Shown here: piece by piece, positions 1 to 64,000 of the stretch | Position numbering within the stretch: position 1 is the stretch's first letter | Layout of the letters: each line of letters begins with the position of its first letter | From: a bacterium | Lineage (GTDB): Bacteria; Patescibacteriota; Minisyncoccia; Phycocordibacterales; Phycocordibacteraceae | Direction of reading: 5' to 3' | Length of the DNA stretch: 64,000 bases | Assembly: GCA_037200965.1 (NCBI GenBank) | Contig: JBBCGK010000001.1 | Span: forward strand, 192,001 to 256,000 | The notes under the pieces: model-generated | What the model was told of the DNA's origin: nothing | The model's input: the letters and a program-made list of their open reading frames with translations, nothing else | Databases searched by the model: none | Made by a program: the position numbers and the translations under genes

Positions 1-189
1 GGACGCCATGAATCCGAAGTCCTGGAACATGTAGTTGTTCGAGACCCCGAGATACACCGTCGTCGAAGACGCTGTGTTGCCAGAAGATTCGAGGACGGTT
101 TGCGGGGCCCCAATGATGATCTGCGCTTGCGCTGACATCGCAAACGTTGAGAACGCGATACTGAAAAGGACTGCAATGAATGAGCGCAT
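1..189 (-). CDS. Secreted hypothetical protein, 5' end only (gene runs off the window start)
   Basis: Reverse strand reads MRSFIAVLFSIAFSTFAMSAQA..., a signal-peptide-like N-terminus. ATG at 187-189 is preceded by GGAGG (complement of ccctcc at 196-203). Not in the ORF track because no stop lies in the window. Confidence 0.4.
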   Translation of the reverse strand, partial: MRSFIAVLFSIAFSTFAMSAQAQIIIGAPQTVLESSGNTASSTTVYLGVSNNYMFQDFGFMAS

Positions 190-545
190 GGGTTTTACCC
201 CTCCTTTCGCGCTTCGGGTGAATCCGGTTACTGCCCCTAATATAGGACGCGCTTAATCACTTGTCAAGGCCCTTGAACTCGGCATGAAAAGCGAAAGGCC
301 CGGCTTTGTGCCGGGCCCTGAGCGCGGCCTTTGCGGCCGTGATGATAAAGGGTTATGCAGCCTTTATCATCGAGACGATCGTAACGAAAACGATACCGCA
401 GACCACCACGCACGAAACGAGCAGGCTCCGAAAACTCGTGTCAATTTCCATTGCCGTTCCCCCTTTACTCACGGACAGCGCGCTTGCCGTCCCCGTTTGA
501 GACATTAGCACCGGGCCCGTAAGTAGCAAGAGCGGCCGGTGCGGT

Positions 546-1247
546 ATGCTGGAGCAGATGGAACATCATGCATATCTTGCCGCGGGACCGGCCGAAGAGG
601 GAAGAGCGGCCGCGATCGCGGCGGCCGCGAAACTCGTCGGGGGAGATTCTCTCCATAATCCCGATATCATCGTACGAGAGTACGGCCTCTTCTCGGTCGA
701 CGACGCCCGCGCCCTCTATCAGCTTGCCTGGCAGGCCCCGCTTAAAGGAGAGAAGAAGGCGATCATCATTTCCGCGACTCGCCTTTATCACGAGGCGCAG
801 AACGCGCTCCTGAAGCTCTTCGAGGAGCCGCCCGCGGACACCGCCCTCTATCTGGTTATCCCTCACGCCGGAAGCCTGATTCCGACGCTTCGTTCGCGGC
901 TCCTGCCTCTTCCGGACTTCGTGATACAGGCAGGACAAGGAACCGGGGACGAGGCAAAACAATTTCTTGGCGCAAGCCCGGAGAAGCGGAGCGACATGAT
1001 AAAAAAGCTCGCGGATGCGAAGGGGGAAGAAAGGAAGCGCGTCGCGCGCGATACGGCGGTATCCATACTCGACGGCGTCGAGCGGGCTGCATATGAGCGA
1101 TGGCAAGCAAAGAAGGAAGACGAGGCGCTTGCCGTGTTCCTTTCTGACATCAGTCTCCTTCGTGGCTATCTCCATGACCGATCCGCCCCGCTTCGCATGA
1201 TTCTCGAGCATGTTTCCCTGACTCTGCCGAAGGGCTTGACTTCATAG
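546..1247 (+). CDS. holB: DNA polymerase III delta-prime (HolB)-like clamp-loader subunit, short form
   Basis: 233-aa ORF with HAYL...G, NALLKLFEEPP and TLRSR motifs typical of delta-prime. No Walker A. Confidence 0.6.
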   Translation: MLEQMEHHAYLAAGPAEEGRAAAIAAAAKLVGGDSLHNPDIIVREYGLFSVDDARALYQLAWQAPLKGEKKAIIISATRLYHEAQNALLKLFEEPPADTALYLVIPHAGSLIPTLRSRLLPLPDFVIQAGQGTGDEAKQFLGASPEKRSDMIKKLADAKGEERKRVARDTAVSILDGVERAAYERWQAKKEDEALAVFLSDISLLRGYLHDRSAPLRMILEHVSLTLPKGLTS

Positions 1248-1357
1248 AAACCGCATGATATAAGCTTAGGTGGGAGGTCTAGGGGCGAAATCCCGAAAAC
1301 CGCAACAGATCCACCAGTCGGGCCGTAAGGCCCTTCATACAGCGAAGGAGAATTCGC

Positions 1358-2191
1358 ATGCGTACGACATCAACCAGAAAACTCGGCGCGCTTCTTTTGA
1401 GCGCGACGGTTCTCGCGGGCTGCGCCAGCACCGGGGTTCCCGCGACATCGACAGCTCCGTCGTCGGAGAATGTCGTTTGCGCCAAGGACCCGCTGGGGCT
1501 CGCGCTTTGCGGCAACAGCCGCGAATGGATCACGATGGACTCCACGAACGAATGCGCGACCTTCGGCGACTGCACGAAGGCCGAAGTCGAGAAGGCCAAG
1601 GCGCACTGCGAAGTCGCGCGCGACGCGTACGGCATCTCGATCTGGGTGCCATCCGTGAGCGGCGGAGTCGGCGGCGGGCTCTCGGTCGCAGCAGGAAGTG
1701 CCGCCGGAAGTCTCGGCGTCGCTTTTCCGCTCAAGGTCATCTCCGACAATACCATCTTCGGCGGTTCTTCCGGCGCCGTCCAGTACGCCTACAACGGCGC
1801 GCAGATGGGCGTGCTCGACAGCCTGCAGTTCGAAGAGAAATGCGCCGGCATCAAGGGCGCGGCGTCGGGCTTCGGCGTGATCGATGTCCGCTTCGCCAAG
1901 CGCAGCGGCGTCACCCACCTCAACTACGACGGTACGGTGAAGTCGCTCACCGCCGCGTCGGCCATCGCAACGCAGGCACCCTTCCTCGATACCTCGGTGC
2001 TGACTCCGGAAGGGAAAGCCATCGTGGAAAGGTGCCGCGGGCAGTGGCGTAACGACGACCCGTATGCGATGAACAAGCTGAGCGCGTGCATCGCCGCTTC
2101 GGGCCTCAAGGTCGTGGGCAACCAGGAGCCCCCGGCTCCGGCACTGCAAAAGCCGCCCCAGACGAGCGGCAAGAAGAACGCCTGGGAATAA
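1358..2191 (+). CDS. Lipoprotein, hypothetical
   Basis: Signal peptide with lipobox LLSATVLAGCAS. RBS gaaggag upstream. The overlapping 1270..2052(+) and 1370..2224(-) ORFs are Arg/Gly-rich shadows. Confidence 0.6.
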   Translation: MRTTSTRKLGALLLSATVLAGCASTGVPATSTAPSSENVVCAKDPLGLALCGNSREWITMDSTNECATFGDCTKAEVEKAKAHCEVARDAYGISIWVPSVSGGVGGGLSVAAGSAAGSLGVAFPLKVISDNTIFGGSSGAVQYAYNGAQMGVLDSLQFEEKCAGIKGAASGFGVIDVRFAKRSGVTHLNYDGTVKSLTAASAIATQAPFLDTSVLTPEGKAIVERCRGQWRNDDPYAMNKLSACIAASGLKVVGNQEPPAPALQKPPQTSGKKNAWE

Positions 2192-2293
2192 AACTGGCGC
2201 CATCAGACGCCACAAAGGCCGCAAGGGAGCGATTCCGAGGTTCGCCTCGGAATCGCCACCCGGCGGCTTTTTTCTTTTGGTATACTGGCTTCC

Positions 2294-2845
2294 ATGGCAT
2301 ACGATTTTTCAAAGCTCGCGAAAGGAATAGAAGAGACCAAGGAATGGCTCTCGCGGGAACTTGCCGGGGTGCGCACCGGGCGCGCCTCTCCCGCGCTCCT
2401 TGATAGCGTACGTCCAGAGGCGTACGGGACGAGGACGCCCATAAGTCAGCTGGGCTCGGTCTCGATAGAAGATGCGCGGACGCTCCGCGTCATCCCGTGG
2501 GACAAGACACTCGTGAAAAACATCGAGAAGGGAATTGCGGAAGCGAATCTCGGCATCTCGACCGCGGTCGATGATATGGGACTCCGCGTTATTTTCCCCG
2601 AACTTACAAGCGAGCGGCGCACCATGCTTACGAAAATCGCCGGAGAAAAGCTCGAAGCGGCGAAGGTGACGCTGCGCAGTCACCGCACCGACGCGCTCCA
2701 CGACCTCGAGGCGAAAGAGAAGGAAGGAGGAATGGGCAAGGACGAGCTCGCGCGCCTCAAGGAAGACGTGCAGAAGCAGATCGACAAGGCGCAGGAGGAT
2801 CTTGCCGCGCTCGCGAAGAAAAAGGAAGAGGAGATTGCTCAATAG
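2294..2845 (+). CDS. frr: Ribosome recycling factor
   Basis: 183 aa with the RTGRASPALLDSV and LRVIFPELTSERR signatures of RRF. Confidence 0.9.
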   Translation: MAYDFSKLAKGIEETKEWLSRELAGVRTGRASPALLDSVRPEAYGTRTPISQLGSVSIEDARTLRVIPWDKTLVKNIEKGIAEANLGISTAVDDMGLRVIFPELTSERRTMLTKIAGEKLEAAKVTLRSHRTDALHDLEAKEKEGGMGKDELARLKEDVQKQIDKAQEDLAALAKKKEEEIAQ

Positions 2846-2899
2846 CATTTCTTGGGAGAGAAAAGCGGTGCCGCCCGCGACGTGCGGGCGGCCAAGGCT

Positions 2900-3253
2900 T
2901 CACGAAGAACTGCGTGTCTCTGCGGTAACCGTCTTGTATATTTTCCTCGCCCCGGGAAGCGGACTCTCTTTCGTCCGTCTCCCTATGTGCTCGCCTCCGC
3001 ATATCTCGACTACCCTCCAGTTGTGAGCCCATATCTCGATTCGTATGAGACCCCGCTCGGCGAGTGCGTTCAGAGCGTTAGCATAGAAGGCCGCACCGGG
3101 CGGCGCACGCTTTTCGAACGCTTCCCGCAGCGTCGGCGTCCCGTCCCGGGCTTTCCCGGAAGTCGTAGGGCAACGGGCGCCGTCAAGCGCGGCGTCGACC
3201 AGAATCTCGAAAATGACCTTCAGACCCTTTCCATAGGGAGAATTGTCGTCCAT
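2900..3253 (-). CDS. Small hypothetical protein (internal start of ORF 2900..3718)
   Basis: MDDNSPYGKGLKVIFEIL... with GGAG 9 nt upstream of the ATG. Divergent from rseP. Weak call. Confidence 0.3.
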   Translation of the reverse strand: MDDNSPYGKGLKVIFEILVDAALDGARCPTTSGKARDGTPTLREAFEKRAPPGAAFYANALNALAERGLIRIEIWAHNWRVVEICGGEHIGRRTKESPLPGARKIYKTVTAETRSSS

Positions 3254-3323
3254 GACGGTGCTCCACTCATCTACCCGACCCCACCATACCACGCTGGCGG
3301 CGGCTGTGTAGTACACTGCGGAG

Positions 3324-4427
3324 ATGGAAGTTATCCTGCTCATCGCCGTCCTGGTCGTGCTCGTCGTCGTGCACGAATTCGGGCATTTCGTCGTCGCGAA
3401 ACTCTCGGGCATGCGCGTCGACGAGTTCGGCATCGGATATCCGCCGCGCGTTGCGGGATTCAAATATAAAGAAACGGAATATACCCTGAACGCGGTGCCG
3501 TTCGGGGGATTCGTGAAGATATACGGGGAGGACCTCGAAACGCCGCGAAGCGGCGCAGATTCTTCCGGAAGTTTCGCATCGAAGCCACGTCCGACGCAGG
3601 CCGCGGTCCTCATCGCGGGAATCGCGATGAATCTTCTTTTGGCGTTCGTTCTTCTCACGCTCGTGCTCTTCGTCGGAACTCCCCGCGCGCTCGCGCCGGA
3701 AGAGATCGCAGGAGCCAAGGACGCGCGGCTTGCCGTCGCGCAAGCGCTTCCTGGCTCTCCGGCAAGCCTCGCGGGCCTTCGGGCAGGCGACTATATACTC
3801 TCCGCAACCTACGGACCGAACGTGTTTACGGGCGCATCGCCCGAAGAATTCACGGCATTCATGTCAAAGGACGGTGAAGCGATTCCGGTATCCATAGCGA
3901 TAGAGCGCGCAGGGAAGCCGCTTACCCTCACCGCAACGCCGGCCAAAGGCATCGTCGCGGCAGACCCCGAACGCGTAGCGCTCGGGGTCGCGGTCGCGAC
4001 CGTCGGTACCGTTCCGCTCTCTCCCTGGCGCGCGGTCCTCGAAGGCGCGCACATGACCTGGGAAATCACCAGGGAAACCGCCGCCGGGCTCACGCACCTC
4101 TTCGCCGGGCTCTTTACCCTCTCGGCCGACCTCTCGCAGGTTTCGGGGCCCGTAGGGATTGCGGGCGCGGTCGGCACGGCCTCGGCCCAGGGCTTCGGGA
4201 ACCTCGTCACGCTCGCGGCCATCATTTCCATAAACCTCGCCCTTATAAACCTCCTGCCCGTTCCCGCGCTTGACGGCGGGCGACTCCTGTTCGTCATCAT
4301 CGAGTCGGTGATCAGAAGGCCTATCAAAAAAGAAGTGGCGACCGCGGTGAATACGGTCGGCTTCGCGCTCCTGGTGCTTCTCATGCTCGTCGTCACGGCG
4401 CACGACGTGTATAAGCTGGTCGTATAA
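3324..4427 (+). CDS. rseP: RIP zinc metalloprotease (site-2 protease) RseP
   Basis: HEFGHF HExxH motif in the first TM segment and PDZ-like middle region. 367 aa. Confidence 0.85.
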   Translation: MEVILLIAVLVVLVVVHEFGHFVVAKLSGMRVDEFGIGYPPRVAGFKYKETEYTLNAVPFGGFVKIYGEDLETPRSGADSSGSFASKPRPTQAAVLIAGIAMNLLLAFVLLTLVLFVGTPRALAPEEIAGAKDARLAVAQALPGSPASLAGLRAGDYILSATYGPNVFTGASPEEFTAFMSKDGEAIPVSIAIERAGKPLTLTATPAKGIVAADPERVALGVAVATVGTVPLSPWRAVLEGAHMTWEITRETAAGLTHLFAGLFTLSADLSQVSGPVGIAGAVGTASAQGFGNLVTLAAIISINLALINLLPVPALDGGRLLFVIIESVIRRPIKKEVATAVNTVGFALLVLLMLVVTAHDVYKLVV

Positions 4428-4433
4428 ACATTC

Positions 4434-4463
4434 CGGCCGCCCTCTTTCGAAGGCGGCCGTGTT
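4434..4463. terminator. Hairpin GGCCGCC-n10-GGCGGCC between convergent rseP and a secreted-protein gene
   Basis: Inverted repeat seen directly in the sequence. Weak T-tract. Confidence 0.4.
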
Positions 4464-4471
4464 CCTGACCT

Positions 4472-4867
4472 TTAACTGTTGTTCGGCGACATCGGTACGA
4501 TGACGAATGCAGCGCCGTCCGAGACATAGACTCCCGCGATGATGGACGTGCCGTTCGGGCCCGACACCGTCGCGCCAAGACCCGTGAACACGAGCGGCAG
4601 ATGCCCGTCGAACGTGCTGCACATCCCGCTTTTCACGCGTTCATGTCCCGCTCGTTTGGGATCCGCTGCAACGTCGACCGCCGCATTGAACGCCTCGGTA
4701 CCGTCTTCGCTCGCATTTCCGCACACCATCCGGCCGTGGATATCCAGGCCTTTCTGGTGCAGCAGGGGATAGTCGACGAGCTTCGCCCCGACCATCTGCC
4801 CCTGTGCGGACGGCGCCAACAGAAAGAACAACCCCGCCACCACGCCTGCTTGTGCAAGTCTCTTCAT
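4472..4867 (-). CDS. Secreted hypothetical protein
   Basis: Internal start MKRLAQAGVVAGLFFLLAPSAQG (signal peptide). GGGGAG RBS 9 nt upstream. Upstream part of the track ORF (to 4966) judged non-coding. Confidence 0.5.
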   Translation of the reverse strand: MKRLAQAGVVAGLFFLLAPSAQGQMVGAKLVDYPLLHQKGLDIHGRMVCGNASEDGTEAFNAAVDVAADPKRAGHERVKSGMCSTFDGHLPLVFTGLGATVSGPNGTSIIAGVYVSDGAAFVIVPMSPNNS

Positions 4868-4983
4868 GGCACTAACTCCCCTAGGTGGACCCACTCGGTA
4901 TAGCGCGTCCCGGCCCGCTTGCAAGCAGGGCGGGTGCATAACCGCTTTTTTGCAGGAATCACGCAAAGGCCTATACTGTATCG

Positions 4984-6216
4984 ATGCGGCAATCGAAGCT
5001 TTTCACCAAAACCCGGCGCGAGGCGCCGTCTGACGAGCAGGCGAAGAATGCGCAGCTTCTCATTCGTGCCGGATACGTGCACAAGGAAATGGCTGGCTCC
5101 TACTCATACCTGCCGCTCGGCCTTCGCGTATTGCGCAATATCGAGTCGATCGTGCGCGAGGAAATGGACGCCATCGGCGGCCAGGAAACCCGCCTGGCGA
5201 CGCTGCATCCTTCGGAGCCCTGGAAAAAGACCGGCGGCTGGGACAAGGTGGACGTGCTTTTCAAAATCCTGAGCCGGACCGAAAAGGAATACACCATCGG
5301 GCAAAGCGAGGAAGAAATCGTGACGCCGATCGCGGGCGAATACGCGCCTTCGTACAAGGACCTGCCGAAGGCCGTCTACCAGATCGGACAAAAATACCGC
5401 GATGAGCTGCGCGCGAAATCCGGCATCATGCGCGGAAGGGAATTCGGCATGAAGGACATGTACAGCTTCCATACGAGCCAGGAGGACTTCGAGCGATTTT
5501 ATGAGATCGTGAAAGCGGCATACCTCCGTATCTACAAGCGCTGCGGACTCGTCGCGAAAGTGACCGAGGCCTCGGGCGGCAGCTTCAGCGAGAAGATTTC
5601 GTACGAATTCATGGTGCTCACCGACGCGGGCGAGGATACCATTTTCTACTGCGAAGCATGCGATTATTGCGTGAATCTCGAAGTGGCAAAAGCGGCCGAA
5701 GGCGATACGTGCCCGAACTGCGGCAAGGGAACGCTCAGGAAAGGGGTCGCGTCGGAAGTCGGAAACGTGTTCGACCTTGGCGACCGCTATCCGAAAGCGC
5801 TCGGCTTCACCTATAAGGCGGAAGACGGCAGCGACCGCTATCCGGTCATGGGCTGCTACGGCCTTGGCACGACGCGCCTCATGGGCGTTATCGTCGAGGC
5901 GCTCGCGGACGGGAAGGGAATCGTATGGCCCGAGAGCGTCGCTCCGTTCAGGTTCCATATAGCCCTGCTGATACCGGATAACGCGGAATCCGTGCGTGCC
6001 GCCGAAGACTTGTATGAGCATCTCGGAACGCGGGCGCCGGTACTGTATGACGACCGTGATCTGCGCGCGGGAGAGAAATTCGCGGACAGCGATCTCATCG
6101 GGATTCCGTGGCGGATCAATGCCGGCAGGGACGCGGCAAGCGGTATCTTCGAACTCGTGAATCGCGGGACGGGCGAGGTAACGAAAAAAACGAAGGAGGA
6201 ACTCCTCGCGATTTAA
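4984..6216 (+). CDS. proS: Prolyl-tRNA synthetase (short bacterial form without editing domain)
   Basis: Class II aaRS motifs; N-terminus KLFTKTRREAPSDEQAKNAQLLIRAGY typical of ProRS. 410 aa. Confidence 0.85.
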   Translation: MRQSKLFTKTRREAPSDEQAKNAQLLIRAGYVHKEMAGSYSYLPLGLRVLRNIESIVREEMDAIGGQETRLATLHPSEPWKKTGGWDKVDVLFKILSRTEKEYTIGQSEEEIVTPIAGEYAPSYKDLPKAVYQIGQKYRDELRAKSGIMRGREFGMKDMYSFHTSQEDFERFYEIVKAAYLRIYKRCGLVAKVTEASGGSFSEKISYEFMVLTDAGEDTIFYCEACDYCVNLEVAKAAEGDTCPNCGKGTLRKGVASEVGNVFDLGDRYPKALGFTYKAEDGSDRYPVMGCYGLGTTRLMGVIVEALADGKGIVWPESVAPFRFHIALLIPDNAESVRAAEDLYEHLGTRAPVLYDDRDLRAGEKFADSDLIGIPWRINAGRDAASGIFELVNRGTGEVTKKTKEELLAI

Positions 6217-6218
6217 CC

Positions 6219-7271
6219 ATGTCCCGCTTCTCCCGAAACTCCCTGTTCTCAAGCGACATCGGCATCGATCTCGGCACCGCCAATACGCTCGTGTACGTGC
6301 GCGGAAAAGGCGTGGTGCTCAACGAGCCGTCGGTGGTCGCAGTAAACGACAAGACCGGACAGGTGGTCGCGGTCGGGCGCGAAGCGAAAGTGATGCTCGG
6401 CAAGACGCCGCCGCATATCCGCGCCGTGCGGCCGCTTTCGCACGGGGTTATATCGGACTTCGAAGTGACGGAGGAACTTCTCGCGTACCTCATCGCCAAG
6501 GCACAGAAAGACCGCACGCGCCTCTTCGGGCCGCGCGTCGTGATCGGCGTCCCGACCGGCGTCACGAACGTCGAATCAAGGGCGGTGCGCGATGCCGCAC
6601 TCACCTCGGGTGCTCGCGAAGTCTATATCCTTGAGGAGCCAGTCGCGGGGGCGATCGGCGCGAAACTTCCCATACACGAGGCGGTCGGCACGATGGTGCT
6701 CGACATCGGCGGCGGCACGACCGATATCGCCGTGCTTTCTTTGGGCGGCACGGTCGCCTCAAAGAGCTCGCACGTCGCGGGCGACCGCTTCAACGACAAC
6801 ATCATCGACTTCCTCCGGAGCGAATTTCATACCGCGATCGGCGAACGCACCGCCGAAGACACGAAGATCGCAATCGGCGCGGTGACGCCGCTTAAGGAGC
6901 CGCTGACAAAAGCGGTCCGCGGGAGGGATCTTGCGACCGGACTTCCGCGGGAGGTCGAACTTAACGATACCCATATCCGCGAGGCGCTTGCGCCGTCTTT
7001 GGATGCCCTTATGGAAGCCATGAAGGAAGTGATCGAGAAGACACCGCCGGAACTTCTCTCGGACGTTCTTGAACGCGGCGTAACGGTTTTCGGGGGCGGG
7101 GCGCTGCTTCGCGGGCTTCCCGAGCTCCTTGAGAAGATGCTCGGCGTGCCGGTGCACGTGGCTCCCGATCCTCTGACCGCCGTCGTGCGGGGCACCGGCA
7201 TCGTGACGGAGGACCCGGAACCGTGGAAAGACGTATTTCTCAATGAAGACGCGATTCTTAAGGAGGCGTAA
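6219..7271 (+). CDS. mreB: Rod shape-determining protein MreB
   Basis: Internal ATG at 6219 gives MSRFSRNSLFSSDIGIDLGTANTLVYV..., the actin-like MreB N-terminus. proS stop is at 6214-6216. Confidence 0.9.
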   Translation: MSRFSRNSLFSSDIGIDLGTANTLVYVRGKGVVLNEPSVVAVNDKTGQVVAVGREAKVMLGKTPPHIRAVRPLSHGVISDFEVTEELLAYLIAKAQKDRTRLFGPRVVIGVPTGVTNVESRAVRDAALTSGAREVYILEEPVAGAIGAKLPIHEAVGTMVLDIGGGTTDIAVLSLGGTVASKSSHVAGDRFNDNIIDFLRSEFHTAIGERTAEDTKIAIGAVTPLKEPLTKAVRGRDLATGLPREVELNDTHIREALAPSLDALMEAMKEVIEKTPPELLSDVLERGVTVFGGGALLRGLPELLEKMLGVPVHVAPDPLTAVVRGTGIVTEDPEPWKDVFLNEDAILKEA

Positions 7272-8037
7272 CGCGCTGTTGGCGCCGGGGGCTCTCTCGA
7301 TAGGGGCGGGCATCCTGGCCGTGGCGCTGCTGTTCGTACTGGTGCGCCTTGTGGCGCCGGGGCTTTCGATCGCGATCGCGACGCCCTTTTGGAACGCCGG
7401 CAGTTCCTTAAGCGCGGGAACGTATACGGCGATGACCAGCTTCGGGAACGCCGCGAATCTTGCCAAGGAACGCGACGCGCTTAAGGCGGAGAACGTGCAG
7501 TTGCTCGCAGAACGAGGAAAGCTTTCCGCGCAGGTAGCGGACCTTACCAAACTTCTCGGCGCGCGGCCTGCCGCGAAATCCGGCATACCCGCTTCCGTGC
7601 TCGCGCGGCCGCCGTTCTCCTCCTATGACATCCTCGTCGTCGACGAGGGAAGCGAGGCGGGCGTCGTCGCAGGAGATCCGGTCACCGCCCTCGCAGGGGT
7701 GCCGATAGGCACGGTCGCAAGCGCCGCCGGAAGCTCCGCGCGCATCGTGCTGTATAGCGCGCCGGGAACGGAGACGCCGGGCTGGGCCGGGAATGCGCGG
7801 ATTCCGGTGACGCTCTTCGGAGAGGGCGGGGGAGCCTTTTCGCTTTCGATACCCAAGGACGCGAAGCTTAGCGTCGGCGACACGATATATCTTCCCGGCG
7901 AAGGCGCGATACCGGTCGCGACCATCCTGCGGCTTGACGCAGACCCGTCCTCGGCGTTCATGACCGCGCGCCTGAAGCCGGTCCTCAACCTTTTCTCGCT
8001 TACGTGGGTGGAGATTTCGAAAGGAGGCGCGCCATGA
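7243..8037 (+). CDS. mreC: Rod shape-determining protein MreC
   Basis: N-terminal TM, coiled-coil region ERDALKAENVQLLAERGKL, C-terminal beta domain. Overlaps the mreB stop. Confidence 0.8.
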   Translation: MKTRFLRRRNALLAPGALSIGAGILAVALLFVLVRLVAPGLSIAIATPFWNAGSSLSAGTYTAMTSFGNAANLAKERDALKAENVQLLAERGKLSAQVADLTKLLGARPAAKSGIPASVLARPPFSSYDILVVDEGSEAGVVAGDPVTALAGVPIGTVASAAGSSARIVLYSAPGTETPGWAGNARIPVTLFGEGGGAFSLSIPKDAKLSVGDTIYLPGEGAIPVATILRLDADPSSAFMTARLKPVLNLFSLTWVEISKGGAP

Positions 8038-8288
8038 TGCGCGCCGCAAGCATCGCGTTCGCCTTCATCGCCGCGCTCTGGTTCCCGTGGCCTCTTGCCA
8101 TTCTTGGGATGTGCCTTGCGGCCGCGTATGAGCCGCTCGCGGCGCTTGCCGTGGGGCTCTTTGCCGACGCGCTCTATTTCACGCACGGCGCGTATCCGTT
8201 CCCCCTCATGACGCTTGTCGGGGCAGGAGCGGCGCTCGGAGCCGTACTCGTGCGCAAATTCTTCGAGACGCGTATCATAGCGGGATGA
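8034..8288 (+). CDS. mreD: MreD-like small membrane protein
   Basis: Hydrophobic 85-aa protein in the mreB-mreC-mreD-mrdA position. Confidence 0.5.
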   Translation: MMRAASIAFAFIAALWFPWPLAILGMCLAAAYEPLAALAVGLFADALYFTHGAYPFPLMTLVGAGAALGAVLVRKFFETRIIAG

Positions 8289-9943
8289 GGCGCCGCACGA
8301 TACGCGACCACGAACTCGCTCCCGACGAGATATTCCTCGATTCTTCGAACCTGCCCGACTTCGACCGCTCACGGCTCGAAGGCCGTTTGGAAAAGCCCGT
8401 ATCGGAGCGCTCGTATACCGCCCTTCTCGGGGCGCTCGGCGTCCTCCTCATCGTGCTCCTGGGCCAGGCGTGGAAGCTTCAGGTGTGGCAGGGAGAAGCG
8501 TTCGCCGCCCAAAGCGAACGCAACAGCCTGCGGCAGACGGTGCTTTTCGCCGACCGCGGTGCCATCACCGACCGGAACGGCGTGGTGCTTGCGGAAAATG
8601 TGCCGAGCGCGAGTTCCACGGAGCGCATTTATAAGACGCCGGGATTCGCGAACGTGCTGGGCTATGTCTCGTACCCGAAGAAGGATTCAAGCGGCAAGTA
8701 TTACGATACCGAGACCACGGGCCTTGCGGGCGTCGAGGCTGCCTTTAATGCGGAGCTTGCGGGTGAGAACGGCTCGCACCTTATAGAAGAGGACGCGCTC
8801 GGAAAGCAGCTTTCCGAAGGAAGCGTTATCCCGCCAAAAAACGGCGCGACGCTCAAGCTTTCGATCGACGCGGGCGCGCAGACCGCGTTGTATGACGCCA
8901 TACAGGGGCTTGCCGACCGCATCCCGTTTCAGGGAGGCTCCGGGATACTCATGGATGTCGAGACGGGCGAACTCCTGGCGCTCGTTTCGTATCCGCAATA
9001 CGACCCGAACGTGCTTTCCTCCGGCGGCCCCGGAAGCGTCATCGCCGGATATTCGAGCGACTCAAGACAGGTGTACCTCAACCGTCCGGTACAAGGGCTC
9101 TATACGCCGGGCTCGGTCGTGAAGCCGGTCGAGGCGGCCGGAGCGCTCACCGACAAGGTAATCACGCCGGGATACACCATAAACGCGCAAGGGTCGATCT
9201 CGGTGCCAAATCCCTATGACCCCGCGCACCCGACGATCTTCAAGGACTGGAAGGTGATCGGGATAGAAGACCTGCGCAGGGCGATCGCCTGGTCTTCCGA
9301 CGTGTATTTCTATATGGTCGGCGGGGGGTACGGCGATATCAAAGGGCTCGGGATCGAGCGCCTCAAGCACTGGTATTCCGCCTTCGGCCTCACGAGCCCG
9401 ACGGGGATCGAGCTGCCGGGCGAGAAGGGCGGCTTCGTGCCCGACCCGGCATGGAAACTTAAAACATACGATGATCCGTGGCGCATCGGCGATACCTATC
9501 ACACCGCCATCGGCCAGTATGCGATGCAGGTGACGCCGCTTGAAATGGCACGGGCGATCGCGGCGATCGCAAACGGCGGGAAGCTCGTGCGCCCGACGAT
9601 ACTCGCGGGCCAGGCACCGTCGGGGGAATCGCTTGCGGTCAATCCCGCGGACCTGCAGGTGGTGCGGGAGGGAATGCGGCAGGGGGTGACCGAAGGAACG
9701 TCGGTGGGACTTAACGATCTCGGGTTCGTAAAGCCTGCCGGGAAAACGGGAACCGCGCAGCTTGGCGTCCATAACGAGTGGTACAACTCGTGGGCTGTCG
9801 GGTTCTTCCCGTACGACCGCCCCAAATACGTGTACGTCGTCATCATGGAGCGGGGGCCTTCGACCAACGCGATCGGCGGCGTGTATGCCATGCACCAGTT
9901 CCTCACGGCGCTCCACCGGGCCGCGCCGGAGTATTTCGAGTAG
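8285..9943 (+). CDS. mrdA: Penicillin-binding protein 2 (elongasome transpeptidase)
   Basis: 552 aa; SxxK (GSVVKP), SxN and KTGTAQ motifs. Sits after mreBCD. Confidence 0.85.
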   Translation: MRRRTIRDHELAPDEIFLDSSNLPDFDRSRLEGRLEKPVSERSYTALLGALGVLLIVLLGQAWKLQVWQGEAFAAQSERNSLRQTVLFADRGAITDRNGVVLAENVPSASSTERIYKTPGFANVLGYVSYPKKDSSGKYYDTETTGLAGVEAAFNAELAGENGSHLIEEDALGKQLSEGSVIPPKNGATLKLSIDAGAQTALYDAIQGLADRIPFQGGSGILMDVETGELLALVSYPQYDPNVLSSGGPGSVIAGYSSDSRQVYLNRPVQGLYTPGSVVKPVEAAGALTDKVITPGYTINAQGSISVPNPYDPAHPTIFKDWKVIGIEDLRRAIAWSSDVYFYMVGGGYGDIKGLGIERLKHWYSAFGLTSPTGIELPGEKGGFVPDPAWKLKTYDDPWRIGDTYHTAIGQYAMQVTPLEMARAIAAIANGGKLVRPTILAGQAPSGESLAVNPADLQVVREGMRQGVTEGTSVGLNDLGFVKPAGKTGTAQLGVHNEWYNSWAVGFFPYDRPKYVYVVIMERGPSTNAIGGVYAMHQFLTALHRAAPEYFE

Positions 9944-10001
9944 CTTGCGCCTTCACCCGCCTCGCGTACAATGACTCCGACCTTTAAATAACCGACTATT
10001 C

Positions 10002-10472
10002 ATGCCGCAAACAGAAACGCTCGTGAGCCAGGAGAAGTTTGACGAGATGGTAAAGGAGCTCGACGAGCTCAAGACCGTCCGCCGCACCGAGATCGCGAAG
10101 AACCTCGAGTTCGCGCGCTCGCTTGGCGACCTTTCGGAAAATGCCGAATACCAGGAGGCGCGGGAGCTTCAGGCCGCGACCGAGGAGCGCATCCGGAAGC
10201 TCGACGAGCTCGTGAAAAACGCGAAAATCGTCACCGACGGCAAGAAGAAGGACGTCGTCGGCTTCGGCTCGAAAGTCTCGATCAAGAAGGACGGCGCGAG
10301 TGACGTGCACGAATACACCATCGTCGGAAGCGAAGAAGCGGACATGCGGGAACGAAAGCTCTCCCACCTTTCTCCGCTCGGAGCGGCGCTCATGGGAAAG
10401 AAAAAGGGCGACACCTTTACGTTCGAAACCCCGGGAGGCAAACAGACGTACGCGGTGGAGAAAGTGGCATAG
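10002..10472 (+). CDS. greA: Transcription elongation factor GreA
   Basis: 156 aa; LGDLSENAEYQEARE signature. Confidence 0.9.
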   Translation: MPQTETLVSQEKFDEMVKELDELKTVRRTEIAKNLEFARSLGDLSENAEYQEARELQAATEERIRKLDELVKNAKIVTDGKKKDVVGFGSKVSIKKDGASDVHEYTIVGSEEADMRERKLSHLSPLGAALMGKKKGDTFTFETPGGKQTYAVEKVA

Positions 10473-10489
10473 GCCTCAGGATACAAAAG

Positions 10490-10521
10490 CGAAAGCGCCC
10501 CGGGTACGCAGGGGCGCTTCA
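10490..10521. terminator. Hairpin GCGCCCC-n9-GGGGCGC between greA and a convergent small gene
   Basis: Inverted repeat seen directly. T-tract weak. Confidence 0.45.
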
Positions 10522-10543
10522 CGTTGGTCCTGCCTGCCAACGC

Positions 10544-10738
10544 CTATCGACTGTGTCGAGGCACAAGCAGGCCCGCGATGAGCATGATCGCGAAAAGGAC
10601 CAGGAAAACGAAGAACAGGATCTGCGCGATCCCCATCGCTACAGACGCGACACCGCCGAAGCCGAAGACCCCGGCGATAATGGCGGCCAACAAGAACATG
10701 AGAGCCCATGCGAGCATGGCAAACCTCCAGAACCGCAC
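10544..10738 (-). CDS. UPF0391-family small membrane protein
   Basis: [38 protein letters not shown] matches the UPF0391 pattern. True start may be the internal Met at 10717. Confidence 0.65.
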
Positions 10739-10855
10739 GCATCCGGTATGAACGCGTCTCTTGCGGCCTGAATTTTATAGCACACGACATCTCTATTGCA
10801 ACTTGGCCTTGGGAGCCCCTCAAAAATGCTTCGTTCATGCTACGATATCCGCACG

Positions 10856-12319
10856 ATGTCGGCCCTGGACGCCATACGCGCGGAAAGAATGGAGAAGCTC
10901 GCCCGCATGCGCGAGGCGGGAATGGACCCGTACCCGACGGACACACGGCGCACGCATACCAATGAACAGTTCCTTGCCGAACACGCGGCGCTTGAGGCAA
11001 GCGGCGCGGGCGCTGCCATCGCCGGACGCATCATGTCGCTTAGGGAGCACGGCGGCTCGCTCTTCCTTGACCTCTTCGACGGCAGCGGGGAAGTGCAGGC
11101 GTATATAAAAAAGGACGACTTCGGCGCAGAAGCGTTTGACCGGTTCACCGCGTTCGCCGACGCGGGCGATATCATTGAGATTTCCGGCACCGCCTTCACG
11201 ACCAAGCGCGGCATGCGCTCGATCCTCGCATCCGGCTGGCGCATGCTTGCAAAAGCCCTGCTTCCGCTTCCGAGCGAATGGTATGGCATCAAGGATGAAG
11301 ATGAACGCTACCGGAAGCGCTATCTCGACATCCTTCTCACCAAGGACCTCGCCGGGCGGGTGAAGCGCCGCTCGGTGTTCTGGAACAGCATGCGCGCGTT
11401 CCTGCTCGCCGAGGGGTATGTGGAAGTCGAGACGCCGGTTCTTGAGACCGTCACAGGGGGCGCGGACGCCCGTCCCTTCATCACGCACCACAACGCGCTT
11501 GATATAGAAACGTATCTGCGCATTTCCGCGGGGGAGCTCTGGCAGAAAAAACTCCTCGTCGCGGGCCTGCCGAAGGTCTTCGAGATCGGAAGGATCTTCC
11601 GGAACGAAGGAATGTCCGCCGAACATCTCCAGGACTACACGCAGATGGAATCCTATGAAGCCTTCATGGATTACGAGCAGGGGATGGAAATGATCCAGAA
11701 GCTCTATCGCCACGTCGCCCAGGCCGTCTACGGCACGACGAAATTCACCATCCGCGGCTTCGACGTCGACCTCGCGGAGCCCTGGGAGCGCTATGACTAC
11801 TCCACCCTCGTCAAGAAGCATTTCAATATCGACCCGCTTGCGACGAACGTCGGGGAGATAGAAGCCGCGCTTAAAAAACATGACATTGCCTATGACGCGC
11901 CGACACTCAATATCGAGCGCGGCGTCGATCTGCTTTGGAAGCAGGTTAGAAAGACCCTTGGCGGCCCGGGCTTCCTCATCGGCGTTCCGGTCTATCTCGA
12001 GTCTCTTGCGAAGCGAAGTCCCAAGGATCCGCGCGTCGTCGAGCGTTTCCAGGTGATACTCGGGGGCTCGGAGAACGGGAAGGGCTTCAGCGAACTCAAC
12101 GATCCGGTGGATCAGGCGGAACGGTTCCGGCACCAGCAGGCGCTTCGCGACGGAGGAGACGAGGAAGCGCAGATGAACGATGCGTCGTTCGTCGAGGCGC
12201 TCGAATACGGCATGCCGCCTGCGTTCGGGTTCGGCGTCTCCGAGCGTCTCTTCAGTTTCCTTGAAGGAGTGCCGGTGCGGGAGGCGCAGATTTTCCCGCT
12301 TATGAGACCGAGAGAATGA
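10856..12319 (+). CDS. lysS: Lysyl-tRNA synthetase, class II
   Basis: Anticodon-binding OB N-domain, RYLDILL, ETPVLE..GGADARPFITHHNALD, FRNEG class II motifs. Start taken at MSALDAI inside track ORF 10796..12319. Confidence 0.85.
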   Translation: MSALDAIRAERMEKLARMREAGMDPYPTDTRRTHTNEQFLAEHAALEASGAGAAIAGRIMSLREHGGSLFLDLFDGSGEVQAYIKKDDFGAEAFDRFTAFADAGDIIEISGTAFTTKRGMRSILASGWRMLAKALLPLPSEWYGIKDEDERYRKRYLDILLTKDLAGRVKRRSVFWNSMRAFLLAEGYVEVETPVLETVTGGADARPFITHHNALDIETYLRISAGELWQKKLLVAGLPKVFEIGRIFRNEGMSAEHLQDYTQMESYEAFMDYEQGMEMIQKLYRHVAQAVYGTTKFTIRGFDVDLAEPWERYDYSTLVKKHFNIDPLATNVGEIEAALKKHDIAYDAPTLNIERGVDLLWKQVRKTLGGPGFLIGVPVYLESLAKRSPKDPRVVERFQVILGGSENGKGFSELNDPVDQAERFRHQQALRDGGDEEAQMNDASFVEALEYGMPPAFGFGVSERLFSFLEGVPVREAQIFPLMRPRE

Positions 12320-12425
12320 AGTCGCGGTTGCGGTAGTTAAGCAAAGCGGTCTCAAGTCATGGCAACTCCTCAATACGATCGGTCACCTTGTCGCGGAACT
12401 TGGTATACGCGAGGGAAGGAGACTG

Positions 12426-12728
12426 TTGTCCCAAGAAACCATCACGACCAAAGATGGCGTCGCGCTTCCGCTTAACCTGCAGCATGCGCTCATGCTTAAA
12501 GAGTCCGGTGAAGAGGGTGATCTTAAGAGTCTATTTGAAGCTGCGAAGCAGCGAGGCCTTCAGGTCGAAGTATTTACACGCGAGATGATCGAGATCACCA
12601 GCGATCGCAAGGTGATAGACCGGACCGCCGCCAAGAATCTCGACGATATAGAATTCCTCGGTGTGCTTGTGTTCGGTCCGTCTTCGGTGGTCGAGGAGCT
12701 CACGCGCGAATTTCCGTTGTATTCGTAA
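12426..12728 (+). CDS. Hypothetical protein
   Basis: 100-aa ORF with TTG start; GGAAGGAG RBS just upstream. Confidence 0.4.
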   Translation: MSQETITTKDGVALPLNLQHALMLKESGEEGDLKSLFEAAKQRGLQVEVFTREMIEITSDRKVIDRTAAKNLDDIEFLGVLVFGPSSVVEELTREFPLYS

Positions 12729-13335
12729 GCGTGAATCCTTGGAGCGGTTGATAGGGTCTTTCGTCGGGTTCGAAAGCCTTTTGAAGGGCTTCAAGCTCGG
12801 TAAAAGCATGGGGAGACCCGACATACACTTGCAAAAGCTTCACATAAAATCCGTGAGAAATGCAAAGTGCGTTCTCCCGCTCTCTCAGCATTTCAATCAA
12901 GCTTTTCATCCGAGCTTTCACGGAGGCGAGTGATTCCGTCAGTCGGTTATTGAACAGCTGTATGATGAATTGTTCGCGCGCGGTTCGCATGGCCTGATCA
13001 TGGGAGAGCCGGGCAAATGCGTCTTTAGGAATGAGATTTTGCATGCTGAAGCGGATTCCATTCAGCTCCGGCAGAGAAATAATCGCCGCGCGCGGAGAAC
13101 GCCCTGTCTCGATGAGCAGTTTGGCCGTGTCCAATGTCTGGCCTTTCTCGGCGATAAAAATCGTTTGAATCTTCTCGACGGGGAAATCAAACTGATAATC
13201 GCGCACGATGCTGCTCGCGTTTTCCTGCAGAGAAGCGGTCATTTCTCCGCGTGATACGAGGTCAAACGAATCATAGAGGTCGTGATCTCCGATCTGATAG
13301 CGGATCGGGGCGCTGGTTATGATCGGGATGTTCAT
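12700..13335 (-). CDS. Hypothetical protein (weak histidine-phosphatase-like C-terminal motif ISHGFYVKLL)
   Basis: 211-aa ORF in a somewhat lower-GC segment. No confident family. Confidence 0.45.
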   Translation of the reverse strand: MNIPIITSAPIRYQIGDHDLYDSFDLVSRGEMTASLQENASSIVRDYQFDFPVEKIQTIFIAEKGQTLDTAKLLIETGRSPRAAIISLPELNGIRFSMQNLIPKDAFARLSHDQAMRTAREQFIIQLFNNRLTESLASVKARMKSLIEMLRERENALCISHGFYVKLLQVYVGSPHAFTELEALQKAFEPDERPYQPLQGFTLTNTTEIRA

Positions 13336-13389
13336 GATTCGTTTTATAAGAATAAACCCTTCCCGAACGTTCGGGAAGGGTCTTCGGTT

Positions 13390-14235
13390 TCAATCGCCGG
13401 TAACCGGCATCGTTGACTGCGCCAACTGAAGGATGGGAATCGCTTCCTTTCCTTCCCGCGAGAACGGATGATTCACGCGGCTTAGATTCGGCGTGGAGTG
13501 GTTTATCATCACCGCTCCCGTGCCGAACACTTCCTCGGCAAGCCGTCCCCAGGCCATGTATTGGGCGAGTTGCCGGATTGCCATCTCTCTGCAGTACGCA
13601 TGGGTCACGGTCTCGCTGGTCATCGCCTGGTAGAGAGCGATCCGACTTCCCGCGTTGCTGTCGACATTCATGCGTACCGAGCTGTCGGATTCCAGTTCGC
13701 GCCGCACCTCCGCAAGCGCAGCGTGATACGTGGTGAACCAGGTAGGGAAGGCCCGCGTAAAGCGCCGGCAGGTTTTGAGCGGTAGCGAACGGCGACTGGC
13801 CTCTTCGATAATCCGCTCGCAACTCGATTGGCAGCGTTCGAGGAACGCAAGCGGATCGCCATCGACCATCTTTCGCATGACGAAAGGGAGATCGTACTCG
13901 GTATCCGCAAGCGTTACGTGGTATTCGAGATCGATACCCCATTCTTGAAGTCGTGCCAACAAGGCATGAACGATCTCGAGATGCGCCTTGGCGATATGGG
14001 GAATGCCGCCCGATACCGCCATGTAGGTGAAGCCCCGTTCGCTGCGGGCATAATCAGGACAAACTGCGGAAACGAGGATGAGCTTCTTTGACCTGAGTCT
14101 TCTCGATATCCCCTTTTTAACCTTAAGGGGAACCTCGCATGCAAGCGACCCGATGCCATTTGGGAAAACCGAATCGAATGAGAGCGTTGACATGAGCAGG
14201 TTTCCTTTGTTTGCGGTGTAAGGTACTGGGGACAA
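13390..14235 (-). CDS. Hypothetical protein
   Basis: 281-aa ORF in a lower-GC segment. No recognised family. Confidence 0.5.
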   Translation of the reverse strand: MSPVPYTANKGNLLMSTLSFDSVFPNGIGSLACEVPLKVKKGISRRLRSKKLILVSAVCPDYARSERGFTYMAVSGGIPHIAKAHLEIVHALLARLQEWGIDLEYHVTLADTEYDLPFVMRKMVDGDPLAFLERCQSSCERIIEEASRRSLPLKTCRRFTRAFPTWFTTYHAALAEVRRELESDSSVRMNVDSNAGSRIALYQAMTSETVTHAYCREMAIRQLAQYMAWGRLAEEVFGTGAVMINHSTPNLSRVNHPFSREGKEAIPILQLAQSTMPVTGD

Positions 14236-14599
14236 GCGGCGATGCTTGCATGGGGAGCTCTGAATACAAAACTCCCCGCCCTTGTGCGCGTCGAAAAATG
14301 ACGTGCAAAGGGGCGGGGAGTCTTACCAGATTCCGCGCGATACCACCCAATGTTCCGGAACGGGGCATGCCCGCTCCGCTTACCGCCTCGGAAGCCTTAC
14401 GACTCCGGCAACGGTTGTCCCATGGTTACGGAGGAATCCGGATTTCCACTCACGCAGAAATCTCCTTGCCGCACTGGCAACCCGGGCCCAGTCCCCCGCG
14501 GCGCGAGGGACCCGGATCAAAGGATTTGTCTCGGAGCACGATAGCACCGGCGCGCACTCAGGTCAATAGCGACGGGCGGCGACGCCGTGAACACAAGAG

Positions 14600-14680
14600 T
14601 ACGAAGAGTGAACTATAGTTCACCATAGTTATCCACATTGTGAAGGGCTCGGAAAAGACCTGGTGGGTAGTAGTGGGATA
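14600..14680 (+). promoter_or_regulatory. Candidate mraZ operator/promoter region
   Basis: Perfect 16-bp palindrome GTGAACTATAGTTCAC at 14608-14623. GTGGG direct repeats with 10-bp spacing at 14663-14667 and 14673-14677, about 80 nt upstream of mraZ, matching the MraZ box pattern (TGGGN direct repeats). Confidence 0.4.
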
Positions 14681-14754
14681 TACTCCCTTAATGGTCAGTG
14701 AAGTGGGAAGCGGAGTCATGGCCGCTTCCTGCCGATCCGGCCGCTCATCAACCC

Positions 14755-15189
14755 ATGTTCCTCGGCGAATACCTCCACACTTTCGATGCAAAGAACAGGA
14801 TCTCCCTTCCGTCGAGGTTCAGGAAGGATCTTGGCCGCGCGGTGATTATCACGCGCGGCCTCGATCATTGCCTCTACGTATATGCCCGCAAGGCGTGGGA
14901 GAAGGAAGCGGCAAAATACGCCGCGAAGGCGAGCGGGAATGCCGCGGAGCGCGGACTCGCGCGCCTTTTCCTCGCGGGCTCGTCCGACGCCGAGATCGAT
15001 AGCGCCGGGCGCATCCTGATACCCGAGAACTTCAAGGCGTTCGCCGGGATACAGGGCAAGGCGGTCGTCGCAGGCGTCGCCGACCGGGTCGAAATCTGGG
15101 AAGAAGAAGCGTGGAAGGCATACACCAAAGCCATCGAGCGCGATGCTGAAGCATATGCGGAGAAGGTAGGCGGGCAAGGGACTCTTTAA
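14755..15189 (+). CDS. mraZ: Transcriptional regulator MraZ
   Basis: Internal start MFLGEYLHTFDAKNRISLPSRFR...; two SpoVT/AbrB-like repeats. First gene of the dcw cluster. Confidence 0.9.
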   Translation: MFLGEYLHTFDAKNRISLPSRFRKDLGRAVIITRGLDHCLYVYARKAWEKEAAKYAAKASGNAAERGLARLFLAGSSDAEIDSAGRILIPENFKAFAGIQGKAVVAGVADRVEIWEEEAWKAYTKAIERDAEAYAEKVGGQGTL

Positions 15190-15195
15190 ATACGT

Positions 15196-16167
15196 ATGGA
15201 ACCGCGCACCCTTGAAGCCAGGCACGACAGCGTCCTCCTCCCGGAGGTCCTTGAGGCGCTTCGGATAGAGGCGACTGATGTCGTGGTGGACGCGACGGTA
15301 GGCGGGGCAGGGCATTTCAAGAGCTTTTTCGAGGCTCTCGGCCCGGAGGGAACGCTTATAGGAATCGACGCGGATGCGGCGGCGCTCAAGCGGGCCAAGG
15401 AGGTGCTTGCGGCCGATCCGCGCGCTCCCGGCGCCCGCCCGCACGTTCATCTGGTCGAGGATAATTTCCGCAACCTCCCGTCGATACTCGATACGCTTGG
15501 TATAGAGCGGGTGGATAAGATCCTGTTCGACCTCGGATGGAGCGGCTTCCAGCTTGCGGAGAATCGCGGATTTTCCTTCCAGGCGGACGAGCCGTTATTG
15601 ATGGCGTATGGAAGCGCGGCGGGGCAGCAGACGGCGGCAGAAATCGTTAACGGCTATTCCGAAGAGGAGCTTGCCGATCTCATTTATTCGCTCGGGGAAG
15701 AGCGCTTCGCCCGCGGCATCGCGAAGTCGATCGTCACGGCCCGAAGGGAGAAACATCTTCTTACCACCGCCGACCTCGTGCATGCGGTCGAGCTTGGCAC
15801 TCCCGCCTGGTACCAGCACCGCCGGACGCACCCGGCAACGAAGACATTTCAGGCGCTGCGGATCGCGGTGAACGACGAACTCGGAGCGCTTCGGGACGGC
15901 CTTTCCGCGGCGCTTTCCCGCGCGGCAGCAGGCGGACGCATCGCGGTCATCACCTTCCACAGCATCGAAGACCGGATCGTTAAAAGCTTCTTCAAGGATG
16001 CGGCGCATACGGGACAAGGAACGCCTGTTACGAGAAAGCCCGTCGTCCCGAGCTTCGCGGCCGTGCGCGAGAACCGGCGCGCACGAAGCGCGAAGCTCCG
16101 GGTATTTGAAGTCGGCGTTTCCGGACTTGCCCGCCAGGAGGAGTCTCTCAACCATGCCTATGCGTAG
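15196..16167 (+). CDS. rsmH: 16S rRNA (cytosine1402-N4)-methyltransferase RsmH (MraW)
   Basis: 323 aa; SAM-binding ATVGGAGH and FHSIEDRIVK motifs. Confidence 0.9.
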   Translation: MEPRTLEARHDSVLLPEVLEALRIEATDVVVDATVGGAGHFKSFFEALGPEGTLIGIDADAAALKRAKEVLAADPRAPGARPHVHLVEDNFRNLPSILDTLGIERVDKILFDLGWSGFQLAENRGFSFQADEPLLMAYGSAAGQQTAAEIVNGYSEEELADLIYSLGEERFARGIAKSIVTARREKHLLTTADLVHAVELGTPAWYQHRRTHPATKTFQALRIAVNDELGALRDGLSAALSRAAAGGRIAVITFHSIEDRIVKSFFKDAAHTGQGTPVTRKPVVPSFAAVRENRRARSAKLRVFEVGVSGLARQEESLNHAYA

Positions 16168-16459
16168 CGTCGTCCATGCGTTTTCCCTGGTGCAGTGGCT
16201 CGGCGGCGTGGTCGCCGTGCTCGTCGTCGCCTATATCGCGCTCATCGCGTTCGTCATGTCCTATGCCGCGGTGCAGACGGAGACGGCACAGTCGGTCCGG
16301 GACGGAAGCGCGCAGGTGAGCCTTCTTGAAATCCGCTACCTCGAGAAAACCGCGGCGCTCGGGGCGATGGACCCGGCGAGCCTCGGATACTCCGCTCCGC
16401 TCGCGAAGAATTTCGTCGAAGGTCCGGCTCGCGCGGCGATCAATACCGGGCGCCGCTAA
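16154..16459 (+). CDS. ftsL: FtsL-like cell division protein
   Basis: Single TM plus a short coiled coil, sitting between rsmH and ftsI. Start MPMRSV at 16154. Confidence 0.55.
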   Translation: MPMRSVVHAFSLVQWLGGVVAVLVVAYIALIAFVMSYAAVQTETAQSVRDGSAQVSLLEIRYLEKTAALGAMDPASLGYSAPLAKNFVEGPARAAINTGRR

Positions 16460-16468
16460 CAGAAAGGC

Positions 16469-18196
16469 ATGCGCGCGACATTCCGAGCACGGCTGCGCAT
16501 ACTTCTCGGGATCATAGGGCTTATCGCTCTTCTGCTCGTTGCCCGCCTCTATTTCGTGCAAATCGTGAACGGTTCGGAGTATGCGCTCCGGGCCGACCGG
16601 CAGTATCTTTCGCAAAGCCAGGCGCTCTTCGATCGCGGATCAATCTATTTCACGCGCCAGGACGGCACGCTCATCTCGGCGGCAAGCCTTGGAAGGGGCT
16701 TCCTGCTTTCGCTTAATCCTTCAAAGATTAAAGACGCGGAGGCGGCATACCAGGCTCTTTCCGCCCTGACGCCGCTTGACCACGACGCGTTCATCGCCGC
16801 GGCTACGAAACCGCACGACGTATACGAGGAGGTGGCGCACCGGCTTCCGGAAGATGTCGGTACCAGGATCGCGGCGCTTAAGATCCCGGGCGTAAGTCCT
16901 CTCCGGGAGCGCTGGAGGGAATATCCGGGGGGGGCGCTCGCCGCGCAATCGATCGGCTTTATCGCCTATAACGGGGGCGACACGCTCGCCGGGCGCTACG
17001 GCCTCGAGCGCTACTACGACGACACGCTCGCCCGCGACAACGGCTCGCTCTATCAGAATTTCTTTGCGCAGCTCTTCGCGAACCTCGGGAACGCGCTCGT
17101 CGACGCGCGGGCAAGCCGCCAAGGGGACATCGAGACCACCATCGAGCCGCAGGTGCAGGCGCACCTCGAGGACGACCTGAAGGCCGTGCAGGCGAAGTAT
17201 GCGAGCCGGGAGACCGGAGGCATCATTATGAATCCCGCGACCGGGGAAATCATCGCGCTTGGCGCGACGCCGGGCTTCGACCTTTCCGACTTCCAGAACG
17301 GGAACGCGGAGCATTTCGGGAATCCGCTCGTCTCGAGCGTCTACGAATTCGGCTCCATTATGAAGCCCCTTACGATGGCTTCGGGTATCGACGCCGGGGT
17401 AGTAACGCCTTCGACGACATACAACGACACGGGATGCATCGAGGTGAACGGATCGAAGATCTGCAACTTCGACCTCAAGGCCCGCGGGGTTGTGCCGATG
17501 CAGGAGGTGCTCTCGCAGTCGCTTAACGTGGGCGCGTCGTATATCGCGACCAGGCTCGGGCCAGACCGCTTCCGCACCTATTTTACGTCTCTTCGCTTCG
17601 GCGAGGAGACGGGCATCGATCTCCCGAGCGAAATCCACGGGATCACGGGAAACCTCAAAAGTCCCCGCCAGCTCGAGTACGACAACATGTCGTTCGGGCA
17701 GGGTATCGCCGAAACCCCGGTCGAGATGATCCGCGCGCTCGGAACGCTCGCGAATCGCGGCAGCATGGTCACGCCGCATCTTGCGCGCGCGATACGCCTC
17801 GATTCGGGCATCACGAAGACGCTCGACTGGGGAGAGCCGGTTCCGGTCTTCAAGCCCGAAAGCGCGCAGGCCGTGACGCAGATGCTCACGCAGGTCGTCG
17901 ACACGGCGCTCGCGCACGGGGCGAAGAAGATCCCCGAGATGTCGGTCGCCGCAAAAACGGGAACGGCGCAGATGGCCGCGCCCGGCGGGGGATACTACGC
18001 GAACGAGTATTTCCACTCCTTCTTCGGCTATTTCCCCTCGTATTCCCCGCACTTCATAATCCTCCTCTATACGGTTAAGCCCCAGGGCGTACAATATGCG
18101 TCCGAGACGCTCACGGACACCTTCGCGGACCTGGTGCATTTCCTCGTGAGTTACTACGGCGTCCCGCCCGACCGAGCCAATGAAAACAATCCTTAG
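16469..18196 (+). CDS. ftsI: Penicillin-binding protein FtsI (PBP3-like)
   Basis: 575 aa; SxxK (GSIMKP), SQSLNVG and KTGTAQ transpeptidase motifs. Confidence 0.85.
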   Translation: MRATFRARLRILLGIIGLIALLLVARLYFVQIVNGSEYALRADRQYLSQSQALFDRGSIYFTRQDGTLISAASLGRGFLLSLNPSKIKDAEAAYQALSALTPLDHDAFIAAATKPHDVYEEVAHRLPEDVGTRIAALKIPGVSPLRERWREYPGGALAAQSIGFIAYNGGDTLAGRYGLERYYDDTLARDNGSLYQNFFAQLFANLGNALVDARASRQGDIETTIEPQVQAHLEDDLKAVQAKYASRETGGIIMNPATGEIIALGATPGFDLSDFQNGNAEHFGNPLVSSVYEFGSIMKPLTMASGIDAGVVTPSTTYNDTGCIEVNGSKICNFDLKARGVVPMQEVLSQSLNVGASYIATRLGPDRFRTYFTSLRFGEETGIDLPSEIHGITGNLKSPRQLEYDNMSFGQGIAETPVEMIRALGTLANRGSMVTPHLARAIRLDSGITKTLDWGEPVPVFKPESAQAVTQMLTQVVDTALAHGAKKIPEMSVAAKTGTAQMAAPGGGYYANEYFHSFFGYFPSYSPHFIILLYTVKPQGVQYASETLTDTFADLVHFLVSYYGVPPDRANENNP

Positions 18197-19460
18197 ATCG
18201 ATAACGGCCGAATTGCTTGCGGTGCTCGCGCGCCTTATCGTGCGCAAGTACAAGCCGGCCATCGTCATGGTCACGGGATCGGTGGGGAAGACGTCGACCA
18301 AGGACGCGGTCGCCGCGACGCTCCATACGGCGCTCTTCGTCCGGGCGAGCGCTAAAAGCTATAACAGCGAGTTCGGCGTCCCGCTCACGATCCTCGGCGC
18401 GGCGAACCCGTGGTCGAATCCGCTCGGCTGGGCGCGGGTATTCAAGGAAGCACTCGCGCTCCTTATCCTTCCCAACCACTATCCGAAAGTGCTCGTACTT
18501 GAGGTTGGCGCCGACCGCCCGGGAGATTTGGCACGGATACTCCGGATCGCGACGCCGAGCCTCGTGATCGTGACAAGGCTCCCGGCCGTGCCCGTGCATG
18601 TGGAGGCCTATGCGAGCCCCGAAGCAGTGCGGGAAGAGGAGTTCGCCCCCGCCTATGCGCTCGCCCCCGGTGCCCCGCTCGTCCTTTCGGCGGACGATTC
18701 TTTCGCGCTCGCGCTCGCGAAGCGCCTCGACACCAAGACCGTTACGTACGGCATGGCACCGGATGCTGACGTGCGAGTCATAAATCCGGGGCTCCATATC
18801 GAAGCAGGAAAGCCGGTCGGCATGCAGGCCACGCTTCGCGCGGCGAAGGAAGAAGCGCGGATTATCATTCGCGGCGCGCTTGGCGAACAGCAGCTTCTTC
18901 CGGCGGCCGCTGCGATCGCCGCGGCGCTCGCGCTCGGTTTGTCGTTTGCCGATGCCCTCGAAGGTCTTGCAAGCTACGCCCCGCCTCCAGGGCGCACGCG
19001 GCTCCTTGAGGGCGCGAACGGCTCCCTCCTTATCGACGACTCATACAATTCTTCTCCGGCAGCGGTCGAGGAAGGACTCAAAGCGCTCAACCTGCTGCGG
19101 GCGAAGCGCCGCATCGCCGTTCTCGCGGATATGCTCGAGCTCGGGCGCTATTCGGTCGCCGAGCACGAGCGCATCGGAGCGCTTGCCGCCGAAAGCGCCG
19201 ATATCGTCGTCGCGGTCGGTATTCGCGCCCGAGCGCTCGCCGAAAAGGCGCGGGAAGGGAACGAAGAGAACGTGCTTGCCTTCGACAGCGCGCGGGAAGC
19301 GGCGGGCACGCTTCGCGGCCTTATACAAGAAGGCGATGTCCTGCTTATCAAAGGCTCCCAATCGATGCGCATGGAGCGCGTAACGGAAGCGCTCCTTGCC
19401 GATCCGCTCGATGCCGCGAAGCTGGTGCGCCAGGATCGGGAGTGGAAGCGGAAGCTTTGA
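18180..19460 (+). CDS. murF: Mur ligase, most likely MurF
   Basis: VMVTGSVGKTSTKD P-loop of Mur ligases. Sits in the dcw cluster after ftsI. Confidence 0.75.
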   Translation: MKTILRSITAELLAVLARLIVRKYKPAIVMVTGSVGKTSTKDAVAATLHTALFVRASAKSYNSEFGVPLTILGAANPWSNPLGWARVFKEALALLILPNHYPKVLVLEVGADRPGDLARILRIATPSLVIVTRLPAVPVHVEAYASPEAVREEEFAPAYALAPGAPLVLSADDSFALALAKRLDTKTVTYGMAPDADVRVINPGLHIEAGKPVGMQATLRAAKEEARIIIRGALGEQQLLPAAAAIAAALALGLSFADALEGLASYAPPPGRTRLLEGANGSLLIDDSYNSSPAAVEEGLKALNLLRAKRRIAVLADMLELGRYSVAEHERIGALAAESADIVVAVGIRARALAEKAREGNEENVLAFDSAREAAGTLRGLIQEGDVLLIKGSQSMRMERVTEALLADPLDAAKLVRQDREWKRKL

Positions 19461-19487
19461 TTGGGTTCCGTTTTATATAGTAACCAA

Positions 19488-19514
19488 CCGCCGGACTAAG
19501 GTCCGGCGGCTTTG
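19488..19514 (+). terminator. Rho-independent terminator after murF
   Basis: CCGCCGGAC-taa-GGTCCGGCGG followed by CTTTG. Confidence 0.6.
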
Positions 19515-19535
19515 CGTCTGCCTGCTTGACGCAGG

Positions 19536-19990
19536 CTAGGCGATCAGTTTCGCGAAGAGCGAAGGCTGGTCGATCTCCTCGTGATGATGCTGGTGGCGTA
19601 CGTAGCGGCGGATGATGTACTCGTCGAGTCCGATGGTGGAGACGAAGTACCCGCGCGCGCCCAGAGAGACTGGCGCTCGTAGAGGTCGTGGGTGCGCTTG
19701 ATCTTCTTCTTGAGCCAGGCAGAGCTCTTGCCCTTGAGGATTTGCATGACATAGGAGACGGAGTCCCGAGGCGTCGCAAGGAGGACGAGGTGGATATGGT
19801 CGTCCTGGATGCTGAGCTCGACGATCTCCCAGTGCTTCCAACGGCAGATCGATTCGAATATCCTGCGCACCTCGTGCTTGACCTTGTCGGAAGCGAGCAC
19901 CTTGCCACGGTACTTGGGCGTCCAGACGAAGTGGTATTTGAGGTCATAGAAACAGTGAGATACTGTGCGTATCGTACGTTTGTTTCGCGA
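19536..19990 (-). pseudogene. tnpA: IS200/IS605-family TnpA (Y1 transposase) pseudogene
   Basis: Two overlapping reverse-strand ORFs in different frames. One gives YHFVWTPKYRGKVL...DHIHLVL (the HuH motif). The other gives ARGYFVSTIGLDEYIIRRYVRHQ (the Y1 C-terminus). A frameshift sits between them. No ATG/GTG/TTG start lies between the in-frame TAG and the YHFVW motif. Confidence 0.7.
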
Positions 19991-20138
19991 AATACGTATG
20001 AGGGTTAGCCGCTAAAGCAGGGGCTGCCGCCCCTGCTTTAGTATGGCGTCGCCTTCAAACGTACTCCCCGGCTTCGCCGGGGGTTTTTGGTGATAAGAAA
20101 TGGCCGCTCCCGAAGGAGCGGCCGAATTCAGTTCTCTG

Positions 20139-20372
20139 CTACAAGCTACTCTTGAGAGGGCGGCGTTCAATTTTCTCGACCGTGAAAAAGCAGGTGGTCT
20201 CGGGGTCTGGCAGCACGCCTTGTTCGTACTCCTGCGCGATAACGATGGCCAACTTTTTCCGGGCGAACGCTTCCAGGAACTTCTTCGCGCCCCAGCCGGG
20301 AATATCGGCGGAACCGTCAGTAATTACTTCGGAGCATTTGATTTGGAGGACAGCGCGCGGTGGCCACCTCAT
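20139..20372 (-). CDS. Hypothetical small protein (downstream half of a TGA-interrupted reading frame)
   Basis: 77-aa ORF, same frame as 20394..20663 and separated from it by 21 nt and one TGA. Confidence 0.35.
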   Translation of the reverse strand: MRWPPRAVLQIKCSEVITDGSADIPGWGAKKFLEAFARKKLAIVIAQEYEQGVLPDPETTCFFTVEKIERRPLKSSL

Positions 20373-20393
20373 TCCCTTGCAAGAGCGTCTTGA

Positions 20394-35799: not shown

Positions 35800-37254
35800 T
35801 CACTCGGGCCTTTTGGTCAACAGCGTGCCTTCCGGCCCGTCATCCACACGATATCCCCTGTTTTCGAGTTCCGTCCGAAGCTCGTCCGCGCGTTCGAAAT
35901 CCTTCGCTTTGCGGGCCTCGTCCCGCCCGGAAAGGAGTTCCCGGACTTCCTCCGGAAGCTCCGCGGGCGGGAGATCCGCCGCCTCCGCCGCCCGAAGCCC
36001 GAGCAGGGCATCGGCATCCTTGAGGAGTCCCCATTTCTCCTCGGCGGAATAGTCGTCATCCCTGAGCGTCTCCCAGAGAATGCCGAGCGCCTGGGGAGTC
36101 GCAAGATCGTCGTACATCGCCGCGACGAAACGGTCGCGGGCTTCCGACTTTTCCGTCTTTCCTTTGGATTCTTCCGCTACCTCGCGCGCGATCCGCCCGA
36201 GGCGCCCGAGCGCTTCGGCGGCCCCGGCGAGCGCCTCCCAGGAGAAGGAGAGCTGGGTGCGATAGTGCGCCTGATGGAAAAAATACCGGAGCGCGAGCGG
36301 AGGATAGCCGCGTTCGGTTACGTCGGAGAGAAGGTAGGTGTTGCCGAGCGATTTCGAAATCTTTTCGCCCGCGATCATGAGGTGCGCGTTATGAAGCCAG
36401 TACCTGACGAACGTGCGGCCGCTCGCTCCTTCCGACTGCGCGATCTCGTTGTTGTGGTGCACGGGGATGTGCTCGATGCCGCCCGAGTGCACGTCGATCT
36501 CGATACCGAGGAGCGCCCGCGACATGGCGGAACATTCGATGCTCCACCCCGGATTTCCGCGGCCCCAGGGAGAATCCCATTGTTGCAGATCGCGCGCGGT
36601 CGCGCTTCGCCACAGCACGAAATCATGCGGGTTCTTTTTTCCGGCGACCGCCTTCACGCGCGCGCCCTCCCTGAGTTCCACGGCCATGATATTGCCGAGC
36701 GCGCCGTAGCGGGAGAATTTCTCCGTATCGAAATAGGCGCCGTCGGCAAGCCTATAGACGAGGCCTTTTTGTTCGAGCGTCTGGATCATCGCGATCTGCT
36801 CCTTTATGTATTCGGTCGCCCGCGGAAAGAAAATATGCCCGGTATCGACATTGAGCGCCCGGATATCCCCGAGATACCGCTTGGTATAGCGCTCGGCGAC
36901 TTCGGCGGGAGAAACCCTGTCTCGCCTGGCGCCCACGCTCATCTTGTCTTCGCCAAGATCGGCGTCGTCGACGAGGTGCCCGACATCCGTGATATTGATG
37001 ACGCGGCGGACATGATACCCGGCAAAAAGAAGCGTGCGGCCGATGGTGTCGGCGAACACGGCAGCCCGAAGGTTTCCGATATGCTGCGGGCCGTATACGG
37101 TAGGACCGCACGAATAGAGGCTTGCGGTGCCGGGCTTAAGCGGAACGAAGCGCTCTTTCTTTCCGGAAAGGGTGTTGGTGAAGAAGATATTCGCTTCCTG
37201 AGGAGAGCGCGTGTTCGTGTCTTTCGCGGGCGAGAAGAAGGAAAACCACGCCAT
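35800..37254 (-). CDS. cysS: Cysteinyl-tRNA synthetase
   Basis: 484 aa; CGPTVYGPQHIGNLR (HIGH) and KISKSLGN (KMSKS). Confidence 0.9.
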   Translation of the reverse strand: MAWFSFFSPAKDTNTRSPQEANIFFTNTLSGKKERFVPLKPGTASLYSCGPTVYGPQHIGNLRAAVFADTIGRTLLFAGYHVRRVINITDVGHLVDDADLGEDKMSVGARRDRVSPAEVAERYTKRYLGDIRALNVDTGHIFFPRATEYIKEQIAMIQTLEQKGLVYRLADGAYFDTEKFSRYGALGNIMAVELREGARVKAVAGKKNPHDFVLWRSATARDLQQWDSPWGRGNPGWSIECSAMSRALLGIEIDVHSGGIEHIPVHHNNEIAQSEGASGRTFVRYWLHNAHLMIAGEKISKSLGNTYLLSDVTERGYPPLALRYFFHQAHYRTQLSFSWEALAGAAEALGRLGRIAREVAEESKGKTEKSEARDRFVAAMYDDLATPQALGILWETLRDDDYSAEEKWGLLKDADALLGLRAAEAADLPPAELPEEVRELLSGRDEARKAKDFERADELRTELENRGYRVDDGPEGTLLTKRPE

Positions 37255-37258
37255 TTGT

Positions 37259-38272
37259 TTAGAGCCAGCGCTTGCGGACGACGAAGAGCGCGAGGAGGCC
37301 GGACAGGAGAAGCATGATGCCGATCACGATCCAGAAGTCGTACGGCTCGCCGATGATAGGTGTGTCGCGCATGTTCATCTGGAAGAGCGCCGCTACAAGG
37401 GTCAAAGGAAGCGTGATGAACGCCATGATGGTGAGCGTCTTCATGATTTCGTTCTGGGCGGCGGTGAGGAGAGCCATGTTGTTTTCCCGCAGTTCGGTCG
37501 CGGTTGCGCGATAGGTCGAGACGAGATGCGAAATACGCGCACGTTCGGCAAGAATACGCTTCTCGCGTACGCAAAAGCCGCTGCCGAAAAAGCCCGGGAG
37601 CGCGAGCGTCTCGAGGAATGTTTCGAGCGGCTGCTCTTCGCGGGTGAGAAGGTTCTCGAAGTGGAGGAATTCGCGTCCGACCTCCGCGATCGGGCGGACC
37701 ATGAGCGCTTCGTCGCCGCGCGCGATCTCACGCTCGATGCGCACCAGCGTTCCCGCCGCGCGCGCGACTTCGCTCCTGACCGATCCGTAGAGGCGGTAGA
37801 GGACAAGCTCGAGAAGCGCGTCCGCCTTGGCTTCGCCTCCGACTCCGAGAAGCTCTTCCGTCTCGAAATCCTTGTTTAGTTTATGGAGCGAATCGACCAC
37901 CTCATAGTGCGCGGTGATAAGGAAATCCCTGCCCACGATGATGTCGATCTCCTGGTCCTTAAGGCCCCCGCGGCTCCTTGGAGCAGGGAAGTGGAGCACC
38001 ACGAACGCGGCCTTCCCGAAGGCGGCGAACGCCGGATACGGGGTGGGCGAGGTTATCTCATTGCCGATCCGGGGGTCAAGATCGAACTCCCTGCGCACCG
38101 CCTCCGATTCTTCCTCGGTCGCGCCCTCAAGGTCGATCCACGTGACCCCGCCGCGCGTGTGCCGTGTCGTCATGGACAAAGTATAGCAGAGGGCCGGGCG
38201 GGTACGGTATACTGCAGGGAATGGAACCTGTGGAGGATGGGCTTGAGACGGAACCGCGCGCGCGGGCCGCAT
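37259..38272 (-). CDS. corA: CorA-like divalent cation transporter (GMN motif replaced by QMN)
   Basis: Two C-terminal TM helices with ...LFQMNMRD... at the CorA signature position. Cytoplasmic N-domain. Start may be the internal MTTRHTRG. Confidence 0.6.
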   Translation of the reverse strand: MRPARAVPSQAHPPQVPFPAVYRTRPALCYTLSMTTRHTRGGVTWIDLEGATEEESEAVRREFDLDPRIGNEITSPTPYPAFAAFGKAAFVVLHFPAPRSRGGLKDQEIDIIVGRDFLITAHYEVVDSLHKLNKDFETEELLGVGGEAKADALLELVLYRLYGSVRSEVARAAGTLVRIEREIARGDEALMVRPIAEVGREFLHFENLLTREEQPLETFLETLALPGFFGSGFCVREKRILAERARISHLVSTYRATATELRENNMALLTAAQNEIMKTLTIMAFITLPLTLVAALFQMNMRDTPIIGEPYDFWIVIGIMLLLSGLLALFVVRKRWL

Positions 38273-39498
38273 ACGGCGTGAGCCGCTTCGCGATAGTCGT
38301 CGCGCTCGTGGCGTTCGTGTCTTTTGGCGCCGGTATCGCGGTTGCCGGAACGAACGGCACGACGGTCAGCGTTCTCGCGAAACTCCCCTTTACCGGCGAC
38401 AACCTCGACGCCACGCCCGATCCGGATATCAACCTCACCGATTTCTGGAAGGTCTATAACACGCTCCGCGCGGAGTTCGTGCAGACGCACGCTTCGACCA
38501 CCCTTCCTACCGAAAAGGAAATCGTGTGGGGCGCGATCAAAGGCCTCACCGATTCCTACGGCGACCCGTACACCACGTTCTTCCCGCCCGAGGAAGCGAA
38601 ACTCTTTACGGACAGCATATCCGGAAGCTTCGAGGGAGTCGGCATGGAAATCGATGTCAAAGACGATGTGCTTACGGTCATCGCGCCGCTTAAGGATTCT
38701 CCCGCGCAAAAGGCAGGGGTGCTCGCAGGCGACCAGGTCGTTGCCATAGACGGAAAATCGACCGAAGGCCTTTCGACCGATGCGGCCGTGAAGCTCATCC
38801 GCGGCAAGAAAGGCACTGTCGTGACATTCTCCATCATGCGGGAAGGCAAGCCGCTTGAGATCAAGGTGACACGCGACACGATAGAAGTTCCGGAGAGCGA
38901 TACTTCGTTCGATCCGAAAACCGGCGTCTACAAGATCGCGCTCTATGAGTTCACGGCCAACTCGGACGATCTCTTTGACCGCGCATTCGCGGACTTCAAG
39001 AAGTCCGGCTCGAAGAAACTCATCATCGACCTTCGCGGGAATCCCGGAGGATACCTCGACGCGGCGGTCGATATCGCAAGCCACTTCCTTCCGAAAGGGA
39101 CGACGGTCGTAACCGAGGACCACGAAGGCAAGGGGGTGAACAATGTGCACGTGAGCATGGGCTTCAACGACCTGCCAAAAGGCACCAAAGTCGTCGTCCT
39201 TATCGACCAGGGATCCGCATCCGCATCCGAAATACTCGCGGGCGCGCTTCAGGACAATCACGTCGCGACGCTTATCGGCACGCGCTCGTTCGGCAAGGGC
39301 TCGGTGCAGCAGCTTGTGAAGGTCGGCGGAGGGTCCCTTAAGATCACCATCGCACGCTGGCTTACGCCTTCGGGCCGCTCCATTTCCGACGGGGGCCTTA
39401 CGGGCGATATCAAGGTGGACCGGACACAGGCGGACGCCGCGGCGGGGAAAGACCCGCAGATGGAGAGGGCGGTGGAGTTTTTGAGGACGGGGAAATAG
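38164..39498 (+). CDS. ctpA: Carboxyl-terminal processing protease (S41) with PDZ domain
   Basis: PDZ region, S41 IIDLRGNPGGYLD, catalytic GKGSVQQ. True start probably the internal Met near 38221. Confidence 0.8.
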   Translation: MSSWTKYSRGPGGYGILQGMEPVEDGLETEPRARAAYGVSRFAIVVALVAFVSFGAGIAVAGTNGTTVSVLAKLPFTGDNLDATPDPDINLTDFWKVYNTLRAEFVQTHASTTLPTEKEIVWGAIKGLTDSYGDPYTTFFPPEEAKLFTDSISGSFEGVGMEIDVKDDVLTVIAPLKDSPAQKAGVLAGDQVVAIDGKSTEGLSTDAAVKLIRGKKGTVVTFSIMREGKPLEIKVTRDTIEVPESDTSFDPKTGVYKIALYEFTANSDDLFDRAFADFKKSGSKKLIIDLRGNPGGYLDAAVDIASHFLPKGTTVVTEDHEGKGVNNVHVSMGFNDLPKGTKVVVLIDQGSASASEILAGALQDNHVATLIGTRSFGKGSVQQLVKVGGGSLKITIARWLTPSGRSISDGGLTGDIKVDRTQADAAAGKDPQMERAVEFLRTGK

Positions 39499-39550
39499 GA
39501 AGAAGCCGCCCGTTTTCTGCGGGCGGCTTTTCGGTAAGGGAGGTGGGGTG

Positions 39551-40171
39551 CTACGAAGAACTGGAAAGAATAGTGCTGACGGCTCGCACGTCCGGATCCT
39601 GGGCCCGATACTTCTTATAGAAGTGACTGAGAGCCGCTGTACGCAACCTGTCGAGTCCCCACAGCAATACGCCGAAAAGAACGAGGGCCCCTACCAGCGT
39701 CATCAACCCGCCGGTCTCGGCGATAGCCAGCCGGATGAGGCCGTCAATCGCTTCGCGGCTCGGAGCCCAGACGGCCGGAACCACGTACAAGGCGATGAAC
39801 GCGGAGATTACGATTCCCGCCGCGGGGGCTTGAGCTCGCTTCTGGAGTTCCTTTTCCCGTGCCGCAAGCGCTTCTTCCGCGAAACTCCTGACCGCCAACG
39901 CCCATTCGTGTTCTTCGAGCGCGCGGCGACTCCTCCGGTTGAAGATTCCGACAAGCCGCGCGATGGGATCATTGCCATGAGCGATCACAAAAACAAGCGG
40001 CCAATCCGTCCCCTTTTGGGCAGACGACCGAACGCTGTCCGTCACGTAGCCCATGGCGTCAGCTTTCCGCATCGCGTCACGGACTTTCGGCGGCGCATTT
40101 CGAAGATAGAGTGTCGCATCGAGACCGTAGGCCTCGAAGAGACGAGCTTCTTGATTTGACAACGGGCGCAT
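39551..40171 (-). CDS. Hypothetical protein with C-terminal TM segments
   Basis: 206-aa ORF. No recognised family. Confidence 0.45.
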   Translation of the reverse strand: MRPLSNQEARLFEAYGLDATLYLRNAPPKVRDAMRKADAMGYVTDSVRSSAQKGTDWPLVFVIAHGNDPIARLVGIFNRRSRRALEEHEWALAVRSFAEEALAAREKELQKRAQAPAAGIVISAFIALYVVPAVWAPSREAIDGLIRLAIAETGGLMTLVGALVLFGVLLWGLDRLRTAALSHFYKKYRAQDPDVRAVSTILSSSS

Positions 40172-40279
40172 GAGGGTTCCTTCCTGTTAAGCCGCGTCTG
40201 TGCGGGTTATACCATATCTTCCGTCCCGGCACCAAGCCGGGTTGCGCTTTGCGCTTCTGGCGGGTAGGATGGTCGCACA

Positions 40280-40723
40280 ATGAAAGTCATATTGCTTAAG
40301 GACGTGCGGAAGATGGGCAGGGCGCACGAGACGATCGAGGTGTCCGACGGGCACGCGATCAATTTCCTCATCCCGCAGAAGCTCGCGGTTGCGGCGACGC
40401 CGGACGCGGCTCGCAGAGCCGAAGGATACAAGGCGAAGGGAGCGGTCGCCAAGGAAGTGCAGACGCACCTTCTCGAGCAGAATCTCGCGACCCTGGCCGA
40501 GGCCCGCATTGTGCTCAAGATGAAAGCCAACGAGCAAGGACACCTCTATAACGCCGTCGGCGAAGACGAGATTCTCGCCGCCGTCAAAGAGCAAGCGAAC
40601 GTCGAGCTCCCCGAAGACGTTATCCGCCTTGAGAAACCCATCAAGGAGCTTGGCACCTACGACATCCCGGTCTCTGCCGGAAAGGATTTCGGGCGTTTCA
40701 ATATTGTGGTTGAGGCGGAGTAA
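40280..40723 (+). CDS. rplI: Ribosomal protein L9
   Basis: MKVILLKDVRKMGRAHETIEVSDGHAINFLIP... Confidence 0.9.
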   Translation: MKVILLKDVRKMGRAHETIEVSDGHAINFLIPQKLAVAATPDAARRAEGYKAKGAVAKEVQTHLLEQNLATLAEARIVLKMKANEQGHLYNAVGEDEILAAVKEQANVELPEDVIRLEKPIKELGTYDIPVSAGKDFGRFNIVVEAE

Positions 40724-40791
40724 ACAAAATCTGACTGTTTCAAAATCCGGCTTCCAGAGCCGGATTTCCGCGCTATGGTATACTGCACCGC

Positions 40792-41037
40792 ATGATAAAA
40801 AGCGGTACGAAAAAGAACATTTCTTTTCTTGCGGTGGAGTTCGACCGCGAAGAAGACGGCCGCTGGATCGCGGAAATTCCCAAGCTCCGGGGAGTTATGG
40901 CATATGGCGTGACACGACGGGACGCGCTCCAGAAAGTGTATGCGGTCGCGCTACGCACGCTTGCGGACGGCGTGGAGCAAGGAGCTCTCTTCACTCCGGT
41001 ATCCCGGCTCTTCGGGCATGGAGTGGCGCGCCGTTAA
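40792..41037 (+). CDS. hicB: HicB-like antitoxin (UPF0150)
   Basis: 81 aa; FLAVEFDREEDGRWIAEIPKLRGVMAYGVTRRDALQKV fits the HicB RNaseH-fold N-domain. Confidence 0.6.
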   Translation: MIKSGTKKNISFLAVEFDREEDGRWIAEIPKLRGVMAYGVTRRDALQKVYAVALRTLADGVEQGALFTPVSRLFGHGVARR

Positions 41038-41227
41038 AGCGGGACGGGTACTTCGGGCGCTTGGCGCGGGCGGGTGGCGTATAAAGCGCCAGCGGGGATC
41101 GCACAGAATACTCGCGAAACCGGGCCATGCCGACGTTACGTTCGCGTTCCATGACCGCGAAGAAATCGGCCCGAAAATGCTTGCGAAAATCGCCAAATAC
41201 ACCGGCCTTGCGCCTGATGATTTGTAG
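41018..41227 (+). CDS. hicA: HicA-like mRNA interferase toxin
   Basis: 69 aa; VLRALGAGGWRIKRQRGSHRILAKPGH fits HicA/YcfA. Overlaps hicB by 20 nt. Confidence 0.6.
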   Translation: MEWRAVKAGRVLRALGAGGWRIKRQRGSHRILAKPGHADVTFAFHDREEIGPKMLAKIAKYTGLAPDDL

Positions 41228-41320
41228 AGAAAATTTGACGAAGCCGCTTGCGTAGTTTACCTTCAAGCCAGTCGTTCCTGCGCGAAGCGTTTGCGCAGGC
41301 CAAGACAAAAGGAGACTACG

Positions 41321-41674
41321 ATGCCGCAGGTAAAGTCCTATGCGGGACGCAACATCCGGCTCACGCCGGAACAGCTCCGGAAACTCGAAGAGGTCTATGC
41401 TCACGGCAAGGGGGGTCTCGGAGATTCATTGTCGACTGCCGAAATCGCCGCGCTCTACGAGAGCACGCGCCTGAGTCCTTCACACCACGAATGGCGCATA
41501 TGCATACAGACAAAGGTCGTCGAGTTTGACGGAAGGGACTATATGGAATTCGCCATGATCGCCCGTGAATATAGCGAGGAGAAGAGTTTATGGCTTCTTA
41601 TCTATCAGTTCTCGGGCGCGCCCGAAGATCGGGGGTTCATCGACATCGAGAGCGAAGTTCTCGCGGCCGTGTAA
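41321..41674 (+). CDS. Hypothetical protein
   Basis: Start at MPQVKSY with AAAGGAG RBS. 117 aa. Confidence 0.45.
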   Translation: MPQVKSYAGRNIRLTPEQLRKLEEVYAHGKGGLGDSLSTAEIAALYESTRLSPSHHEWRICIQTKVVEFDGRDYMEFAMIAREYSEEKSLWLLIYQFSGAPEDRGFIDIESEVLAAV

Positions 41675-41691
41675 GCGAACACCGCAAAACG

Positions 41692-41722
41692 AAAAGGCCC
41701 GGAGCGATCCGGGCCTTTTGTC
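41692..41722. terminator. Bidirectional rho-independent terminator
   Basis: GGCCCGGA-gcga-TCCGGGCC flanked by AAAA and TTTTG. Lies between convergent genes. Confidence 0.6.
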
Positions 41723-41727
41723 TTTGT

Positions 41728-42000
41728 CTAGAGCACCGAAACGACTTTCTTGCGGATGATGCTGCCGTCAAAGCGCTTCTTGCGGCGTTCGGTGAAGGCG
41801 ACGGTACCGGTCGCCATCGAGAAGAGGGTATGATCCTTGCCGACGCGCACGTTCTGTCCCGCCTCGATCTTGGTGCCGCGCTGGCGGACGATGACCATGC
41901 CCGGACGCGCCTTGGAGCCGGCCGTAAGCTTGACGCCGAGGTATTTCGGATTCGAGTCGCGCAGGTTTTTTGTCGAGCCTCCGGCTTTTGTTGATGCCAT
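41728..42000 (-). CDS. rpmA: Ribosomal protein L27
   Basis: [24 protein letters not shown].... About 10.7 kb from rplU and on the opposite strand. Confidence 0.9.
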
Positions 42001-42019
42001 GGTGGTATAGTTTTACCCG

Positions 42020-42439
42020 ATGAATATAGCAGAATGGGGGCAAAGGGGCAAGGAAATGCTTGATCGGGGGCTCGGGCTCCTCGACCAGGTCCCGCGGGAT
42101 GTGCTCGTGGTAGCGATCGTCGTTCTTTCGGCTTCCGCGGCTTTCGGCCTTGGCTATCTCACGGGGAAAGACGCGGGGCGGGGAAGCGGTATATCCGTAA
42201 CCCAGATGCCGCTCACGGATTCGCTTCCGGCCGCAGCAGGGGCGACGAGCGAGGTATCGCCGCCTGCCCTACTGCCTGCGGGAGGGCAGTATGTGGCTTC
42301 GAAAACCGGCACCCGGTACTACCTGCCCTGGTGCGGGGGAGCGAGGACGATCAAAGACGAAAATAAGATATGGTTCGACTCGAAAGCGCAGGCCGAAGCA
42401 GCCGGCTATGCTCCTGCCGCAAACTGCAAGGGGATTTGA
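42020..42439 (+). CDS. Membrane-anchored protein with a C-terminal Ada-like Zn-binding domain
   Basis: N-terminal TM. C-terminal YYLPWCGGARTIKDENKIWFDSKAQAEAAGYAPAANCKG fits the Ada metal-binding domain pattern. Confidence 0.5.
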   Translation: MNIAEWGQRGKEMLDRGLGLLDQVPRDVLVVAIVVLSASAAFGLGYLTGKDAGRGSGISVTQMPLTDSLPAAAGATSEVSPPALLPAGGQYVASKTGTRYYLPWCGGARTIKDENKIWFDSKAQAEAAGYAPAANCKGI

Positions 42440-42440
42440 T

Positions 42441-42845
42441 ATGAAAGCCTACGCCGGGTTTAAATTCAAGGAGGATTATAGCGATCGGGCATTCATAGAA
42501 AGCATCTGCCGCGCTATTGAAAGTGCGGGAATCAAGACGGTCGTGATGGTCAGGGACTACGAGGGATGGGGGCAGACACGTATCGCTCCCGGGGACATGA
42601 TGCCGATCGCGTTTCGCGCTATCGATGACTGCGACATTGTTATTATCGAGTTTTCGGAAAAAGGTACCGGTCTTGGCATCGAAGCAGGGTACGCCTATGC
42701 GAAAGGGAAGCCGGTGCTGGTCATCGCCCGGGAAGGCGCGGAGATATCGGAAACCCTGGAAGGCATCGCATCACGCGTCATGTTCTATCGGAAACCCGAA
42801 GACATACAACGATCCTTGGAAGACTCTGGTATCATGGACGCATGA
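42441..42845 (+). CDS. Nucleoside 2-deoxyribosyltransferase-like protein
   Basis: DCDIVIIEFSEKGTGLGIEAGYAYAKGKPVLVI fits the deoxyribosyltransferase-like fold. Start at 42441, after the upstream stop. Confidence 0.5.
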   Translation: MKAYAGFKFKEDYSDRAFIESICRAIESAGIKTVVMVRDYEGWGQTRIAPGDMMPIAFRAIDDCDIVIIEFSEKGTGLGIEAGYAYAKGKPVLVIAREGAEISETLEGIASRVMFYRKPEDIQRSLEDSGIMDA

Positions 42846-43441
42846 TCGCCGTGGACGCCGAAATGAGCGGGCTTGATTTCGAGAAGCATTCGATACTCTC
42901 GATCGGCGCGCTCGATCTCGATGAGCCGGAGAACCGTTTTTACGGGGAATGCCGTGCGTGGGACGGCGCGCATATCGAGACGGATGCGCTCGTCGTAAAC
43001 GGCTTTACGGTTACCGAGGCCACGGATCCCAGAAAGCAGGGGGAGGGCGAACTTGTGCAGAGCTTCATAGCATGGTCGCTCTCGATCGCCGAACGGACGC
43101 TTGGCGGACAGAATTGCGCTTTCGACCGCATGTTCATCGAGGCCGCGTGCAGGCGCAGCGGCATCGAGTGTCCGTTCGCGCACCGCGTCATCGATGCCCA
43201 TAGCCTGACCTGGCTGCATATGCTGAAGCGGGGGCTTACGCCGCCCATCGACGAGAAGCATCGCCATTCGGCTATCAACCTTACGTTCGCTCTTTCGTAT
43301 TGCGGCGTTCCGGAAGAACCGAAACCACACAACGCGCTTACCGGAGCACTCTGCCATGCGGAAGTGATATCCCGTATCGCGTATACTAGGAAACTGCTGC
43401 CGGAATTCGCGCAGTACGACATACCATGGCTCACGAACTGA
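42842..43441 (+). CDS. DEDDh-family 3'-5' exonuclease
   Basis: Exo I motif AVDAEMSGLD. C-terminal H-x4-D region HNALTGALCHAEV. Confidence 0.65.
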   Translation: MIAVDAEMSGLDFEKHSILSIGALDLDEPENRFYGECRAWDGAHIETDALVVNGFTVTEATDPRKQGEGELVQSFIAWSLSIAERTLGGQNCAFDRMFIEAACRRSGIECPFAHRVIDAHSLTWLHMLKRGLTPPIDEKHRHSAINLTFALSYCGVPEEPKPHNALTGALCHAEVISRIAYTRKLLPEFAQYDIPWLTN

Positions 43442-44175
43442 ACCCTCCCGCCTCCGGCGGCCAAGCGCACCCCCTGCTTACGCGCCTCATGACCGAGGGG
43501 CATGCGACGATGCCGCACAAGGACGACCGGCCTCCGCTCGTCTGCAAGCCCGCGCGCATCGAGCCGTGGCGTATCTTCCGGATTATGTCCGAGTTCGTCG
43601 AAGGATTCGAGATATTGAAGCGCTACGGGCTCGCCGCGAGCATCTTCGGGACCGCGCGCGCGAGCTTCGAGCATCCGGTCTATCAGGAAGCGGAAGAACT
43701 TGCGGCGAAGCTCGCGAAGCGCGGTTTCGCCATTATCACGGGCGGGAGCAAGGGCGTGATGGAGGCAGGTAATAAGGGTGCATTCCAGGCGGGAGGCGCT
43801 TCCGTAGGGCTCAACATCCACTTGCCGGAAGGCCAAGGCGACAACGCCTATCTTACCGAAAAGTTCGAATTCGAACATTTCTTCGTGCGCAAGGTGATGC
43901 TCACGTTCGCGTCCGAGGTCTATATTTATTTCCCCGGAGGTTTCGGCACCTGGAACGAATTTTTCGAGATCGTGACGCTTATACAGACCAAGAAGATCAG
44001 GCGCATCCCCGTCGTGCTGGTCGGCAAAGCATATTGGACTCCGCTTACGGAGCTTATCCGCGCGCACCTTTACAAGGAGCACAAGGCGATAGACGAGAAG
44101 GACATGGATATTTACAAAGTGGTGGACTCGGTCGACGAGGCGTACGACTATATCGTGAACCACGTCACCTGCTAG
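43426..44175 (+). CDS. LOG-family protein (lysine decarboxylase-like / cytokinin riboside 5'-monophosphate phosphoribohydrolase family)
   Basis: ITGGSKGVMEAGNKGA and YIYFPGGFGTWNEF motifs. Confidence 0.8.
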   Translation: MAHELNPPASGGQAHPLLTRLMTEGHATMPHKDDRPPLVCKPARIEPWRIFRIMSEFVEGFEILKRYGLAASIFGTARASFEHPVYQEAEELAAKLAKRGFAIITGGSKGVMEAGNKGAFQAGGASVGLNIHLPEGQGDNAYLTEKFEFEHFFVRKVMLTFASEVYIYFPGGFGTWNEFFEIVTLIQTKKIRRIPVVLVGKAYWTPLTELIRAHLYKEHKAIDEKDMDIYKVVDSVDEAYDYIVNHVTC

Positions 44176-44176
44176 T

Positions 44177-44329
44177 ATGTCTCTCGACTACAGCCAGAAG
44201 CGCCTGGTCTCCGCCCCGTTTCGCCGGAAAGGGAAGGGGAGCCAGCGCCTTCGCCTCTACGCCTTCCTTACGGGCCTTCTGAGCACTCTGGTTTCGCTTG
44301 CGACCGTCATAGTTACGCTTGAAAAATAG
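44177..44329 (+). CDS. Small (50 aa) single-TM protein, paralogue 1
   Basis: MSLDYSQKRLVSAPFRRKGKGSQRLRLYAFLTGLLSTLVSLATVIVTLEK. Below the ORF-track size cutoff. Confidence 0.4.
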   Translation: MSLDYSQKRLVSAPFRRKGKGSQRLRLYAFLTGLLSTLVSLATVIVTLEK

Positions 44330-44382
44330 CGAACTGTGGACAAACAGACCTTGGGGCTCTGCGCACGCTATTCTTATAAGAT

Positions 44383-44517
44383 ATGAGCACCAAACACGGA
44401 CACCGCAAGCATTTTTCGTTCATGCGGAATCTCGAGGTCTATGCGTTCTGGACGGGCTTCGCGAGTACGCTCATAAGCCTCGTGCAGGTCGTTATTATCG
44501 CGAGCAACAAGGGATAG
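44383..44517 (+). CDS. Small (44 aa) single-TM protein, paralogue 2
   Basis: MSTKHGHRKHFSFMRNLEVYAFWTGFASTLISLVQVVIIASNKG. Shares the YAF(L/W)TG..STL(V/I)SL core with paralogue 1. Confidence 0.4.
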   Translation: MSTKHGHRKHFSFMRNLEVYAFWTGFASTLISLVQVVIIASNKG

Positions 44518-44524
44518 GCCCGTA

Positions 44525-44716
44525 TTGACAAATATCAATAGGTGCTCTAAGGTTCTATCCAGCCCTGTCCCTTGCTTCTTTAATCTCAGGGCCAAAAGAG
44601 GAGTATGTGCCGGCACAGCAATTGAATACGGCCTCATCGCAGCGGGGATCGCAGTTGCGATCATCGCCGCGGTTCACCTCATCGGACAAGGGTGCCATGC
44701 TTGGGGCTGGTGCTAA
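44525..44716 (+). CDS. flp: Flp/Fap-family (type IVb, Tad) prepilin
   Basis: GTAIEYGLIAAGIAVAIIAAV is the Flp processing-site and hydrophobic motif. Track start is TTG. A strong RBS-ATG pair lies in the +1 frame, so the start is uncertain. Confidence 0.55.
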   Translation: MTNINRCSKVLSSPVPCFFNLRAKRGVCAGTAIEYGLIAAGIAVAIIAAVHLIGQGCHAWGWC

Positions 44717-44800
44717 CGTTCCGGGTTGAAGAACTCGCAAGGCCATCCCGCCCCCGTCGCTTCACAGCCTCGGGGGCACGCCTTTTGATACGTAGTACAA

Positions 44801-45048
44801 TGGGGAACATGGACTTCAACAAAATGCTCAAGTTGTTTTGCGAGAGCGTGAGCATCGGGTTTGCTAAGCATGGTTTCTATTTCGGCTTCGCCTCAGGCGC
44901 GAACCAGTCGGCATTTGCCGTACCTCCCGAGGTCGCCAAAGGACTGGTCGAAGGACTTGCGCAGAAGGTCGCTGAATACGAAAAAGCCTTCGGCCCCATC
45001 GACACCTCACACAACCAGGTCGGCATCCAGAGCCCGCTCGGGAGATAA
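44801..45048 (+). CDS. Hypothetical protein
   Basis: Internal start MGNMDFNKMLKLF... of ORF 44692..45048. Confidence 0.4.
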
Positions 45049-45051
45049 TTT

Positions 45052-45483
45052 TTATCTGAAGTTCGCCCACGGACAGTCCTTTGTTTCCGTACCTGGCACT
45101 AGTTCCTGCGCGCCAATTACGAGCGCGTGGTCCTTCCAGAATTCGATTGTTTCCGTTGAGTCGCGACCGTCGCCGAAAGGGAACGGGGGAGTTAGACGTC
45201 CGATATAGGTCGTGAAGATATCGTATTCGTTATCTCCCGTCTTATCCATGCGAAGTACAATAGTAGTCGCGGGGCTGGGTTCATGGCCGCGCACAAAACG
45301 GCTATACCGGTCGCGATTGGGACGCTTCGCATAAAAGATATCGTCTGCTTCCGTCGTTTCTACGCAGTCCTGAATACCGATTGCTCTTCCGAATTCTATT
45401 TCAAGGCGCGGCGACGGTCCATGCGCGACAACCTGCGGCAGCGCCTCTTTCACAAGCTCCAGGAGATCCGGAACATCCTTCAA
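45052..45483 (-). CDS. Hypothetical protein
   Basis: 143-aa ORF. No recognised family. Confidence 0.45.
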   Translation of the reverse strand: MKDVPDLLELVKEALPQVVAHGPSPRLEIEFGRAIGIQDCVETTEADDIFYAKRPNRDRYSRFVRGHEPSPATTIVLRMDKTGDNEYDIFTTYIGRLTPPFPFGDGRDSTETIEFWKDHALVIGAQELVPGTETKDCPWANFR

Positions 45484-45692
45484 TCGACCGCCTTCTGCCG
45501 TTTGGCGGCGTTCGCATAGAGGATGATGTTCTGGTGACCAAGGACGGGCACAGAAATCTTACAAGGCTATATATCTAGGGAGGCCGGAATATATATGTTT
45601 ATCGTAAAGTAAACATTGTGCGCACTATAAGGAAAACAAAGGCTTTTTAAGGAGATCTTGCCCGACTAGACATTCCCGGCTTCTCTTCCCCG

Positions 45693-45953
45693 CTAGTCGC
45701 CCCACAAAATTGCGCCTTCGGAATTTATGGTTGTGACGGATACTTTTCCGACGGCATCGGTTAGCCGCACTTCCCCGGGCAGGGGAACTTTCCCGGTCAG
45801 GGGAGCGAAGACGATCTCAGAAAAATATGAAGAAGAGAGAAGTCCCCTGCCCTCCGCGAAACATATGAGCCTGACATTGCTAGTTGGTGTTATATTGGCC
45901 TGGATTATGGGAGTCTTTTCGCCTGAGGAGTATTTCGGCGCTATCAGGAACAA
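45693..45953 (-). pseudogene. Pilin C-terminal fragment lacking the prepilin N-terminus
   Basis: C-terminus IVFAPLTGKVPLPGEVRLTDAVGKVSVTTINSEGAILWGD is about 80% identical to the C-terminus of pilin 47921..48379. The N-terminal half is unrelated and has no prepilin leader. Confidence 0.45.
45701..45820 (+). repeat. Direct repeat copy A (about 120 bp, roughly 85-90% identical to 47927..48046)
   Basis: Aligned by eye: ...ggcatcggtta(g/a)ccgcacttccccgggcagg(g)gaactttcccggtcaggggag(c/a)gaagacga... Confidence 0.7.
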
Positions 45954-46401
45954 TATACGCGGGAAACGCTACTTATACGCAACAATCAGGATATTTGCCG
46001 GTCTTGGCTCGCTGCTTATCTTTATTGGCGCGATTGTCGGAGCCTTCCATGCTTTTAACATATTTAACATACAAGTACACCAGAATAGAGTCGAGCTAGA
46101 CTCTTACTATCGCAAAACTACTGAATTAACGAGTACGGATGGCACCTATACGACGACATTTCGAATCTTTGTTCACACTCCTCCATACTGGACTCCTCCA
46201 AATCCGAAAAATCTGGAAGCAGGTTTTAACTTTTACTGGCTAGGTAACCCTCAGGCTGAATGCAGTGACCCAGCCTCAAAAGGATTCTCAGAAAAATATG
46301 CAGGCTCTTATTCATCCAGTACCAGGGAATACGAGATGACGTGCAGGACCTATAGCCCGGTTCTCGACAACGGGCGGCTGATCATGATCAGGGAAAACTA
46401 G
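45868..46401 (+). CDS. Hypothetical membrane protein (islet cargo)
   Basis: Internal start MSLTLLVGVILAWIMGVF. Low GC. Confidence 0.4.
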   Translation, partial: SLTLLVGVILAWIMGVFSPEEYFGAIRNNIRGKRYLYATIRIFAGLGSLLIFIGAIVGAFHAFNIFNIQVHQNRVELDSYYRKTTELTSTDGTYTTTFRIFVHTPPYWTPPNPKNLEAGFNFYWLGNPQAECSDPASKGFSEKYAGSYSSSTREYEMTCRTYSPVLDNGRLIMIREN

Positions 46402-46417
46402 CGATAGGCCTCCCGAT

Positions 46418-46792
46418 TTAATACCCTGATACTGATCGCTGGGCCGTTTCGTAGTCGAAATCGCATAGTCGGATATCCCCTTCATACGCAGACAAGAGCG
46501 TGGCTGGCGTGCTGTCCGGGCTCTGTGCGCGCTTGAAGGTCGCAAAGGACAGCGCTATGTCCTGGGTCATCGAATTGCAGGAGGTACCGCTGTCATCCTC
46601 CACAAGGCACCAGTACTGCATGGCAGATGTGAATTTTGCCGCGGCTTTGACCGTACAGGCACGGTAGTCATTGTCTATATGGGCCCGCTTCTGGGAGTTG
46701 GCGGTATTCACATACCAACTGATCACCAAGATGACACAGATCAGTATCGCACCGTTGAGAACAAATATCTTATGAGTATTGAACCAGTTCAT
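46418..46792 (-). CDS. Hypothetical membrane protein (islet cargo)
   Basis: Internal start MNWFNTHKIFVLNGAILICVILVISWY. Low GC. Confidence 0.4.
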   Translation of the reverse strand: MNWFNTHKIFVLNGAILICVILVISWYVNTANSQKRAHIDNDYRACTVKAAAKFTSAMQYWCLVEDDSGTSCNSMTQDIALSFATFKRAQSPDSTPATLLSAYEGDIRLCDFDYETAQRSVSGY

Positions 46793-47186
46793 AACGCAAG
46801 GTTGTTTTAGTACCAATAAACGCCCCAGAGCACCGCCCCGAATGCCAGACAACCTTGCGGGAAGCCAACACCGGGACGGTGCTTTGGGTGCAAGGTTGTC
46901 CTGTATGGGGGGTGTTCGTTATGAGCCTACTTCCCTCCCCTGGAGGGGTCAAGGGAGGGAACTGCACGGAACGAAAAAGACCGCCCGTACGGGCGGTCTT
47001 TTGCTGCGACTTATTTCCGCTTTCCCTGCTCCATCACTTTACGCTGTTCCGCATTTGCCTCCCGCAATACCTGGCGCACCACTTTAACCTTGTCGGCAGA
47101 GGATCGTGAAAAGAACGCGGAGAAGTCGTTGTCCGCATGTCCCTTTTTCGCGCCGGACGAGCCAAAAAAGCCTCTTATGAAGTTGG

Positions 47187-47933
47187 TCATATAAGTACTG
47201 TATCTAGTTCTTCCACAGAGTAGCGTCCCCTGGTAAGGCGGTCAAGTTCCACGGAACTAACGTTCAAGTGAACATCCTCAGTGCCGTCTTCATAGTCTTT
47301 TATGAGCACGTTGAGCTCGACCGCCTTGCCAAACTGCTCTTTGACGGCCACGACATTTTCACGCGCACCCTTGAAAGAACGTATGAAGACATCCCTGGAC
47401 ACATGCCGTGACTCTGTCACCTCGCGAACTTTAGTAAACTCCCAGGCCTTCACCGGATCCTGAAATACGAACCATATTTCAACTAAGCGGCTCCGGGACA
47501 GCGAACGGCTGATATTCTCCGGGGCATTTCCGTAAGCGAACGTACCATCAAGTATGCAGTTGAGGTTCTTTTCGAGGGCATAGTCGTATAAGATGTTCAC
47601 CCCTTTATTCGCGGCGCTTTGGAAGAGGTGGGCATTTGCACCTGTATATCCGTCACAGAGCATGCGTATGTCGTCCGCATCTATGCGTATCGGCATATCC
47701 TTAAACCGTCTCATAAATCCTTTTGACACCTCAGTTTTGCCCGCCCCCGGCGAACCGGCCATAAACAGCGAAACCGGCTTATTCACGGGGCGACACGCGT
47801 CGGGGTGCGCGAACTTCTCTATGATTTCTTTTCTGTGGCTCTTAACAAAAGCAATCGCATCCCGTTCAATACGAGTTTCTTCTTCGGTCATCCCGGATAT
47901 CCTAACACTCTGTAGGCCTGTCACTTTCCCCAT
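47187..47933 (-). CDS. Zeta-toxin-like P-loop kinase
   Basis: Walker A FMAGSPGAGKTEVSK in a roughly 250-aa protein with zeta-toxin/AAA_33-like layout. Low GC. Confidence 0.55.
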   Translation of the reverse strand: MGKVTGLQSVRISGMTEEETRIERDAIAFVKSHRKEIIEKFAHPDACRPVNKPVSLFMAGSPGAGKTEVSKGFMRRFKDMPIRIDADDIRMLCDGYTGANAHLFQSAANKGVNILYDYALEKNLNCILDGTFAYGNAPENISRSLSRSRLVEIWFVFQDPVKAWEFTKVREVTESRHVSRDVFIRSFKGARENVVAVKEQFGKAVELNVLIKDYEDGTEDVHLNVSSVELDRLTRGRYSVEELDTVLI

Positions 47934-48379
47934 AAAACCGCACCTTCTGAATTGATGGCTGTAATGGATATCTTCCCGGCGGCATCGGTTAACCGCACTT
48001 CCCCGGGCAGGGAAACTTTCCCGGTCAGGGGAGAGAAGACGACTTCGGCAAGTCCGGAGCGCAGGGCATCCGACTTCCCTTCCAGGATAATGTCTTCGCC
48101 CTCATGCCGTGAGAAGTAGCTGCCGCCCTCGAAAATGACGAAGCCGGAATCTCCGACGTAGACGCCATGCGCGCTGGGGCCGGTACAAACTTTCGCGGCA
48201 CACACGCCGTTAAGCGCTTGCGAGCGGGCATGCAGAAGCGCGATCCGAATCGTATCCTCGTCGTTTCTCTGAAGTGTCCTTTGATAGCTCTCGAGTCCGA
48301 CGATAAGCCCGATCGCGGAGATCGTGGCAACAAGCGCTATAACGATTAACAGTTCGACGAGCGTGAAGCCGCGAGGCAT
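47921..48379 (-). CDS. Type IV pilin / pseudopilin
   Basis: Prepilin N-terminus MPRGFTLVELLIVIALVATISAI (class III signal: G, F, E5). Confidence 0.8.
   Translation of the reverse strand: MPRGFTLVELLIVIALVATISAIGLIVGLESYQRTLQRNDEDTIRIALLHARSQALNGVCAAKVCTGPSAHGVYVGDSGFVIFEGGSYFSRHEGEDIILEGKSDALRSGLAEVVFSPLTGKVSLPGEVRLTDAAGKISITAINSEGAVLWGK
47927..48046 (+). repeat. Direct repeat copy B (pilin gene 3' end)
   Basis: See copy A. Overlaps the last ~40 codons of pilin 47921..48379. Confidence 0.7.
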
Positions 48380-48381
48380 GG

Positions 48382-49446
48382 TTAGGGCGCAAGGTTCTGT
48401 GTGATGCCGTAGATCGGCGTGATTATCGCGAGCGCGACGAATCCCACGATAAGGCCCATCACGATCATGAGTACGGGCTCGATAAGGACCGCGATGCTCT
48501 TTGAGAGTTCGTCGAGCTCTTCCTCGTAGAAGTCCGCGCAGTACAAGAGGCTTTCCGAAAGCGAGCCGGTCGATTCTCCGACCGAAAGCATCTGCGCGAG
48601 CATCGGCGGGAACAGGAGCGGCTCAAGCGCGAACGCCGCCGAAACCTTTTGTCCGGTCGACACGAACTCCGCCATCTCCCCGCATGCTTTCCGGTATGCG
48701 CCGCTCCTTGTCCCGAGCGCCGCAAGTTCGACTGCGCGCACGACGCCTACCCCGCTCCCCAAGAGCGTCCCGAGCGTACGGGCCAGGCTCGCGACCGCGT
48801 ATTCCCGAAAGAGCGTTCCCAGAAGCGGAATCCGCAGGAGCGCGCGTCCGGCCGCAAGCCTTATGGACGGCACGCGAAGCAAGAGAACCGCCGCAGCCAC
48901 AACCGCCATGAGGGCGAGCAGGATATATAGCCCATAGCGCGCGAATGACTCGCTGAGAGAAATAAGAAGCCTGGTCGAGAGCGGAAGCGCTGCATGAAAG
49001 CCCTTGAATACCGGAATGATCTTCGGAAACACGTAGAGCGCAAGCAGGGTCGTGATGCCGAGCGTCGCCGCCACGATGATCGCAGGATACAGAAGCGCTC
49101 CTATGACTTTCCTTCGGAGTGCGCGCTCCTTCTTGATCGACTGCGAAAACCGCTCAAGATGCTCCGGAAGCGACCCGCTCGTCTCCCCCACTTCGACCAG
49201 ATGTACGCCGAGATCGCCGAATACGGAGCGGAACGCGGCGAGACCCGCGGAAAGAGGGCGTCCGGCCGCGACCGTCTCCCGGAGCGTATGCAGGATATGG
49301 GATGAGGAATGCGTCCGCGCCTCTTCGCCAAGAAGCGAGAGCGCGGCGACTATCGGCACGCCCGATCGGAGCATGAGCGCGAGGCGTTTCGCGAAGAGCA
49401 TCTGCTCTTCCTTGCCGAAGAGGAGGAGATACGGCCGCTTATGCAT
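48382..49446 (-). CDS. pilC: Type IV pilus assembly platform protein PilC (GspF family)
   Basis: 354 aa, polytopic membrane protein with duplicated GspF domains. Lies between pilB and the pilin gene. Confidence 0.8.
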   Translation of the reverse strand: MHKRPYLLLFGKEEQMLFAKRLALMLRSGVPIVAALSLLGEEARTHSSSHILHTLRETVAAGRPLSAGLAAFRSVFGDLGVHLVEVGETSGSLPEHLERFSQSIKKERALRRKVIGALLYPAIIVAATLGITTLLALYVFPKIIPVFKGFHAALPLSTRLLISLSESFARYGLYILLALMAVVAAAVLLLRVPSIRLAAGRALLRIPLLGTLFREYAVASLARTLGTLLGSGVGVVRAVELAALGTRSGAYRKACGEMAEFVSTGQKVSAAFALEPLLFPPMLAQMLSVGESTGSLSESLLYCADFYEEELDELSKSIAVLIEPVLMIVMGLIVGFVALAIITPIYGITQNLAP

Positions 49447-50602
49447 GGCGCATGCGGACTACCTCCTCGATCGTTGTCACGCCCTTCCATGCCTTGCCGA
49501 ACCCGTCACGGTGCATGGGAAGCATTCCGGCGGCCGCGGAAAGCTCGCGAAGCTCGTCAAGGGATGCCTTGCGGAGCACCGCCTCGCGAAGCTCCGGCGT
49601 CATTGCAAGCACTTCGAATATCCCCGTGCGGCCGCGATACCCCGTGCCTGCGCAGCTCTCACAGCCTCTTCCCCGGAAACTCGCAGCCTCGTCCGGCAAT
49701 CCTTCCGGAGAAAAGACATGCGCGAGGCTTTCCCGCTCCGCGCTTGTGAGCTCGCGACGCTCCCGGCAGTCGGCGCATATCGTGCGCACCAGCCGCTGCG
49801 CAATTACGAGACTTACGGTCGAAGCCAGAAGATATGGCTCTACCTTCATATCGAGAAGACGCGGGATCGCCGTCGGCGCATCGTTCGTATGAAGGGTCGA
49901 AAGAAGCAGATGGCCCGTGAGTGCGACATTGGTCGCCATTCCCGCAGTCTCGATATCCCGTATCTCCCCCACCATGATGACGTCGGGATCCTGGCGAAGC
50001 ATGCTCCTGAGCCCGTTTCCGAATGTAAGGCCGGTGCGCGCGTTCGCCTGTATCTGGTTGATGCCCGGGATCGAATATTCGACCGGATCCTCGATCGTAA
50101 GGATGTTCACTTCCCTTCTATTAAGAAGAGCAATGAGCGCATAGAGAGTCGAGGTCTTTCCGCTTCCGGTCGGTCCCGTGACGAGAATCATGCCGTGAGG
50201 CCGGGCAAGCGCCGTCTTGATGAGATCCGCGTGCGCGGTGGAAAACCCGAGACTTTCAAGCGGGCCCGGTTCCCTCGGAGCAAGGAGGCGCAGGACCGCG
50301 TTCTCTCCGTAATAGGTTGGCGCGATCGATACGCGGACATCGATCTGCCCTGACCTGCCGCCAAAGACAAAACGTCCGTCCTGCGCCGCCTGGTGCTCGT
50401 CGGTACGGAGTCCCGCAAGTATCTTTACGCGCGCGATAAGCTCGCCATGGAGCGTGCTCGGGACTTCGTGAGCGTCAGCCAGTTCCCCATCCACGCGGAA
50501 ACGGACGACTAGCTTTTCCTTCTGCGGATCGAGATGTATATCTGAAGATCCGCGCGCGTGCGCGGAAGCGAGCAGCTCCTCGACCAAGGCGATCGCCGAC
50601 AT
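49439..50602 (-). CDS. pilB: Type IV pilus assembly ATPase PilB (GspE family)
   Basis: Walker A VTGPTGSGKTSTLYA, Asp box, His box, tetracysteine CADC...CESCAGTG. Confidence 0.9.
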   Translation of the reverse strand: MSAIALVEELLASAHARGSSDIHLDPQKEKLVVRFRVDGELADAHEVPSTLHGELIARVKILAGLRTDEHQAAQDGRFVFGGRSGQIDVRVSIAPTYYGENAVLRLLAPREPGPLESLGFSTAHADLIKTALARPHGMILVTGPTGSGKTSTLYALIALLNRREVNILTIEDPVEYSIPGINQIQANARTGLTFGNGLRSMLRQDPDVIMVGEIRDIETAGMATNVALTGHLLLSTLHTNDAPTAIPRLLDMKVEPYLLASTVSLVIAQRLVRTICADCRERRELTSAERESLAHVFSPEGLPDEAASFRGRGCESCAGTGYRGRTGIFEVLAMTPELREAVLRKASLDELRELSAAAGMLPMHRDGFGKAWKGVTTIEEVVRMRHA

Positions 50603-50639
50603 GGCGATTGAAGCCTAACAATTCGGTTATAAGAAAAAT

Positions 50640-51596
50640 CTAAACCGAGAAATTAGAAACGGAATAGAGGTCGTCTTCCGGAGCAGGAGGAGTCGCTGGC
50701 ATGGCATCGACGTGCGTGGTATTCGCCGCAAGCGGCGCGGGCGCCTGTGCAGCGGCGTCTTTTGCGGCGAGCGCGGCGACGATGCTCGAAAGATCCTCGG
50801 AAGAAAAGAAATCGATCATAAGCCGCCCGCCTTTGTCGTTCGATTCGATCATTACGCGGGTGCCGAGCGCTTCGGTAAGCGCGCGCTCGATGGTCACCAT
50901 CTCGGGTGTCTTGCGGTGATAGCGCTTCACGCGGTCGGGTGCGATATTGCGCGCGACCTGCTCCGCGGCGCGCACTGACATCTTCTTGAGCACGATCTCC
51001 TTGAAGAGCGTCTCCTGCTCGTCAGGCTTCCCTGCGAGCATGAGAATGGTGCGCGCGTGCCCTTCGGTCATTTCCTTGTCCACGATCGCCTGCAGCATAT
51101 GTTCCGGCAAATTAAGAAGCCGTACCGTGTTCGAGACATACTCCCGGCTCATGCCGATCTTCGCGCCGATCTCCGAATGCGAAAGGCCGAATTCTACGAG
51201 CTGCTCGAGCGCCTTCGCGCGGTCGACGGCATTAAGATCCTCGCGCTGCAGGTTCTCAATGATGGCGAGCTCGAGCTTCATGCGGTCGGTCTCCTCCCCT
51301 ACCCTGATCACGACCGGCACTTCCTTAAGTCCGATGAGCTTCGAGGCCCGAAGACGCCGCTCGCCCGCGATGAGCTCGTAGACGCTTGCGAGACCGCCTT
51401 CGGGCTTCTCGATCTCTTTCCTAGTTACCGTAAGCGGCTGGAGGACGCCATACTGGCGTATGGATTCGGCGAGCGCCTTGAGGCGCGCTTCGTCGAATTC
51501 CTTCCGCGGCTGATACGGATTCGGACTTATCTTATCGACCTCCACCCAGAAGATGGAATCGTACTTGGTCGGTTCGGCGAATTTCGAGTCGTGCAT
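50640..51596 (-). CDS. parB: ParB/Spo0J-like partition protein
   Basis: ParB box GERRLRA, HTH IGMSREYVSNTVRLL. Start set at internal MHDSKF because the long track ORF (to 51917) runs through the tRNA-Leu gene. Confidence 0.75.
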   Translation of the reverse strand: MHDSKFAEPTKYDSIFWVEVDKISPNPYQPRKEFDEARLKALAESIRQYGVLQPLTVTRKEIEKPEGGLASVYELIAGERRLRASKLIGLKEVPVVIRVGEETDRMKLELAIIENLQREDLNAVDRAKALEQLVEFGLSHSEIGAKIGMSREYVSNTVRLLNLPEHMLQAIVDKEMTEGHARTILMLAGKPDEQETLFKEIVLKKMSVRAAEQVARNIAPDRVKRYHRKTPEMVTIERALTEALGTRVMIESNDKGGRLMIDFFSSEDLSSIVAALAAKDAAAQAPAPLAANTTHVDAMPATPPAPEDDLYSVSNFSV

Positions 51597-51658
51597 GATG
51601 AAAAAATAATACCATGCGCGTTGCGGCAAAGCCCAAGCGCGGGTAGGATGCATGGAAA

Positions 51659-51739
51659 GCCGGGGTGGCGAAATGGTATACGCAAGGGATTCAAAACCCC
51701 TCGCCGCAAGGCATGAGAGTTCAAGTCTCTCCCCCGGCA
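51659..51739 (+). tRNA. tRNA-Leu (anticodon CAA), class II with long variable arm
   Basis: Manual fold: acceptor GCCGGGG/CCCCGGC, anticodon loop UUCAAAA, variable arm GCC-GCAA-GGC, T-arm GAGAG-UUCAAGU-CUCUC, discriminator A. Confidence 0.7.
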
Positions 51740-51774
51740 CAGCGTGGATAGTGGATAATGGTAGGATGGTGGGT

Positions 51775-52089
51775 ATGAAAGAATTAATGGAACGTATCGC
51801 GACGGTCTGGGAATGCGACCCTTCCCGGTACCCGGAACTTGCAGGCATGGATACTACCGAAAGGAAGAACTTTCTGATCAAACATTCGGTCCTCCACATA
51901 ACCAAGACCGCAGGCAAGCTCGCCGCCCTCTGCGAGGACTACGACCATACCAAACAGACCTCTCCGGAAGCGGAGGAAAAACTGAAGGCGGCGTCCGTAA
52001 AGATGTTCATCAACGCGCTCAAGCTCGCCGAAGAGGCAGGGTTAAGCGCGGACGAATTGCTTGAGCGCGCGCCCGGATACGTAAAATAA
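51775..52089 (+). CDS. Hypothetical protein (possibly MazG-like all-alpha NTP pyrophosphatase)
   Basis: Internal start MKELMERIA... of ORF 51652..52089, whose 5' part overlaps the tRNA. Confidence 0.4.
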   Translation: MKELMERIATVWECDPSRYPELAGMDTTERKNFLIKHSVLHITKTAGKLAALCEDYDHTKQTSPEAEEKLKAASVKMFINALKLAEEAGLSADELLERAPGYVK

Positions 52090-52760
52090 TGACGCTTCGC
52101 AACATCCAATTAGATAAGAAAACCCTCAAGAAGTTCGTCGCGTCGGGCTTCATCGCGTGGAAAGAGAAACCGGTCACCTTCAAGTCGGGCCTCAGCTCGC
52201 ATGTCTATGTAGGCGGTCGCGACGATCTCACGCATGACCCGGAACTCTTGCTTGCCATAGGCGGCGCCCTCGCGAAGCGCGTGAAGGCGCTCACTCCAAA
52301 AGGCTTCCTCCCTTGCCTCATCGGCATCCCTTCCGCTGGCAGGACGCTCGCGCAGGCGGCGGCGATGCACCCTAAAGGCAAATTCGCGTTTGAAATATTG
52401 CGCGATAGGAAGAAAGCGTACGGAGCCCATAAGAAATGGGTCGACGGCAGGCCGCAGCCGAAACGGTTTTTCTATTTCACCATCGACAACACCATAACGG
52501 ATGGCGCTTCAAAATATGAGGCGTTCGAACGCCTCTGCGAAGACGGATACCCGGCAAAACGCATGAGCCATCTCATTCTCGTTGATCGCGAAGAGGGCGG
52601 CGCCGAAAAGCTCCGGGCCAGAGGCTACCGTGTCGAGACCGTCTGGAACCTTACCGACATCGTGCGCGCCTTGGTCGCGCATAAAATATGGACTCAAAAA
52701 CGCGGCGCCATAGCGCTCGCGGAAATCGCTGAAAACAGGAAAGCGGTCAGCGCGGTCTAA
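52089..52760 (+). CDS. Phosphoribosyltransferase (type I PRTase fold, orotate-PRTase-like)
   Basis: PRPP-binding-like FFYFTIDNTITDGAS and ILVDREEGG. Confidence 0.5.
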   Translation: MTLRNIQLDKKTLKKFVASGFIAWKEKPVTFKSGLSSHVYVGGRDDLTHDPELLLAIGGALAKRVKALTPKGFLPCLIGIPSAGRTLAQAAAMHPKGKFAFEILRDRKKAYGAHKKWVDGRPQPKRFFYFTIDNTITDGASKYEAFERLCEDGYPAKRMSHLILVDREEGGAEKLRARGYRVETVWNLTDIVRALVAHKIWTQKRGAIALAEIAENRKAVSAV

Positions 52761-53422
52761 ATCTTCCCCACGAGCCCCAACCCCGGCTCGAGCGTATCGT
52801 CGCCCGGCTCCCAGGAAGCGGGACATACGTTCCCCGGATGCGTCTCGACATATTGCGCGGCCTGGAGTTTCCTGAGCGTTTCCTTCCCCGAACGGCCGAC
52901 GCTGTTGTCGTGTATCTCCATAGTGCGGAGCACGCCCGACGGGTCGATGAGGAAGGTACCACGCAGCGACAACCCCTCGTCCGCAAGGAGCGGCGCTTCC
53001 CCGCCCTCGATCAACGTGCCGAATGCGTACGCGAGCTTCCCCGAAGGATCCGCCGCCATCGGGAACTTGATCTGCTTTATCGCTTCCGATGTGTCGTGCC
53101 AGGCCTTATGCGCGAAGACCGTGTCGGTGGAGACGGAGAGCACTTCCGCATTCAGTTCCCGGAACTTCGGATAGAGAGCCGCCATCTCCTGAAGCTCCGT
53201 CGGACAGACGAAGGTAAAGTCAGCCGGATAGAACATGAGGACAAGCCACGATCCCCGGAAGCCGGAGAGCTTCATGGTTTTGATCTCCTCCCCGTGAAAA
53301 ACCTCGAACTCGAAGTCGGGCACCCGCTCCCCTATCCGCACCAGGGAGGCGTATTCGCCCACCTTGTCGTGGAAATCGCCGCAATGCTCGCAATAGTTGC
53401 TTTTCTGCTCTTTCATAGCCAT
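52757..53422 (-). CDS. ahpC: Peroxiredoxin (typical 2-Cys, AhpC/Prx1)
   Basis: FYPADFTFVCPTE peroxidatic-Cys motif and resolving Cys near the C-terminus. Confidence 0.9.
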   Translation of the reverse strand: MAMKEQKSNYCEHCGDFHDKVGEYASLVRIGERVPDFEFEVFHGEEIKTMKLSGFRGSWLVLMFYPADFTFVCPTELQEMAALYPKFRELNAEVLSVSTDTVFAHKAWHDTSEAIKQIKFPMAADPSGKLAYAFGTLIEGGEAPLLADEGLSLRGTFLIDPSGVLRTMEIHDNSVGRSGKETLRKLQAAQYVETHPGNVCPASWEPGDDTLEPGLGLVGKI

Positions 53423-53461
53423 GTTCGATTAGCGCTTCATGCCATGATAGCATGCGCGAAC

Positions 53462-54328
53462 ATGAAGGCTAAAACCCGTATCGTCTGCATAATCGGCCCT
53501 ACCGCCTCGGGAAAATCGGCCAAGGCCGTCGCGCTCGCGAAAGAAAGGAACGGCGAAGTGATATCGGTGGATTCGCGGCAAGTATATCGCGGGCTCGATG
53601 TCGGAACGGAAAAGATAAGCGCCGGTGAGATGGACGGAGTCCCGCACCACCTGATCGACATCCGCGAGCCCGAGGAGGTATATACGGCACGCGATTTCGC
53701 CCGCGATGCCGAGCGGCTGATCGGGGATATTTCCTCGCGCGGCAAGCTTCCTATACTCGCCGGAGGAACGCATTTCTACTTCGACGCGCTTCTGCGCGCC
53801 GTGCCGGAGAAAGTTCCGCGAAACGCCCTTCTTCAAAAAGAACTGGAGGCGCTCCCGACGGAGGAGCTCGCGGAACGAGTCGCGAAGCTCGATCCGCGCC
53901 GCGCGTCCGAGCTCGATCCGAAAAACCGGAGACGGCTCGTCCGCGCGCTCGAGCTCATAAGCGCGCACGGCACGGTGCCGGTGCGCGATACCGCATACCG
54001 GAGCGATTATGAAATCGAATGGATCGTCCTCGATCCCTCTCCCAAAGAGTACCGGGAACGGCTTGAGGCGCGGGAGAAGGAGAAGTTTCCGCGCGGCCTT
54101 ATCGAGGAAGTCAGGCGTATCCGCGAGCGCGTGGGCGACGTACGCCTTAATGAGCTCGGACTCGAATACCGGATCATCGGGGAATATCTGCGGGGCGAAC
54201 GGACCGAGGATTCGATCCTCCCCGCCCTCTCCGCCAAGCTCTGGCAATACGCCCGGCGCCAAAGGGCCTGGGTGCGGAAACTTATGGACATCAGTTCGGA
54301 AGCTTCGTCGCGCCCGGGCAGAAGCTGA
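53462..54328 (+). CDS. miaA: tRNA dimethylallyltransferase MiaA
   Basis: P-loop IIGPTASGKSAKAV and DSRQVYRGLDVGTEK. Start at MKAKTRIV inside ORF 52838..54328. Confidence 0.85.
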   Translation: MKAKTRIVCIIGPTASGKSAKAVALAKERNGEVISVDSRQVYRGLDVGTEKISAGEMDGVPHHLIDIREPEEVYTARDFARDAERLIGDISSRGKLPILAGGTHFYFDALLRAVPEKVPRNALLQKELEALPTEELAERVAKLDPRRASELDPKNRRRLVRALELISAHGTVPVRDTAYRSDYEIEWIVLDPSPKEYRERLEAREKEKFPRGLIEEVRRIRERVGDVRLNELGLEYRIIGEYLRGERTEDSILPALSAKLWQYARRQRAWVRKLMDISSEASSRPGRS

Positions 54329-54839
54329 GACCGAGGCTTTTCCCGGCATACGCGTCATTCACGCCCGGACCCGCCGAAACCACCGTATCGAGCGCGCATA
54401 GCTGAGTGTCGCTTAGCTCAAGCGCGGTGCGCAGGGCTTGTTCCGCCGCAAGCCGGACGGACCCGAGCGGCTCGGCAAGAAGCGTGATGAGAAATTGCGG
54501 CCGCTGCGTCGTCGGGTCGGGAAGGATATAGGTAATGACAAAATCCGACGTTACGCTCCCGGCAACCTGGTATCCGGCCGCCGGACCGGCCCAATCAGGC
54601 TGGTTACTTTTCGTAAAATCAGGAACTTGAACGGTGCTCCCGTCATTGAGAATGACGGGCAAGAGATCCGAACTGGTACCGGACGTCGTCGTAACGGTTC
54701 CTGCCGGCGTTCCGAAGGGATTCGTAGCGGGATTCTGTACCGGGAGCTCGGCGCTATGTGGCCGGATCAGATAAAAAGCCAGCACGGCTATAATCGCAAC
54801 AAGTATCACTGCCGCGGTGATGATCAGTTTCGCTTTCAT
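54291..54839 (-). CDS. Hypothetical membrane-anchored protein
   Basis: N-terminal TM MKAKLIITAAVILVAIIAVLAFYL. 182 aa. Confidence 0.5.
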   Translation of the reverse strand: MKAKLIITAAVILVAIIAVLAFYLIRPHSAELPVQNPATNPFGTPAGTVTTTSGTSSDLLPVILNDGSTVQVPDFTKSNQPDWAGPAAGYQVAGSVTSDFVITYILPDPTTQRPQFLITLLAEPLGSVRLAAEQALRTALELSDTQLCALDTVVSAGPGVNDAYAGKSLGLSFCPGATKLPN

Positions 54840-54870
54840 GGCAAGATATTCATTAGCATACCATTTCGCG

Positions 54871-55764
54871 CTATCCTCCCGGAGCGCATACGCCCGAGAG
54901 CGTCTTCGCGCCCGGAACGCCGCAGCGGCTTGCGGAACATGCCCATGCGCTCATTGTCGGCGTATAGAGGCCGCAGGCGGCCTGCGTGTTGATTTTCGGA
55001 TCCTGAGCCGCACGAACGCACTGAGTATAGAGATTCTGGTCTTTAACGGAAGAGTCGCACCACCCTACCTTGCCCTGATTCCGTATGTACTGCCCCGAGC
55101 ACGGGTGCGTGAATGCGGCCGGGCAATTAAGACTGCCGAGCTTCGTCGTCGTGAGATTGATCTGCCAAAGTCCCCAAGAATAGCTCGGTCCCTTTCCCTT
55201 ATCGAGCTTGTCGGATCCGCTCGGGATCGCGGTTTGTCCGCCCGCGCTTTCGAGATTGCATACTTTCGACGCCACTTCCCCGTTTGCCGCGAAGCATGTT
55301 CCTTGGAGGCCTTGCACGCTGCAGGGGTTGTTCGCGTTTGAAGGCACCTTGCACGAACTGTTTCCCGAACTCGGCGTCGCGGAAACATTGGTCGCCGTTA
55401 CTGGTGCCCGCGGCGTGCTGAGCTCAAGACAGGCAGCCTCGCCCCCGGAAATGATCGCGTTCCACGGCCCGAACGTGCCGTTATAGAGCGCATTCATGAC
55501 CGTATTGACGATAAGCCATGCACCAAGGACGACCAGAAGACCGATTACCGTCTGCAGCACCACGGTTCGCGCCTGCTTCACGTTATCCGGACTCGCGGCG
55601 TTGGTTACGAACAGGAATCCCGCGTACACCAGCAGAAGCACGGCAAAAAAGACCGCCAGATACAGGCCGAATTTGAGAAGGTTCTGAACTACGGCGAAAA
55701 AACCGCCCCAGCCGCAGGCGCAATGCTGGCAGATCTCGGGGACGATGCTCCCGGTGAAGTCCAT
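54871..55764 (-). CDS. Membrane protein with VirB2/TrbC-like N-terminal TMs and a Cys-rich SLT-like domain
   Basis: CNLESAGGQTAI...GLWQINL resembles the ES...GLMQ motif of lytic transglycosylases. Twelve Cys in the C-terminal half. Confidence 0.45.
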   Translation of the reverse strand: MDFTGSIVPEICQHCACGWGGFFAVVQNLLKFGLYLAVFFAVLLLVYAGFLFVTNAASPDNVKQARTVVLQTVIGLLVVLGAWLIVNTVMNALYNGTFGPWNAIISGGEAACLELSTPRAPVTATNVSATPSSGNSSCKVPSNANNPCSVQGLQGTCFAANGEVASKVCNLESAGGQTAIPSGSDKLDKGKGPSYSWGLWQINLTTTKLGSLNCPAAFTHPCSGQYIRNQGKVGWCDSSVKDQNLYTQCVRAAQDPKINTQAACGLYTPTMSAWACSASRCGVPGAKTLSGVCAPGG

Positions 55765-55858
55765 ATGAGTATGTATATACTACCGTATCTTTTCGCTGCA
55801 CGAACGCTCTCCCCAGTAAAATAAGAGCATCAGTCCCGTGCCTGCTACACTGGGTTCA

Positions 55859-56521
55859 ATGAAATTGAAAGAGAAGGAGGCCGCAATACGCCTGCGCTAC
55901 AAAGGGCATACGCTAAACGAGATAACCGCGATGCTGGGAGTCGCAAAAAGTTCCGTGTCGCTCTGGGTGAGGACGTTGGATATTTCTCCGCAGGCGCGGG
56001 AACGGATAGCGTCGCTGCAAACTACAGGACAGAAGACGGCCCGAAACAACAGATTGGCGCTGACTTCTCGCATACTTTCGGAAGCAAAAGAAGATGCGGA
56101 TGTCCTGACGAAGCGTATCAAACTGGATAAAGATTGGGCACTTGTAGTGTGCAGCCTTCTATATTGGTGCGAGGGAGAAAAGAGCCATAATGACGGCAGG
56201 TTCAGATTTTCAAATTCGGATGTCGATATAATACGGGCGTTCGTTGTGCTGTTGCGAACGGCACTTGTTCTTGATGAAAGAAAGTTCAGAATCTGCATGC
56301 ACCTTCACGAATATCATAATGAGTCAAAACTGCGATTGTTCTGGTCGGAGATAACCGGAATCCCGGAAGAGCAATTTCTTAAAACATTTTGGAAACCGCA
56401 TACCGGAAAGACCATAAAACAAGGATACCCGGGCTGCATACACATTACGTACCACGATGTACGGGTAGCGCGAAAAATATCCGCTACTGCCCGAGCGTTT
56501 CTTAAAAGCATGGTACAATGA
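55859..56521 (+). CDS. HTH-domain protein, possible LAGLIDADG-type homing endonuclease
   Basis: N-terminal HTH ITAMLGVAKSSVSLWVR. LLYWCEGEKS resembles a degenerate LAGLIDADG block. Lower GC. Immediately upstream of tRNA-Trp. Confidence 0.4.
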   Translation: MKLKEKEAAIRLRYKGHTLNEITAMLGVAKSSVSLWVRTLDISPQARERIASLQTTGQKTARNNRLALTSRILSEAKEDADVLTKRIKLDKDWALVVCSLLYWCEGEKSHNDGRFRFSNSDVDIIRAFVVLLRTALVLDERKFRICMHLHEYHNESKLRLFWSEITGIPEEQFLKTFWKPHTGKTIKQGYPGCIHITYHDVRVARKISATARAFLKSMVQ

Positions 56522-56528
56522 TGGATAC

Positions 56529-56600
56529 GGGTCCATAGTTTCAATGGTAAAACGCTTCTCTCCAAAAGAAGTATTGCTGGTTCGAGTCCAGCTGGGCCCG
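56529..56600 (+). tRNA. tRNA-Trp (anticodon CCA)
   Basis: Manual fold: acceptor GGGUCCA/UGGGCCC (one G-U), D-arm GUUU-CAAUGGUA-AAAC, anticodon stem CUUCU/AGAAG with loop CUCCAAA, T-arm GCUGG-UUCGAGU-CCAGC, discriminator G. Confidence 0.8.
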
Positions 56601-56622
56601 CTAAAAGTGATACACTGAGCGC

Positions 56623-57024
56623 ATGGAAACTATTGCCGTACGTCTTACCGATGGGCAAGATTTACTGGTGGAAATCAAGGACGTAACCTTTAAACAGGAT
56701 ATCGAAGCGGGCGTTATTCTTTCCGGAGTCGGAAGTTTGAAGAAAGCGAAAATCCGTGTTCCGGTGATAAACGGTGAAGTAAAGTACATCGAACCACAGA
56801 ACCTAGAGATCGATGCGCTGCATGGAACAGTGTCAAAAAACGGTTGTCATGTGCATATTACTGTTTCTGATATTTCAGGAAACGCCTATGGAGGGCATAT
56901 AAAGGAAGGGTGTATCGTCCGGACTACATGCGAACTGGTGATAGGAATAGTGAAGAACACCCGCTTTAAGCGCACACTAGATCCCGCTACCGGATTTGAA
57001 GAGCTCGTAATCGAAACCGCTTAA
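56623..57024 (+). CDS. PPC/DUF296 domain protein
   Basis: GQDLLVEIKDVTFKQDIEAGVILSGVGSL...HVHITVSD...GHIKEGCIVRTTCELVIG matches the DUF296 pattern. Confidence 0.7.
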   Translation: METIAVRLTDGQDLLVEIKDVTFKQDIEAGVILSGVGSLKKAKIRVPVINGEVKYIEPQNLEIDALHGTVSKNGCHVHITVSDISGNAYGGHIKEGCIVRTTCELVIGIVKNTRFKRTLDPATGFEELVIETA

Positions 57025-58090
57025 ACCCCTCTTGTCCGAAACCAGAAATCATTCTTTATCTCTTCCGTAAGGCGATACGCATCGGCGTGGGAGAGGACGC
57101 CAAGATATGAATTAAAAGATGAAAGGACAGTTGTTTCACTTGTATTGCCTGTCCTAAATTCCGCTGCACGCTTCCGAAGCTTCCGGATGATTCTCTGTTT
57201 TGTCTTCCGGCGTAGGGCGATATGCCCGGGCAATACGACGTATCCGAGGAAGTCGATCCCTTGTCGATACGTGCGGATAAAGACTTTATCAGGATGAAGG
57301 GAGAGGTGAAGTCGTTCTTCAAGAAACGTGCCAATTTCGGGAATCAGACTCTCAAGATACGAACGGTCTCCTGACACGATTACGAAATCATCCGTATATC
57401 GCATATAATGTTTGACCCTAAGCCCATGCTTTATAAATTGGTCGAGCTCGTTCATATACACGTTGGCGAAAAGCTGGCTCGTAAGATTGCCGATCGGCAC
57501 TCCGTTCCTTGGCGTATCGTCCCCCCCCCCCCCCCCCCATTCAATCCGGCCGTATAGCTTTCGATAACTTCTTCGAGAAGCCAGAGAACTTCCGGATCGG
57601 CGATTTTCTTTCTGAGAATGCCGAGCAGTACCGCGTGATTGATGGTGTCGAAAAACTTCCGTACGTCGCACTTCAAGGCGAAACAAGGCCGCGTCCCGTT
57701 CGCACTTACCGCACGCAGCGAATGCTTCAAATATTCGACGCCTTTGTGCGTGCCCTTTCCTATCCGGCAGGAAAAAGAGGACGCTATAAAGGTCGGCTCG
57801 AAAACCGGATTGAGTATCTTAAAAATCGCATGGTGGAGTACGCGGTCGCGTACCGTCGCCTTATGTATGCGCCGTATCTTTGGGTCGCGGATCCAAAAAC
57901 CCCGGTACGGCCCGTGGCGGTAATACTTGCCGCGCAGCTCCCGAGCAAGTTTGAAAAGTTCATACTCGACGTTTTGCTCGAAAGCCGCCACGTCCGGTTT
58001 GCCGCGCTTATCGCGCTTAAAGATATCCCACGCCTCGAACAGGTTTTCTGGCGAGGTTATCGATCCGTATAAGTCCTTATATACCTTCAT
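57021..58090 (-). CDS. Diversity-generating retroelement reverse transcriptase, interrupted by a frameshift at a C18 homopolymer
   Basis: N-terminal ORF 57452..58090 carries RT motifs 1-3 (KIRRIHKATVRDRVLHHAI; FALKCDVRKFFDTINH). C-terminal ORF 57021..57686 carries GVPIGNLTSQLFANVYM (the DGR-specific IGxxxSQ motif) and YMRYTDDFVIV (YxDD). The two frames meet at the poly-C run 57521-57538. Confidence 0.75.
57521..57538. repeat. C18 homopolymeric tract (G18 on the coding strand) inside the RT gene
   Basis: Seen directly in the sequence. A change of one nucleotide in tract length would fuse the two RT ORFs. Confidence 0.9.
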
Positions 58091-58444
58091 ATGAATAGTG
58101 ACCTAGACATACCGATTTTCAAGAAGAGTTACGACCTGTATAAGATGTTCTACGGCTACCGCGCCGACGTGTCGAAGCAGGATCGATACACGATCTGGCA
58201 GCGTTCGGAGAATTCCATCCTCGACATCGTCGAGGCGATTCTGCTTGCAAGCCAGTCAAGTAAAGCGGAGAAACTTCCGATACTTGAGGGGGCGAGCGTG
58301 AAGCTCAACCTGGTACGGATTCTGGTTCGACTCACGAAGGACGTGAAAGCCATCGATAACAAGAAATACCTTGCGCTTGAAGCGAACGTTGACGAGATCG
58401 GCAGGATGCTTGGCGGATGGATCCGTTCGGCCAAGGAACGGTAG
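58091..58444 (+). CDS. avd: DGR accessory variability determinant (Avd; four-helix-bundle family)
   Basis: 117 aa. The C-terminus VDEIGRMLGGWIRSAKER parallels the bAvd C-terminus (VGRILGSWIARVNRK). The KKSYDLYKMFYGY...LDIVEAILLAS four-helix pattern is present. Start codon abuts the RT start codon on the opposite strand. Confidence 0.7.
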   Translation: MNSDLDIPIFKKSYDLYKMFYGYRADVSKQDRYTIWQRSENSILDIVEAILLASQSSKAEKLPILEGASVKLNLVRILVRLTKDVKAIDNKKYLALEANVDEIGRMLGGWIRSAKER

Positions 58445-59276
58445 GAGAAATCCGCCGAGGAGGCGGATCTTCTTCCGGATAGAGAAACGACTGCCAGGCA
58501 GCGGCCAGACCGAGGTCGGAGACGCGGTAGCTGTCCCAGTAGGGGCTGACGTTGACGGACTCGGAGTCGACGCCGACATAGACGTGATTGCCGTCCGCGT
58601 CGAGACTGGACGTGCGAACGTAGAGACTCTTGAAGAGCCAAACGCCACGGACTTCGAAGAAGACCGTGATGAACCAGCTCGTCTCGGCGGCGTTCGGGAC
58701 GCGTTCGGTGTTCGAGGGCAGCAGGGTCTGTTCGCCCCAGGTTTTGCTCGTCGAACCCGTGACTTCCGTCTTCTTGTGGGCGAACCACCCGGAGCCGGTG
58801 AGATCGCTCTGCGCGAACCTCGCCTGCTCGTACCAGCCGCCGGTCTTGCTGGAGAAGAGCTTGGGCTTCAGGGCACGGATGGCCAGGAGCGCGAGCATCT
58901 GCGGCGAGTGCGGCATCAGGGCATAGCCAGCGGCCTTGAGCGCGTTCAGCGTCTCGACCGGCGGAATGCTGTCCGCGAGCGCTTCGATCTGCTGCGCGCT
59001 GTAGGCGATGTCCGGACGCTTCGCCATGATCTCTTCGGCGGTGATGAAGTCGCCGCCAAGGATGGAACGCGCGAGCGTGTAATCCGGCTGCTTTGCCGAA
59101 AGGCGCGTCACCAGGGCGACGAACCCTTCGTCGAATTCACCGCGGCGCCTGAAGAGGCGCTGGTGAGCTTCGTGATCGAGGGGAACATCGCTGCGAATGC
59201 GCGCGGCGGCGGATGCGATCATCTCGTCGAGGTGGTCGTGTTGGCCTGACGTGGCCGGGGATGCCGACATGGTCAT
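58332..59276 (-). CDS. Candidate DGR target protein (C-terminal region resembles a CLec/FGE-type variable region)
   Basis: 314-aa ORF. Residues about 215-260 (GVWLFKSLYVRTSSLDADGNHVYVGVDSESVNVSPYWDSYRVSD) are rich in Tyr/Asn/Ser/Asp/His, as in DGR variable repeats. The 3' end overlaps avd convergently by 112 nt, so the true stop is uncertain. Confidence 0.45.
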   Translation of the reverse strand: MTMSASPATSGQHDHLDEMIASAAARIRSDVPLDHEAHQRLFRRRGEFDEGFVALVTRLSAKQPDYTLARSILGGDFITAEEIMAKRPDIAYSAQQIEALADSIPPVETLNALKAAGYALMPHSPQMLALLAIRALKPKLFSSKTGGWYEQARFAQSDLTGSGWFAHKKTEVTGSTSKTWGEQTLLPSNTERVPNAAETSWFITVFFEVRGVWLFKSLYVRTSSLDADGNHVYVGVDSESVNVSPYWDSYRVSDLGLAAAWQSFLYPEEDPPPRRISPTVPWPNGSIRQASCRSRQRSLQAQGISCYRWLSRPS

Positions 59277-59320
59277 ATTCCTTTTTCAATGCCCGAGTCG
59301 TCGGACTTGCGTCTTGCCTG

Positions 59321-59402
59321 TGTAAGGCGAGCTATTTACGGCCTAGTTGTAAAATGTTTCGACAGATACTGTCGAAAATAAGCCGTAAATAGCTCGCCTC
59401 AC
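59321..59402. promoter_or_regulatory. Nested long inverted repeat upstream of the candidate DGR target gene
   Basis: Outer arms AAGGCGAGCTATTTACGGC (59324-59342) and GCCGTAAATAGCTCGCCTC (59382-59400). Inner hairpin TTTCGACAG-ata-CTGTCGAAA (59358-59378). Confidence 0.4.
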
Positions 59403-59573
59403 GAGTTCTTGGTTATCAAAGAGCCGATTGCGGTCAAGCGTACACGATATACGATATATTGTCAAGTATGCATTTAGTACGGACCGGCAGTGTGTACTTG
59501 CCGTGTAGTCCGGAAACAACAGACGCCCGACTCCAATCCTTCGGGCGACTGTCGTCAGGCATCGTATTCGCTC

Positions 59574-59888
59574 TTATCCCCTGGCTTTCTCCGAATCAAA
59601 GAGTTCGATCCGCCCGAGAAGCGATCGGAGCTTGAATTTCACGCGCGCATCTTTCGAGGTTCCCGTCTTCACGAGCAGGAACAGGCAGTCGGCGGCAAAC
59701 GCGTCGCTCAACCCCAGAAAACTCCTGCCCAGCTCCTTCTTCGCCATTTGTTCGATGCGGCCTCTCAGTTGCTGAAGATGGCGAACCTCGTCGGGTGTCG
59801 GGTATTTTCTGCGACCCGTATCCGCCCTGATGCTGTAGTAATACTCGCGCACGGATATGCCTTGCTGCACTGCAACTCTCAGTTTCAC
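59574..59888 (-). CDS. IS3-family OrfA-like HTH protein (solitary remnant, no adjacent DDE orfB)
   Basis: VAVQQGISVREYYYSIRADTGRRKYPTPDEVRHLQQLRGRIEQMAKK resembles the HTH_Tnp_1 / IS3 OrfA pattern. Confidence 0.45.
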   Translation of the reverse strand: MKLRVAVQQGISVREYYYSIRADTGRRKYPTPDEVRHLQQLRGRIEQMAKKELGRSFLGLSDAFAADCLFLLVKTGTSKDARVKFKLRSLLGRIELFDSEKARG

Positions 59889-59974
59889 TGTCGTAGGGTC
59901 CTTTCAGCCCGGGCTAATGCGGACGAAACCGCAAGAACGACCATGGAAAGTATACCATTTTGAAATCAGGTCAG

Positions 59975-60003
59975 AAAAAGCGCCCCTTCGGGGGCGCTTT
60001 TTC
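59975..60003. terminator. Bidirectional rho-independent terminator
   Basis: AAAAAGCGCCCC-ttcg-GGGGCGCTTTTT. Serves rpmG on the reverse strand. Confidence 0.7.
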
Positions 60004-60158
60004 TATTTCTTCACCTCCTTAAAGGCGACGTGCTTTCTGATCGTCGGGTCGAACTTCTTGAGCTCAATCTTGCGCTCGACCTTCTTGCGGTTCTTGCGGG
60101 TATAGTACACGAAGTCGGACTTCGAGGACTTGATCTTTATGAGGTGATCCTGAGACAT
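60003..60158 (-). CDS. rpmG: Ribosomal protein L33
   Basis: Reverse-strand translation MSQDHLIKIKSSKSDFVYYTRKNRKKVERKIELKKFDPTIRKHVAFKEVKK fits the L33 pattern. 51 aa, below the ORF-track cutoff. Confidence 0.7.
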   Translation of the reverse strand: MSQDHLIKIKSSKSDFVYYTRKNRKKVERKIELKKFDPTIRKHVAFKEVKK

Positions 60159-60185
60159 GGCCCAACTCTAGCAAAACCGGCCCGT

Positions 60186-62897
<2,712 letters not shown>

Positions 62898-62930
62898 AGG
62901 TGAATTTCTTATGTATATAGTACGCGCATA

Positions 62931-63701
62931 TTATTCGCTTGTTGCAGAAGTGGAGGTGGCGGTGAGCGCGGCCGTGACTTCCCCGGCGCTCACGTAGAGC
63001 CCCGCGCCGTCGGAAGATATGCCGATAAGGTCGCCGTCCAGATTGACCGCGCCCGAACCGACCGGAGTCGCGGGAAGCGTGGTGTATATCTTGTCGCTGT
63101 CGACGCGCGAAACGATGCCGGTCACGGCGCTGCCGTCAGCCGTGAGCGCGATGACCGTCTCGCCCTGCTTGACGTCGCTTGCGGCGACCCGGACGGGCGC
63201 GGGCGCGTCCGGAAGCGCGGCACTGTCGGCGAACCCGTAGATAGCGACGGTATCGGTCTCGCGGGCAAGCGATACGGCGGCGCTCGACCCGTCGGGGAAA
63301 ACGATCGTGGCTTGCGCCGGGAGATTCTTCGCGCCCGCCGTCACGACCGCGCGCGTCTTTGGAAGATAGGTCCCGATCGCCGCAGGCGCAACGTCGGGAT
63401 TGCGCTCGCGCGCGTCGGTGTCGTATACGCGCACCGTACGCGCCGCTTGCGCGGCTATCGCGGCAACGACGAGATCCTGCTGCTTGTCGACCACGGTGGT
63501 CTGCTTCGTGATCACGCTTGAGGCGCCGGGCGTGACCGTCTGCACGGTCTGCTCGACGATGCGGTTGACCGTCTGGGTAACGATCGGCGGCGCCTGATCG
63601 AGGAGCGACACCGTGAGGATGCCGGTCGCGATCGAGGTTATGAAATTCACGAGAATCGTGAGGAGGAGGAGCTGGGACTTGTTCAGGTCTTCTATATTCA
63701 T
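62931..63701 (-). CDS. Trypsin-like (S1C/HtrA-like) serine protease domain protein, membrane-anchored
   Basis: Internal start MNIEDLNK plus TM. C-terminal GSGAVNLDGDLIGISS resembles the GNSGGPL.N..G.VIGIN motif, but with Gly where the catalytic Ser is expected. Confidence 0.5.
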   Translation of the reverse strand: MNIEDLNKSQLLLLTILVNFITSIATGILTVSLLDQAPPIVTQTVNRIVEQTVQTVTPGASSVITKQTTVVDKQQDLVVAAIAAQAARTVRVYDTDARERNPDVAPAAIGTYLPKTRAVVTAGAKNLPAQATIVFPDGSSAAVSLARETDTVAIYGFADSAALPDAPAPVRVAASDVKQGETVIALTADGSAVTGIVSRVDSDKIYTTLPATPVGSGAVNLDGDLIGISSDGAGLYVSAGEVTAALTATSTSATSE

Positions 63702-63705
63702 AGAG

Positions 63706-64000
63706 CTATAGTATAGCGCTTTTGGCGGCGTCGAGAAAGCGCACGGCCTCGCGAAGCGCCCCGGCAAACCGCCTGAGTTCCGGATCGCTGGTTGACGGTC
63801 CCCAGGAGACCCGCAGCGTCGACTTCGCACGCTCGGTGTCGCCGGTAAGAACAAAAACCGCCCGGGATCCTTCGGTGCTGTTTGTTTCGCACGCGCTTCT
63901 CGTCGAGACCGCGAATCCCGCATGGTCGAGAAGCGCGATGAGATAATCGGTGTCGCGCCCAGGAAGCGACACGTTCAGTATGTTCGGAACGGTTGCCGCC
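63706..64000 (-). CDS. Cysteine desulfurase (class V aminotransferase), C-terminal part; gene continues beyond the window end
   Basis: LDHAGFAVSTRSAC (active-site Cys motif) and C-terminal RVSWGPSTSDPELRRF (RxSxG...eeEid pattern). Confidence 0.7.
   Translation of the reverse strand, partial: AATVPNILNVSLPGRDTDYLIALLDHAGFAVSTRSACETNSTEGSRAVFVLTGDTERAKSTLRVSWGPSTSDPELRRFAGALREAVRFLDAAKSAIL

Follow-up and report, generated by a model that had tools for sequence, protein, structure and literature searches.

The element e14 in the icd gene of E. coli is flanked by icd and by icdC, a C-terminal pseudogene (PMC13626634). For e14 (and phage 21), the surrogate 3' end differs slightly from the native one and leaves the gene functional, and recombination between the repeats yields a chimeric icd with a few conservative substitutions (PMC13626634, citing Hill et al. 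1989). The microcin H47 (MccH47) island of E. coli is bordered by long imperfect direct repeats, lacks a recombinase of its own and has hybrid att sites, formed where the repeats recombine within stretches of identical sequence (PMC3191183). e14 is 15 kb long, has its own SOS-induced site-specific recombination system and has been observed to excise, while the H47 island is 13 kb long, carries microcin cargo, and has been shown experimentally to excise and integrate without homologous recombination. Cis-mobilizable elements (CIMEs) are decayed ICEs or IMEs that retain attL and attR.

The locus analysed here, a small islet at the 3' end of a type IV pilin gene (Table 1), shares features with each of these systems. 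The likeness to e14/icd lies in an element placed in the 3' end of a protein-coding gene, a surrogate 3' end and a native end displaced as a fragment; repeats of the target end are present, as is a displaced native end with an empty site in a relative, but there is no integrase of its own beside the att site. Furthermore, the islet is only 2.2 kb long, carries no recombinase and lies in a pilin gene of a Patescibacteria-type genome, and its mobility is one that we infer, from a single and fairly distant relative. It is like the H47 island in being small, in its long imperfect flanking repeats and in having no recombinase of its own, but it is known from sequence alone, and its repeats are the coding end of the target gene. 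As in a CIME, attL/attR-like repeats (with a 33-bp dyad core) are kept while integration and transfer genes are absent; what defines a CIME, however, is that it descends from an ICE or IME and is mobilised when a related element integrates alongside, and the islet has no known related autonomous element. Surrogate-3'-end integration of the e14/icd type is a known style, and the pilin gene is a new target.

Table 1. Features at and around the islet; positions refer to the window, i.e., the whole 64-kb stretch of DNA analysed.
Feature	Position	Strand	Remarks
Type IV pilin gene, 152 aa	47921..48379	-	Last of the pilB-pilC-pilin run; final ~50 nt putatively islet-borne (surrogate)
Repeat copy B (attL-like)	47921..48051	-	In-frame 3' end of the expressed pilin, stop codon included
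Dyad-symmetric core, 33 bp	48000..48032 (copy B); 45772-45804 (copy A)	.	In the central stretch where the two copies nearly agree
Zeta-toxin-family P-loop kinase, 234 aa	47187..47891	-	Pfam PF06414, E = 1e-29
Conserved partner gene, 59 aa	47011..47190	-	Overlaps the kinase by ATGA
Strong bidirectional intrinsic terminator hairpin	46974..47002	.	Predicted to close the pilin-kinase-partner transcription unit
Cargo protein, 124 aa	46418..46792	-	From ORF and hydropathy; 1 N-terminal TM helix, Cys-containing domain
Cargo protein, 178 aa	45865..46401	+	2 TM helices, Cys-containing C-domain; lowest GC of the islet (45%)
Repeat copy A (attR-like)	45693..45823	-	Putative displaced native pilin 3' end, stop TAG; promoterless, without N-terminus
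Native sequence downstream of pilin	45598..45692	-	~95 nt conserved with the sequence after the L013 pilin stop

The islet is bounded by a direct repeat at 45700-45823 and 47928-48051, whose copies (124 nt each, same orientation, offset 2228 nt) are identical at 104 of 124 ungapped positions (84%) with a longest exact run of 20 nt; beyond the repeat, identity at the same offset is at background level (0-12/30). Similarity reaches the stop codons (45693-45695 and 47921-47923) on one side and about 45823-45854 on the other, and the inserted DNA is flanked, up to both stop codons, by direct copies of the target pilin gene's 3' end. When the pilin C-terminus was compared with the window by tblastn, a single second site was returned (E = 2e-20, 75% over 44 aa), while further matches had E near 1; the repeat of about 120 bp that had been judged by eye to be 85-90% identical is thus real, at the length and identity given above. 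The same organism is represented by a further assembly, L005, whose contig measures 12.5 kb (that of the window, 960 kb). Its structure is identical and its sequence the same across the entire islet, neither copy of the repeat differs, and mismatches to the window occur only where the L005 contig ends. A related short contig, L019, stops exactly at the repeat start. Copies A and B differ mostly by synonymous or conservative changes (I/V, A/S, A/T; dN/dS = 0.31), which suggests that they diverged as working coding sequence, as host and donor versions would.

The islet DNA is compositionally foreign. Between the repeats GC content is 50.3% against a window mean of 58.6%, and only 2.3% of 2.1-kb segments of the window are as low, in agreement with the low GC originally reported for this DNA. 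GC3 is 0.50-0.65 in the islet genes, 0.65 in the pilin and 0.68-0.77 in pilB, pilC, parB, LOG and the RNase_T-like gene. The first description of the gene content stands as to two membrane proteins and a zeta-like gene, but a start of the latter at 47933 probably makes it 14 codons too long, and the 59-aa gene went unmentioned. Its statement that there is no integrase holds: no recombinase domain was found in any islet ORF by Pfam, PHROGs, PADLOC or NCBIfam, coding space for one is also lacking, and the islet contains no integrase, excisionase or transfer genes. Pfam annotations across 20 kb around the site likewise include no recombinase, and an Rfam scan of the window returned three tRNAs only. 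The two TM proteins and the 59-aa partner had no match in PHROGs, PADLOC or NCBIfam, and neither the 124-aa protein nor the partner matched a Pfam family. Viral contigs yielded neither a relative of either TM protein nor the 20-nt core, and plasmid and phage collections gave no match to islet DNA. The 178-aa protein has 21 cluster representatives among 1.84 billion proteins; one homologue (P0245) is located after a beta-lactamase-family gene, away from pilins.

The kinase scores 103.9 bits against PF06414 (cut-off 22.3) and has the Walker A motif GSPGAGKT, so that the earlier label "zeta-toxin-like" is correct at the Pfam level. Its start is most likely at 47891, since the resulting 234 aa matches the lengths of its homologues: there are 519 with E <= 1e-10, and among the 120 listed most have 232-235 aa, the best being 60-68% identical, with source names that include Ryanbacteria, Pacebacteria and Patescibacteria. 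Matches elsewhere were limited to a weak one in PHROGs (phrog_25145, E = 1.9e-05, function unknown); PDB sequences and PADLOC gave none, and no literature combining "zeta toxin" with "candidate phyla radiation" was found. Partner homologues occur as 64- and 66-aa ORFs in the same overlapping position after the kinase in L007 and L010, and as a 62-aa ORF in contig P0008. The likeness to epsilon/zeta and PezAT thus comprises the Zeta_toxin match, the Walker A motif, a small overlapping partner and a location in inserted DNA. Unlike in those systems, the partner lies downstream rather than upstream, always so where examined, and family searches link it to neither epsilon nor PezA; no epsilon/PezA-type antitoxin lies directly upstream of the kinase, where the pilin sits. 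Moreover, whereas epsilon/zeta and PezAT belong to plasmids and islands, this kinase family is widespread and highly conserved in Patescibacteria, and its toxicity is putative. Given this degree of conservation across Patescibacteria (60-68% identity), the kinase may have a housekeeping role instead of acting as an addiction toxin. In L007 the kinase-partner module follows gyrB and in L010 it follows pth, with no displaced gyrB or pth ends; the module was therefore rejected as a general maker of target-end duplications.

The kinase starts 29 nt past the pilin stop codon, and no terminator is predicted for the spacer. The hairpin after the partner gene, which an uninformative consensus promoter/terminator scan missed, was confirmed by folding (-23.7 kcal/mol, z = -5.1, 0/200 shuffles) and is followed by a U-run. 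The target itself has the N_methyl/IV_pilin_GFxxxE motif (PF07963, 26.7 bits; TIGR02532, 30.1 bits) and adjoins PilC (T2SSF) and PilB (T2SSE) genes, which identifies it as a type IV pilin. Its 5' part is collinear with the pilins of two relatives, L013 and L017. Exact-protein look-ups of pilin and kinase matched only the same organism, and a pilin protein search found two relatives only; the index searched is not exhaustive for the lineage, since it missed the L013 pilin. A PilC scan of genome contigs returned only distant homologues (27-32% identity) from Acidobacteria and Proteobacteria, and a metagenome contig scan with a three-sequence alignment returned one distant pilin, L018 (37% identity), without the repeat.

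L013, the closest relative found, is a different species (PilC 73% and pilin 62% identical) with the same flanking genes, in the order IPT-AhpC-ParB-PilB-PilC-pilin ... DUF3467-like gene ... 50-aa ORF-LOG-RNase_T-L27-L9-S41-CorA. Only one pilin 3' end is present there and the islet is missing, with neither kinase nor TM genes after the pilin. L013 so provides the empty site that had been proposed as a check, in a different species; no circular form, same-species empty site or second pilin-targeted islet was found. L015 and L017 lack the islet as well; behind their pilin come an LVIVD-like protein and another pilin. Islet genes are absent from all three relatives with readable DNA after the pilin. 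The LOG-to-pilin region is a variable hotspot, in that here it lacks the P-type ATPase which L013 and L015 carry, and contains a Flp-like ORF.

Comparison with L013 separates the two copies of the repeat. Sites that distinguish A from B match L013 as 6 B and 1 A up to nt 77 and as 4 B and 18 A thereafter, including the stop TAG (Fisher p = 0.0026; max-chi-square permutation p = 0.011), a polarity test that rests on this one relative of a different species. In the last third of the repeat, copy A is 79% and copy B 51% identical to L013. The 5' part of copy B is host-like, while its last ~50 nt are foreign relative to L013. The flank downstream of copy A also aligns with L013 (local alignment score 21, shuffle mean 10.8, z = 6.8, 0/300 shuffles), in contrast to the DNA downstream of copy B, used as a control (z = -1.2). 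The alignments show that copy A with its downstream flank is the orthologue of L013's only pilin 3' end and the flank behind it, and that the last ~50 nt of copy B and the DNA beyond them are not. The more distant outgroup L017 gave no clear switch (1 B and 4 A in the 5' part, 5 B and 7 A in the 3' part).

Between these two parts, the copies resemble each other more than either resembles L013: in the middle third A and B are 82% identical and each is only 60% identical to L013, and in the central 54 nt they differ at 2 positions (96% identical), again with ~60% identity to L013 each. The 33-bp dyad lies here, within the zone free of informative sites in which the crossover would have to lie. 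Its arms are complementary at 13 of 16 positions around a 1-nt spacer in copy B (4/1000 shuffles match) and at 12 of 16 in copy A (24/1000), and the element is absent at the corresponding place in L013 and L017. The dyad may be a candidate crossover or recombinase site, by inference from its position and symmetry.

Taken together, these patterns make it probable, though far from certain, that the 2228-bp unit is foreign DNA joined to the pilin 3' end by single-crossover (Campbell-type) insertion, since L013 matches copy A and its flank on the 3' side and copy B just upstream. A circular molecule carrying a pilin 3' fragment from a related organism would have integrated by one reciprocal crossover within the final ~130 nt of the pilin gene, presumably in the central 54-nt stretch that holds the dyad, and the integrated unit would begin somewhere in copy B and end at the matching position of copy A. 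Because the islet would bring its own pilin end, the surrogate copy B would keep the pilin ORF intact and copy A, the original end, would be left as a dead fragment. The C-terminal ~18 residues of the pilin would thereby be replaced, with six predicted substitutions (GKVSVTTINSEGAILWGD to GKISITAINSEGAVLWGK). Kinase and partner would be transcribed by read-through from the pilB-pilC-pilin operon and may serve as a retention (addiction) module. Since the islet encodes no recombinase, recombination would have been catalysed in trans, whether through a recombinase encoded by the host or a helper or, following DNA uptake, through homologous recombination of the RecA type. For efficient homologous recombination the repeats are poorly matched (84% identity, longest exact run 20 nt), which counts against a Campbell-type event. 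The original proposal of an att-type duplication by site-specific integration is supported as to the att-like repeats and the empty site of L013, but not as to site-specificity, as there is no integrase and a homologous single crossover fits equally well. The reverse polarity is possible: the islet would then be ancestral and would have been excised in the L013 lineage by recombination between the repeats, with the same unit and mechanism.

Alternatively, the repeat could be older than the islet and not of att type. Pilin genes frequently undergo tandem duplication, and an ancestor may have carried pilin B followed by a paralogue A, of which foreign DNA replaced the first ~107 codons together with the spacer; the L013 pilin would then be a B/A hybrid formed by unequal recombination. 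Such a history would also account for the mosaic pattern relative to L013, the dN/dS of 0.31 would suit two once-functional genes, and the variability of the LOG-to-pilin region would be in keeping with it. We nevertheless consider it unlikely, because it needs at least three events (duplication, replacement and deletion in L013) rather than one, and because the rest of gene A has left no trace in the window. The 96% identity of the central 54 nt, set against ~60% to L013, would go unexplained without an added gene-conversion patch. Nor was a tandem copy of the pilin seen at the L013, L015 and L017 loci or in the gene list of contig P0002, a check in which repeats were searched in the three loci, the L017 pilin C-termini were compared by eye and P0002 was represented by gene calls only.

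Copy A could also be a silent cassette of the pilS kind, as the first-pass annotation had suggested in second place, i.e., a promoterless donor for gene conversion of the pilin C-terminus that underlies antigenic or receptor variation. Like Neisseria pilS, it is a promoterless pilin fragment without the N-terminal constant region near an expressed pilin gene, in frame and in the same orientation 2.2 kb away, and the near-identical central stretch could stem from past conversion. However, there is only one such fragment in the 64 kb, comprising the last 43 codons only, and its differences from copy B are conservative rather than diversifying. No G4 motif, (G3+N1-7)x3 G3+, occurs on either strand of 45000-49000, and the two independent assemblies show no variation in either copy. 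Unlike pilS, copy A occupies the site expected for the native pilin end, next to its flank, which explains its presence without invoking a function; donor activity is accordingly very improbable.

We give equally little weight to the idea that copy A belongs to a real gene, either the 86-aa ORF at 45693-45953(-) or a 224-aa ORF at 45727-46401(+) that would use the repeat antisense as its N-terminus, although both frames are open and gene callers annotate the 224-aa form in both assemblies. The former is the previously noted ORF with a pilin-like C-terminus and an unrelated, leaderless N-terminus; it is present as described, but that N-terminus is not hydrophobic, and the opening 44 residues of the ORF run antisense to the beginning of the conserved 178-aa gene and are probably non-coding. 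Homologues of the plus-strand product mostly have 160-180 aa and align to the 178-aa form, which supports a start of that gene at 45865 and suggests that the annotated 224-aa gene is probably 46 codons too long. Furthermore, the antisense frame is open at copy B too (47952-48119), because the third codon positions of the two frames coincide, and in the plus frame second codon positions account for 12 of 30 differences. The start of this repeat-overlapping gene, like that of the kinase, is a lesson for annotation.

Finally, a chimeric join or mis-resolved repeat is extremely improbable, even though the window comes from a metagenome-assembled genome and L019 ends where it does, because a second assembly under another accession carries the same islet sequence throughout, the 20 differing positions do not easily allow collapse or mis-joining of the copies, and reading frames and gene overlaps are coherent.

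To our knowledge, integrative elements are poorly documented in Patescibacteria/CPR bacteria. Insertion at this pilin gene by a single crossover, if correctly read, provides a concrete case with defined boundaries in which foreign DNA was joined into a pilin gene without destroying it, altered the C-terminal residues of the pilin and put a zeta-type kinase module under the pilin operon. Should no further examples appear, the locus stays a tidy instance of the e14/icd-type surrogate 3' end. Were further examples or excision products to come to light, pilin 3' ends would represent a new class of integration target, with the 33-bp dyad as a candidate site for a recombinase acting in trans. More speculatively, and with little confidence, the islet may represent a class of tiny, recombinase-less elements of Patescibacteria that are taken up by means of the pilus, cross over at the dyad core in the pilin 3' end, swap exposed C-terminal residues, are transcribed from the pilin operon and persist through addiction to the zeta kinase and its partner. 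In these reduced genomes, pilin genes would then serve as dedicated hotspots of integration, in the role that tRNA genes play elsewhere. Type IV pili of Patescibacteria/CPR bacteria are regarded as central to attaching to hosts and taking up DNA. The swap of the pilin C-terminus, if such a class exists, would alter attachment, DNA-uptake or phage-receptor properties.

The islet is a real, repeat-flanked stretch of low-GC DNA. In a repeat search of the window, the two copies of the pilin 3' end, copy A (distal to the pilin gene) and copy B (the end of the expressed gene), formed a direct repeat of 124 nt with 84% identity (104/124 positions; longest exact run 20 nt) and a spacing of 2228 nt, and identity dropped to background on both sides at the same offset. 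The similarity is bounded by the two stop codons (TAG 45693-45695 and TGA 47921-47923) at one edge and ends near 45823-45854 at the other, and tblastn of the pilin C-terminus against the window recovered exactly one further site, 45699-45830 (E = 2e-20, 75% over 44 aa). GC content between the copies is 50.3% versus 58.6% for the window, a value equally low in only 2.3% of 2.1-kb windows; both the repeat and the low-GC islet described by the first-pass annotation are therefore upheld. GC3 is 0.50-0.65 in the four islet genes, 0.68-0.77 in the conserved neighbors pilB, pilC, parB, LOG and the RNase_T-like gene, and 0.65 in the pilin gene itself.

The minus strand reads ParB, PilB, PilC, pilin, kinase, 59-aa ORF, terminator and a 124-aa membrane protein (TM124), followed by a 178-aa membrane protein (TM178) on the plus strand and then the pilin-like fragment. 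A zeta-toxin-like kinase (Pfam Zeta_toxin, E = 1e-29), two small membrane proteins and no integrase had been noted at first sight, and this inventory stands with a corrected kinase start and the 59-aa ORF added as a partner; searches with Pfam, PHROGs, PADLOC and NCBIfam found no recombinase domain in the islet ORFs, the part of the genome inspected for recombinases being the 64 kb of the window. The kinase has 519 homologues at E <= 1e-10, and among the 120 listed most are 232-235 aa long and begin with MTEEE or MTDEE, which places the start at 47891, 29 nt past the pilin stop codon; an overlapping ATG at 47933 was rejected because the homologues fit 47891. The partner keeps its position elsewhere (64 aa in locus L007, 66 aa in L010, 62 aa on the P0008 contig), and a strong hairpin with a U-run (-23.7 kcal/mol, z = -5.1) closes the kinase-partner unit. 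The 234-aa kinase and its ATGA-overlapping partner of ~60 aa form a conserved two-gene module (L007 6001-6896, L010 6001-6902). It is common across Patescibacteria, where in most cases it comes immediately behind the final gene of a housekeeping operon (gyrB, pth), with a hairpin after it. The module appears to be undescribed; we found no literature joining "zeta toxin" with "candidate phyla radiation". For the plus-strand cargo gene, a search of 1.84 billion proteins gave 21 cluster representatives, most of them 160-180 aa long; the gene starts at 45865 and encodes 178 aa. Its product is modular: the N-terminal two-TM module is common to P0250 and P0255, whose C-domains differ, while the Cys-containing C-domain also occurs in ~165-aa proteins (P0245, 51% identical). 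Other genomes encode these behind a beta-lactamase-family gene, away from any pilin or kinase gene (L020-L023).

Coordinates of the islet, its pilin operon and other features of the window
Feature	Position	Strand	Remark
ParB	50640-	-	locus order
PilB/T2SSE	49439-50602	-	locus order
PilC/T2SSF	48382-49446	-	locus order
Pilin	47921-48379	-	locus order
Copy B	47928-48051	-	3' end of expressed pilin gene
Kinase-partner module	47011-47891	-	two genes
Partner, 59-aa ORF	47011-47190	-	overlaps kinase stop by ATGA
Hairpin and U-run	46974-47002		terminator
178-aa cargo gene	45865-46401	+	membrane protein
Copy A	45700-45823	-	distal to pilin gene
143-aa ORF	45052-45483		PHROG 23674, E = 8e-14
Flp/Fap-motif ORF	44525-44716	+	PF04964, 38.2 bits (cut-off 32.2)
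Tiny hydrophobic ORF, 44 aa	44383-44517	+	…EVYAFWTGFASTLISLVQVVII…
Tiny hydrophobic ORF, 50 aa	44177-44329	+	…RLYAFLTGLLSTLVSLATVIV…
297-aa ORF	54871-55764	-	PF18895, E = 1e-4, under cut-off
bAvd-like gene	58091-58444	+	PF22296, E = 5e-16
Reverse transcriptase ORF	57452-58090	-	overlaps next
Reverse transcriptase ORF	57021-57686	-

Copy A, rather than the end now carried by the pilin gene, appears to be native. We aligned both copies with the pilin 3' end of L013, a syntenic locus from a relative, in the coding direction (nt 1 = 48051 in copy B and 45823 in copy A) and scored sites at which A and B differ and L013 agrees with one of them. L013 sided with B at six sites and with A at one up to nt 77, and with B at four and A at 18, the stop codon TAG included, from nt 80 onward (Fisher p = 0.0026 for the switch; best-breakpoint permutation p = 0.011); over the last third of the repeat, its identity is 79% to copy A versus 51% to copy B. 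Furthermore, the ~95 nt that lie past the copy A stop, from 45692 to 45598, can be aligned to the post-pilin DNA of L013 (score 21, shuffle mean 10.8, z = 6.8, 0/300), and the DNA downstream of copy B has no match there (z = -1.2). The site pattern and the flank alignment together suggest that the pilin gene's native end is copy A with its flank and that the present end arrived with the islet, a polarity read against a single relative of a different species, L017 being too distant to help. In the central stretch, nt 19-72, the copies differ at only two positions and each is only about 60% identical to L013; judging from this pattern, the crossover would lie here. The same stretch holds a 33-bp dyad, TCCCCGGGCAGGGAAACTTTCCCGGTCAGGGGA (48000-48032 in copy B, 45772-45804 in copy A), with arms complementary at 13/16 and 12/16 positions, equalled by 4/1000 and 24/1000 shuffles respectively; it is absent at the corresponding place in L013 and L017.

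Syntenic contigs were reached via PilC homologues; the named PilC and kinase homologues come from Kaiserbacteria, Paceibacterota, Ryanbacteria, Pacebacteria and "Patescibacteria group", which marks the source organism as a Patescibacteria/CPR-type bacterium. Window 37921-58379 is identical to locus L004, on a 960-kb contig of a metagenome-assembled genome (GCA_037975565.1, JBBCBH010010897.1). L013 (PilC 73% identical) shares the gene frame of the window, with IPT, AhpC, ParB, PilB, PilC and pilin as the upstream block and then an 83/100-aa ORF, a DUF3467-like gene and a P-type ATPase (both minus), a 50-aa ORF, LOG, RNase_T, L27, L9, S41 and CorA, but it has a single pilin 3' end, and its locus lacks the kinase, partner and TM genes. 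L015 and L017 (PilC about 70% in both), like the P0002 contig, have behind the pilin gene an ~480-aa LVIVD-like protein and then another pilin that is unrelated to the first; L015 carries, further along, an orthologue of the 143-aa ORF and a DUF3467-like gene. Absent after the pilin in L013, L015 and L017, the islet genes are thus not conserved content of the lineage, and on this count the first-pass reading stands. L013 supplies the empty site that the first-pass annotation had suggested looking for, although in a different species; the collection scans, weak for this rare lineage, turned up neither an empty site in the same species, nor a circular form, nor another islet in a pilin gene. The contig of L019 2002-2349 (Logan SRR11476867; PilC 73% identical) stops at …GLTEVAFSP, exactly the repeat start of the window, perhaps because that genome also has a repeated pilin 3' end, at which the assembly broke.

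The stretch from LOG to the pilin is a variable hotspot (window 44200-45700 versus L013 6100-9700 and L015 6300-8301). The window lacks the P-type cation ATPase that L013 and L015 have, and the 143/170-aa protein occurs in the window and L015, not L013. A small ORF in this stretch carries a Flp/Fap pilin motif, …GTAIEYGLIAAGIAVAIIAAV…, with a putative start and leader, and two paralogous tiny hydrophobic ORFs adjoin the LOG-family gene, where L013 has its 50-aa ORF at the same position. Elsewhere in the window, 57021-58444 holds parts resembling a diversity-generating retroelement, namely a bAvd-like gene and, in divergent orientation, a reverse transcriptase split across overlapping ORFs that may be frameshifted; at the 2.1-kb scale, the GC minimum of the window (about 56100-58200) is where they fall. 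The 297-aa ORF weakly matches T4SS_pilin, and in a relative, contig P0131 carries a pair of T4SS_pilin genes close to the corresponding IPT-ParB-PilB-PilC block.

A single reciprocal crossover between the chromosomal pilin gene and a DNA circle bearing the 3' fragment of a related pilin gene would give, in coding order, the host 5' part, crossover, donor 3' end, kinase, partner and terminator, then TM124, TM178 (reverse), the donor 5' edge of the fragment, crossover, host 3' end and host flank. This model predicts exactly the observed layout, with either a site-specific recombinase or the homologous recombination machinery as the possible enzyme. The att-type duplication first proposed, the main interpretation, is accordingly largely right as to recombination into the pilin gene, given copy A as the native end and L013 without the islet; site-specific integration is a possible route, and homologous recombination fits equally well. 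Alternatively, the unit could have been lost from the L013 lineage by the reverse reaction; two points favor gain in the lineage of the window, namely the foreign composition of the islet and its absence from the outgroups. In its geometry the islet corresponds to prophage e14 of E. coli, where icd runs on into the prophage and a C-terminal pseudogene, icdC, is found at the other end (PMC13626634). The microcin H47 island, which moves by functions supplied in trans and whose hybrid att sites form in segments of identity (PMC3191183), resembles the islet in its long imperfect repeats and lack of a recombinase. The same two features bring to mind CIMEs, decayed elements retaining attL and attR (PMC5704250).

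In the pilin frame, the copies show 30 differences, a count that takes in the stop codon and a handful of bases immediately before the repeat, split 12/3/15 over codon positions 1/2/3, with conservative amino-acid changes; Nei-Gojobori estimates are dS 0.45 and dN 0.14 (ratio 0.31). The codon-position bias and this ratio, on which decay following an identical duplication was rejected, indicate that the bulk of the divergence dates from a time when both served as functional ends of pilin genes, whether in separate host and donor genomes or as two genes within one genome. A truncated tandem pilin paralogue as the source of copy A would account for the mosaic pattern too, but it requires more events and no tandem copy occurs in readable relatives, which makes this origin rather unlikely. 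The pilS-like silent cassette raised by the first-pass annotation is far less credible, since the single copy in the 64-kb window, the type of differences, the missing G4 motif and the lack of variation between the two assemblies all speak against it. It is just as improbable that copy A belongs to a real gene, a reading contradicted by homologue lengths and hydropathy. The 224-aa gene call is the 178-aa gene extended antisense through copy A, and the frame antisense to the pilin is open at copy B as well because the two frames share their third codon positions. The 86-aa ORF initially credited with a pilin C-terminus does end like a pilin, but it has no hydrophobic segment, its first 44 residues are antisense to the start of the 178-aa gene, and it is best read as a pilin fragment of 43-52 codons, not a gene. 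An assembly artefact is barely conceivable: a 12.5-kb contig from a second assembly (L005; GCA_015655515.1) is 99.94% identical with 8/8 mismatches confined to its own end (44961-51), so the entire islet was reproduced independently.

For the pilin, insertion by such a crossover would have kept the reading frame and altered the last ~18 residues at six positions. No terminator or promoter is predicted between the pilin and kinase-partner genes, so the kinase and its partner are probably transcribed with the pilin operon. By analogy with zeta-family toxin-antitoxin pairs on plasmids and islands, the module could stabilize the insertion. This role is uncertain because the partner lies downstream of the kinase and is unrelated to epsilon, and because the kinase family is 60-68% identical across many Patescibacteria and is found behind gyrB, pth or a restriction-modification system as well, with no target-end duplication there; a housekeeping role of the kinase is possible.

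Follow-up and report, generated by a model that had tools for sequence, protein, structure and literature searches.

Diversity-generating retroelements (DGRs) of a type that is common among CPR/Patescibacteria, with their tiny genomes, have been described with a B3 layout (Wu et al. 2018, PMC5758913) and as DGR clade 2 (Roux et al. 2021, PMC8144416). The legend of Figure 5 of the former study gives the B3 architecture as TR-(avd)-RT. In an intact relative of this kind, the transcript of the template repeat (TR) is copied by a complex of the reverse transcriptase (RT) and Avd, with misincorporation opposite adenines, and the cDNA replaces the variable repeat (VR), with which a target gene for a C-type-lectin-fold protein ends on its 3' side. 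Since neither CPR/Patescibacteria DGRs nor their TR-(avd)-RT layout are new, the element reported here adds little in itself. As sequenced, the locus is a DGR derivative, with real DGR kin but incomplete, and we put at about 80% the probability that it is a chromosomal Patescibacteria B3 DGR whose VR and TR merged by deletion into one hybrid copy, with loss of diversification.

Like the CPR B3 DGRs, the locus displays an RT that is 42–68% identical to those of members with adenine-specific TR/VR pairs, an avd gene that abuts the RT start from the opposite strand, a target gene upstream in the RT orientation, a repeat at the canonical TR position and a hairpin after this repeat. Unlike them, it has a single VR/TR hybrid copy without target stop codon or VR-TR spacer, and in this assembly a run of 18 G (G18) puts its RT out of frame. 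When compared to the DGR of the Bordetella phage BPP-1 (mtd-VR, avd, TR, brt), the locus has an inverted, zero-spaced avd and lies in the chromosome of a ~1-Mb Patescibacteria genome; its RT has a low-complexity loop insertion of ~15 residues before motif 3, and neither a TR/VR pair nor a VR-side IMH or hairpin is present. The features listed in a preliminary description of the locus were all present where it had placed them, while several of them are read differently below.

The RT gene occupies positions 57021..58090 (minus strand) of the window, by which we mean the 64-kb stretch analysed out of a 960-kb contig. It appears as two overlapping minus-strand ORFs (57452..58090 and 57021..57686), each with an RVT_1 match. 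The preliminary description had taken these as RT halves; both do carry RT motifs, but they are two frames of one gene, the N-terminal ORF 57452..58090 and a C-terminal frame at 57021..~57537, frameshifted at the G18 homopolymer (57521..57538, minus strand, C18 on the plus strand; sequence and regex count). The RT carries GVPIGNLTSQLFANVYM and YMRYTDDFVIV, and both GVPIGNLTSQ (IGxxxSQ, motif 4) and YTDD (YxDD) are those of the DGR clade. In agreement with the DGR-type RT proposed earlier, its closest solved structure is the Bordetella phage bRT (8ub7, E 8e-43, residues 3-312), whereas group II RTs match less well among the PDB relatives (4e-22), and the loci of RT relatives at 42–68% identity hold adenine-specific TR/VR pairs. 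The RT also aligns end to end with Patescibacteria RTs of ~349-358 aa, to which it is 58-68% identical and with which it shares IGNLTSQ and YxDD.

The G18 run is located in the variable, low-complexity RT loop that precedes motif 3, which is occupied by RERERERES or AGGGG in RT homologs. Replacing the 18 G by 19 or 16 would restore a 356-aa RT. A Logan contig (L084), otherwise identical over 4.26 kb, has G19 and a called 356-aa RT, and the assemblies of another dataset end in contig breaks on either side of the G run; JGI metagenome contigs scanned for the flank of the run gave no match. The RT is out of frame with G18 in the window and intact with G19 in L084, at a homopolymer whose length is unreliable in sequencing.

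The avd accessory gene (58091..58444, plus strand) encodes a 117 aa protein that matches PF22296 bAvd (5e-16) and NF033474 DivGenRetAVD (2.7e-20), as expected from its earlier assignment as an Avd homologue, and is 77% identical to the Avd of L001, the locus with the closest RT relative. Its ATG directly abuts the RT ATG, divergently and with zero spacer. This geometry had been called atypical, yet it is the norm in the clade, where it is found in ~75 of 81 related genome loci, and it belongs to the published B3 architecture (PMC5758913). As in that architecture, avd lies on the opposite strand between the TR position and the RT, with the repeat ~400 nt upstream of the RT start.

The target ORF (58332..59276, minus strand) encodes a 314 aa protein and overlaps avd by 113 nt; public gene calls start it two codons later, giving 312 aa. 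Its native part (58491..59270, minus strand) comprises an N-terminal helical region and a C-terminal C-type-lectin-like domain, with the VR-like repeat at the end. The tentative earlier assignment of this gene as the target is borne out by homology to the VR-bearing targets of L001, L003, L006 and L008, and by an AF2 model whose matches among CLec/FGE proteins include TvpA, Mtd and TaqVP, themselves DGR targets; the protein is thus predicted, at the level of a structural model, to be a CLec-fold member of a Patescibacteria DGR target family. The profile search that had been proposed for its C terminus was less fruitful, as the target matched no family in Pfam or NCBIfam. In this it differs from Treponema denticola TvpA and Thermus TaqVP, the CLec/FGE-type DGR variable proteins, as it does by a helical N-terminal region that is specific to a 77-member Patescibacteria family and by a non-native tail of 52 residues.

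This read-through tail (58332..58490, minus strand; 52 codons, QSFLYPEEDPPPRR...) runs through a TR flank and then for 113 nt antisense to avd. It is found in no other of the 77 family members, the remaining ones terminating 1-3 residues past ...LGLxxARK, and it is predicted to be disordered (pLDDT <50). The DNA of the tail is homologous to the TR-downstream/avd region of L001. Both the tail and the overlap with avd, which had been noted as an unusual arrangement, are best explained not as a design feature but as a consequence of the loss of the native stop codon at the VR-TR merger, within the ~470 bp that are missing relative to the related loci.

In order to identify a TR/VR pair, we combined a seed-based repeat search with two adenine/thymine-aware diagonal scans, covering direct as well as inverted repeats and both assignments of the TR and VR roles. 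None was detected in the 64-kb window, where the best scores equal the shuffled null, and the RT neighbourhood gave null-level matches only. The adenine-aware scan likewise found no TR matching the hybrid repeat, and no second copy of it, within the 64 kb. As a positive control, the same scan was applied to relatives, 54 of which yielded a TR/VR pair; of the 973 mismatches in these pairs, 956 fall at TR adenines. The distance from the TR end to the RT start in these 54 relatives has a median of 408 nt (range 356-449 nt), and in relatives with a TR/VR pair the VR start precedes the TR by a median of 474 nt. The preliminary description, which had discerned no such pair, was right on this point. 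It had also presented the locus as a DGR and had named the lack of an adenine-specific pair as evidence against this; RT, avd and target stand, but the pair is absent from the window, so that on those formal terms the claim of a complete element does not.

A direct repeat of 124 nt and 84% identity (45700-45823 / 47928-48051) was considered as a TR/VR pair and rejected, its mismatches not being adenine-specific; it corresponds to the C-termini of paralogous prepilin-type proteins. Rfam at gathering threshold reported three tRNAs and nothing else in the window, and at permissive thresholds only chance hairpin matches between 58300 and 60200.

What the locus does have is a single hybrid repeat of ~110 nt (58494..58603, minus strand; alignments A3 and A4). 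The target gene runs on through its 5' flank and VR-like body, while its 3' end joins a TR-type flank (58445..58493, minus strand; CAGTCGTTTCTCTATC...) that contains the clade-conserved post-TR hairpin. In L001, L003, L006 and L008, the sequence with which this flank aligns is the one downstream of the TR and not the one downstream of the VR, and CAGTCGTTTCTCTATC is identical to the L001 TR flank at 16 of 16 bases. The hairpin CCGCC-GAGGA-GGCGG (58452-58466) reported earlier is real and forms the inner part of a 9-bp stem at 58448-58470 (AGATCCGCC-TCCTC-GGCGGATTT); its type, however, is not the VR-downstream one that had been proposed, since it is homologous in position to the post-TR hairpin. 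Of 55 relatives, 35 have such a hairpin 2-25 nt past the TR but only 10 have one past the VR, and it occurs in 5 of 275 shuffles. VR-side recipient elements, namely an IMH and a downstream GC-rich inverted repeat, were not found, the hairpin present being of the post-TR type. When folded as RNA, the entire repeat together with its flank shows no unusual stability (z -1.5) and only the local post-TR hairpin stands out. Finally, 404 nt separate the end of the hybrid repeat from the RT start, as compared to the median of 408 nt for the TR ends of the 54 relatives.

The position and flank of the repeat bear on the possibility that the DGR is complete and active, with 58494-58603 an ordinary VR abutting avd and the TR remote, outside the 64-kb window. 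The search covered 64 of 960 kb, avd and the RT (with G19) are intact, and some DGRs are known to have remote components (PMC5758913). Nevertheless, we regard this arrangement as very improbable: in every one of the 54 relatives the TR end lies between 356 and 449 nt upstream of the RT start, the canonical TR position is here filled by the hybrid repeat followed by a TR-downstream-type flank, the target lacks the conserved stop position of its family, and the repeat is 100% identical across assemblies.

The body of the repeat appears VR-like, as judged against the TRs of relatives at 34-41% target identity. The four related TRs all have an A at 20 columns, and the hybrid repeat carries another base at 8 of these, as compared to 8 of 45 conserved non-A columns changed, an excess that is only modest. 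Five of seven Asn codons are altered at A positions (to Y/S/P/Y/Y), and the repeat retains 16 adenines, a number between those of the related TRs (24-30) and VRs (8-14).

These observations are best explained by an ancestral order of target-VR, TR, avd (opposite strand) and RT, in which the two direct repeats have very probably fused into the hybrid. On its 5' side are the target and the already diversified VR-like body, and on its 3' side the TR-downstream flank, with the post-TR hairpin and then avd antisense. The ~470 bp lost would comprise the stop codon of the target, the spacer between VR and TR, and the adenine-rich template. The likeliest cause would be an inter-repeat deletion whose crossover fell in the ~21 nt of invariant sequence at the 3' end, probably within 58494-58514 (CTCGGTCTGGCCGCTGCCTGG); homologous recombination, replication slippage or cDNA-mediated mis-repair would each be compatible with such a deletion. 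Our literature search gave no direct precedent for natural VR-TR recombination.

The same junction is found in three other public assemblies. It is present in a 960-kb contig (JBBCBH010010897.1), in a second NCBI assembly and in two Logan contigs, which pass through it unbranched and unbroken. This bears on the possibility of an assembly artefact, in which a normal VR-spacer-TR arrangement with repeats ~85-90% identical was collapsed and ~470 bp skipped. VR/TR pairs are a classic case of repeats prone to collapse, assembly graphs are fragmented by VR heterogeneity in populations, and the region has a second assembly-sensitive feature, the G18/G19 run with its adjoining contig breaks. On the other hand, four assemblies from different pipelines, which may stem from only two sequencing datasets, share the junction, including the 960-kb contig and the two unbranched Logan contigs. 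Moreover, the shared stretch, from the last VR-type codon to the first base of the TR flank, measures only ~21 nt. Logan assemblies use k=31, and with a shared stretch of this length the junction k-mers should come from real reads. A collapse therefore seems improbable.

If the merger took place as proposed, diversification could not continue because a separate invariant template is absent, and the target would be frozen in one VR state with an unstructured read-through tail of 52 residues. Both the deletion mechanism and the loss of function are what we infer from the arrangement. The event was probably recent, avd being intact and the RT intact apart from the G run; the lack of other decay in RT and avd would however be unexpected in a system long useless, and to that extent counts against the merger. 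Intact alleles may co-exist in the source population.

The consensus of the hybrid repeat is 100% identical in the four assemblies, which argues against activity, although it is not a measure of it. The same identity bears on the idea of a self-templating, single-repeat DGR, in which the hybrid, transcribed with the target mRNA, would serve as both template and recipient and mutate itself. The TR-downstream elements (post-TR hairpin and flank) kept directly 3' of the repeat, the 16 adenines left in it and the RT intact in one assembly would fit such a system. We nonetheless find it hardly credible: there are zero sequence differences in the repeat among assemblies, such a system would erode its own adenines, and the VR-side recipient flank is gone, while in BPP-1 the VR-specific IMH is required for recipient function (PMC3240598).

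The merger, if correct, provides a clean natural example of DGR death, in which template and target stop are removed together and RT and Avd are left essentially intact, a route to DGR loss that we did not find documented in the literature. It also accounts for the odd annotation of a target ORF overlapping avd, as the G-run frameshift does for the split RT. Merged loci of this kind would be invisible to TR/VR-based DGR finders and would be reported as "orphan" RTs. Among the related loci, RT and avd occur without a TR/VR pair in L002, L004, L015, L022, L023 and L041, for example.

The coexistence of G18 and G19 in otherwise identical contigs, together with simple-sequence tracts in the RT loop of relatives, allows another reading of the G run, namely that a long tract in this loop is a slipped-strand phase-variation switch turning the RT on or off, and not a defect or a sequencing error. 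We consider this doubtful, and our literature search found no report or direct precedent for SSR control of DGR RTs. If true, long SSRs would have been repeatedly recruited in Patescibacteria DGR RTs as a gate on hypermutation, and their recurrence in one RT loop across the clade is a testable lead towards phase-variable control of hypermutation. RERE... or GGGG occurs in this loop in 9 of the 120 closest RT proteins. At the same loop position, (GA)10-13 tracts are found in L001, L033, L043 and L054 and (AG)5 in L029, and in L021 an RT frameshift is located at a G10 run.

Two overlapping ORFs on the minus strand (57452..58090 and 57021..57686) both match RVT_1 and correspond to the reverse transcriptase (RT) halves of the preliminary description; they are a single gene, which DNA reading and a count of the run show to be broken by 18 G on the minus strand (C18 at 57521–57538), and either nineteen or sixteen G restore a continuous RT of 356 aa. 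The joined RT aligns end to end with bRT, the RT of the Bordetella phage diversity-generating retroelement (DGR; PDB 8ub7, E 8e-43), while group II intron and retron RTs match it far less well (4e-22 or weaker), and IGNLTSQ and YTDD are invariant across the RT alignment, which confirms the proposed DGR-type RT. It has more than 7,000 homologs, the closest being Patescibacteria proteins of ~349–358 aa with 58–68% identity. The G run is located in a variable low-complexity loop immediately ahead of RT motif 3, which reads RERERERES or AGGGG in homologs and is a gap in bRT; among the 120 RT proteins closest to it, 9 have RERE... or GGGG in this loop. The run itself is genuine, though its precise length is in doubt, as the contigs of a second dataset end at both flanks of the homopolymer. 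Repeats of this kind occur in other RT genes: in L001, the locus of the closest named RT relative, the loop that corresponds to the G18 position carries a (GA)13 tract (8552–8577), and within RT nt ~552–596 the same loop has (AG)10 in each of L033, L043 and L054 and (AG)5 in L029. Elsewhere in the gene, a G10 run coincides with an RT frameshift in L021 (RT nt 911), and another lies at the RT start in L060 (RT nt 7). These tracts raise the possibility of phase-variable control of DGR RTs, of which no report was found in the literature searched.

The RT start abuts a 117 aa gene on the plus strand (58091..58444) that encodes, as had been proposed, a bona fide accessory variability determinant (Avd; PF22296 5e-16, NF033474 2.7e-20). 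The two ATG codons are directly adjacent, without a spacer (58088–58093), an arrangement previously regarded as atypical. This is not so, as ~75 of 81 related loci (80 genome loci encoding RT relatives, plus L001) encode an Avd homolog on the opposite strand whose start is separated from that of the RT by no more than a few to some tens of bases. The layout corresponds to architecture B3, "TR-(avd)-RT" (TR, template repeat), which makes up 90% of the CPR set of Wu et al. 2018 (PMC5758913), and Patescibacteria DGRs were placed in a separate, cellular clade 2 by Roux et al. 2021 (PMC8144416). Throughout the clade the start codons stand back to back, 0 to a few nt apart (e.g. 8000/8001 in L001), so that the promoter and ribosome-binding site of each gene must sit within the coding sequence of the other; a consensus scan returned no sigma-70-like site at the start junction. 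Both genes lie within a low-GC island (55650–58450, 44–54% GC versus ~60% in the window), while the neighbouring target gene has 63–65% GC. The island also holds an HTH protein (55838..56521), tRNA-Trp (56529–56601) and a PCC-domain protein (56623..57024) with a 4-nt overlap at the RT stop.

The 314-aa ORF tentatively named as the target was correctly assigned, being homologous to the 265 aa target of L001, a Pacebacteria locus whose RT and Avd are 67% and 77% identical to those of the window, and belonging to a family of 77 proteins (260–268 aa, all Patescibacteria "hypothetical proteins"). Every other member stops 1–3 residues past ...LGLxxARK, and the window protein alone extends, by 52 residues. 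The reported overlap between avd and the target is therefore present, and is explained by read-through following loss of the native stop codon. On the minus strand, 50–130 nt upstream of the target start codon, lies a very stable nested hairpin (59323–59402; MFE −50.9 kcal/mol, z −10.4), whose outer stem of 24 bp includes a perfect inverted repeat of 18 bp and encloses a 9-bp hairpin. It matched no Rfam family above threshold and could act as a terminator for the 104-aa gene that lies upstream or as a 5' element regulating the target.

No template/variable repeat (TR/VR) pair had been found by eye, which was borne out: a seed-based search for repeats across the entire 64-kb window found none near the RT, and adenine-aware diagonal scans, which penalise a mismatch lightly only where the putative template has A (or T), gave top scores of 17–22, equal to shuffled controls. 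The same scan recovered a 95–140-nt pair in 54 loci of relatives; of the 973 mismatches, 956 fall on adenines of the template. In these loci the TR is upstream of the RT, with a median of 408 nt (range 356–449) between its end and the RT start, and another 474 nt upstream (median) begins the VR, at the 3' end of a gene oriented like the RT; in L001 TR and VR occupy 7491–7607 and 7009–7125, respectively. L008 has repeats at 846–963, 1875–1991, 2979–3095 and 3480–3597, one of them the TR and three the VRs of paralogous targets of the same family, each with 16–17 adenine-only mismatches to the TR. Among related loci with 1 kb or more of sequence upstream of the RT, ~9 (including L002, L004, L015, L022, L023 and L041) have an avd/RT pair but no detectable TR/VR, and these may be additional DGRs that have decayed or collapsed; in L022 and L041 long plus-strand frames end at the avd 3' end. 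The only sizeable repeat of the window (45700–45823/47928–48051, 124 nt, direct, 84%) was rejected as a TR/VR pair, its mismatches being non-adenine and its copies paralogous prepilin C-termini. One copy ends a prepilin-type protein of 152 aa (N-terminus GFTLVELL) and the other an 86-aa ORF, possibly a remnant; the pair (45693–45953 and 47921–48379) is adjoined by type IV pilus/T2SS assembly genes.

What the window does contain was revealed by aligning its minus strand with L001 and with L003, L006 and L008, further loci of RT relatives, over their VR and TR regions. A single hybrid repeat (~58494–58603) is present, with 404 nt between its end and the RT start, just the spacing expected of a TR end. 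On its 5' side the window tracks the target-gene (VR) side of the relatives, while 3' of the invariant end ...CTCGGTCT.GC....C.GG it tracks their TR side, with CAGTCGTTTCTCTATC matching the L001 TR flank without a mismatch; next come a hairpin and avd in antisense. Twenty columns hold A in each of the four related TRs; at 8 of these the hybrid repeat has a base other than A, compared with 11–14 in true VRs, and it contains 16 adenines versus 24–30 in TRs and 8–14 in VRs. Where the L001 TR has seven Asn codons, the hybrid repeat reads Y, S, P, Y and Y at five; in four of these five the differences from the L001 codon are confined to A positions, while in the first (TAT versus AAC) the third base also differs, and the L006 TR has T there. 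Judged against the TRs of relatives, these sequences are suggestive of a body that is diversified rather than template-like. The hairpin, described earlier as CCGCC-GAGGA-GGCGG, does exist, with a 9-bp stem (58448–58470), although it is not of the VR-downstream type then assumed. Hairpins of 7–12 bp and unrelated sequence start 2–25 nt past the TR in 35 of 55 related loci, against 10/55 past the VR and 5/275 in shuffles, which identifies it as the post-TR hairpin of the clade. This fits a TR origin of the 3' flank, and the hairpin may belong to the DGR RNA or terminate avd.

The locus is interpreted as a B3-type Patescibacteria DGR with VR and TR merged. An assembler collapse was weighed against a physical deletion by looking at other assemblies. 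The window locus is found in GCA_037975565.1 (contig JBBCBH010010897.1, 960 kb), and an identical Avd is encoded on three further public contigs: GCA_015655515.1 and Logan SRR10968228 are both 100% identical to the window from 57582 onward, and Logan SRR28211700 is identical over 4,258 bp save one additional homopolymer base (C19), its RT being called as an intact 356-aa gene. The hybrid junction and a 312-aa target call are common to all of them, the Logan contigs pass unbranched through the hybrid repeat, and the stretch shared between VR type and TR-flank type is only ~21 nt, which on sequence grounds favours physical deletion, even if the four assemblies may represent just two datasets. 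The merger could have arisen by homologous recombination, slippage or cDNA-mediated mis-repair, three causes that the present data do not distinguish, and would have removed template, spacer and target stop codon. With no invariant template, continued diversification would be impossible, and the identity of the repeat in all assemblies is consistent with such a halt. As Avd is intact, and RT too except for the G run, the merger would seem to be recent, and their state also leaves a slight likelihood that a TR lies elsewhere or that some function persists.

CRISPR-Cas is uncommon in Patescibacteria. The window has a CRISPR-like array (~30085–30620) of seven 40-nt repeats (GTAACGGTACTCTGGTCCGTCGAGATGAGGGGGATGCTAC) and a shortened eighth, with spacers mostly of 31–32 nt (the last ~44 nt), the first and third being identical. 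Upstream, on the plus strand, lie a Cas1 ORF (27963..28730; TIGR00287 8.8e-27, profile positions 90–325 only), preceded by a 573-aa ORF (26216..27937) whose sequence matches nothing in Pfam, NCBIfam or the PDB and which may be either an effector not yet characterised or a spurious frame of high GC, and, between cas1 and the array, an rve transposase (28737..29780). The region is flanked by two minus-strand IS30-like transposase genes (HTH_38 + rve; 25105–26148 and 31081–32052), which account for the 80-nt 76% repeat D6. Finally, a perfect 14-bp palindromic terminator-like hairpin (59973–60004, AGAAAAAGCGCCCC-TTCG-GGGGCGCTTTTTCT) has A/T-rich stem ends, which would yield a U tract whichever strand is transcribed, and shares two bases with the 3' end of rpmG (60003..60158, minus strand).
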